DNA of 32,000 nt, taken from contig JAIDOW010000068.1 of NCBI GenBank assembly GCA_029063085.1, positions 1 to 32,000 of the forward strand. The letters are read 5' to 3'. This document shows, in pieces, positions 1 to 32,000 of the stretch. The notes under the pieces are model-generated. The model was not told the DNA's origin. It made no database searches and saw only the letters and a program-made list of their open reading frames with translations. Position 1 is the first letter of the stretch; each line of letters starts with the position of its first letter. This DNA comes from Lachnospiraceae bacterium. GTDB taxonomy: Bacteria > Bacillota > Clostridia > Lachnospirales > Lachnospiraceae. Both the position numbers and the translations under genes were made by a program.

Positions 1-776
1 TGTTACCATTCTCCTAACTACAATTCACACTTATTATATCAATTATACTGGGACTCTTTCATGCCTGCCGTTCGACATATTTCGACAAATAGTAACTAAA
101 TTCTATCCTGATGTCCCAACCTGTTATGTCTGCAATCTGTAACCCTTCACACTGTATTCTTTTGTCCCATTATTTAAGGTTGCCTGGCAGAACGCTTCTT
201 CCGCCTAAAGCCATTATACTTTTATGGTTCAATTCCCGGCAACGCCTGGGTCAGGTATTTTAGGTGTTCCTAAAGAATTAACTTTGGAATTCAATCTTCT
301 CTTACCATATACAAGTGGTTCCTTGTTTAACAGCTCATAACCTTGACTTTTAAATGAATTTTCATCATAATTTTTGTTTATATAGAAACTCTACTATATT
401 TACGTAGATTGGTATCATAACCATATCTTCTGAATCATTACTGCCTAATATATATGCTACATTATTAGACCCATCTTTAACATTATTCTTAATTAAATGG
501 AGAATAAATTACCATATTATTTCTTGGTGTCAGGTCTTGTCATTTTTATTTTTTACACTTATACCACCAATATATTTTAAATATTCTGCATTTTCTATCT
601 GACCAAAATCTCTTGATAACATTATATAAAGAACCTTTCAAAATCTCTCTAAAGTCCCAAATCCAATCTCAAACTGCAAAAATAGAGAGCCGGAAAATTT
701 TGAACCATTTCAACTGCCTGGCTTTTTCATCCAAAACTTTCCGACTCTTATTTCATTATCTTATACTAATCAGCTA

Positions 777-1379
777 TCATGACTGAATATCAATATCATA
801 TTCCTCCATATCCCCGGTTATCTCATACTGATATTTCACACCCTCCAGTTCAAAACTGCCACTGCATTTACCGTCTGCAAAATCCTCCGTTATATCAATT
901 TTTAAGAGATCATCACCAATTACCAGATAATTTTTACCCTCTTCACTGATTAAATGATATTCTTTTCCAGTATTGCTGCTTCCAAAAGAAATGCTGTTAT
1001 CTGCTTCATCATAAGCAGCCTCCGAAGCACCTTCCGGTAGTATGACCTCCAGGCTGTCTGCTCCTTCCTCTGCCTCAATCTCACCATGAATCACATCCCC
1101 ATTTTCATCTTTATACAGCGTGATGTCTTTCTCTACCTTTTCACCGTTCACATACATGGTGATCTTTCCAATCCAGGTATTACCGGTCGCTGCATAGCAG
1201 ATTCCGTTGGAAGCGACAAAGCAGACCGCTAAAACTGCCAGTACTGAAGCTGCATATCTGAAAATCTCTCTTTTTTTTATTTTACTCTGTTCCATTTTCA
1301 TATTCCTGACCTTTCCAAGCACTGCCTCAGGAATGTGTACTTCGTCCATTGTTTCCTTATAAAATTCTCTATTATTCAT
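777..1379 (-). CDS. Membrane-anchored anti-sigma-factor-like protein (partner of the upstream ECF sigma)
   Basis: A 200-aa ORF whose ATG overlaps the sigma gene stop by 8 nt (ATGAATAA). It has a short cytoplasmic N-terminus, one TM helix (FRYAASVLAVLAVCFVASNGI) and an extracytoplasmic C-terminal domain. The call rests on position and topology, not on a recognised family. Confidence 0.6.
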   Translation of the reverse strand: MNNREFYKETMDEVHIPEAVLGKVRNMKMEQSKIKKREIFRYAASVLAVLAVCFVASNGICYAATGNTWIGKITMYVNGEKVEKDITLYKDENGDVIHGEIEAEEGADSLEVILPEGASEAAYDEADNSISFGSSNTGKEYHLISEEGKNYLVIGDDLLKIDITEDFADGKCSGSFELEGVKYQYEITGDMEEYDIDIQS

Positions 1380-1878
1380 CCTGCCAATCCTCCTTCAGCA
1401 TTTGCTTTAATAAATTCCTTGCACGGACCAGTCGGGTTCTCACTGCCGTTTCCCCAATATGCAGTACTCCGGCTATCTCCTTTGAAGAATATCCCTCATA
1501 ATAAAATAAATGTACCACAACCCTGTATTTCATGGGCAGTTCCATGACCGCATAATATAAGTCACTTTTTTCTTCTGCCGTAAATACCGGTTCTGACGAT
1601 ATTTCATCGATGGAATCCACATTTTTTCTCCAGAACGACTTATGAATATCCTTACATGCATTGACAGCCACACGAATCAGCCATCTCCTTAAATGATCCT
1701 CGTCCCGGAAAGAAACCTCTTTTACCAGAAGCTTCACAAATGTATTTTGCACCACATCCTCTGCATCAAAACGGGATTTGGAATAGCTTAATGCCACCCG
1801 GTATATCGTATCTGCATACTGGTTCACAATTCTGTTGTATTCTGTATCACTCACAGCTCCATCTCCTGTTCCGTACAA
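1372..1878 (-). CDS. RNA polymerase sigma-70 family ECF sigma factor
   Basis: Region 2-like DAEDVVQNTFVKLL...RRWLIRVAVNACKD and region 4 HTH SSKEIAGVLHIGETAVRTRLVRARNLLK are present. The ORF-track start at 1878 is a TTG without an SD. A GTG at 1854, preceded by AGGAG(N8), is a likelier start (MSDTEYNRIV...). Confidence 0.85.
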   Translation of the reverse strand: MYGTGDGAVSDTEYNRIVNQYADTIYRVALSYSKSRFDAEDVVQNTFVKLLVKEVSFRDEDHLRRWLIRVAVNACKDIHKSFWRKNVDSIDEISSEPVFTAEEKSDLYYAVMELPMKYRVVVHLFYYEGYSSKEIAGVLHIGETAVRTRLVRARNLLKQMLKEDWQDE

Positions 1879-1965
1879 ATGTATTTTCAGTTACCACAAA
1901 AGGCCTTTCAATAGATGAACGACAGGATTTCCTAAAATGTGGCAGCAATTTTATAATTTCACTCC

Positions 1966-2112
1966 AAGTCAAATATCCCACAACAAGCTACAGGGCATGA
2001 TATAGATTATTTTTAGCAAGCCCGCTCCAAGAGACGGGATATTTAACCCTTGCGGCATACGTGAAATATCCATGCAAGCATGGCTATTTTCCTCATTGCT
2101 TGCAGGAATAAA
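1966..2112. repeat. Intergenic repeat, type B copy 2 (between dnaB and the ECF sigma gene)
   Basis: It aligns by eye along about 145 nt with 6400-6548. Shared blocks are GTCAAAT, GGGCATGA, TTTTTAGCAAG-hairpin-(G/A)TATTT(G/A)ACCCT, TGCAAGCA and AATAAAA. Confidence 0.6.
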
Positions 2113-2181
2113 AAAGAGCAGCATCTTTATGACTTTTGTAACAGCCATAAAATATGTGCCCTTCGTATACTTAATATATTG

Positions 2182-3525
2182 CTATTTTTTCCCTGCACGT
2201 TCTTTATTGCCAAACTTGGTATATTTTCCCAGCCATACAAGCTCTATAGGACCGGTAGAACCGTTTCTCTGCTTGGCAACGATAATATCTGCAATTCCCG
2301 GCTTGGTAGATTCCTTGTTATAATAATCATCCCTGTATATAAACATAATGACATCGGCATCCTGTTCAATCGCTCCCGACTCACGCAAATCCGACATGAC
2401 CGGCTTGTGGTCCTCACGGCTGTCCACTGCACGGTTCAACTGGGAAAGTGCAATCACAGGAACATTTAATTCCCTTGCCAGCTTTTTCAGGGAACGGCTG
2501 ATTTCGGAAATCTCCTGCTGACGGGATTCCGATCTCCCGCTGCCGTTCATCAGCTGAAGATAATCAATGATGATCAGACCGATATCCTGTGTCTGTTTTA
2601 ATTTACGGCATTTTGATCGAAGCTCTGCTATCGTAATACCCGGAGTATCATCAATAAACATCGGGGTTGAACCCACACGATAAGTGGAATCCATTAATTT
2701 ATCCCAATCAGAGTCTACCAGCTGTCCGGTACGGATTGCCTGAGAATCCACCATGGAATCCATGGCGATCAGACGGGTAGCCAGCTGCTCCTTGCTCATC
2801 TCCAGACTGAAAATGGCACATGGTACATTGGACTTCATCGCCGCGTTCTGTGCAATGTTAAGGGCAAATGCCGTCTTACCCATGGCAGGTCTTGCCGCAA
2901 TCAGAATCAGTTCCGAACCATGCAGACCAGTGAGTTTTTCATCCAGATCGATAAATCCGGTAGGAACTCCTGTTATCTTGCTTCCTCTCTTGGCTGATGC
3001 CTCAATGGTATCCAGCACATTCAGCACGATATCCTGCATAGGTACAAATTCATCCCCGCCGTTTCGTTTTTGCACAATATCAAAAAGCTCTTTTTCAGAA
3101 TCCTCCAGCAAATCTGCCACTTCACTTCTGCCGGCATAACAGGCTTCTGTTGTCTTCTCAGTAAACTTGATCATTTTACGGAGTACCGCTTTGTCCTGCA
3201 CAATCTGGGCATACTGCTTCGCATGTGTAGACGTAGGCACCACGGCAATAATATCCCCTACATACTCCATACTGCTGACAGATTCCGGTGCCCCCATTTC
3301 CTTCAGCTTATTGCTGACAGTCAGCAAATCCACAGGCTTTCCTTCATTATAAAGCGTTACCATTGCCTCAAATAAAAGCCCGTACTGGCTGTAATAGAAA
3401 TCCTCCTTTGTAAGGATATCTGCTACATCTGCAATCGCATCCCTGTCCATCAGCATAGAACCAATCACAGACTGCTCTGCCTCCACGCTATTCGGTTGTA
3501 TTCTCTTAATGACTGCCTCGTCCAT
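2182..3525 (-). CDS. dnaB: Replicative DNA helicase DnaB
   Basis: 447 aa. The N-terminus PNSVEAEQSVIGSMLMD, the Walker A GARPAMGKTAFALN, and IIDYLQLM and SQLNR motifs are present. It sits in the conserved gdpP-rplI-dnaB arrangement. Confidence 0.95.
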   Translation of the reverse strand: MDEAVIKRIQPNSVEAEQSVIGSMLMDRDAIADVADILTKEDFYYSQYGLLFEAMVTLYNEGKPVDLLTVSNKLKEMGAPESVSSMEYVGDIIAVVPTSTHAKQYAQIVQDKAVLRKMIKFTEKTTEACYAGRSEVADLLEDSEKELFDIVQKRNGGDEFVPMQDIVLNVLDTIEASAKRGSKITGVPTGFIDLDEKLTGLHGSELILIAARPAMGKTAFALNIAQNAAMKSNVPCAIFSLEMSKEQLATRLIAMDSMVDSQAIRTGQLVDSDWDKLMDSTYRVGSTPMFIDDTPGITIAELRSKCRKLKQTQDIGLIIIDYLQLMNGSGRSESRQQEISEISRSLKKLARELNVPVIALSQLNRAVDSREDHKPVMSDLRESGAIEQDADVIMFIYRDDYYNKESTKPGIADIIVAKQRNGSTGPIELVWLGKYTKFGNKERAGKK

Positions 3526-3551
3526 GCCTTATCCTGCCTTAAAGTAACATT

Positions 3552-3998
3552 TTACTGCCCGGCTACATTCACCTTAAGGGTTGTCGTAACCTGGGGATGC
3601 AGTTTTATCTTAACCTCATGTGTTCCTACTGCCTTAATGGCATCCTTGAGCTGTACCTTTTTCTTATCAACATCAAATCCCAGCTGCTTCTTTACCTCTT
3701 CTGCAATTTCTTTCGAGGAAACGGAACCAAACGCCTTGCCGCCTTCACCAACCTTAATGGGTATCGTAATCTCTGAACCTTCTATCTTTTTTCCCAGTTC
3801 TTTTGCTGCCGCCAGATTCTCTGCCGCAATCTTATCATCGTTTGCTTTTTTCAGCTTTAAGTCATTCAAGTTCTTACCTGTCGCCTCTAATGCCTGTTTC
3901 TTCTTTATCAGTACATTTCTTCCATAACCGTCATTTACCTTGACAACTTCACCTTTTTTTCCAACATTTTTAACATCCTCTAATAAAATTACTTCCAT
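3552..3998 (-). CDS. rplI: 50S ribosomal protein L9
   Basis: 148 aa beginning MEVILLEDVKNVGKKGEVVKVNDGYGRN, the typical L9 N-domain. It lies between gdpP and dnaB. Confidence 0.95.
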   Translation of the reverse strand: MEVILLEDVKNVGKKGEVVKVNDGYGRNVLIKKKQALEATGKNLNDLKLKKANDDKIAAENLAAAKELGKKIEGSEITIPIKVGEGGKAFGSVSSKEIAEEVKKQLGFDVDKKKVQLKDAIKAVGTHEVKIKLHPQVTTTLKVNVAGQ

Positions 3999-4057
3999 AC
4001 TTTATATCCGTCCTTTCTGTCATTATCGCCGACACAGAGCTGCTGACTATAAACTGC

Positions 4058-6133
4058 CTACATCTCCCCATCCGCCCGCATTCTTTCAAGCAGTTCGCGG
4101 ATCTGCTCTTTGGCTTCCTCTATGGTCAGGTCTTCCAACTGGGCACCTGCCACGGTTCCATGCCCGCCGCCGCCAAACTGCTCCATAATCACCTGAACAT
4201 TTACATCATCTATTGACCTTGCACTGATATACACCACATTACCAATCTTGGATAATACAAAAGATGCCCTTACATTATCTACATCCAGAAGCTCATTTGC
4301 CACCTTGGCTGCCAGCACTGTAGGACTGTCTACCCCCTCTGTGGGTACATCCGAAATCGCAAAATTATCCATAAACAACTCTGCACGTGCCACACCTTCC
4401 GATAACTGCTTATAGCTTTCCATATCTGTCCGGTATGCCTTGCGGACTCTCGTCATATCTGCACCGGATTTACGAAGAAAAGAAGCCGCTTCAAAGGTTC
4501 TGACACCTGTCTTTGTCACAAAATTATCTGTATCCACCAGAATACCCGCATACATCGCATCTGCTTCTGCCGGCCTTAACTTCGGTTTATCCATACTATA
4601 CTGTAAAATCTCTGCCACCATTTCACAGGCGGAAGAGGCATATGGTTCAATATAGGAAAGAATTGCATGTTCAATGATCTCTCCGCTCTGTCTGTGATGG
4701 TCAATCACCACAATATTTTTTGTATGGGCAAGAAGTTCCTCACACTCTGTATAAGTCGGTCGGTTCACATCCACTACAACCACCACCGTGTTAGGATCCA
4801 CTGCTTCTAATGCCTGTTCACTGTTAAAAAACATATCATCCGGATACACACTGCTTCCCATAAAACTATTCATGGCCGGGCGGATAGAACTGGTCACCTC
4901 ATTAATGACAATATGTGCCTTTTTGTCCATCATGGAAGCCAGACGGTAAATTCCCAGTGCTGCACCCAGACAGTCGATATCCGGTTTCTTATGACCCATA
5001 ATGATAACCCTGTCCTTTGTCACCAGCAATTCCTTTAATGCATGTGCTTTTACCCTCGCTTTTACACGGGTATTTTTCTCTGCCGACTGTGTCTTCCCTC
5101 CATAATAAATAATCTTATCTGCCTTTTTAATAACGGCCTGGTCACCGCCTCTTCCCAAAGCCAGATCCATTGCCATATGGGAATATTCATATGCTGTAGT
5201 ATAATTATCATGCTCCGGGTCAATACCTACCGCTATACTCAGGGTTACCGGAGTATCGTTTCCGATATTGATACTTCTCACTTCATCAAGCAGGGAAAAC
5301 TTTCCCTGTTGCAGCTGCTCCAAATGCTGCTGCTGACAGACAAAAATATACTTGTCTTTTTCCAGCTTCTTAATAATGGCATCAGCACTCTGCATATATT
5401 TTGTAATCTTTCTGTCAATCAATGCCACTAAAAGAGAGCGGCGGACTTCCTCTGTAGAATCCATTGCCTCTTCATAATTATCAATATAAATATGTCCTGC
5501 TACCAGCTTGATCTTCTCTTTTTCTTCTAATGCTTCAACCAGTTCCGTTTCATCATAAAGATAAATTGCAAATAACACATCATCTTCCTCTGCATCCCCG
5601 GCAAGCTCCCTGTTTAAAAGACTCTGTACTTCCACCTTACGAATCTCCACAAGGTAGTTCCGATCCGCCTGGAAAATGTGCACCGTTCTATGGTTTTCGT
5701 CCTCCGGTTCCATTTGAAACAATTCCAATGTAATATCCGTAAAAATATGCTGGATATGCTTACGCATATGCTGTTTATCACTTTTAACCGTATCATAAAA
5801 CGCCTTGTTGCTCCAAAGAACCCGCCCATTTATATCCACCAATGTATAAGGAATTGCCAGTTCCTTGATCAGCTCACTCTGAACAGAACCATGTGCAAAG
5901 CTAAATGCCACCAGATCGGACATGATATTCGGACGCTTTCTAAAATACAGATAACCTGCCGTTGCCAGATGTATTAAAACAAACGCTGTAACAATGATGC
6001 CGCTGGTAATATCTACACTATACACCACACCATTCATAACAAGTAATATGATTGTCATGTAAAATGGTATCTTTAAATATTTTTCAATTTCCTTTCGCAG
6101 TAAATTCTTCTCTTTCATAGCAGTCTCTTTCAT
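4058..6133 (-). CDS. gdpP: GdpP/YybT-type DHH/DHHA1 phosphodiesterase (c-di-AMP phosphodiesterase family)
   Basis: It has two N-terminal TM helices, a degenerate GGDEF segment (LGRGGDQAVIK), DHH motifs (HKKPDIDCLGAALG, VVDVNRP, VIDHHR) and the DHHA1 motif GGGGHGTVAGA. The ORF extends to a GTG at 6169. The ATG at 6133 follows AAGGTGG, and the ATG at 6118 is also possible. Confidence 0.85.
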   Translation of the reverse strand: MKETAMKEKNLLRKEIEKYLKIPFYMTIILLVMNGVVYSVDITSGIIVTAFVLIHLATAGYLYFRKRPNIMSDLVAFSFAHGSVQSELIKELAIPYTLVDINGRVLWSNKAFYDTVKSDKQHMRKHIQHIFTDITLELFQMEPEDENHRTVHIFQADRNYLVEIRKVEVQSLLNRELAGDAEEDDVLFAIYLYDETELVEALEEKEKIKLVAGHIYIDNYEEAMDSTEEVRRSLLVALIDRKITKYMQSADAIIKKLEKDKYIFVCQQQHLEQLQQGKFSLLDEVRSINIGNDTPVTLSIAVGIDPEHDNYTTAYEYSHMAMDLALGRGGDQAVIKKADKIIYYGGKTQSAEKNTRVKARVKAHALKELLVTKDRVIIMGHKKPDIDCLGAALGIYRLASMMDKKAHIVINEVTSSIRPAMNSFMGSSVYPDDMFFNSEQALEAVDPNTVVVVVDVNRPTYTECEELLAHTKNIVVIDHHRQSGEIIEHAILSYIEPYASSACEMVAEILQYSMDKPKLRPAEADAMYAGILVDTDNFVTKTGVRTFEAASFLRKSGADMTRVRKAYRTDMESYKQLSEGVARAELFMDNFAISDVPTEGVDSPTVLAAKVANELLDVDNVRASFVLSKIGNVVYISARSIDDVNVQVIMEQFGGGGHGTVAGAQLEDLTIEEAKEQIRELLERMRADGEM

Positions 6134-6399
6134 TATCCACCTTACTGTACTATTTATAACCGTCTGCACTATACAGACCTTCTTTTAACAAATATATTCA
6201 TACATCGTAACCAGTCCGATTATTCGTCGGATACTGTACTAGTATATCATTTTTTCATATTTCACACAACTCATTTATAATCTTCCCAACAACAAAGAAT
6301 AATTTTCTTTAATAATATATATTTTCCTATCATAATTATAATCACTAGCGTAACAATCAAATTTTTCATATGTACGGTTGTTTCGTAGCTATGACAAAA

Positions 6400-6548
6400 G
6401 CAGTCAAATCCCCCGCTGCAAGCAATGGGGCATGACCTAGCTTCTTTTTAGCAAGTTCGCCCCAGAGAGGCGGGGTATTTGACCCTCGTGGCAGTCGCCA
6501 AATACCTGCAAGCAGTCACTTGGCTCTTTGCTCGCGGAAATAAAACAA
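6400..6548. repeat. Intergenic repeat, type B copy 1 (between the TA pair and gdpP)
   Basis: It aligns with 1966-2112. It also contains the GCCAAGTG...TATTTGGCGACTGCCA module (gene-sense strand) shared with the type A repeats. Confidence 0.6.
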
Positions 6549-6733
6549 ATTGTACGTAAACTAAGAAGATATGAAATTAATATACAGGATAATCCAGAAG
6601 AAAATCTCAAGAAGAATTAAAAGAAAAATCGGAAGCATATGAAAAGGCAGAAAAGACTAAAGAATTATGCAAAAAGTGGATTATTAAATATGATAATTAC
6701 TTTAAAGTTATAAAAGATGATAGTGAAAATCCG

Positions 6734-7078
6734 TTAATCCCAATAATCGTCAGTTTCCTGTGTAGTGGTTCTTATACTAAACAATTTCCACATAAAATCT
6801 TCCCTCTCATTATAGATATCTGTTATTCTTACTACAGTATCTTCTATCCGATAGAAAACATAATTATGTTGTACATACAACATTCTATAATCACAAGGTA
6901 TTCCGATAAGCTTTTCTACAGATGGTCCTTTGTTTTCAAACTGTTGTAAATCCCGAAATGACTTCGTCATTTCATGGATTACAGCTTTAGCCTTTTTCTC
7001 GCCATATCTGGCAGCAATATTCCGCTTTATTTCGTGCAATTTTTCAATAGCATCCGGAGAATATTGTAATTTCTTCAA
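6734..7078 (-). CDS. Type II toxin, RelE/ParE superfamily
   Basis: 114 aa. It overlaps the upstream antitoxin ORF by 4 nt. The ParE-like pattern ...YRMLYVQHNYVFYRIEDTVVRITDIYNERED... is present. Confidence 0.7.
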   Translation of the reverse strand: MKKLQYSPDAIEKLHEIKRNIAARYGEKKAKAVIHEMTKSFRDLQQFENKGPSVEKLIGIPCDYRMLYVQHNYVFYRIEDTVVRITDIYNEREDFMWKLFSIRTTTQETDDYWD

Positions 7079-7344
7079 TCAAATACCCCCAATTCTTTTT
7101 CTACATCATCTGCTGAAACCCAACCTTCCTTATCTGCACGTTCTTCTACTTTTTTTAGCTTGGAAAACAACGTATAAGCTGCCCGATAATGGTCAAGCTC
7201 ATCAATTTCTGCCATAGTAAGAATCCCATATTCACCATGGCCATTTCGTGTAAGATAAACTCTATTTGATGCATCTACCTGTTTTAACACTTCTGTATAA
7301 TTCCTTAAATCTGATATTGGTTTAATATTGGGCATATCAATCAA
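7075..7344 (-). CDS. Type II antitoxin, Phd/YefM family
   Basis: 89 aa. The N-terminus IKPISDLRNYTEVLKQVDASNRVYLTRNGHGEYGILTMAEIDEL is typical of the Phd/YefM fold. It lies first in a two-gene overlapping cassette. Confidence 0.7.
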   Translation of the reverse strand: MIDMPNIKPISDLRNYTEVLKQVDASNRVYLTRNGHGEYGILTMAEIDELDHYRAAYTLFSKLKKVEERADKEGWVSADDVEKELGVFD

Positions 7345-7529
7345 CTCCTTTGGTTACATTATATACGATATATTATACCCCCGCAAGTAAATTCACATGC
7401 AAATTTGTCAACAAAAACTTTATTTACTCTATTTTAGTCATAAGGCAAATTTTGTTTTTTATTTGCATTTTAGTATGAACTCCTTATCTGTGTTTCCATT
7501 ATGAATAGAAAGTTTCCCCACAGCCTGTT

Positions 7530-8312
7530 CTATGCGTATATGTCAAATTCCGTCTGCTGCATGGGCATCCCGTATTCATAGATGACCACCTTTTCATCCC
7601 AATCCATCTCATAGGCAGGGAGCCTGGCAATCCCGTAAATATTAAAACGTTTCCGTTTCATATACGTTCTGTATTCTTCCTTGGGATAATACATCATTAC
7701 AAATACACGGCGGGGATGTTCTTCTACGCTCTTAAGAACATTTTCCATAACCTGTTCAAATATATTAATCTCAAAAGGATTGAAAAAATAAAAAACATTA
7801 TCTTCCGGTTTGATTACATATTCCTCTGCTTTCCCGTTGATTATCTCTATTTTTTCACTACTGCCCCGGAATCTGGTATTAAAATAGGCCCGGTTATCCA
7901 GTGCCATCTCATATAGCTCCTCATCTACCTCTATTCCACATACCTCACACTGAAACCTCTGATTTACATAAAACAACACCCTGCCTTTCCCGCAGCCAAA
8001 ATCCACAAGGCGGTCGTACTTACTCAGAACATCTTCCATTTCATCAAAAGCACAAATGAGCCCACTATAGCTGGTAGGCTCATATCTGTAATAATCATCG
8101 TGAAACCGGTTATTATACACGATCTCCGTGCTCTCAATCCCCAGGAAACGCTCAAATTTATCATTTTCAAAATATTTTGGTATCTGCCCTTTTTTCTTTC
8201 TCACTGCTATGGCATCTCCTTTTACCCACACTATAACCTGCAACTCGGAAACCATTCTTCTATCACATAAAGATAACCTGTAATCCGTCGGCCACGGCCT
8301 GTTCTGGCTCAC
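7530..8312 (-). CDS. Class I SAM-dependent methyltransferase
   Basis: The SAM-binding motif I LVDFGCGKGRVLFY is followed by an acidic residue at the end of strand 2 (GIEVD). Its GTG start overlaps the TGA of the DUF1934 gene (GTGA). An internal ATG start is also possible. Confidence 0.7.
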   Translation of the reverse strand: MSQNRPWPTDYRLSLCDRRMVSELQVIVWVKGDAIAVRKKKGQIPKYFENDKFERFLGIESTEIVYNNRFHDDYYRYEPTSYSGLICAFDEMEDVLSKYDRLVDFGCGKGRVLFYVNQRFQCEVCGIEVDEELYEMALDNRAYFNTRFRGSSEKIEIINGKAEEYVIKPEDNVFYFFNPFEINIFEQVMENVLKSVEEHPRRVFVMMYYPKEEYRTYMKRKRFNIYGIARLPAYEMDWDEKVVIYEYGMPMQQTEFDIYA

Positions 8313-8725
8313 CTTGCCTGCACCTTAAAATGAACCTCACACTCCGAAACAAAATTATAATTAATATCTAATGTATACTGAATGTTTACCTGTATTTCCT
8401 CTTCCTTTTCCACAAGGGATAACCCATGAGTCGCCACATCAATCTGTATCGGACCCGCCACGGTATTGTAAACAGTAGAGTTCTTACGGTCAATGTCAAA
8501 TAAAAGAAAAGAATTGTTCCCGCCTTTTTTGGTCATCTCAAAATGCCCGTCACAAAATTTTACAAGGTTCCTTGTAACAGGACCATTATCTTCCGGCTGT
8601 TCCTCATATAATACATAATGCTTTCCATTTTTTAAATAGTAAGTGCCCGTTGTAACCAATTCAATGGGCTCATCTTCTATATCGAACTGCATACCTGACA
8701 CTGTAATTAAAACATCCTTTGTCAT
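8309..8725 (-). CDS. DUF1934 (YwiB-like beta-barrel) protein
   Basis: 138 aa with the pattern typical of YwiB/DUF1934: ...YYLKNGKHYVLYEE...VTRNLVKF..GHFEMTKKG....LLFD......YNT..GPI. Confidence 0.7.
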   Translation of the reverse strand: MTKDVLITVSGMQFDIEDEPIELVTTGTYYLKNGKHYVLYEEQPEDNGPVTRNLVKFCDGHFEMTKKGGNNSFLLFDIDRKNSTVYNTVAGPIQIDVATHGLSLVEKEEEIQVNIQYTLDINYNFVSECEVHFKVQAR

Positions 8726-8740
8726 ATTTTGACCTCTCTA

Positions 8741-8845
8741 ACCAGTTTTGCTTTGCAAACTTTGTTTGCTGCGATAGTCTCCAAATGTATATACAAATAT
8801 CTACGCTTGGCTTATTATTCACACAAATTGATTGCCTTGCCCGTA
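8741..8845. repeat. Intergenic repeat, type A copy 1 (abuts the RBS of the DUF1934 gene)
   Basis: It aligns with 9751-9850 at roughly 87% identity over about 86 columns (by-eye count), plus a 9-nt indel. It also aligns with 29815-29896. Confidence 0.8.
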
Positions 8846-8923
8846 CATTTTTTATAACCAATTGCGAAACTATTTCATGCACATTATACCTTTTAAATAA
8901 ACAGATGTTAATAATCCTTAAAA

Positions 8924-9727
8924 TTAGTAACTTTCTATATCCACAACCTTTGTATCCGTTACATGACACGGAAGCACGCTGTCTGCAAAAGAAATAAATT
9001 TATCCACACCGTCACTGACATAGTATTCATATTCCGGCTTATGTTTATCCATATTGAGAATTCCTTGTTCTGCCAATAATTCCTTCAGACTCTTAGCCGT
9101 CTCAAAAGCCGGGTTCACCAGATGAACACGTTCTCCCATAAAACGTTTGATCGTGTTACGAATTAACGGATAGTGCGTACAGCCAAGTACCAGTGCATCC
9201 ACTTTATATTCCTTCATCTCATGCAGGTATCTCGCCACGATATCGTCCGTAACCCGGTCCTCCAAAAGCCCCTCCTCTACCAAAGGCACAAATAAAGGAC
9301 ATGCCTTGCTGACTACAGTAACTTCCGAATCCAGTTCCCTGATATAATCGTTATAAATACCGGATTTGATCGTACTCTCAGTTCCAATAATACCTACATT
9401 ACCGGTTTGGGTCGTCTCCACTGCCATTTTCGCACCCGGTTTTACTACACCAATAACCGGTATATCAATCTCCTTGTCAATCTCATCCAGTGCCAGTGCA
9501 CTGGCAGTATTACATGCTACTACAATTGCCTTCACGTCTTTTGTACGTAAAAAACGGACAATCTGTCTGCTATATTTTAACACGGTTTTCTTTGATTTGG
9601 AACCGTACGGAACTCTGGCAGTATCACCAAAATACACCAGATCTTCACTCGGAAGCTGACGCATAATCTCTCTTGCCACTGTAAGACCGCCGACACCGGA
9701 ATCAAATACACCTATTGGATTATTCAT
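8924..9727 (-). CDS. murI: Glutamate racemase
   Basis: DSGVGGLTV, VVACNTAS and LGCTHYP motifs are present. The ATG at 9727 follows AAAGGAAAC. The longer ORF reaching 9796 only translates the upstream repeat. Confidence 0.9.
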   Translation of the reverse strand: MNNPIGVFDSGVGGLTVAREIMRQLPSEDLVYFGDTARVPYGSKSKKTVLKYSRQIVRFLRTKDVKAIVVACNTASALALDEIDKEIDIPVIGVVKPGAKMAVETTQTGNVGIIGTESTIKSGIYNDYIRELDSEVTVVSKACPLFVPLVEEGLLEDRVTDDIVARYLHEMKEYKVDALVLGCTHYPLIRNTIKRFMGERVHLVNPAFETAKSLKELLAEQGILNMDKHKPEYEYYVSDGVDKFISFADSVLPCHVTDTKVVDIESY

Positions 9728-9750
9728 ATGGTTTCCTTTCTGGCGTTTTA

Positions 9751-9850
9751 TGACCAATTTTGTTTTGCACACCTTGTTTGCTGCCATAGTCGCCAAATGT
9801 ATCTACACTGGGCTCATTATTCGCACAAATTGATTACCTGCTTGCCCACT
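9751..9850. repeat. Intergenic repeat, type A copy 2 (between ddl and murI)
   Basis: See copy 1. The core is TTGTTTGCTGCCATAGTCGCCAAATGTATCTACACTGGGCTCATTATTCGCACAAATTGATTACCTGCTTGCCC. Confidence 0.8.
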
Positions 9851-9870
9851 GGGCTGGCTGCTCCCAAAAA

Positions 9871-10953
9871 TTAATATTTCCGCTTAAATGCAAGCTGTAT
9901 CTGTTTCTCCACCAGCTCTTCTATACTGATTCCCTGGGCTTTCCAGAGCATTGGATACATACTGATGGATGTAAAACCGGGAAGCGTATTAATTTCATTA
10001 AAGATAACCTGATTGGTATCCTTCTCCAAAAAGAAATCCACACGGGAAAGTCCGTAACCGTCTACTGCGGAAAAAATAGCCTTTGCAGCATTTCGTATCT
10101 CTTCTGTCTTTCCCTCCGGAAGCTCTGGCGAAATCACCGTCTTGGACTCTGCATTGGTATATTTGGCATCAAAATCATAAAATTCAGCTGCGGCTAAAAT
10201 CTCACCCACCCCGGAAGCCTCTGGCTGATCCGCACTTCCAAGCACGGCACACTCGATCTCTCTTCCCACGATGTTGCGCTCTACCAGAATTTTGGTATCA
10301 TGCTGTGCAGCAAGTTCCAATCCTTTTATCAGTTCCCCTTTGTCATGTGCCTTGGAAACACCTTTAGAAGAACCTGCTTTACTGGGTTTGATGAAAACCG
10401 GATAGTCTAATTTTTCTTCTACACGTCTGACCAAAGCATCCATCACACTGCTATCCTCTTTTGCCTGTTCTGTCTCCTTAGCCCGCACCAGTACATAATC
10501 TGCCTGCTGAATGCCTAAATCATCAACGATTATCTTGGTATAAACCTTATCCATGGCCACTGCGGATGCCAGCACACCGCATCCTACATACGGAATATTT
10601 GCCATTTCAAATAATCCCTGAATTGTTCCGTCCTCACCATACATACCGTGTAATACCGGAAAAATCACATCAATTTTTTTTGTGGTTACTTCGTCACTCT
10701 TGGAAATGATGATCTCCTTTTTAGCGGCATCCGGCGAAAGAACTGCCAAAGTATCTGAATTCACCCAGCTTCCGTCTTCTATCTTTTCGAGAGAATCCAC
10801 TAAAAGCCAGCTTCCTTTTTTTGTAATTCCAATATATGTGATGTCATATGTATCCTTATTGATCGCTTTTGCTATAGTCTGTACCGAAATACAGGAAATC
10901 TCATGTTCGGAGGACTGCCCACCAAAAATAACTGCGATGTTTAACTTTCCCAT
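9871..10953 (-). CDS. ddl: D-alanine--D-alanine ligase
   Basis: 360 aa with FGGQSSEHEISCIS, VLHGMYGEDGTIQG, the ATP-grasp block FIKPSKAGSSKGVS and NEINTLPGFT. Confidence 0.93.
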   Translation of the reverse strand: MGKLNIAVIFGGQSSEHEISCISVQTIAKAINKDTYDITYIGITKKGSWLLVDSLEKIEDGSWVNSDTLAVLSPDAAKKEIIISKSDEVTTKKIDVIFPVLHGMYGEDGTIQGLFEMANIPYVGCGVLASAVAMDKVYTKIIVDDLGIQQADYVLVRAKETEQAKEDSSVMDALVRRVEEKLDYPVFIKPSKAGSSKGVSKAHDKGELIKGLELAAQHDTKILVERNIVGREIECAVLGSADQPEASGVGEILAAAEFYDFDAKYTNAESKTVISPELPEGKTEEIRNAAKAIFSAVDGYGLSRVDFFLEKDTNQVIFNEINTLPGFTSISMYPMLWKAQGISIEELVEKQIQLAFKRKY

Positions 10954-10973
10954 ACGCTATTCCTTTCCAATGA

Positions 10974-11013
10974 AACTGCCGTCCCACAATGTTAAATGGT
11001 GAAAACGGCAGTT
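10974..11013 (-). terminator. Hairpin between metG and ddl (weak or partial terminator)
   Basis: A perfect 9-bp stem AACTGCCGT/ACGGCAGTT with a 22-nt loop lies 16 nt after the metG stop. The minus-sense tail is only TTTCATT, so it is probably leaky. Confidence 0.45.
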
Positions 11014-11028
11014 CTTTTCCATATTTTT

Positions 11029-12987
11029 TTAACAAATTTCCGAGCCGTGAGGCATATCCTTTTCCGCTGTCACCAATGCAAGATTACCTTCTGCATCCTC
11101 TGCACAAAGAATCATACCCTGTGATTCGATTCCTGCTAATTTAGCGGGTTTTAGATTTGTCACAACGACCACTTTTTTACCTACCATATCCTTCGGAGAA
11201 TAATGCGCCTTGATACCGGATACGATCTGCCTTACCTCACTTCCAATCTTTACCTTGGAGCAAAGTAATTTCTTTGATTTCTCCACTTCCTCACAGGCGA
11301 TCACTTCCCCGATCTGAAGCTGAAGCTTATCAAAATCTTCAATGGTTATCTCCGGTTTTTTCTCAATATCGATTCCCGGATTGTCATCCACCGCTTCCGG
11401 CTCTGGTTCAGGTTCCGGCTGCATTTCTTCTACCTTAGCCATAACCTCTTCCAAATCCAGTCTCGCAAATAAAATCTCCGGTTGTTCCGTAACCTTCGTT
11501 CCCGACTTGTATCCACCAAATTTCACCAAATCATTTACTTTACGCTTTGGAGCATTTAACTGGGTAAGAATCTTTTGTGCAGTCTCTGGCATAAATGGCT
11601 CTAACAAGGTTGCGCCTATTACGATACTTTCTACCAGATTATAAAGGACTGTTGCCAAACGGTCTTTTTTGTCCTCTTCCTTTGCAAGTGCCCAGGGCAT
11701 GGTCTCATCAATATATTTATTACAGCGTTTAAACAGATTGAAGATTTCTGTTATGGCCTCTGCCACTTTAAGCTTATCCATTGCACCCGAAACACGGATT
11801 CTGGTATTTAATGCATAATCCATTAATTCTTTATCAACATCTTCATTTACTTTTTTATTATTTACTTCCCCGTCAAAATATTTATTTGACATTGAAATAG
11901 TACGGTTCACCAGATTTCCAAGGGTATTTGCAAGATCGGAATTCAGACGTTCTACCATCAGCTCCCAGGAAATAACCCCATCATTTTCAAATGGCATCTC
12001 ATGCAGAACAAAATAACGGACTGCATCCACACCGAATAATTCCACCAGATCATCCGCATAAATTACGTTTCCTTTGGACTTACTCATCTTACCATCACTC
12101 TGGATTAACCACGGATGCCCGAATACCTGCTTGGGAAGGGGCAGATCCAAGGCCATCAGCATAATTGGCCAGTAAATCGTATGGAACCTCAAAATATCCT
12201 TACCGATCAGATGCAGATCACAAGGCCAGTATTTATCAAACATCCTGTCACTCCGACCCTCTAAATCAAATCCTAATCCGGTAATATAGTTTGTCAACGC
12301 ATCTATCCATACGTATATAACATGCTTTGGATCAAAATCAACAGGAATCCCCCACTTAAAGGATGTACGGGATACACAAAGATCCTGAAGTCCCGGTAAC
12401 AGGAAGTTGTTCATCATTTCATTTTTACGGGATTCCGGCTGAATAAAATCTGGATGTGTATTAATATAATCAATCAGCTTATTCTGATATTTTTTCATCT
12501 TGAAAAAATATGCCTCTTCCTTAGCCGGCTCTACAGAACGTCCGCAGTCCGGACATTTCCCATCAACAAGCTGGGATTCCGTAAAAAATGATTCACACGG
12601 GGTACAATACATTCCCTCATATTCCCCTTTATAGATATCTCCCTTGTCATATAATTTTTTGAAAATCTTCTGAACCTGTTTCTCATGATCTTCATCCGTT
12701 GTTCGAATGAATTTATCATATGATGTGTTCATTAAATCCCAAATCCGTCTGATTTCTCCGGCAGTCTGGTCTACATATTCCTTTGGTGTAACCCCTGCTG
12801 CTTCCGCTTTTTGTTCTATCTTTTGTCCATGCTCGTCTGTTCCGGTCTGAAAACGAACATCATACCCTGCGAATCTCTTATATCTTGCAATACTGTCTGC
12901 AAGCACGATTTCATAGGTATTTCCAATGTGCGGTTTGCCTGAAGTGTAGGCAATTGCTGTAGTAATGTAATACGGTTTTTTTGCCAT
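11029..12987 (-). CDS. metG: Methionine--tRNA ligase with C-terminal tRNA-binding (EMAPII-like) domain
   Basis: HIGN (KPHIGNTYE) and KMSKS motifs, zinc-knuckle cysteines (CTPCE...CPDCG) and a C-terminal domain ending LKPAKLAGIESQGMILCAED. Confidence 0.95.
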   Translation of the reverse strand: MAKKPYYITTAIAYTSGKPHIGNTYEIVLADSIARYKRFAGYDVRFQTGTDEHGQKIEQKAEAAGVTPKEYVDQTAGEIRRIWDLMNTSYDKFIRTTDEDHEKQVQKIFKKLYDKGDIYKGEYEGMYCTPCESFFTESQLVDGKCPDCGRSVEPAKEEAYFFKMKKYQNKLIDYINTHPDFIQPESRKNEMMNNFLLPGLQDLCVSRTSFKWGIPVDFDPKHVIYVWIDALTNYITGLGFDLEGRSDRMFDKYWPCDLHLIGKDILRFHTIYWPIMLMALDLPLPKQVFGHPWLIQSDGKMSKSKGNVIYADDLVELFGVDAVRYFVLHEMPFENDGVISWELMVERLNSDLANTLGNLVNRTISMSNKYFDGEVNNKKVNEDVDKELMDYALNTRIRVSGAMDKLKVAEAITEIFNLFKRCNKYIDETMPWALAKEEDKKDRLATVLYNLVESIVIGATLLEPFMPETAQKILTQLNAPKRKVNDLVKFGGYKSGTKVTEQPEILFARLDLEEVMAKVEEMQPEPEPEPEAVDDNPGIDIEKKPEITIEDFDKLQLQIGEVIACEEVEKSKKLLCSKVKIGSEVRQIVSGIKAHYSPKDMVGKKVVVVTNLKPAKLAGIESQGMILCAEDAEGNLALVTAEKDMPHGSEIC

Positions 12988-13019
12988 CCTTTTTCCCTCC
13001 TAATACTTCGAATGAAAGA

Positions 13020-13140
13020 ATTTGCTTGCTTCTTGGACTTCCATGGTATAGAGTTTCATCAGCGAAACTCTTCGCCTGTGGCACGTCGCACAAGCGACAT
13101 ACTTCCAAATCGCCGCAGTGCAATCGTCAGTGGAACGTTT
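13020..13140. repeat. Diverged member of the intergenic repeat family, between the T-box terminator and the metG start
   Basis: Gene-sense CCACTGACGATTGCA...GCGATTTGG...GCGACGTGCCACAGG parallels B1 CCAAGTGACTGCTTGCAGGTATTTGGCGACTGCCACGAGG. It carries an 8-bp hairpin AGAGTTTC/GAAACTCT. The similarity is weaker than among the A or B copies. Confidence 0.35.
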
Positions 13141-13185
13141 TTAACTTTAGTAAAAAATTATCCCTTCAGGATTTCCTATAAAGTT

Positions 13186-13498
13186 AAAAATAGCCCGCCT
13201 TTATCAACTTTAAAGGCGAGCTTATCTCTCACGGTACCACTTTAATTCATCTGCATATTACTATGCTGACCTTACTAGCTGGCATCTGCCAGCTTACACT
13301 ATAACGGGTGCACCCGTCACCCTGCTAAGAAACTGCTATTGGATACTCATTTCTTAATTCATCCAATCCATCCTCACAGGAGAAGCTCCAAGACCATCTT
13401 CAATCTGTTCCATCTTTCCCTGTTCTCAGCTTATCAGGTTCTCTGTTAAAAACTTTCCAAATCTACTCTTCTTTTCATCGCTCATTCTATTTTCGACT
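13186..13498 (-). promoter_or_regulatory. T-box riboswitch leader of metG (predicted Met-specific)
   Basis: The minus-sense T-box sequence AAAGTGGTACCGTGAG lies at 13228-13243. The terminator GCTCGCCTTTA/TAAAGGCGGGC (13193-13221) with a TATTTTT tail overlaps the antiterminator. Stem I elements (GAGCGATGAAAAGAAGAGTAG, AGAGA, GCTGAGAAC) lie near 13430-13490. Several AUG triplets (for example 13412-13414) sit in the expected specifier region. Confidence 0.8.
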
Positions 13499-13505
13499 AA
13501 CTTCT

Positions 13506-13534
13506 ATTATATGCAATTATTCCCATTCTGTCAA
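13506..13534 (-). promoter_or_regulatory. Sigma-A type promoter of the metG T-box leader
   Basis: Minus-sense TTGACA (13534-13529), a 17-nt spacer, then TATAAT (13511-13506). This is a perfect consensus. Confidence 0.7.
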
Positions 13535-13578
13535 GGCTGAAAAACCGCACATTGTCTTTTATAAAATTGGGGCATTCC

Positions 13579-13640
13579 AAAAAAACATCAGTGTACCTTC
13601 CTGACTTATAATACTAACAGTCATTCACAGCACGCTGACG
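13579..13640 (-). terminator. Intrinsic terminator after the small membrane ORF
   Basis: An 11-bp stem (one mismatch, two G-U pairs; arms 13586-13596 and 13630-13640) with a 33-nt loop, followed in minus sense by a run of 7 T. It is a paralogue of the terminator at 13924-13978. Confidence 0.7.
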
Positions 13641-13654
13641 GCTTATCACATCTA

Positions 13655-13846
13655 TTAATCTGGCATTGATGAGTACGTTTCTTTTAATATCCCTCCAGCT
13701 CCTTCGTAAAAATTCACAACTTCCGTTTGCCGTAAAGCCCCGGCTTCTGTCTCATTATTCTTCTCTTTTCCAGTAAATATCACAAAAGAAAAAGAAATTA
13801 AAAATAAAGCAGCCACTAAAATCGTGAGTACAATTCTCTTTTTCAT
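13655..13846 (-). CDS. Small hypothetical membrane or secreted protein (63 aa)
   Basis: The ATG at 13846 follows GGAGGAGG(N8). The sequence MKKRIVLTILVAALFLISFSFVIFTG is a signal/anchor helix. The gene has its own terminator. No family was recognised. Confidence 0.45.
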   Translation of the reverse strand: MKKRIVLTILVAALFLISFSFVIFTGKEKNNETEAGALRQTEVVNFYEGAGGILKETYSSMPD

Positions 13847-13923
13847 CTTACCGACCTCCTCCAACTCTCCTATATACTACTTATTATATTGCTCCTTCTT
13901 AGAATTGTCAATTACTTCAGTTC

Positions 13924-13978
13924 AATAAAAGCCGTCAGTGTACTTTCCTGATTTTGTCATTCATAGCACACTGACGGC
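13924..13978 (-). terminator. Intrinsic terminator at the end of the long ABC/adaptor operon
   Basis: A perfect 11-bp stem GCCGTCAGTGT/ACACTGACGGC with a 26-nt loop lies 15 nt after the stop at 13993. The minus-sense tail is TTTTATT. T-rich sequence on the plus side makes it potentially bidirectional. Confidence 0.8.
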
Positions 13979-13992
13979 TTTTATCCATTTCT

Positions 13993-15348
13993 TTACAGGG
14001 AAAACATATCTTCTCCCGTTATTGTACGAAGTTCTGCCTCATCTGATGGATTTTCCTCTTCCAAATCCCTATCATCAACATTCTCTTCCTCGTCTTTTTC
14101 ATATATACCATCTTCCGAATCTTCTTTAGATACTTCATAATCTTCTGCTTCAGGTTCTTCCTCTTCCAAACTCGCTTCCGCAAAATCCTCATCATCCAAA
14201 TCTGATTCCTCTGACTGCTCCTCTAAAAGTTCTTCTTCCTGTCTCTTCGCCTCTCGCTTTTCTTCCTGCTTTTCCCCAACCTTCTCAACTATTCCTAGGA
14301 AAATACTCTTTGCGGTCCAGGTTTTACGATTCCACAGACCATATATCCATAAAACCAGGCAAATACAAGGGAAAATCAGTAATATCACACGGATGACCAG
14401 TAAAACCATCTGTTTCTCCTCTGCTGTCCTTGCAATATTTTCCCAGTAAGGATAGCCGATACTGTTGGTTCGCATACTTCTAAACTCAAGAGTTTTCAGA
14501 CTCATAATTAACGGCATTGTTTCATAACGCTTTGTATTTTCAATTACTTCAACATCATCAAAATTCAACGGATTTTCATCCTGTCCCAACTGTTCCTCCT
14601 CTTCTTCCATTCCAAATGCTTTTTTCAACGCATAATATCCATAATTAGAAATCGGATTCGGAAGTACGGCCTCATAACAGGTAATATTCAGGCTCTCCTG
14701 CTGGCTCTTTAGCTGGTCATAGGACATATAAACCCGGTTGCTTCTTCCATAAGCTGTTTTATATAGATCATCCTCATCTACTGCGACCACACCCGCAATT
14801 ACGTAAATGGTATTCCCCATCCATACCTGCATTCCAATGATATCATTAGAACCGAACATTGCCCATGCAAAATTCTCATCCACTACGATCCGGTCATGGT
14901 TCAAATCTTCATCCGAAATATAACCTCCTGAAAGAAGCGGAATCGGATGGAACTGAAAAAAGTCTCCGCCAACCCCTACTGCCGTGACATTTAAAGTATT
15001 GTAATCTTTTCTGATATCTGCCTTGCATTCTCCGCTGTATGCGTCAATCCAGACCCTTGCATTTCCTGCTGATTCATTATAGGAATCTTTGGAAAGCGTC
15101 TCCATCAGGGAACTCCGAACCGATGACAGATCCTCTTTCTGCATTTTCCGTTCCGGCGAAACAAATGCACTCACCTGTGCATAAGAAACATCTTTATTCT
15201 CCCACCGATTGGCACACTGCTGGGAATATAAATCCTTCACTGCATTTCGGGCAAAGGCAGATACTATGATAAACGCAATCAATAGCAATGCATTTATCAG
15301 TAGAAGAAGAGCCTGTTTTCGATTCAGATTTATTTTAATAATCCTCAT
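13993..15348 (-). CDS. Bitopic/two-TM membrane protein with a MacB-like periplasmic core domain and a long acidic C-terminal tail (no FtsX domain)
   Basis: The order is TM1 (ALLLLINALLLIAFIIVSAF), then about 290 aa of extracytoplasmic domain with the MacB_PCD-like pattern (VGVGGDFFQFHPIPLLSGGYISDEDLNHDRIVVDENFAWAMFG...IYVIAGVV), then a single TM2 (MVLLVIRVILLIFPCICLVLWIYGLW), then about 100 aa of E/D-rich tail. The SD is GGGAGA. Confidence 0.65.
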   Translation of the reverse strand: MRIIKINLNRKQALLLLINALLLIAFIIVSAFARNAVKDLYSQQCANRWENKDVSYAQVSAFVSPERKMQKEDLSSVRSSLMETLSKDSYNESAGNARVWIDAYSGECKADIRKDYNTLNVTAVGVGGDFFQFHPIPLLSGGYISDEDLNHDRIVVDENFAWAMFGSNDIIGMQVWMGNTIYVIAGVVAVDEDDLYKTAYGRSNRVYMSYDQLKSQQESLNITCYEAVLPNPISNYGYYALKKAFGMEEEEEQLGQDENPLNFDDVEVIENTKRYETMPLIMSLKTLEFRSMRTNSIGYPYWENIARTAEEKQMVLLVIRVILLIFPCICLVLWIYGLWNRKTWTAKSIFLGIVEKVGEKQEEKREAKRQEEELLEEQSEESDLDDEDFAEASLEEEEPEAEDYEVSKEDSEDGIYEKDEEENVDDRDLEEENPSDEAELRTITGEDMFSL

Positions 15349-15361
15349 ATCATTCTCCCAT

Positions 15362-17056
15362 CTACTCTACCAGGCGCACCTGCATTCCTTCCTCTAACGG
15401 TTTAGAAGAATTTGTTACTACATTATCATATTCATATACACCGCCTGTCACTCCCGAAGAATTATCGTCCGAGGCCATTACCTCTATATCTGCACGCTTT
15501 ACCTTGTAGCGGTTTCCGAGAGGCGTACCCTTTACTGTAACAACCAGCACAAATTTACCCTTGCTGTCTTCTCTGATCGCATTATTGGGTACAACCGTAT
15601 CATACCGGTTACTTTTTTCTCCCACGGAAAGTGCCAGATTCTGGCCTACATCTATATTACCTTTCACCTCAAAAGTAACAATCATATTCTGATTCGGATT
15701 TTCGGTATCCGCTTTAATACTCTTAACGGATGCCTGTGTATCGTCATCCCATATATTTTCAACGGTTGCTTCATTCCCCACTCTGATCAACTTGCTCTGG
15801 GCTTTTGTTATGGTTCCCTTCACAATATAACCACTCTGGGCAAGCTGAATCTTTGCAAGCGGTGTATCTGCTGTCACACTGTCGCCTTCTTTAAAGTCAA
15901 TCTGTGCCACAATGCCTTCTTCTTTTGACTTTACTTCCTTTAAATCATTACTGTTTTTTAATTTTTCAACCAGCTGCTTCTGCTTTTCAATTTTATCCCT
16001 TGCCGCCTTCATATCCATATCCTCGGCCTGCTGTGTCAGGGAGTCCTGTTTCTTTTTATCAGTCAGGGCAAGCAGCATCTGGTCTAATGCTTTCCGTTTC
16101 TCTTTTACGGCAGCCTTTGCCTCTTCCAAAGTAGGTACTCCGTTTAATTCCTCTACCTTTGCGTTCTTTTCTGCCAGCGTCTCCTGCAATCCGGCTAATG
16201 TCTTATTTTCCTTTGCCAGATCACTCTTCAACTGATTATACGTACCGCTGGTCGTCTTCAGCGTTTCTGCTATCTTCTTCTCATTTTTTAAATCCTGCTC
16301 TTTATTCGCAATTTCCAGTTCTTTATCACGTATGCCCCGGGTAATCTCCTTTGTATCTTCTCCATTTGCCTGGGCATCCTTTAAATCTTCTTTTAAATCA
16401 GCCAATTGTGTTTTCAGAGATTCCAGTTCTTTTGTAGTTGCCGCCACCTGTGCCTGTGCCGTCTCATAATCCCCGATTTCACCATAAGCGTCTATTTTTG
16501 CCTGTATGGCATCAACCTTTTTTTGCTGTGCTGCCACATTCTTTTTTGCCGTCTCTGCTTCCTTTTTCGCTTTTTTCAGATTCTTGGAATTGGTAGCAGC
16601 CTTTTCCTGAGCCTTGATTGCCGCATCCAGATCATCTTTTGCCGTTTTGATATCCATATTATCACTGGTATAATCCGGCATGGATTTCAGCAGGGATTTT
16701 GCATAATCCAGTTCCATCTGATCCAGGGTATTCTCTGCTTCAGTCAATTCCGTATTCTCACCTTCATCAAAGGTAAATAATACCTGATCCTTTTTTACCG
16801 TATCTCCTACTTCAACCTTAACTTCTTTGATTATCCTGGAACCACTGACAGTAACCTCATAATCCGAGTTTGTTTCCACCGTTCCCTGTACTCTTACCTT
16901 ATTGGATACCGTTCCCGAGCTTACCGGTTCTGTTGCCACTTCCGGCAGAGAATAATTCATAATGGTATTTGAAAAAAATGTTAAAACCAGCATCGCAGCC
17001 AAAAAAACGATTGCGGCTTTTTTAATAATTTGTTTACGGCTTGTCTTTTTTTCCAT
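15362..17056 (-). CDS. HlyD/MFP-family periplasmic adaptor with an extended coiled coil
   Basis: An N-terminal TM is followed by lipoyl-like half motifs (GSRIIKEVKVEVGDTVKKDQVLFTFD ... EGIVAQIDFKEGDSVTADTPLAKI) separated by roughly 280 aa of K/E/A/L-rich coiled coil, then a C-terminal beta-barrel-like region. The SD is AGGAGG. Confidence 0.8.
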   Translation of the reverse strand: MEKKTSRKQIIKKAAIVFLAAMLVLTFFSNTIMNYSLPEVATEPVSSGTVSNKVRVQGTVETNSDYEVTVSGSRIIKEVKVEVGDTVKKDQVLFTFDEGENTELTEAENTLDQMELDYAKSLLKSMPDYTSDNMDIKTAKDDLDAAIKAQEKAATNSKNLKKAKKEAETAKKNVAAQQKKVDAIQAKIDAYGEIGDYETAQAQVAATTKELESLKTQLADLKEDLKDAQANGEDTKEITRGIRDKELEIANKEQDLKNEKKIAETLKTTSGTYNQLKSDLAKENKTLAGLQETLAEKNAKVEELNGVPTLEEAKAAVKEKRKALDQMLLALTDKKKQDSLTQQAEDMDMKAARDKIEKQKQLVEKLKNSNDLKEVKSKEEGIVAQIDFKEGDSVTADTPLAKIQLAQSGYIVKGTITKAQSKLIRVGNEATVENIWDDDTQASVKSIKADTENPNQNMIVTFEVKGNIDVGQNLALSVGEKSNRYDTVVPNNAIREDSKGKFVLVVTVKGTPLGNRYKVKRADIEVMASDDNSSGVTGGVYEYDNVVTNSSKPLEEGMQVRLVE

Positions 17057-17070
17057 CTTCTTCCTCCTGA

Positions 17071-17982
17071 TTACCCTTTCACACTTCCCGAATACGAGAT
17101 TCCGTCTACCAGATATTCTTCCCCATAAAGGAAGATTAATATCGTCGGCACCATATATATCGTCGCCACTGCAAAAGCCAGCCCCACTTCCCCGGTATTA
17201 ATCTGTGATAAAAATACCGATAATGGGTGTTTGTCTGCATCTGACAGCATAATCAACGGCTGCTCCACCATATTCCAATAATCTATAAAAACCAAAATTG
17301 CTACAGAGGCAATGGAGCCTTTACAAAGAGGTACACAGATTCTGCTAAAAATCTGCCACTCATTTGCTCCGTCCAGCTTAGCAGCCTCAATCAATGAATT
17401 CGGTATTCTCCGCATAAACTTAGTCAGCAGATACACACTAAACGGTGCAAAAAATCCCGGTAACATAATGGACCATCTGGTATCCAGAATATGCAGCCAG
17501 TCTGCCACCAAATAGTTCGGCACCAGCGTAACCTGAAACGGCATCAGCATTAATGCCACATAAAGAAAAAATATGATCTCCTTAAGCCGTCCCCGGAATC
17601 TGGTAAAACTATACGCAGCCCCTAACGCAATAATAATCTGGAAAATCACAATAGGCACCGTCAGAATCACGGAATTCCAAAACTTTAACAGATATTCCGG
17701 ACTCTTTAATAAAACCGTGGAATACTGCGATAAATCCACCATATCCGGGATAAATTTTAAATTCACTTTTTCCGCAACATAATCCGTATTCCGCTCCCCA
17801 TACTGGGTTTCCTTATACTGGTTAAAGATTACACCGTAATTCGTGTTGATTTCCGCAGAAGACATAAAAGAATTTGCCATGGTTAAAATCGTTGGCAGTA
17901 AAAAGGAAATGGCAAAAAGGAAAGCGACTGCTGTCAACAGTATTTTTTTGAAAATATGCCTGCGCCTTTTCGGTTTCTTCAT
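17071..17982 (-). CDS. Carbohydrate (CUT1-type) ABC transporter permease, MalG-like
   Basis: About six TM helices and the EAA loop EAAKLDGANEWQIFSRICVPL. It overlaps the upstream permease gene by 4 nt. Confidence 0.9.
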   Translation of the reverse strand: MKKPKRRRHIFKKILLTAVAFLFAISFLLPTILTMANSFMSSAEINTNYGVIFNQYKETQYGERNTDYVAEKVNLKFIPDMVDLSQYSTVLLKSPEYLLKFWNSVILTVPIVIFQIIIALGAAYSFTRFRGRLKEIIFFLYVALMLMPFQVTLVPNYLVADWLHILDTRWSIMLPGFFAPFSVYLLTKFMRRIPNSLIEAAKLDGANEWQIFSRICVPLCKGSIASVAILVFIDYWNMVEQPLIMLSDADKHPLSVFLSQINTGEVGLAFAVATIYMVPTILIFLYGEEYLVDGISYSGSVKG

Positions 17983-18896
17983 CCTTCCACATCCTTTCCA
18001 AATTTATCCTCTACAATGAATAAAAGACCAATCACAATACACATAACAAGTGCCATTATAATAGCCGCCGCTGACAGCTTCTGATAATCCAGCGAGCGGA
18101 ATGTATTATTCATAAAATGCTGTAGCATATATAAGGTATCATATGGATAATCCCCTGTCAGCAGATAAACCTCCCTAAACACCTTAAAAGAATTGATCAA
18201 TGAAAGAATCGCTACAAATAAAATCGTGGAAGAGAGATACCTTAACTTAATGTACCAGAATTTCTGAAACTCCGTAGCACTTTCCAGCGTCGCAACCTCT
18301 AATACATCTCTTGGAATAGCATTTAATGCTGCCATAAACAAAATCATATTGTATCCAAGATTCTTCCACAAAAACAGAATGACTATCACAATCTGGCTAT
18401 AAGAAGATTTAAACCAGTCGATAGGCGATGCTCCCAGGTTCATGACAAACTCATTGATCGCACCATGATAATCAAACAAAACCTGCCAGATTAACACAAT
18501 AGATGCTACCGGCACCATCATCGGGCTTAAAAAAAATGTCCGAAACTGACTTCTCATTGGAATATTCTGTTCCAGAAGCATTGCCATTCCCAATGACAAC
18601 ACAACAGCAAGCGGTACAGCAACAACCGAAAAAGTCACTGTGTTCTTTGCCGCCTGTTGAAAAGAAGAGTTTTGTAAAATATTTATAAAATTGTCAAACC
18701 ATACAAATTCATGATTGATCGGATTATCTACCAACGCATAATAAATCACGACAAAAAAAGGAATTACAAAAAACAATAATACACCAAACAGGCTGGGTGA
18801 CAGGTATATCACTGCATTTTTCCTATCTTTTTTACTCATTTTCGGTTTCTTGTAAGAAATCTTCAATTCCTCTTCTGGCATTTGTTCCTCCGGCAT
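17979..18896 (-). CDS. Carbohydrate (CUT1-type) ABC transporter permease, MalF-like
   Basis: About six TM helices and the EAA-like loop EVATLESATEFQKFWYIKLRYL. The SD is GGGAGG(N8)ATG. Confidence 0.9.
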   Translation of the reverse strand: MPEEQMPEEELKISYKKPKMSKKDRKNAVIYLSPSLFGVLLFFVIPFFVVIYYALVDNPINHEFVWFDNFINILQNSSFQQAAKNTVTFSVVAVPLAVVLSLGMAMLLEQNIPMRSQFRTFFLSPMMVPVASIVLIWQVLFDYHGAINEFVMNLGASPIDWFKSSYSQIVIVILFLWKNLGYNMILFMAALNAIPRDVLEVATLESATEFQKFWYIKLRYLSSTILFVAILSLINSFKVFREVYLLTGDYPYDTLYMLQHFMNNTFRSLDYQKLSAAAIIMALVMCIVIGLLFIVEDKFGKDVEG

Positions 18897-18964
18897 ACTT
18901 TCTGCCTCCCACTTTTAGTCAATCACCCCGCCGCCTGACCTGCGGGCATCAAACATAGCTTAAA

Positions 18965-19055
18965 GCCGCCACATTAAGTAAATATCAAAATCATCTTAAT
19001 GCGGCAGCCTCACACTGTCCTTACAGGCACACCCAACCGGCTTGCTGCCTGTAAG
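18965..19055 (-). other. Two strong intercistronic stem-loops between the binding-protein and permease genes
   Basis: The first is a perfect 10-bp stem CTTACAGGCA/TGCCTGTAAG (19020-19055). The second pairs 12 of 14 positions (18965-19008). Neither has a clear U-tract, so they may be mRNA-stabilising or attenuating structures. Confidence 0.6.
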
Positions 19056-19062
19056 ATAAAAC

Positions 19063-21510
19063 TTATCGGTTTTCGTTTACATAGGTTTTAATACGGTTCT
19101 GAATAATATCTGCTGTTTCATCCAGACTCTTCTCTCCCGCAAAATAAGCCTTTGCCTCTTCCGTAATAATTTCCATCAAGGCATTATTATATCCACCGGA
19201 TTTATTAGTATTATTCACTAAATCTTCATATAACTTTGCCTCTTTATCCGTCAGCGGAACAATCTTCACTTCCAGATCATCCCATCCCCATGATGAATCT
19301 AACGGCTCAATCTCCTGACCAAATTCATCTGTGTATTTCTCCGTTGTCGTCTTCGCCTTCATCATCATATCAAAGCAGTCCTGTCTGGTAGGATTACCAT
19401 TCATCATACCCTTCCCAACCTGCTTTCCCTGATATTCCTTGGTCATAAAGCTTCTGATAAATTCCCATGCACCTTCCTTGACATCAGACTTAGAGTAAAT
19501 TCCCATTGTACTGTTAAAGTTAAAATATGAACCTTCCCTGTCCTTATTGGGATATCCGATAAAAGTAATGTCTTCTCCGAACATCTTTTCATAAAGCTCC
19601 ACGCTCTCGACATCTATCCAGCCATCATTAAACAGCACCTTGCCTTCCTTGATCAAAGTAGGCATACTGGGGGCATCTTCATTATACTCTGTTTCTTCAT
19701 TCTTTCCTTTATTGCAAATTTCCAGAATACTCTTAAAGTCCTGACCGTCAAAGCTGCACTCTCCGGTAGTCCAGTCAATAAAATCATTGATTCCGATGCT
19801 TAGGAACGAATACAGCATGTCGGATTTGTTTTCAGAATAAAATGGTCTCGCACTGTCACCCTTTTCCTCTAACAAGGCTTTCAACTCATCAAAAGTCCAT
19901 CCGCTCTTATCTCCCACATCCTTTGTTCTCGCGATCAACGTAGAAATACCGAAACCAGGTGTAACAAAATAGAATTTATCATTTGTTTTCATCGCCTCTG
20001 CCACGGAAGGAATCAGAACATCCGGCTTCACTTCGGAATCCTTTTCCATATAAGGAGTCAGATCCTCTAACAGCCCCTTTGCAACATACTGATCAATCGG
20101 TATATTATCCAGGCTGATGATATCCGGAACATTTCCTGCAATGATATCAGCATTCATCTTTGTTTCGGGATCCTCCTCATTGGAATAATCCTTAAACTCA
20201 ATCCTATATTCCTGATTTGTTTTATTAAACTCAATCGCTGCACTCTTAATATTGTCATCCATCCACATTGCACCGAATGTAATCGTCTTTTTATCTTTAA
20301 TCGTGGTCGGATCTACCTTACTGTACAGAACAAATTTGCTGCCCTCTTCCATCCATGTAGTTCCCAGCATCTGATCCTTTGCAATCGGCATGATATTATA
20401 GGAGGAATCCGAATTAATGTCGGATGCCACATAATCCATAACCTTCGTACTCTTCTTACCTGCAATATCATATCCATAAATACCGGTGTTATCTTTGTAA
20501 TAGAAATCGTATTCGTTGCCATCCATCAGAGAATCGGAACTCTGGAAATACTGCAAATCAGGCTTAATGCTTTCACCCCATTTTTTATTTTCGATATCCA
20601 GCACCTGTACTTTAGCACCATTTTCATCACTGGCACCACAGACAACCTTTCCATCCTTTGTTTTTGCTCCGCCGTCTATATAACTATCCGATTTGACTTC
20701 ACAAATAACCTTGGTACAGGTCTCATCTAATACGATAACATCCTGATCCTTTATAAAAATCAGCCTTCCCTCGTCATCCAATAAAACCTTACTCATCCAT
20801 GATTCCTGACTAATCTTAAGAAGATCCGTAACATCCTCTTTAAATATTTCTTTGCCGTCTGCATCAAGTTTTTGTACTGTGTATGAATTCTTTTCTGTTT
20901 TTTCATCCCACGAACCTAATACCAGAGTATATGTGTTATCTTTACCCACCAGAAAATAATTAATATATTCATTCTCTGAAAATTCAGGAATCGAAATCTC
21001 TTTTATATCACTTCCGTCCAGATTCATGGAATATATTCTGGTGACACTGGTTCCGTCTACTTCCACTTCTTCAGAACCCTCTTCTTCCGTTGATTCCTCA
21101 CCAGAAGTTTCTTCTGTCGACTCTTCATCAGAAGACTCCTGTGTTGTAGCCTCTTCCGTTGTCTGCTCATCTTCACTGGATCCTTCTTCGGTTGTTGCAT
21201 TCTCTTCACCGGAATTCTCTTCGGTTGCGTCTTCTTTTTCCCCTTCCTCAGAATCCCCCTTGGAACCTTCCTTTTCAATCCATTCATAGGTATTAAAATA
21301 TATCTTATCTCCCTGAACACTAAAGGCTCCGATATCTCCTTTTACTCCCTCCAGAGTCAGATCCGTACCGGCAAATATCATCTCCTTCGTATCTGCCTTT
21401 TTTTCTTTCTTGCTGCTGCCGCCGTCCTTTTTCCCACAGCCTGCCATAGAAAATATCATTGCTGCCGTCATCACGAGAGCAATTGATTTTTTCAGTATTC
21501 CTCTATTCAT
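19063..21510 (-). CDS. Large lipoprotein: beta-propeller-like N-terminal domain with an acidic insert, fused to an ABC solute-binding domain
   Basis: The ATG at 21510 follows AGGAGG. A lipobox is present (FSMAGC). About 70 aa of E/S/T-rich low complexity correspond to roughly nt 21050-21270. Repeated ...IYF.../...IYSMNLDGS... blades are seen. The C-terminal ~400 aa look like a family-1 SBP (ITFGAMWMDD..., IIAGNVPDII, ...IGYPN...). Confidence 0.75.
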   Translation of the reverse strand: MNRGILKKSIALVMTAAMIFSMAGCGKKDGGSSKKEKKADTKEMIFAGTDLTLEGVKGDIGAFSVQGDKIYFNTYEWIEKEGSKGDSEEGEKEDATEENSGEENATTEEGSSEDEQTTEEATTQESSDEESTEETSGEESTEEEGSEEVEVDGTSVTRIYSMNLDGSDIKEISIPEFSENEYINYFLVGKDNTYTLVLGSWDEKTEKNSYTVQKLDADGKEIFKEDVTDLLKISQESWMSKVLLDDEGRLIFIKDQDVIVLDETCTKVICEVKSDSYIDGGAKTKDGKVVCGASDENGAKVQVLDIENKKWGESIKPDLQYFQSSDSLMDGNEYDFYYKDNTGIYGYDIAGKKSTKVMDYVASDINSDSSYNIMPIAKDQMLGTTWMEEGSKFVLYSKVDPTTIKDKKTITFGAMWMDDNIKSAAIEFNKTNQEYRIEFKDYSNEEDPETKMNADIIAGNVPDIISLDNIPIDQYVAKGLLEDLTPYMEKDSEVKPDVLIPSVAEAMKTNDKFYFVTPGFGISTLIARTKDVGDKSGWTFDELKALLEEKGDSARPFYSENKSDMLYSFLSIGINDFIDWTTGECSFDGQDFKSILEICNKGKNEETEYNEDAPSMPTLIKEGKVLFNDGWIDVESVELYEKMFGEDITFIGYPNKDREGSYFNFNSTMGIYSKSDVKEGAWEFIRSFMTKEYQGKQVGKGMMNGNPTRQDCFDMMMKAKTTTEKYTDEFGQEIEPLDSSWGWDDLEVKIVPLTDKEAKLYEDLVNNTNKSGGYNNALMEIITEEAKAYFAGEKSLDETADIIQNRIKTYVNENR

Positions 21511-21643
21511 GGTATACCTCCTGTTTCTTATTAGAATAAAGCTATGTACTTCACTTAGCATTACTTCCTTCAACAGACTAGAGTATACCATATCATTTAC
21601 TCAGAATCTATAACTTTCATAATTTTTAAGAAAAACGTCAGAA

Positions 21644-22990
21644 TTACAAATTTTCGCCGTTCGTTGCAATTACGTCCTTATACCAGTATCCGGAATCCTT
21701 GATAATCCTTTCCTGCGTACGATAATCCACATAAATCAGCCCAAAACGCTGGGTATATCCTTCTGCCCACTCATAATTATCCATTAAGCTCCAATGGAGA
21801 TAACCCATTAACGGCACACCTTCCTCTCCTGCACGCATAAATTCTTTCAGATACCGGTGTGTATAATCTATCCGATAGGAATCATGTACTTTACCGTCCA
21901 GACATACCCAGTCATGCTCTGCCATACCGTTTTCGGTTATCAGAATCGGCTTTCCATATCTTTCATATAAAAACTTTGCAGACCAGTACATAACCTCGGG
22001 AGACATCACCCACCCCACATGGGTTTCCGGACTTCCCTGATAACGGTTTTCAGGATATCCTTCTGCTGCCTTGTCTGCCTGGGAATAATAAATATTGGTT
22101 CCGTAAAAATCTAACGGTTCGGTTATTACTTTTATTTCTTCTTCACTAAATTCAGGTACCATATCCCCGAACTGCTCGTATAATTCCTCTGGATAATGTC
22201 CTAAAAATACCGGATCAGACCAATAACTCAAGCTAAACGGAAATGCTTCCCCGCCTATGGAAAAGGTCTTCCTTCTTGCTTCATCTACTGCTTCTTTGCT
22301 GTCATTTTCCGGTATATAAGACGGTCCGATTGGCGTAAATCCGATAACCGGATCTCTCTTTGCATTTCTTCTGATATAGCCCGCAGCTTCCCCATGGGAT
22401 AATAAAATATTACGTCCCATTTTTAATAAATCCACGGTCTGGGCATGGGCAAAAGGTGCGTGGAACCCACCCAGATACCCGCATCCCAGAACACACTGCG
22501 GTTCATTAATCGTAACCCAGTATTTCACCCTGTCAGACAGAACATCTACGATCACTTTTGTGTACGCTAAAAACCATTCCGGACTGTCATCATTTAACCA
22601 TGCACCTTTTCTGTGCAGTGCATACGGATAATCCCAGTGATAAAGCGTAACGATTGGTTCAATACCATTCGCAATCAGTTTATCCACCAATTCCGAATAA
22701 AACTGCAAGCCTTTTTGATTGATTCTGCCTGTCCCCTCTGGTATTACCCGCGGCCAGCTGATAGAAAACCGGTAATAAGGGATTCCCAGTTCCACCATCA
22801 GTGCGATATCCTCATCTACCCTGTGATAATGATCACATGCTGTCTTTCCGTCTTCATTGTATCTTGTATTTCCGTGATTTCCCGAATAAACATCCCAAAT
22901 GCTAAGTCCTTTTCCGTCTTCTTTATATGCTCCCTCCAGCTGGTATGCAGCAGAAGCTGCTCCCCAGATAAAATCTTTTTGAAAACCCAT
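21644..22990 (-). CDS. GH1 beta-glucosidase
   Basis: 448 aa with FIWGAASAAYQLEG, the acid/base TINEP and the nucleophile ITENG. It is the first gene of the operon. Confidence 0.92.
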   Translation of the reverse strand: MGFQKDFIWGAASAAYQLEGAYKEDGKGLSIWDVYSGNHGNTRYNEDGKTACDHYHRVDEDIALMVELGIPYYRFSISWPRVIPEGTGRINQKGLQFYSELVDKLIANGIEPIVTLYHWDYPYALHRKGAWLNDDSPEWFLAYTKVIVDVLSDRVKYWVTINEPQCVLGCGYLGGFHAPFAHAQTVDLLKMGRNILLSHGEAAGYIRRNAKRDPVIGFTPIGPSYIPENDSKEAVDEARRKTFSIGGEAFPFSLSYWSDPVFLGHYPEELYEQFGDMVPEFSEEEIKVITEPLDFYGTNIYYSQADKAAEGYPENRYQGSPETHVGWVMSPEVMYWSAKFLYERYGKPILITENGMAEHDWVCLDGKVHDSYRIDYTHRYLKEFMRAGEEGVPLMGYLHWSLMDNYEWAEGYTQRFGLIYVDYRTQERIIKDSGYWYKDVIATNGENL

Positions 22991-23165
22991 ATCATATACC
23001 TCCTGATTACAGTATCGTTTCTATACCCTCACTATACCTAAGCATGTAAAAAAAGTAAATAAAAATATTGTATATATTTATAACATTCCTGCTTTCCTGT
23101 CTGTTATTCATATCTTTTTCCATTTCTTCATATACATACAAAGAAACCTTTTCTCCGGAGCCCTT

Positions 23166-25091
23166 ATGCACATTTTCATGTCCCATAAAAAAAAGGTCAT
23201 TTTTCTTCTTAGTCTTATTACAATCCTGTTTTGTACATTCCTTTTATCAAACAGCAAAACAGACCTTTCCACCGATACGGAGCAGTTCCATGCCAGACTG
23301 TTGGAAAAAATAGAACAGGCTGATTCTTTTGAAGATTTTACCAATGCACTTTTTTGTTACGAGGTCACGGCTGATTCTATTACTACTGCGTATAAATTAA
23401 AAAATCCCAGCTCCTATGACATTCCCTCACTGCCTGCGGTGCTCTCTTCTTTTTCCTATAAAGATTATGAAAAAAGCAGTCAGAAAAAAAGTGACGGAAA
23501 AATATTTTCCCTTTTATCCTCTACTTTGAAACGTTTCCAATCCGCTGAGCTTTCTTCGCCTGAACAGTTAAGCTTTGAACTTCTCCAAAATCATCTCGCA
23601 CTGAACCAGAAATTAAGCGGCTATGCATATTATGAAGATCTGCTTGGCGCCTCTACTGGTGTACAGGCAAATCTTCCTGTCACACTGGGGGAATATCCTT
23701 TGTATACGGAAGATTCCGTAAAGACTTATCTAACACTGCTCAAACAAATACCCAATTATTTTGATAACGTGATTTCCTACCAAAAACACCGCAATAAAAT
23801 TGGCTTTACTACCCCTGATTTTTTGATGGAGGATACAAAGGCAAAAATGTATACCCTTATAGAAAGCCTGAAAGAACCCGACAACTGCTTTGCGGCCACT
23901 TTTGAAGAGCGGATTGCTTCCACGGACGGATTATCCGCAAAAAAGAAAGCGCACTATACCAGCCAGAACCGCCTGTATATTGAAAAATATATACTGCCAG
24001 CCTATGAATCCCTTTATAGCTATGTAGATTCCTTACTTGACACCTCTGAAAACGGATCACAAAAAAAATCTGCCAAAACAGAACAAACGGATACCTCACA
24101 AAATACCGATTCCTCCGCTATATGTCGTCCAGACCAGCAGACGGCTTATGGTCTTGCTTCCCTTCCTGACGGTGCCGCTTACTATTCCCTGCTGGTTAAG
24201 GATTCCACAGGCTCAGACCGCAGTATGGAAGAATTGATTAGCATGGTTGATTCTTCTTTAAAACAGACTCTCGGCAACGTGCTAAATATTGCCCTTACAG
24301 ACCCAAATGCTTATTACTACTACTGTGAGCATCCAATTGAAACCTATTACCAGACTCCGGAATCTATCCTGGAAGCACTTTCCCTCATGATCAGGGAGGA
24401 TTATCCGGTTCTTAGCACCCCGCCTTCTTACAAGATAAAAACCGTGCCTGACAGTCTTGCCGCTTCTTTAAGTCCGGCTTTTTATATGATTCCGGCCATA
24501 GATGATTATCAAAACAATACCATTTATATCAATCCCCTTTATACAAACGAAGAAAACGGCAACCTGTTTACCACCCTCGCCCATGAAGGCTTTCCCGGTC
24601 ATCTTTACCAGACCGTCTATTTTAACGACACAAATCCTTCTCCCATCCGCAATATTCTGGACTATCCGGGTTATGTGGAGGGATGGGCAACCTACGTGGA
24701 AATGCATTCCTTCTCTTATCTGGATTATCCGTTAGAAGGGGATTCCCTGTGCCGGCTTTATCAGGCAGATACGATCATCAATCTTGCCCTTTGTTCCCGC
24801 ATCGACATGGGGGTCAATTACGAGGGCTGGACTCTGGCAGATACCCGGAAATTTTTTGAGGATAATGGGTTTAACAGCTATTACGCAGAAGATGTATATT
24901 CTTATGTCGTAGAAGCTCCTGCCAATTATTTAAGCTATTTCATTGGATATCTGGAAATTGAAGATTTAAAACAATGCTATAAACAGCAGGAAATGGAGAA
25001 CTATTCCGAGAAAGAATTTCATAAGAAGCTGTTAGATATTGGTCCTTCCGATTTTACAACACTGCGGAAATTTCTGCTGGTAAATCCGTAA
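23166..25091 (+). CDS. DUF885-family (metallopeptidase-like) exported protein
   Basis: 641 aa with an N-terminal hydrophobic anchor and a C-terminal HEGFPGHLYQ...GYVEGWATY signature typical of DUF885. Confidence 0.75.
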   Translation: MHIFMSHKKKVIFLLSLITILFCTFLLSNSKTDLSTDTEQFHARLLEKIEQADSFEDFTNALFCYEVTADSITTAYKLKNPSSYDIPSLPAVLSSFSYKDYEKSSQKKSDGKIFSLLSSTLKRFQSAELSSPEQLSFELLQNHLALNQKLSGYAYYEDLLGASTGVQANLPVTLGEYPLYTEDSVKTYLTLLKQIPNYFDNVISYQKHRNKIGFTTPDFLMEDTKAKMYTLIESLKEPDNCFAATFEERIASTDGLSAKKKAHYTSQNRLYIEKYILPAYESLYSYVDSLLDTSENGSQKKSAKTEQTDTSQNTDSSAICRPDQQTAYGLASLPDGAAYYSLLVKDSTGSDRSMEELISMVDSSLKQTLGNVLNIALTDPNAYYYYCEHPIETYYQTPESILEALSLMIREDYPVLSTPPSYKIKTVPDSLAASLSPAFYMIPAIDDYQNNTIYINPLYTNEENGNLFTTLAHEGFPGHLYQTVYFNDTNPSPIRNILDYPGYVEGWATYVEMHSFSYLDYPLEGDSLCRLYQADTIINLALCSRIDMGVNYEGWTLADTRKFFEDNGFNSYYAEDVYSYVVEAPANYLSYFIGYLEIEDLKQCYKQQEMENYSEKEFHKKLLDIGPSDFTTLRKFLLVNP

Positions 25092-25103
25092 GCCAGCAGA
25101 AAT
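25070..25103. other. Perfect 11-bp inverted repeat shared by two convergent gene ends
   Basis: ATTTCTGCTGG (25070-25080) pairs with CCAGCAGAAAT (25093-25103) across a 12-nt loop that contains the DUF885 stop. The right arm touches the stop of the HipA-like gene. There is no U-tract on either side. Confidence 0.6.
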
Positions 25104-25867
25104 CATTCCTGCAAAACGCCGTTTTTCTCATATCGCAAAAGCTGATACTCCAACACTTCTTTTTCCCTGGAATATGGTTCTGCATCAAGCCACCTGCGGA
25201 CTCCTTGACAATCTAATGTAAACCCTTTTCCAAGATACTCATACATTTTCTCATGAGAACCGGAAAACGGTCTTGCTATTACTCTTTTTACATTCTCTTC
25301 CACCGGAAATTTCCAGTTTACACTTTGGTTAGCAGTAAGCAATGATACTCCATTATCAAAAATAGGTGCACATACAAAATTATCCTTTTTAAAGATCACT
25401 GCCAGATTATTCAAGTGCCGGTCTTCATTAAGAACAATCATATCCAGCATAATAACCTTTTTCAGATAATCCCGTATATCCAGATTACAGCTTTGTTTTA
25501 CAAACCGCAGGACATATTCTATCCGCTCCTCCATCTTATCCATTCCTGCCAAAGCCTGACTTAAATCTTTACCAAACTCATTATAATACAGGCGATAAAT
25601 AGTAACCAGTTCTTCTCCCTCCCCAAGAAAGTTCTTACTCCTGCATCCCGGAATCTCATTGATATACCCTTGCTCGTATAATACATAATCCGTTTGTTCC
25701 ATCTCAGAAAAAGTCAAAAGCTTTGATACCAGATACTCTGCCAGTCCCTCTTTTCCCCTGTTATCCTTTTTGTACCAGTAATCGCCTTTTTTGTATTTTA
25801 TCTGTGTGCCTTCACTGGTTCCTGCCTGTGAAACAATATATTCTTCTTCTACCTTTTCCCGAAACAT
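25103..25867 (-). CDS. HipA-like serine/threonine kinase, catalytic (C-terminal) part
   Basis: A catalytic-loop-like LNEDRHLNNLAVI, a Mg-binding-like PIFDNG and a P-loop-like GTSEGTQIKYKK are present. The SD-like GAGGT lies 6 nt before the ATG. The gene is in the same frame as the upstream ORF. Confidence 0.65.
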   Translation of the reverse strand: MFREKVEEEYIVSQAGTSEGTQIKYKKGDYWYKKDNRGKEGLAEYLVSKLLTFSEMEQTDYVLYEQGYINEIPGCRSKNFLGEGEELVTIYRLYYNEFGKDLSQALAGMDKMEERIEYVLRFVKQSCNLDIRDYLKKVIMLDMIVLNEDRHLNNLAVIFKKDNFVCAPIFDNGVSLLTANQSVNWKFPVEENVKRVIARPFSGSHEKMYEYLGKGFTLDCQGVRRWLDAEPYSREKEVLEYQLLRYEKNGVLQE

Positions 25868-25870
25868 ATT

Positions 25871-26620
25871 CTACCTCACCAAAACATCTTTTGCCGTCAG
25901 CTTCTCACCTGGAAAACGAAACCAAATATAATCATTATAGGATACCCCATGTGTTTTCCTGACCAACTCCTGCGGATTATATTCCGTTAGTTCTAACCGT
26001 TCAAGAATCTGCCGGATATCTCCTCTTCCCTTATCAAAACACCGCATTTCCAAAATCCGGTTCAACTGATATCTTGTCATATTCTCCTTTGCAAACAGCT
26101 GTTTTAATGGATGACTGGAATACCGGGAAACATGTACTCTGCTCCCTTTAACTGCCACCCGAGCTGTAATCTCATCCCGCCAAAATACCTCAAAAGAATA
26201 ATCTTCAAGCATACTCTCCCGCATACGCTGCTTCTCCATTCTCTGTAAAGCCTGCCTTAACTGCTCGCTTAAAAGCTGCTGCTCCTTCCTCTGCATCAAG
26301 AGCTCCTTTCTTCTGGAAATCTCTTTCTCCTCCTGATACACAGCACCTGGATATACCTTTCCCAAACATTTATACTTTAATACACCATCTTCTCTCCATT
26401 GCTCATAATAGTACTTATTTCCTTTAATAGTTTTAATCACAATTGATTTCTGACAGGTTCCCAATTCATCAAGTTCCCTGCCTATTCTTTCCAAATCGGC
26501 AAGAACTTTCTTTTCTTCTGCCAAAATGAACTGATAAATCCGTTCAGCATCCTTCACGACCATCACCTCCTGCCACGTCCCCATATAATGTGACGAATTG
26601 TTATAATCATATTTTAACAT
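25871..26620 (-). CDS. Coiled-coil protein whose C-terminal half resembles the N-terminal domain of Clostridia/Bacteroides HipA-like proteins
   Basis: The C-terminal segment ...RCFDKGRGDIRQILERLELTEYNPQELVRKTHGVSYNDYIWFRFPGEKL... matches, from memory, the pattern that precedes the kinase core in single-chain HipA-like proteins. It ends at a TAG 3 nt before the kinase ATG. The start is uncertain (26620, 26584, 26563 or a GTG at 26557). Confidence 0.5.
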   Translation of the reverse strand: MLKYDYNNSSHYMGTWQEVMVVKDAERIYQFILAEEKKVLADLERIGRELDELGTCQKSIVIKTIKGNKYYYEQWREDGVLKYKCLGKVYPGAVYQEEKEISRRKELLMQRKEQQLLSEQLRQALQRMEKQRMRESMLEDYSFEVFWRDEITARVAVKGSRVHVSRYSSHPLKQLFAKENMTRYQLNRILEMRCFDKGRGDIRQILERLELTEYNPQELVRKTHGVSYNDYIWFRFPGEKLTAKDVLVR

Positions 26621-26689
26621 ACATTTTATTATTTTTCAATGAACATATGTTAAAGCAAAATTGTTATCGTCTGTTAATTCTCCAAAAAC

Positions 26690-27245
26690 AGAAGACCGCT
26701 TTATGGATGTGCATAACTGGCTATGAGATCCCCCTCTGTAACTGCCAAGTATAAGAATGGTTTCATCAAAAATATTGCTTATCTGCGTACACTGGAAATT
26801 TCCATTGAAGATATCCGTAATATCATGTCTAATAAAGTGTCTTTGACAGAAATTATAGAAAAGCAGACTGCAACAATTCAAACACAAATCGAGGGCTTAA
26901 ACAAAGCAAAAACCATGTGCGAAAGAATGCTTGAATCTGAAAATATCAGCTTTGATGAATTACAAGTTGAAAAATATATAGCAGATTTGGAAACTTATTG
27001 GAATGATAATAAACCTATTTTCAAACTGGATTCCGTCAGCTTCTTATATATGGGGCAGCCTTATTACATGGACAATCATTACATTACTATGCTTAATAGT
27101 TGGCATTTTATCATATACAAAATTGCCATCTGAAATTCCTGTTCAGTGGAATAATGGAATCGCAACCGTAAAGCAATCATCATATTTTTCCTTATTCCAT
27201 TACTATCACTTTTTAAGCTATGCGGAATACATAAAAATAGCCTAA
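26690..27245 (+). pseudogene. Decayed MerR-family regulator fused to a DUF1648/SdpI-like membrane module
   Basis: Fragments lie in three frames. They are AKLLSSVNSPKTEDRF (degenerate HTH), KNGF-IKNIAYLRTLEISIEDIRNIM...LNKAKTMCERMLE (MerR dimerisation helix, with the expected YR.Y..ED segment missing), and after another frameshift a TM plus LPSEIPVQWNNG (DUF1648 signature), then premature truncation. Confidence 0.5.
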
Positions 27246-27296
27246 AATCTTTGAGAATATCCGACAGCGTTGATTTCAATATATATACAAAGAAAA

Positions 27297-27325
27297 AGAA
27301 GGGGACTAGCCCTTCTTCTCTTTTT
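27297..27325. terminator. Bidirectional terminator overlapping the XRE gene stop
   Basis: A 7-bp stem AGAAGGG/CCCTTCT with a 6-nt loop that contains the XRE TAG. The plus side has TCTCTTTTT and the minus side has TTTTTCTTT. Confidence 0.6.
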
Positions 27326-27692
27326 GTAAAGTATTTAATAATTCCTGACTGAAATTTAGAATGGTATCTTGTGATTTATTATCAAGCTGTTGATATACTT
27401 TTGCAATTCCTAAAATAATATCATAAAGTGGATTATTTTCTTTTATTAATAGGTCAGAAACAATCATGGCGGTTTCATCTTCCGGTATCTTATACATTTC
27501 ACCTTTGCCATTTCTAAGCCATTCTTCATTAATGGAAAATTCTCGGCAAATATCAGATATTGTTCTATCTGAAATGTTCTTTTTATTTGTTTCAACTTGA
27601 TTTATAAAGTTTCTTGATAATCCAATTTTATTTGCAAATTGTTCTTGACTTAATTTGTTTTCTTTTCTTATTTGGATAATTCTACTAACCAT
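27306..27692 (-). CDS. XRE-family helix-turn-helix transcriptional regulator
   Basis: The HTH is LSQEQFANKIGLSRNFINQVETNKKNISDRTISDICREF, followed by a ~60-aa C-terminal domain. The SD is AGGAGG. Confidence 0.85.
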   Translation of the reverse strand: MVSRIIQIRKENKLSQEQFANKIGLSRNFINQVETNKKNISDRTISDICREFSINEEWLRNGKGEMYKIPEDETAMIVSDLLIKENNPLYDIILGIAKVYQQLDNKSQDTILNFSQELLNTLQKEKKG

Positions 27693-27715
27693 ATTTAATA
27701 CCTCCTAATAAATGG

Positions 27716-27744
27716 ATTATATAACAAAAAAGTTTACAAGTCAA
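27716..27744 (-). promoter_or_regulatory. Promoter of the XRE gene
   Basis: Minus-sense TTGACT (27744-27739), a 17-nt spacer, then TATAAT (27721-27716). Confidence 0.6.
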
Positions 27745-27754
27745 CAAAGTTGCG

Positions 27755-27783
27755 TTGACAATAGTTTTCTTGTGTGCTATTAT
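27755..27783 (+). promoter_or_regulatory. Divergent promoter for the 48-codon ORF
   Basis: TTGACA (27755-27760), a 17-nt spacer, then TATTAT (27778-27783) with an upstream TG. The direct repeat GTTTACAAG at 27732-27740 and 27786-27794 gives candidate operator half-sites. Confidence 0.6.
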
Positions 27784-27817
27784 ATGTTTACAAGGAAACA
27801 GAAAGGCGGTGTAAATT

Positions 27818-27964
27818 ATGACAGAACCTGAAAAAAAAGATGTATCTGAAATTCTACAAATTTTAATTCAATTAGATAAAGAAAGTTTGCTTTTAATTGA
27901 TAGTGGTATTAGATTATTGGCAAAAAGACAGAATCTGGAAACAGAAAAAAATGAGGATAGGTGA
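27818..27964 (+). CDS. Hypothetical 48-aa protein divergent from the XRE regulator
   Basis: The ATG is preceded by AAAGGCGG. The product is MTEPEKKDVSEILQILIQLDKESLLLIDSGIRLLAKRQNLETEKNEDR. It is below the ORF-track cutoff and was read by hand. No family was recognised. Confidence 0.4.
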   Translation: MTEPEKKDVSEILQILIQLDKESLLLIDSGIRLLAKRQNLETEKNEDR

Positions 27965-28034
27965 TGGGATTGACCCAATCCGCCGCTTTGATCCCGGTAA
28001 CCTGACAGCCGATTCAAAAATTCTGCCCCATCTT

Positions 28035-28092
28035 ATAAAAATAAAATGCACGTTAATTCTACGATCAGAACAACGTGCACTTTCTTCTTTTC
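28035..28092. terminator. Bidirectional intrinsic terminator (end of the PTS/hydrolase operon and of the islet)
   Basis: An 8-bp stem TGCACGTT/AACGTGCA with a 17-nt loop. The minus-sense tail is TTTTATTTTTAT and the plus-sense tail is CTTTCTTCTTTT. Confidence 0.7.
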
Positions 28093-28152
28093 ATGCTTTT
28101 TTTTCCTTATGAGAAGAACAAAATCACACCGAAACGGTCGATTTGTATTTTA

Positions 28153-29802
28153 CTATTTTTCCAATACCAGCACCTCATATGGTCTTAATGTGATAAACTC
28201 TGAAGGTTCTCTTTTTGCTTCCTCACATCCATAATTTCCAAGAATTTTATGATAATCTCTCCATTCCTTCTGACTCTCTACGACTATCTCATTTTCTCCA
28301 AGATTATTTAGAACAATCAGCTCCTCTTCCCCTAAAGTTCTTCTGTATGCCAAAACGTCCGCATTCTCCTCCACAAAAAATTCTATCCTTCCCTTAGCAA
28401 TCACTTCTTTTTCCTTCCGCAGACGAATCAGTTTCTTATAAAATTCCAAAATGGAGTCCGCATCACAAAGCTCCCGTTTTACATTAATCTGCTGGTAATT
28501 ATCTGAAACAGAAATCCAAGGTTCTACATTCGAAAACCCAGCATAATTTGCATCCTCCCACTGCATTGGGGTCCTGCTGTTATCACGGGATCTGGCTGCC
28601 AAAATGTCCAGAGCCTCTTTCTCACTTTTTCCCTGTTCCGTTAAAATCCGATAATAATTCAGGCTTTCCACATCATGGTATTGTTCAATACACTCAAAAT
28701 GGGGATTGGTCATCCCGATTTCCTCACCTTGATAAATATATGGTGTTCCCCTCATCAAATGAACACAGGCCGCCAGCATTTTTGCAGACTCCTTCCAATA
28801 TTTCTTCTCATCTCCCAACCGGGAAACAATCCGCGGCTGATCGTGATTACACCAGAATACTGCATTCCACCCATCTGCTTCCTGCATACCCTCCTGCCAG
28901 GTTTGAAACAGCTTCTTTAAGGCATGTTTATCCGGTTCCATTAATTCCCATTTTTTTCCATCCTTGTAATCCACCTTTAGATGATGAAAATTAAAACACA
29001 TGGACAATTCTTTTTCCGATGGCTTGGAATAACGGATACAATTTTCTAAAGATGTGGAAGACATTTCTCCCACCGTCACCAGTTCTTCTATTCCTGTATC
29101 CCTCACCAGTTCTTTTAAAAATTCATGCACATGATGGCCGTCTGTATAAAAATGTCTGCCGTCTCCGGTCAGATCATCTTCAAATACCTCCGGCTTGGAA
29201 ATCAGATTTACTACATCAAAACGGAAACCTTTGACTCCTTTTCCCTTCCAGAAACGAATCACATTTTTTAACTCTTCACGAACCTCTGGATTTTCCCAAT
29301 TTAAATCTGCCTGTGTCACATCAAAGAGATGCAGATACCATTTTTGCAAATCCGGTATATACTCCCATGCCGGTCCCCCGAATTTAGACTGCCAGTTTGT
29401 AGGGATTTTATCCGGAGTTCCGTCTTTCAATATATAATAATCCTGATATTTTTCCTCTCCTGCCAGTGCTTTCTGGAACCATTCATGGCTTGTGGAAGTA
29501 TGGTTAAATACCATATCCAGCATAATCCCTATTCCTTTTTGTCCTGCTTTCTCTATTAATTCTTCCACATCTGACATCGTTCCGAATTCCGGTGCCACAC
29601 TAATATAGTCCGCTACATCATATCCGTTATCCTTTTGCGGCGAAATGAAAAATGGTGTAAGCCACAGGTAATCAATACCCAATCCCTCCAAATAATCCAG
29701 TTCATCAATAATGCCACGAATATCTCCCACGCCATCTCCATTAGAATCTTTAAAAGATTTCGGATAGATCTGATATATTACTTTATCTCTAAAATCTGCC
29801 AT
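28153..29802 (-). CDS. GH13 alpha-glucosidase of the oligo-1,6-glucosidase / trehalose-6-phosphate hydrolase (TreC/TreA) type
   Basis: DKVIYQIYPKSFKDSNGDGVGDIRGI, GFRFDVVNLI (nucleophile region), VGEM and FWCNHDQPR are present. The ATG at 29802 follows GGAGGG. The upstream extension to 29856 only translates the repeat. The phospho-sugar role is inferred from the PTS partner. Confidence 0.85.
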   Translation of the reverse strand: MADFRDKVIYQIYPKSFKDSNGDGVGDIRGIIDELDYLEGLGIDYLWLTPFFISPQKDNGYDVADYISVAPEFGTMSDVEELIEKAGQKGIGIMLDMVFNHTSTSHEWFQKALAGEEKYQDYYILKDGTPDKIPTNWQSKFGGPAWEYIPDLQKWYLHLFDVTQADLNWENPEVREELKNVIRFWKGKGVKGFRFDVVNLISKPEVFEDDLTGDGRHFYTDGHHVHEFLKELVRDTGIEELVTVGEMSSTSLENCIRYSKPSEKELSMCFNFHHLKVDYKDGKKWELMEPDKHALKKLFQTWQEGMQEADGWNAVFWCNHDQPRIVSRLGDEKKYWKESAKMLAACVHLMRGTPYIYQGEEIGMTNPHFECIEQYHDVESLNYYRILTEQGKSEKEALDILAARSRDNSRTPMQWEDANYAGFSNVEPWISVSDNYQQINVKRELCDADSILEFYKKLIRLRKEKEVIAKGRIEFFVEENADVLAYRRTLGEEELIVLNNLGENEIVVESQKEWRDYHKILGNYGCEEAKREPSEFITLRPYEVLVLEK

Positions 29803-29814
29803 TCCAATTCCCTC

Positions 29815-29896
29815 CATTTGCTGTGATAACCGCCAAATGTGTATGCATCCCCACACTCGGTTTGTTATTTACACAAATTGATTGCCTGTTTGCACG
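29815..29896. repeat. Intergenic repeat, type A copy 3 (fills the PTS-hydrolase spacer)
   Basis: CATTTGCTGTGATAACCGCCAAATGTGTATGCATCCCCACACTCGGTTTGTTATTTACACAAATTGATTGCCTGTTTGCAC aligns with copies 1 and 2. It lacks their gene-proximal ~25 nt. Confidence 0.75.
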
Positions 29897-29900
29897 TAAT

Positions 29901-31880
29901 CTATGATTCATAAGTTAATACAGTTGTTACCTTTTCTTCTGCATGGATTCCATCCTTAAACTGAATATTTTCTGCATTGCCTTCCTCTGTGATGATACAT
30001 ACCGTTACATCCCGCTTTCCAGCCTTTTTTATCTTTTCCCGGTCAAATTTAATCAGTGGTGTTCCGGTCTTTACCTGCTGACCCTCTTTTACCAGATACT
30101 CAAATCCTTCTCCCTGCATTTCCACAGTATCAATTCCTATATGAAGCAACATCTCCATTCCGTTTCCCATTGTCAGACCGCAGGCATGGCGGGAATCTGC
30201 CATTAAAACTGTCACCTTTGCATCTGCCGGTGCATATAACACATCACTTTCCGGAATGATCGCAAATCCATCTCCCATAACACCCTCTGAAAATACACCG
30301 TCATTTACTTCCTTTAATGAAATGACCTGACCTGTTAAAAATGCCTTTAAATCCTTCCCTGTTCCAGTTGCGTTCCCTTCTTGTCCCGTTACAGCCACAG
30401 CATCCTCTGTCATATCCATACCTGCTGCCGTATCGTCTGATTCTACAGCTGCTCCATTCTTTTCTTCAGAAGTGAGTTTTTTCTTTCCGATTATCAACGT
30501 AAGCCCCAGCGGAATCACTATTGCAATTACCATGCAGATGAAGAAGCTAAACATATACTTTGGCTGAATGGATAAAATACCCGGAATACCACCAACTCCA
30601 ATTGCGTTTGCAGTAGTCCCTGTTGCCACACAGACAACGGCAGCACATGCAGAACCAATCATTCCACATAAGAACGGGAATGTATATTTAAGATTCACGC
30701 CAAAGATAGCCGGTTCCGTAACACCCAGATAACAGGAAATGCAGGCAGGAACATTTACTTCCTGTGCCCTTGCATTTTTCTTTTGAAGTAAGATCATTCC
30801 AAATACAGCTGAACCCTGTGCGATATTAGATAATGCGATCATCGGCCACAGCATGGTTCCGCCATAATCTGCAATCAATTGTAGATCAATGGCATTGGAC
30901 ATATGATGAAGTCCTGTAATAACAAGGGGTGCATAGATAAAACCAAAAATGGCACCAAAAACAATTTTAAAGGAACCTGTAATTCCGGCATATACCACTG
31001 TAGAAATTGCTGAACCTATTTTCCAGCCAATTGGTCCGAGAATAAAATGTGCGGCAATAACGGCCAATACCAGACTACCAAATGGAACGACAATCATGGA
31101 AACCGCCTGTGGTGTGATCTTACGGAAAAACTTCTCCAGATATACCAGTGTAAATGCCGCCAGAATCGCAGGAATCACCTGTGCCTGATAACCGATCATA
31201 TTGATTTTAAAACTTCCAAAATCCCATACCGGAATATCTGCTGCTGCCGTTCCCGCCACTGCATACGCATTTAAAAGCTGTCCTGATACCAGCGTCAGAC
31301 CAAGAACGATTCCAAGCATTTGTGTGGTTCCCATCTTTTTTGTTACTGACCAGCAGATTCCTACCGGCAGCATATGAAATACAGCTTCACCGATCAGCCA
31401 TAAAAAACTGTCAATTCCGGCCCAGAGCTGACTGATATCACACAATGTCTTTGTTCCATTTTCAAAGAAATAAATACTGTCAATACAGTTACGGAATCCT
31501 AAAATCAAACCTCCGGTAATAATCGCCGGAATCAATGGTGCAAAAATTTCCGCTAATGCCGTTATGATTCTTTGTAAAACATTCTGGTTCTGCTTGGCTG
31601 CCTGTTTTACTGCATCTTTTGAAACTCCCTCAATCCCTGCCACAGATATAAAATCATTGTAAAAATCCGATACTGTATTACCGATAATAACCTGGAACTG
31701 TCCGGACTGTGTAAAGCTTCCCTTTACCACCTTCATTGACTCAATCTTTTCAATGTCAGCCTTTCCCGGGTCGTTCAACACAAAACGCATACGTGTCATA
31801 CAATGAGATACTGCTGCAATGTTTTCTTTTCCGCCCACAAGCTGAAGCAGTTCTTTTGAATCTTCAACATATTTACCCAT
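29901..31880 (-). CDS. PTS EIIBCA component, sucrose/trehalose/beta-glucoside subfamily (trehalose-type likely)
   Basis: The EIIB segment is AAVSHCMTRMRFVL...GQFQVIIG. A ~10-TM EIIC follows. The C-terminal EIIA-Glc has LLHIGIDTVEMQGEGF. The SD is GGGAGGAAG. Confidence 0.9.
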   Translation of the reverse strand: MGKYVEDSKELLQLVGGKENIAAVSHCMTRMRFVLNDPGKADIEKIESMKVVKGSFTQSGQFQVIIGNTVSDFYNDFISVAGIEGVSKDAVKQAAKQNQNVLQRIITALAEIFAPLIPAIITGGLILGFRNCIDSIYFFENGTKTLCDISQLWAGIDSFLWLIGEAVFHMLPVGICWSVTKKMGTTQMLGIVLGLTLVSGQLLNAYAVAGTAAADIPVWDFGSFKINMIGYQAQVIPAILAAFTLVYLEKFFRKITPQAVSMIVVPFGSLVLAVIAAHFILGPIGWKIGSAISTVVYAGITGSFKIVFGAIFGFIYAPLVITGLHHMSNAIDLQLIADYGGTMLWPMIALSNIAQGSAVFGMILLQKKNARAQEVNVPACISCYLGVTEPAIFGVNLKYTFPFLCGMIGSACAAVVCVATGTTANAIGVGGIPGILSIQPKYMFSFFICMVIAIVIPLGLTLIIGKKKLTSEEKNGAAVESDDTAAGMDMTEDAVAVTGQEGNATGTGKDLKAFLTGQVISLKEVNDGVFSEGVMGDGFAIIPESDVLYAPADAKVTVLMADSRHACGLTMGNGMEMLLHIGIDTVEMQGEGFEYLVKEGQQVKTGTPLIKFDREKIKKAGKRDVTVCIITEEGNAENIQFKDGIHAEEKVTTVLTYES

Positions 31881-31904
31881 AATACTTCCTCCCTTTCTTG
31901 TTTG

Positions 31905-31987
31905 CTTGTTTAAACAAGTTTCTATGCTTTATTTATACCATACTTGTTTAAACAAGTCAAGCGGTTTTTTCATCTTGTTCAAACAAG
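31905..31987. promoter_or_regulatory. Three copies of a 14-bp palindromic operator
   Basis: CTTGTTTAAACAAG occurs at 31905-31918 and 31943-31956 (both perfect palindromes). CTTGTTCAAACAAG occurs at 31974-31987. The three sit in the 5' UTR, inside the promoter spacer and upstream of the -35. Confidence 0.7.
31932..31960 (-). promoter_or_regulatory. Promoter of the PTS operon
   Basis: Minus-sense TTGACT (31960-31955), a 17-nt spacer, then TATAAA (31937-31932). The spacer is occupied by operator copy 2. Confidence 0.6.
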
Positions 31988-32000
31988 TAAGTGTTTTTCA

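Follow-up and report, generated by a model that had tools for sequence, protein, structure and literature searches.

Why should murI, the gene for glutamate racemase, lie between two almost identical non-coding sequences of about 100 nucleotides (nt) in the genome of a gut bacterium? The window considered here is a 32,000-nt stretch of DNA from a Lachnospiraceae bacterium (GCA_029063085.1 JAIDOW010000068.1:1-32000). The initial annotation of it noticed the two sequences and a third one, called them type A, and proposed that they belong to a structured RNA or to a hairpin-based mobile mini-element. The genes (assigned by Pfam) and the parts of the elements are arranged as follows, with scores from cmsearch using two covariance models, R1 and R2.

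8309..8725, minus strand: DUF1934 gene, downstream of A1
8737..8847, minus strand: A1, a full type-A unit between murI and the DUF1934 gene (R1, 122.9 bits)
8764-8827, minus strand: core hairpin of A1 (R2, 79.2 bits)
8852..8868, minus strand: extra 3'-end module UUCGCAAUUGGUUAUAA, directly upstream of A1
8883..8911, minus strand: sigma-70-like promoter TTAACA-17-TATAAT (11/12) in the murI-DUF1934 spacer, upstream of A1
8924..9727, minus strand: murI (glutamate racemase; Asp_Glu_race), bracketed by A2 and A1
9749..9848, minus strand: A2, a type-A copy between ddl and murI (R1, 100.5 bits)
9776-9829, minus strand: core hairpin of A2 (R2, 60.1 bits)
9840..9865, minus strand: older 5' arm GGGAGCAGCCAGCCCAGUGGGCAAGC
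9871..10953, minus strand: ddl (D-Ala-D-Ala ligase), upstream of A2
28153-29802, minus strand: GH13 hydrolase gene, downstream of A3
about 29805..29896, minus strand: A3, a type-A copy between the PTS EIIBCA and GH13 hydrolase genes (R1, 45 bits)
29816-29877, minus strand: core of A3 (R2, 59.4 bits)
29901-31880, minus strand: PTS EIIBCA gene, upstream of A3

A repeat search of the window confirmed that near-identical elements bracket murI, since 8741-8795 matches 9753-9807 (55 nt, 87%) and 8798-8837 matches 9800-9839 (40 nt, 88%). The spacings of these blocks are 1012 and 1002, so the two copies differ by one 10-nt indel; a single indel had been proposed, with a length of 9 nt. The third copy matches at 29817-29887 with 77-80% identity. 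Two conserved blocks each have three exact matches in the 32 kb, all on the minus strand, while the shuffle expectations were 0.12 and 0.06 and none of 100 shuffles reached three. The copies had been described as non-coding, and all three are indeed intergenic: A1 is confined between the murI stop at 8924 and the DUF1934 gene start at 8725, A2 between the ddl stop at 9871 and the murI start at 9727, and A3 between the PTS EIIBCA stop at 29901 and the GH13 start at 29802. The genes around the elements are on the minus strand, and in A1-A3 about 13-24 nt separate the end of the element from the next ATG. Mini-ORFs that would begin at the AUG of AAUAAUGAGCC were ruled out, there being no conservation of them among copies.

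The full type-A unit is about 100-110 nt long and has an outer stem, AAUCAAUUU / AAAYUGGUU, around a long irregular hairpin and a short one. In A1 the 5' arm is AAUCAAUUU and the 3' arm is AAAACUGGUU, and between them lie the core hairpin and the small hairpin GCAAAC-AAA-GUUUGC. The consensus fold calculated by RNAalifold from six type-A sequences (A1, A2, and four copies from the species-representative MAG) places the same two hairpins within an outer stem AAUCAAUUUG / CAAAAUUGGU. A3 is without the small hairpin, and the 3' partner of its outer stem, GAAUUGG, falls between the ribosome binding site (RBS) and the AUG. Pairing of the outer arms GTCAYCAATTT / AAATTGGTGAC extends over 9-11 bp in two of the copies found elsewhere (L041 and L056a) and is weaker in A1-A3, and homology between copies runs past these arms.

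The core hairpin is irregular and 55-65 nt long; its base, GAGCCAAGYG...CAUUUGGCGAY, is conserved and its apex variable. The long hairpin begins with a 4-bp stem UGYG/CRCA, followed by a bulged purine and a 3-bp stem AUA/UAU; its middle is an asymmetric, purine-rich internal loop with 5' AYRA opposite 3' GRN, and its upper part is the conserved stem GCCAAGYG/CAUUUGGC, beyond which the length of the apex varies. This hairpin was found in all copies, in keeping with the earlier description of a kept base, GCC.../...UUUGGC, below a differing apex. The minimum free energy fold of A3 is a three-part nested stem (z = -1.75); the complete A1 and A2 RNAs showed no advantage over shuffled sequence in folding.

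Further copies had been predicted, and they exist. A scan for the 3' motif in 185,579 species genomes (one genome each) returned 42 loci, of which 4 are true copies, all in MGBC129221, the representative genome of an uncultured mouse-gut Lachnospiraceae species; the remaining loci mostly reflect a conserved coding motif of gpmI (NTFGEYISK), and the rest look like chance. MGBC129221 holds the A1-site copy and three more elsewhere (L041, L048, and L056a), as well as shortened and diverged forms. The type-A copy number therefore looks low, at 4 exact-motif loci in MGBC129221. Model R1 identified two short forms that consist of the outer stem only, at L056 719-759 (minus strand) and at the A1 site of strain L021 (9942-9983), with four nucleotides in place of the 73-nt interior. 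Both could have arisen from the long form if the segment that runs from AATTT|G to AGTTT|G/T was lost. In the L056 short form the loop, UUUUCUUUGAAAACU, may resemble the boxA of Firmicute rRNA leaders. The alignment shows that the extra 3'-end module beside A1 is shared with the L048 copy, a sign of a mosaic or tandem build.

The diverged members recognized by R1 include window positions 6431-6560, which are part of a second pair of repeats, type B.

1950..2135, minus strand: B2, a type-B repeat between dnaB and an ECF sigma-factor gene, with its core at 2045-2108
6385..6570, minus strand: B1, a type-B repeat that follows a ParE toxin gene and precedes gdpP
6734-7344, minus strand: ParE-toxin/antitoxin cassette

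B1 and B2 are 74% identical, and each has two long hairpins in direct order with related stems (YCAARU/AUUUGR), whereas type A has a single hairpin and an outer stem. In type B a 5' hairpin homologous to the type-A core (in B1 at 6481-6540; R2, 55.1 bits) is joined by a long second hairpin. Type B was also considered as a small-protein gene, which stops and indels rule out. Type-B-like copies nearly always have on their left a run of T and then an A (TTTTA|TTCC), a conserved stretch that may be the element's own.

The wider family extends beyond this species. In a metagenome scan, in which the other matches were chance, one relative (L068) lies after a tRNA-Leu gene and a terminator. Among viral contigs, where most other matches were likewise chance, relatives occur in L174, L187, L206, L230, L231 (two copies), and L232, and the higher-GC contigs L231, L206, and L232 carry two-hairpin units near-identical to type B. 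The viral contig L187 (IMGVR_UViG_3300022601_001174, 4228-9999) has about 30 tRNA genes in one array, and a slot between two of them, at 8355-8418, is taken up by a hairpin almost the same as the 5' hairpin of B1. The L174 element is situated 12 nt before the RBS of a phage capsid-like gene, in its 5' untranslated region (UTR); those of L206 and L230 directly follow intrinsic terminators; and those of L231 lie beside a tRNA 3'-end fragment and divergent from the start of an mtnN-like gene. Outside this species, relatives are also found between convergent genes; such sites, like those behind terminators and beside or among tRNA genes, are typical of selfish repeats. In L068 and L230 a closing stem, P1, surrounds two or three hairpins to make closed multi-stem junctions, and P1 has compensatory changes. 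Several relatives come from much higher-GC DNA, with the hairpin base almost unchanged. A blastn comparison of the type-B element to annotated phage and plasmid collections gave no match.

The initial annotation had not recognized any named RNA family, and database searches agree with it: Rfam 15 has no match over the elements at the gathering score or at E<=10, and none on the relatives L068, L174, L187, and L056 at E<=1. The only near-threshold Rfam match in the window is a T-box leader at 13209-13487 (minus strand), before metG (methionyl-tRNA synthetase, 11029-12987), with 86.8 bits and E = 1e-17 against a gathering score of 93. A literature search found no description of the repeat.

Is the pairing itself kept? 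An alignment of 15 core sequences, annotated with the named hairpin structure, was used to build R2. In this alignment 80.5% of the paired cells can pair, compared to 30-41% when the partners are slid, and both sides have changed in 6 of 17 pairs, for example from AUA/UAU to GCA/UGC or from U-A to C-G. Between subfamilies there is a further compensatory change from UGYG/CRCA to CGCG/CGCG. The covariation score was 0.199; shuffles gave 0.133, and none of 500 came up to 0.199, in a test on few, related sequences and with a structure derived from the same sequence set. R2 also recovered B2, which was outside the training set, at 35.7 bits. The hairpin is thus maintained through compensatory changes, and the prediction of kept pairing holds, with covariation above all 500 shuffles. 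Of the 15 core sequences, 13 retain one particular G-U pair, and the hairpin base, this G-U pair, and the purines of the internal loop are conserved across genomes of about 40% to about 60% GC. Such conservation fits recognition by a trans-acting factor, and that factor could be RNA-binding. On the question of strand, counted pairs amount to 80.5% in the sense and 81.3% in the antisense direction, and the sense fold is more stable in 14 of 15 sequences. The use of G-U pairs as proof that the sense strand is the functional one was withdrawn, since pair counts are equal on both strands and only folding energy favours sense.

At 10 of 11 independent sites in the species the element is gene-sense and upstream of a start codon, which upholds the orientation bias that had been predicted, and the distance from copy to start codon is 13-60 nt. 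The genes that follow are functionally unrelated (DUF1934, murI, GH13, gdpP, ECF sigma factor, MATE efflux, CorC/CBS, DUF3795, and an AraC-type regulator). The proposal that the element is a dedicated leader of housekeeping cell-wall genes was not sustained: in relatives it is not conserved ahead of murI, and the other copies stand before unrelated genes. Two family members, B1 and the L048 copy, sit at the 3' end of toxin-antitoxin modules; in L048 (2963-3313) the type-A copy is directly downstream of a MazF/PemK toxin gene.

The sequence that came with A1 may also carry signals for transcription. The spacer that bears the TTAACA-17-TATAAT site is missing from relatives, and the A1 spacer seems to bring a promoter of its own. 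Ahead of the L056 and L041 copies are -10-like boxes and a small 5' hairpin. An internal promoter, TTGTGY-N17-TAGATA (present in 5 of 6 copies), was set aside as a poor match without the final T and uncalled by the promoter scan. Neither the A1 nor the A2 element contains a terminator-like site; A-rich sequence, not a U-run, follows the hairpins. Sequestration of the RBS is not consistent among copies. Another promoter region of the window, upstream of the PTS EIIBCA gene (about 31890-31990, minus strand), has three copies of a palindrome, CTTGTTTAAACAAG, one of them a close variant. These surround a TTGACT-17-TATAAA promoter-like site, and in locus L250 a GntR/UTRA regulator gene is divergent. 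The palindromes are probably repressor operators.

Comparison with relatives shows how recent the murI elements are likely to be. The comparison set consists of nine loci (about 190 kb) from relatives with MurI 80-93% identical. The order ddl-murI-DUF1934 is kept in 9 of 9, with spacers of 10-92 nt whose sequence is unrelated to the elements, and searches with R1, R2, and blastn found no copy in these 190 kb. The orthologous sites are element-free even in relatives with 92-93% identical MurI. Because the spacers of the relatives are short and element-free, A1 and A2 are additions to a once-compact operon. A relative has a group II intron reverse transcriptase gene (RVT_1 and GIIM; L094 4296-5690) near ddl, unrelated to the repeat.

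Turnover can be followed within the species as well. Strains with an identical DUF1934 protein differ at almost every element site, so that presence/absence polymorphism is seen between close genomes. For example, strain L021 has the outer stem only at the A1 site, its B2 is replaced, and relative to it the ParE-toxin/antitoxin cassette and B1 of the window are an insertion. At the A2 site other strains have a diverged element, 32 nt shorter. A clean 31-nt deletion, suggested there by a MAFFT alignment, was dropped, as the model alignment indicates a full-length but diverged element. The older 5' arm at 9840..9865 is homologous to the 5' half of that diverged element, and A2 of the window looks recombinant, a cross of an older resident element with a type-A unit. 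In L020 (18100-18230, minus strand), between a 200-aa gene and a response-regulator gene, there is an antisense composite copy, made of a core hairpin and a short form; the sequence of the window is different there. No consistent target-site duplication was found, the empty sites being too diverged for boundaries at base level, and no 5-bp direct repeats were recognized at the element ends. Neither a parent transposase nor an exact insertion boundary could be defined, and the Pfam lists for the element loci (about 80 kb of the species) contain no Y1 transposase or RAYT gene.

It is reasonably probable, then, that the type-A elements are a small, non-autonomous mosaic hairpin repeat that has recently spread into the spacers of one mouse-gut Lachnospiraceae species. 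The interspersed repeat is suggested by the restriction to one lineage, the turnover between strains, the mosaic of long and short forms, the unrelated neighbours, and relatives that lie after terminators or by tRNAs. Of the two possibilities first proposed, structured RNA or mobile mini-element, the mobile or recently inserted part is the better supported, the spacers of relatives being compact and element-free. Its copies would have reached intergenic spacers through insertion and through recombination with one another. The combination of one-strand bias with two direct tandem hairpins in the longer relatives suggests that mobilisation may be of the single-strand, hairpin-recognising kind, as in REP/RAYT or IS200/IS605. 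Since nearly all copies run in the same direction as the flanking genes, with no terminator that way, they probably end up in leaders or intercistronic RNA, co-transcribed with their host genes; to place them in the mRNA, as was done at first, is thus reasonable. The hairpin would then be a structured spacer in the mRNA and may alter processing, stability, or translational coupling. Against a repeat speak the failure to define a target-site duplication, parent transposase, or exact insertion boundary; the low type-A copy number; the conserved base, G-U pair, and loop purines; and the RNA-like character of L068, L230, and L174.

The last two of these points are also a strength of a different explanation, in which an undescribed cis-acting structured RNA, either riboswitch-like or a leader that binds a protein, was recruited upstream of many genes; the core hairpin would be its sensing or binding domain and type A its minimal form. 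This is possible, if on balance improbable. The conserved nucleotides of the loop and stem base, the near-invariant G-U pair, and the compensatory changes between subfamilies (AUA/UAU to GCA/UGC and UGYG/CRCA to CGCG/CGCG) are what it would lead one to expect, as are the gene-sense bias at 13-60 nt before start codons and the greater stability of sense folds in 14 of 15; L174 does lie in a capsid-like 5' UTR, and the P1-closed junctions of L068 and L230 look like functional RNAs. However, a leader of this kind is hard to reconcile with orthologous sites that are unoccupied even at 92-93% identical MurI, with copies that vary from strain to strain, and with downstream genes that have no common pathway. 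One copy in the species is antisense, and relatives lie between convergent genes or point away from a gene start. The two strands have equal pair counts (80.5% vs 81.3%), the full A1 and A2 folds are no better than shuffles, and RBS sequestration is inconsistent. A neighbouring idea takes the bulged purine, the purine-rich asymmetric loop, the fixed G-U, and the often CUUG-capped apex of the core as the marks of an undescribed RNA class of Clostridia and phages, met in the junctions of L068 and L230, the capsid-like 5' UTR of L174, and the phage tRNA array of L187, and recognised by a host or phage factor, with the murI copies as working modules and not passive insertions; this is rather doubtful. 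If it were true, Clostridia and phages would share a new RNA module, with a binding partner that merits a search.

The copies might also have arisen without any mobility, by local duplication and gene conversion of one spacer, a “promoter/UTR propagation” through homologous recombination. The recombinant look of A2, in which an older resident element meets a type-A unit, fits with this, and so do the low type-A copy number and the flanking promoter-like -10 boxes and 5' hairpin that some copies share. It is nevertheless quite improbable, given copies on at least 4 MAG contigs with unrelated neighbour genes and homologous hairpins in unrelated higher-GC genomes and phage contigs, and the first placement into compact spacers would have had no homology for recombination. 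Finally, the inverted repeat GCCAAG...TTTGGC lies near promoters and start codons, where it could be a double-stranded DNA operator bound by a dimeric transcription factor. This is very hard to credit, as the half-sites are separated by distances that differ by 10 to more than 24 bp from copy to copy even though pairing is kept, and bulges and internal loops are conserved. An operator of fixed spacing was rejected because of the variable apex length, and an extruded hairpin fits instead.

If the elements are a recently spread hairpin repeat, essential cell-wall operons in an uncultured member of the gut Lachnospiraceae tolerate recent structured spacers of 100-200 nt, and such insertions, one of them with a promoter-like site, can rewire operon expression between strains. 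In this case the two covariance models could be used for masking or annotating the repeat in gut metagenomes.

How does the repeat compare to those already described? The best reading is that it is a new repeat of the bcr1, BOX, or REP/MITE kind, placed in this general kind and not in a named family, because the terminal repeats and duplications that define MITEs, and the short tagged palindrome of REPs, are either lacking or not clearly recognizable. The REP/RAYT and IS200/IS605-derived elements resemble this family in their imperfect hairpins with conserved bulges or mismatches and in their one-strand bias, and they resemble type B in having two similar hairpins in direct order and no long terminal inverted repeats. 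REPs are palindromes of 20-40 bp, tagged at one end with GTAG or CGTC (PMC3733652). In contrast, the hairpins of this family are 55-70 nt long and have no terminal tag, GTAG being found only inside the type-A apex.

The Correia/NEMIS MITEs are like type A in that they come in long and short classes differing by an internal segment, have arms that can pair in RNA, and are in some cases promoter-bearing. They are co-transcribed with their neighbours. Correia elements differ in their 26-bp terminal inverted repeats and TA duplication; type A has imperfect arms of 9-11 bp, and no duplication was found. The modular build of type A, in which short forms stand beside full units, is comparable to that of BOX in Streptococcus pneumoniae and the BIMEs of enterobacteria, which are intergenic, transcribed, and hairpin-forming, occur with or without a middle module, and vary in how their modules are combined. 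The modules and sequences of BOX and BIME are different, however, and these elements are not strongly gene-sense.

The closest described analogue of the type-A element is bcr1 of the Bacillus cereus group, a lineage-specific repeat of about 155 bp with positions that are not conserved between close strains; it is transcribed within UTRs and the spacers of operons, and compensatory changes have preserved its two independent stem-loops (PMC3184786, PMC3446304). bcr1 differs from type A in the 5-bp direct repeats at its ends and its higher copy number, and there is no evident sequence relation between the two. What bcr1 (bcr group A, about 100-155 nt, from a Firmicute) and type A have in common is the restriction to a lineage, the non-conserved positions, the stem-loops with compensatory change, and the sites in UTRs and spacers.

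What the first reader, a model, noticed from the sequence alone, without database searches (positions are those of the whole stretch)
25103..26620. HipA-like kinase split from its N-terminal domain by a single in-frame TAG, with an SD-like site placed for re-initiation
The 249-aa and 254-aa ORFs are in the same reading frame, separated only by TAG-AAT (25873-25868): ...DVLVR-TAG-N-MFREKVEEEY... The downstream part carries kinase-core motifs (GTSEGTQIK, LNEDRHLNN, FDNG). The C-terminal half of the upstream part looks like the domain that precedes the kinase in single-chain HipA-like proteins. Its N-terminal ~130 aa is an extra coiled-coil or basic region (IKGNKYYYEQWREDGVLKYKCLG...). The break falls at the domain boundary, and GAGGT lies 6 nt before the kinase ATG. 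The locus could therefore be one of two things. It could be a toxin gene recently inactivated by a nonsense mutation. Or it could be a functional two-chain system analogous to HipS/HipT, where the detached N-domain acts as antitoxin. No HipB-like gene is directly attached: the nearest HTH gene is ~690 bp upstream (27306), beyond a pseudogene and a terminator.
Basis: partly seen in the sequence, partly recalled or inferred. Interest (0 to 1): 0.65.

Follow-up and report, generated by a model that had tools for sequence, protein, structure and literature searches.

The report
Two-gene HipA-like kinase module
The "kinase split by a stop codon" is not a broken gene: it is a conserved two-gene operon in gut Firmicutes, a small HipA-family kinase preceded by a separate partner with a HipS-like domain, and it resembles the HipS/HipT toxin-antitoxin pair but belongs to a large family still annotated as "hypothetical".

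Summary
The sequence observation is correct. Two minus-strand ORFs share a reading frame and are separated only by TAG-AAT.

The TAG is an ordinary gene boundary, not a lesion.
- A relative 95.8% identical in DNA has the same junction.
- Both genes are under strong purifying selection (dN/dS 0.07-0.16).
- In 76 of 81 related loci a homologue of the upstream gene sits directly 5' of the kinase. It is in frame +1 in 34 loci, frame +2 in 31 and the same frame in 11, often overlapping.

The downstream protein (254 aa) is a minimal HipA/CtkA-superfamily kinase with all catalytic motifs. The upstream protein (228 aa) has two parts.
- The conserved C-terminal ~110 aa has a HipS-like fold. It aligns with the N-domain of single-chain relatives, and three natural fusions exist.
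- The N-terminal domain is swappable. Here it is helix/beta-meander/helix. Other clades carry Xre, MqsA-like or resolvase HTH domains, or nothing.

The nearby HTH gene is not a conserved component.

Best reading: a translationally coupled module that works like HipS/HipT and is distantly related to hipIN/PDC-M03. Toxicity and neutralisation are inferred, not shown. I rate it a new variant of a known kind, of moderate interest.

The parts
25871..26557 (-). Gene U: 228-aa partner protein, with probable GTG start at 26557 and TAG stop at 25873-25871. The mechanical ORF extends to the ATG at 26620.
   Evidence: 271+ full-length ~228-aa homologues were found, the best 95% identical. The L001 gene call is 228 aa from the equivalent GTG. 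dN/dS is 0.08-0.16. The AF2 model has pLDDT 92.4.
26210..26557 (-). U N-terminal accessory domain (aa ~1-116): helix, three-stranded beta-meander (IKGNKYYYEQWREDGVLKYKCLG), long helix. Weakly DUF6788-like.
   Evidence: Homologues carry precomputed weak PF20586/DUF6788 hits. Other clades replace this domain with HTH_3, MqsA-like HTH or HTH_7, or lack it.
25874..26209 (-). U C-terminal conserved domain (~112 aa), HipS-like. Invariant R...RC, THGV..ND..W.RF.GE motifs.
   Evidence: It is the only part of U conserved across 76 loci. hhalign to the N-domain of the single-chain HipA_C protein P0118 gives 92% probability, E 5e-7. Foldseek to HipS 7ab3_E gives prob 0.92, TM 0.66, rmsd 3.4 A, but E only 0.43. 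16 of 37 members hit PADLOC PDC-M03B. 691 clusters at 50% identity were found.
25873..25877 (-). GAGGT Shine-Dalgarno-like site inside the last codons of U, 5 nt before the kinase ATG. It allows translational coupling.
   Evidence: Sequence. GAGG/GGAGG-type sites lie at the equivalent position in most junctions of the survey.
25103..25867 (-). Gene K: 254-aa minimal HipA/CtkA-superfamily Ser/Thr kinase.
   Evidence: Pfam HipA_C E 9.5e-5, below cut-off. PADLOC PDC-M03A E 5e-15. Profile against PDB sequences: CtkA 2e-8, HipT(Lp) 7e-5. AF2 pLDDT 94.3. Foldseek: CtkA E 2e-7 with TM 0.64, HipT(Lp) at 1e-5 to 1e-4, HipA around 1e-3. dN/dS 0.07-0.10.
25796..25822 (-). Gly-rich loop GTSEGTQIK (aa 16-24). 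S18 is conserved in at least 90% of sequences and is a candidate autophosphorylation site.
   Evidence: Alignment A1 shows G20 and K24 invariant, and S18 and Q22 at 90% or more. This is the only low-confidence segment in the AF2 model. The analogy is to HipA Ser150 and HipT Ser57/59 (PMC10627512).
25406..25423 (-). Catalytic loop D149-R-H-L-N-N154.
   Evidence: D149, R150, H151 and N154 are invariant in 40 sequences.
25349..25360 (-). Mg-binding motif F170-D171-N-G173.
   Evidence: F170, D171 and G173 are invariant.
26611..26639 (-). Promoter-like site TTGAAA-17 nt-TAAAAT, with TG before the -10, directly upstream of U.
   Evidence: a consensus match only. The segment is retained in L001 although the sequence upstream of it differs.
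25070..25103 (.). 11-bp inverted repeat (ATTTCTGCTGG / CCAGCAGAAAT, 12-nt loop) starting at the kinase stop codon, between the convergent kinase and DUF885 genes. Possible terminator.
   Evidence: Read from the sequence. The consensus terminator scan did not call it because it lacks a T-run, so confidence is low.

Best explanation
The locus is an intact, translationally coupled two-gene operon (U then K), not an interrupted gene.

K is a minimal HipA/CtkA-superfamily Ser/Thr kinase. It lacks the N-subdomain that full-length HipA carries.

U supplies that missing piece in trans. Its conserved C-terminal ~110-aa domain has a HipS-like fold and is homologous to the N-terminal domain of single-chain relatives.

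By analogy with HipS-HipT, the U C-domain is proposed to dock on the kinase next to the Gly-rich loop and hold it inactive. The kinase, once freed, is proposed to phosphorylate an essential target and arrest growth. In the characterised Hip systems that target is an aminoacyl-tRNA synthetase.

The SD inside U's last codons and the 3-nt spacer couple K translation to U translation.

U's N-terminal domain is a swappable accessory. In this clade it is a helix/beta-meander/helix module, probably for oligomerisation or sensing. In other clades it is a DNA-binding HTH that would give autoregulation, as in type II antitoxins.

Shown here: gene integrity, family-wide pairing, purifying selection, kinase fold and catalytic motifs, HipS-like fold and homology of the U C-domain, modularity of U, and the existence of natural fusions. 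Inferred: physical U-K binding, inhibition, toxicity, the target and the trigger.
For: Integrity of the two genes:
- The junction is identical in L001 (95.8% nt identity), where K is 94% and U 96% identical.
- dN/dS is 0.08-0.16 for U and 0.07-0.10 for K against three relatives.
- TAG is a routine stop in the window.

Pairing across the family:
- A U homologue lies directly upstream on the same strand in 76 of 81 loci.
- Relative frames are +1 in 34 loci, +2 in 31 and 0 in 11. Overlaps of -4 and -8 nt are common, and all three stop codons are used.
- The order is reversed (K then U) in L055 and in a Cytobacillus plasmid.

Kinase:
- Gly-rich, catalytic and Mg-binding residues are invariant.
- Fold matches to CtkA, HipT and HipA have probability 0.98-1.0 for the best chain of each. 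The profile also hits CtkA and HipT sequences.
- PADLOC PDC-M03A is hit at 5e-15.

U C-domain:
- hhalign gives 92% probability to the N-domain of a 397-aa single-chain HipA_C protein.
- The conceptual U-C+K fusion aligns colinearly with that protein, and the TAG falls in its linker.
- HipS (7ab3_E) is the only compact structural match, with TM 0.66 and rmsd 3.4 A.
- 16 of 37 family members hit PDC-M03B, and no other PADLOC family is hit. PDC-M03B is the HIRAN-domain partner of PDC-M03, which I equate with Gerdes's HipN (N-terminal HipS-like plus C-terminal HIRAN); the hits fall in its N-terminal half.
- Three natural fusions of U-C with the kinase exist: P0310, P0411 and P0424.

Antitoxin-like modularity:
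- HTH_3, MqsA_antitoxin-like and HTH_7 domains are fused to the U C-domain in other clades.

Mobility:
- Flanking genes are not shared between loci.
- Copies occur on Firmicutes plasmids and next to Cas9/WYL or ParAB genes.
Against: - No experiment shows toxicity, binding or neutralisation for any member.
- Sequence links to named Hip families are weak. HipA_C is below Pfam's cut-off. HipA_N, Couple_hipA and NCBIfam give no hit. The U-C profile finds no HipS or HipA among PDB sequences.
- The Foldseek E-value for HipS is only 0.43.
- The closest solved kinase is CtkA, which is described as a proinflammatory kinase of Helicobacter pylori, not as a TA toxin.
- In HipA the equivalent N-subdomain is a structural part of the enzyme, not an inhibitor. 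Fused forms exist in this family too, so U could be an obligatory subunit rather than an antitoxin.
- The window's clade has no DNA-binding domain in the operon, which is atypical for type II TA autoregulation.
- The window's context is sugar-metabolism genes, not a mobile element or defence island.
Confidence: 0.68

Rival explanations
1. Recent pseudogenisation. A single-chain HipA-like gene acquired a CAG/AAG/TAC-to-TAG nonsense mutation, and the downstream half is a decaying remnant or is fortuitously re-initiated.
For: The two ORFs are in frame with only 6 nt between the coding parts. Single-chain relatives exist: P0116-P0120, P0310, P0411 and P0424.
Against: The same TAG junction is present in a relative with dS 0.14-0.28. 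dN/dS is about 0.1 for both halves. 65 of 76 related loci have the two genes in different frames or overlapping. Kinase homologues begin at the same Met, and U homologues end at the same Arg. A genuine decay example looks different: L054 has an in-frame stop inside the kinase near the Gly-rich loop and no U gene.
Confidence: 0.02
2. A two-subunit kinase that is not a toxin. U is an obligatory structural or regulatory subunit, the detached equivalent of HipA N-subdomain 1. The complex is the active signalling enzyme, and no toxin/antitoxin relationship exists.
For: In HipA the homologous subdomain is an integral lid of the enzyme (PMC10627512). Fused forms occur in this family. The closest solved structure, CtkA, is not a TA toxin. 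The window's context is housekeeping.
Against: U partners in other clades carry Xre or MqsA-type HTH domains typical of type II antitoxins. Distribution is patchy and independent of context, including plasmids. Tight coupling with the partner gene first fits the usual antitoxin-toxin layout. The nearest HMM families belong to PDC-M03, which I equate with Gerdes's candidate hipIN TA module (PMC8262856, PMC13245101).
Confidence: 0.2
3. An abortive-infection anti-phage system. This is the same architecture as the best explanation, but its biological role is defence. U's variable N-terminal domain senses a phage cue and releases the kinase.
For: K and the U C-domain hit only the PADLOC phage-defence-candidate families PDC-M03A and PDC-M03B. 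The short-form module lies next to a WYL protein and a Cas9 locus in four contigs, L082-L085. A swappable N-terminal domain on a conserved inhibitor resembles sensor modularity. Gerdes et al. proposed an abortive-infection role for hipIN and hipL (PMC8262856).
Against: PDC-M03 itself is untested (bioRxiv 10.1101/2024.01.29.577857). The window and most surveyed loci show no defence genes nearby. The Cas9 adjacency is a single lineage. No systematic enrichment test was done.
Confidence: 0.25
4. Programmed low-level read-through of the TAG yields a minor single-chain U-K fusion with a regulatory role, alongside the two separate proteins.
For: The layout 'stop + 3 nt + ATG' in frame recurs in seven related loci besides the window: L001-L003 with TAG, L007, L008 and L012 with TGA, and L081 with TAG. 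Natural fusions show that a covalently linked form folds.
Against: Within the same clade, L004, L009-L011 and L013-L016 are out of frame. Stop identity varies. No read-through context or Pyl machinery was examined. The 11 of 76 in-frame loci are fewer than the one-third expected by chance.
Confidence: 0.04

Closest known systems
HipBST (E. coli O127:H6; Legionella pneumophila): split HipA with HipS antitoxin and HipT kinase
   Same: A kinase lacking N-subdomain 1 is encoded immediately downstream of a separate ~100-aa domain with the HipS / N-subdomain-1 fold. The gene order is partner then kinase. The catalytic motifs are conserved, and a conserved Ser sits next to the Gly-rich loop (PMC10627512, PMC6581861).
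   Different: No HipB cistron is present. The kinase is shorter (254 aa against ~335) and lacks HipT's N-terminal mini-domain. HipT of E. coli scores only E 0.28 in the profile search. U carries an extra N-terminal domain, or in other clades a fused HTH, so the roles of HipB and HipS are merged or replaced. The taxa are Firmicutes rather than Proteobacteria.
hipIN / hipJS modules of Hip clade XI (Gerdes et al. 2021); I equate hipIN with PADLOC candidate PDC-M03
   Same: These have short core-only kinases paired with a partner containing a HipS-like domain plus a variable second domain. They are the best HMM hits: PDC-M03A at 5e-15 and PDC-M03B in 16 of 37 family members. Function is only predicted there too.
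   Different: In those modules the partner gene is downstream. Here it is upstream in 76 of 81 loci, with a few reversed. There is no HIRAN domain. The accessory domain is N-terminal and is DUF6788-like, HTH or absent. The kinase is smaller than the 279-321 aa reported. The HMM matches are partial. Only 14 hipIN and 2 hipJS modules were catalogued, against 691 clusters at 50% identity here.
CtkA (JHP0940), Helicobacter pylori proinflammatory Ser/Thr kinase (PDB 3AKJ/3AKK)
   Same: It is the closest solved structure and sequence for K: Foldseek E 2e-7 with TM 0.64, and profile E 2e-8 over the catalytic and Mg-binding loops. It is a stand-alone HipA-like core kinase.
   Different: CtkA is 325 aa and only 16% identical.
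HipA (E. coli K-12) single-chain kinase with HipB antitoxin
   Same: It belongs to the same superfamily. The domain order N-subdomain then kinase is colinear with U-C then K, and rare natural fusions in this family recreate it.
   Different: HipA is one polypeptide of 440 aa, neutralised by the HTH protein HipB. Structural similarity is weaker, with Foldseek E around 1e-3.

Membership tests
HipA/CtkA kinase superfamily (Pfam HipA_C clan) | Score at or above the Pfam HipA_C gathering threshold | tested here: not met
   22.6 bits against a cut-off of 30.5, E 9.5e-5. NCBIfam gives no hit.
HipA/CtkA kinase superfamily (Pfam HipA_C clan) | HipA-type kinase fold | tested here: met
   The AF2 model has pLDDT 94.3. 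Foldseek gives probability 1.00 for CtkA and HipT(Lp) with TM 0.53-0.65, and 0.91-0.99 for HipA chains.
HipA/CtkA kinase superfamily (Pfam HipA_C clan) | Gly-rich loop, catalytic D-x-H-x-x-N and Mg-binding D conserved | tested here: met
   G20, K24, D149, R150, H151, N154 and D171 are invariant in 40 family members.
HipBST-type split kinase system | Kinase lacks N-subdomain 1, and a separate HipS-fold protein is encoded immediately upstream | tested here: met
   The Gly-rich loop starts at residue 16 of K. The U C-domain matches HipS 7ab3_E with TM 0.66 and rmsd 3.4 A. hhalign gives 92% probability to the N-domain of a single-chain relative. Pairing holds in 76 of 81 loci.
HipBST-type split kinase system | HTH protein HipB as first cistron of a tricistronic operon | tested here: not met
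   The HTH gene at 27306-27692 is about 750 nt upstream of the GTG start at 26557, behind its own terminator and a gene remnant. It is linked to U only in the window and L001.
HipBST-type split kinase system | Kinase belongs to the HipT clade by sequence | tested here: not met
   The profile scores E 0.28 against E. coli HipT and 7e-5 against L. pneumophila HipT. CtkA and PDC-M03A score better.
HipBST-type split kinase system | HipS neutralises the toxic kinase; the target is an aminoacyl-tRNA synthetase | not testable with these tools
   This needs expression, rescue and phosphoproteomics experiments.
hipIN / PDC-M03 | Short core kinase matching the PDC-M03A models | tested here: inconclusive
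   Six PDC-M03A models are hit, the best at 5e-15, but only over residues 37-181. PADLOC's own thresholds were not available.
hipIN / PDC-M03 | [quoted passage not shown] | tested here: not met
   The partner is upstream. No HIRAN hit appears in Pfam or PADLOC. Only the HipS-like part of PDC-M03B (profile positions 66-112 of 232) is matched.
Pseudogene (nonsense-disrupted ORF) | Close relatives carry an uninterrupted gene, and selection on the fragments is relaxed | tested here: not met
   The junction is the same in L001, dN/dS is about 0.1 for both genes, and the two-gene layout is family-wide.

The most novel reading that the evidence does not exclude
The module may be a sensor-coupled abortive-infection kinase. 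On this reading the conserved HipS-like clamp is fused to interchangeable N-terminal 'input' domains: the DUF6788-like helix/beta/helix domain here, and Xre, MqsA-like or resolvase HTH domains elsewhere. These would detect different phage or stress cues and release a minimal HipA-like kinase. The family would then be a large, unrecognised, domain-shuffling branch of Hip systems in gut Firmicutes. Fusion and fission between one- and two-chain forms would still be ongoing, and the in-frame stop + 3 nt + ATG junction would be a snapshot of that process.
Probability: 0.15. Interest if true: 0.7.

Novelty: new variant of a known kind. Interest (0 to 1): 0.5.

Why it matters
HipA-type kinases are the founding model of bacterial persistence, and HipBST showed that the kinase's own N-subdomain can be detached and act as the antitoxin.

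This locus belongs to a much larger family built on the same principle, and it is essentially unannotated.
- The partner domain forms 691 clusters at 50% identity.
- Relatives of the kinase were confirmed at more than 500 places in the collection of GTDB species-representative genomes.
- Every public name I saw was "hypothetical protein" or "helix-turn-helix domain-containing protein".

The family is mostly in Lachnospiraceae and other Firmicutes. The gene order is partner first, and the HipS-like domain is combined with several different accessory domains. Both gene orders and natural single-chain fusions occur.

That gives a natural series for asking when the N-subdomain acts as a structural lid and when it acts as an inhibitor. 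It also extends Hip systems into abundant gut anaerobes. For genome annotation, the result warns against calling in-frame adjacent genes pseudogenes.

Tried and rejected
- Pfam and NCBIfam on U and on the conceptual read-through protein gave no HipA_N or Couple_hipA hit, only sub-threshold noise such as Glyco_hydro_25 and Peptidase_S15.
- Pfam on 37 U C-domains gave only scattered single hits.
- The U C-domain profile against PDB sequences gave only a chance homeobox match, E 0.58.
- Foldseek with full-length U is dominated by coiled-coil matches (prefoldin, V-ATPase stalk, XLF) with rmsd above 10 A. I disregard these, so the N-domain fold stays unassigned.
- Foldseek of U against viral structures gave nothing meaningful.
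- PHROGs gave only weak hits of unknown function for K.
- The first homologue search used the fused query and missed the closest relatives of both halves. I corrected this by searching U alone and by looking up loci.
- I tested whether the HTH gene at 27306 acts as HipB. I rejected it because it is linked to U only in the window and L001, and because upstream genes differ in ten other loci of the same clade.
- I considered TAG being decoded as a sense codon and rejected it. TAG ends 8 of the 20 ORFs checked in the window, including Pfam-complete genes.
- Literature searches for DUF6788, and for CtkA together with HipA and antitoxin, found nothing.
- The supplementary tables of Gerdes 2021 held as text do not name organisms, so I could not check whether any member of this family was in their set.
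- A prediction of the U-K complex was not possible, because only two structure jobs were allowed and concatenated sequences are not accepted.
Full report
**1. Observation**

On the minus strand, the ORF listing gives a 249-aa ORF (26620..25871) and a 254-aa ORF (25867..25103) in the same frame. The sequence at the junction is GTG AGG TAG AAT ATG. TAG lies at 25873-25871 and the ATG at 25867-25865. GAGGT (25877-25873) ends 5 nt before the ATG.

One refinement concerns the start of the upstream gene ("U" below). Its real start is most likely GTG 26557, 8 nt after GGAGG, giving 228 aa. Homologues are 228 aa and begin there. A promoter-like site (TTGAAA-17-TAAAAT, 26639-26611) lies downstream of the ATG at 26620.

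**2. Is the TAG a lesion? No.**

(a) A metagenomic contig, L001, is 95.8% identical in DNA over 4.7 kb. It has the identical junction GTGAGGTAGAATATG. Its kinase is 240/254 identical and its U protein 218/228 identical.

(b) I computed Nei-Gojobori dN/dS against three relatives (L001, L002, L003). The values are 0.16, 0.08 and 0.085 for U, and 0.10, 0.07 and 0.10 for the kinase ("K" below). dS reaches 1-2. Both halves are under strong purifying selection.

(c) About 115 homologues of K are 267-330 aa proteins that match only the kinase half. The closest ones begin at the same Met. More than 271 homologues of U are full-length proteins of about 228 aa, and those aligned end at the same Arg.

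(d) A scan of one genome per GTDB species with a kinase alignment found more than 500 places that encode a relative of the kinase, and 80 were fetched. I analysed 81 loci (L001-L081).
- In 76 of them a U homologue lies directly upstream on the same strand.
- The kinase is in frame +1 relative to U in 34 loci, in frame +2 in 31, and in the same frame in only 11.
- Overlaps of 4 nt (13 loci) and 8 nt (14 loci) are the commonest junctions.
- All three stop codons are used.

So the in-frame arrangement is a peculiarity of a sub-clade and occurs less often than the one-in-three expected by chance.

(e) TAG ends 8 of the 20 ORFs checked in the window, so it is a normal stop codon here.

For contrast, a locus that really looks decayed exists. 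In L054 (Coprococcus catus) the kinase is cut by an in-frame stop near the Gly-rich loop, and no U gene is present.

**3. The kinase**

Sequence evidence is modest.
- Pfam HipA_C is hit only below threshold: 22.6 bits against a cut-off of 30.5, E 9.5e-5.
- NCBIfam gives nothing.
- A 40-sequence family alignment shows invariant G20 and K24 (Gly-rich loop), D149-R-H and N154 (catalytic loop), and D171 (Mg-binding), plus a 90%-or-more conserved S18 next to the Gly-rich loop.
- The family profile finds CtkA (E 2e-8) and L. pneumophila HipT (7e-5) among PDB sequences.

Structural evidence is stronger.
- AlphaFold2 gives a confident model, pLDDT 94.3 and pTM 0.91. The only low-confidence segment (residues 16-19) lies in the Gly-rich loop.
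- Foldseek matches CtkA (E 2e-7, TM 0.64), HipT(Lp) (1e-5 to 1e-4, TM about 0.55) and HipA (about 1e-3), with probability 0.98-1.0 for the best chain of each.
- PADLOC's candidate family PDC-M03A is hit at 5e-15.

K is therefore a minimal, apparently active kinase of the HipA/CtkA superfamily without the N-subdomain.

**4. The upstream protein**

AlphaFold2 (pLDDT 92.4) predicts two domains.
- Residues about 1-118 form a helix, a three-stranded beta-meander and a long helix.
- Residues about 120-230 form a compact alpha/beta domain.

Only the C-terminal ~110 aa are conserved across the 76 loci. Four independent lines tie this domain to the HipS / HipA N-subdomain-1 type.
1. hhalign of the domain profile against the 397-aa single-chain HipA_C protein P0118 matches its N-terminal residues 34-117 with 92% probability, E 5e-7.
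2. The conceptual fusion U-C + TAG + K aligns colinearly with P0118 over 304 columns (E 9e-16). The TAG falls in the interdomain linker.
3. In the Foldseek search with full-length U, the only compact match is HipS of E. coli HipBST (7ab3_E): prob 0.92, TM 0.66 normalised to HipS, rmsd 3.4 A over 103 columns. Its E-value is only 0.43, because the query also contains the coiled-coil domain.
4. 16 of 37 diverse U C-domains hit PADLOC PDC-M03B (best 1.2e-5), and no other PADLOC family is hit.

On point 4, PDC-M03 is a HipA protein plus a HIRAN-domain protein (PMC13245101). [quoted passage not shown] The matches fall in that N-terminal part, at profile positions 66-112 of 232.

Direct sequence searches against Pfam and PDB sequences find no HipS, HipA_N or Couple_hipA. 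The relationship is therefore remote.

**5. Family size and architecture**

The U C-domain profile retrieves 2173 proteins at 90% clustering. An exhaustive HMMER search finds 691 clusters at 50% identity with E at or below 1e-3, and 277 at or below 1e-10. Most are stand-alone proteins of 110-130 aa.

The region N-terminal to the conserved domain is interchangeable.
- In the window's clade (L001-L004, L007-L016) it is the helix/beta/helix domain, weakly DUF6788-like.
- In at least 24 loci it is an Xre-type HTH.
- Pfam confirms HTH_3, MqsA_antitoxin-like HTH and resolvase HTH_7 in representatives.
- In others it is absent.

Three representatives (P0310, P0411, P0424; 376-384 aa) are natural single-chain fusions of the U C-domain with the kinase. 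The reversed order, K then U, occurs in L055 and on a Cytobacillus plasmid.

Public annotations are "hypothetical protein" or "helix-turn-helix domain-containing protein". An example is the pair WP_012740875 and WP_041688992 in Lachnospira eligens ATCC 27750.

**6. Surroundings**

The HTH gene at 27306-27692 is an Xre-type regulator (HTH_19/HTH_3, E about 1e-12) with its own terminator-like hairpin at 27320-27293. It lies next to U only in the window and in L001, where it is 197 nt upstream.

In ten other loci of the same clade the upstream genes are unrelated and differ from one another. Flanking genes are not shared between loci in general. The HTH gene is therefore a neighbour, not a HipB-like component.

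The window carries an extra ~575 nt (26655-27228) between the HTH gene and U. This is a remnant of a MerR-type C-terminal region plus a DUF1648 membrane protein on the plus strand, and L001 lacks it.

The rest of the window encodes sugar-utilisation genes: GH1, an ABC transporter, GH13 and a PTS.

Elsewhere the module lies next to a WYL protein and Cas9 (L082-L085). The single-chain form lies next to ParA/ParB. Homologues occur on Firmicutes plasmids and in a few unannotated 'Bacteriophage sp.' contigs from human faeces.

**7. Mechanism**

Shown:
- The operon is intact and selected, with an SD embedded in U's last codons.
- K is a catalytically complete minimal HipA-type kinase.
- The partner's conserved domain has a HipS-like fold and is homologous to the N-domain of fused relatives.

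Inferred by analogy with HipBST:
- The U C-domain binds beside the Gly-rich loop and keeps K inactive. In HipBST, HipS occupies the N-subdomain-1 position and its Trp65 blocks the Gly-rich loop (PMC10627512).
- Free K phosphorylates an essential target and stops growth.
- Translational coupling keeps U at or above the level of K.
- S18 may be an autophosphorylation site.
- The N-domain of U in this clade probably mediates oligomerisation or signal input. In HTH-bearing clades it would provide autoregulation.

I put about 0.9 on the architecture claim and about 0.55 on the toxin-antitoxin function. The main rival is that U is an obligatory subunit of a non-toxic kinase. An anti-phage role is compatible with the best explanation but rests on thin evidence.

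**8. Comparison and novelty**

The locus works like HipS/HipT but fails membership of HipBST. It has no HipB cistron and the kinase is not in the HipT clade.

It is distantly related to hipIN/PDC-M03 and hipJS but differs in several ways. The gene order is the opposite. There is no HIRAN domain. The accessory domain sits at the other end of the partner. The kinase is smaller.

Gerdes et al. catalogued only 14 hipIN and 2 hipJS modules among 1,239 kinases, of which 5% were from Firmicutes (supplement). I found no description of this family in the literature held.

I rate it a new variant of a known kind, of moderate interest.

Noticed in passing
window 26655-27228 (+ strand ORFs 26723-27133 and 27003-27245): About 575 nt lie between the HTH gene and U that the 95.8%-identical relative L001 lacks. 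They hold a remnant of a MerR-type regulator C-terminal region (weak MerR-DNA-bind hit) followed, out of frame, by a DUF1648 membrane-protein N-terminus (E 4e-8). This is either an insertion or deletion difference between close relatives or a decayed gene.
   Followed up: partly
window ~27952 and beyond, compared with L001 1-5160: Synteny with L001 ends just upstream of the HTH gene. L001 has a PEPCK gene there, whereas the window has a GH13 alpha-amylase-family gene (28153-29856) and a PTS EIIABC gene. This marks a recombination breakpoint beside the HTH-U-K block.
   Followed up: no
L054 4937-5768 (Coprococcus catus VPIC661): A kinase homologue really is interrupted here by an in-frame stop at 5072-5074, just after the Gly-rich-loop region, and no U homologue lies upstream. 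It looks like a genuine pseudogene and makes a useful contrast to the window.
   Followed up: partly
L077 4491-4999 (Paenibacillus rhizoplanae): The U homologue is split into two overlapping ORFs (4491-4899 and 4879-4999). This suggests a frameshifted partner gene next to an intact kinase.
   Followed up: no
L082-L085 6001-8170 and onward: A short-form U (129 aa) and kinase (251 aa) lie immediately upstream of a WYL-domain protein and a type II Cas9 gene, in four contigs of what appears to be one Lachnospiraceae lineage.
   Followed up: partly
L055 423-1693; L088 2959-4165 (Cytobacillus solani plasmid NZ_CP085713.1): The gene order is reversed: the kinase comes first and a 128-135-aa U C-domain homologue follows within 2-13 nt, as in hipJS.
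   Followed up: partly
P0310, P0411, P0424 (376-384 aa); P0116-P0120 (392-397 aa): These are natural single-chain proteins with the U-type domain fused N-terminally to the kinase. P0117 is encoded next to ParA/ParB genes (L086).
   Followed up: partly
P0002, P0004, P0006, P0051, P0058: Some database 'proteins' join a kinase homologue to unrelated Pfam domains (for example PF09269, LRR, PAS/HhH, MCP signal) on short contigs. They are probably gene-calling or assembly chimeras and were excluded from the alignments.
   Followed up: no
window 27716-27783: Strong divergent promoter-like sites lie upstream of the HTH gene: TTGACT-17-TATAAT on the minus strand and TTGACA-17-TATTAT on the plus strand. 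An inverted repeat (27740-27759) sits between them and is a plausible operator for the Xre-type regulator.
   Followed up: no
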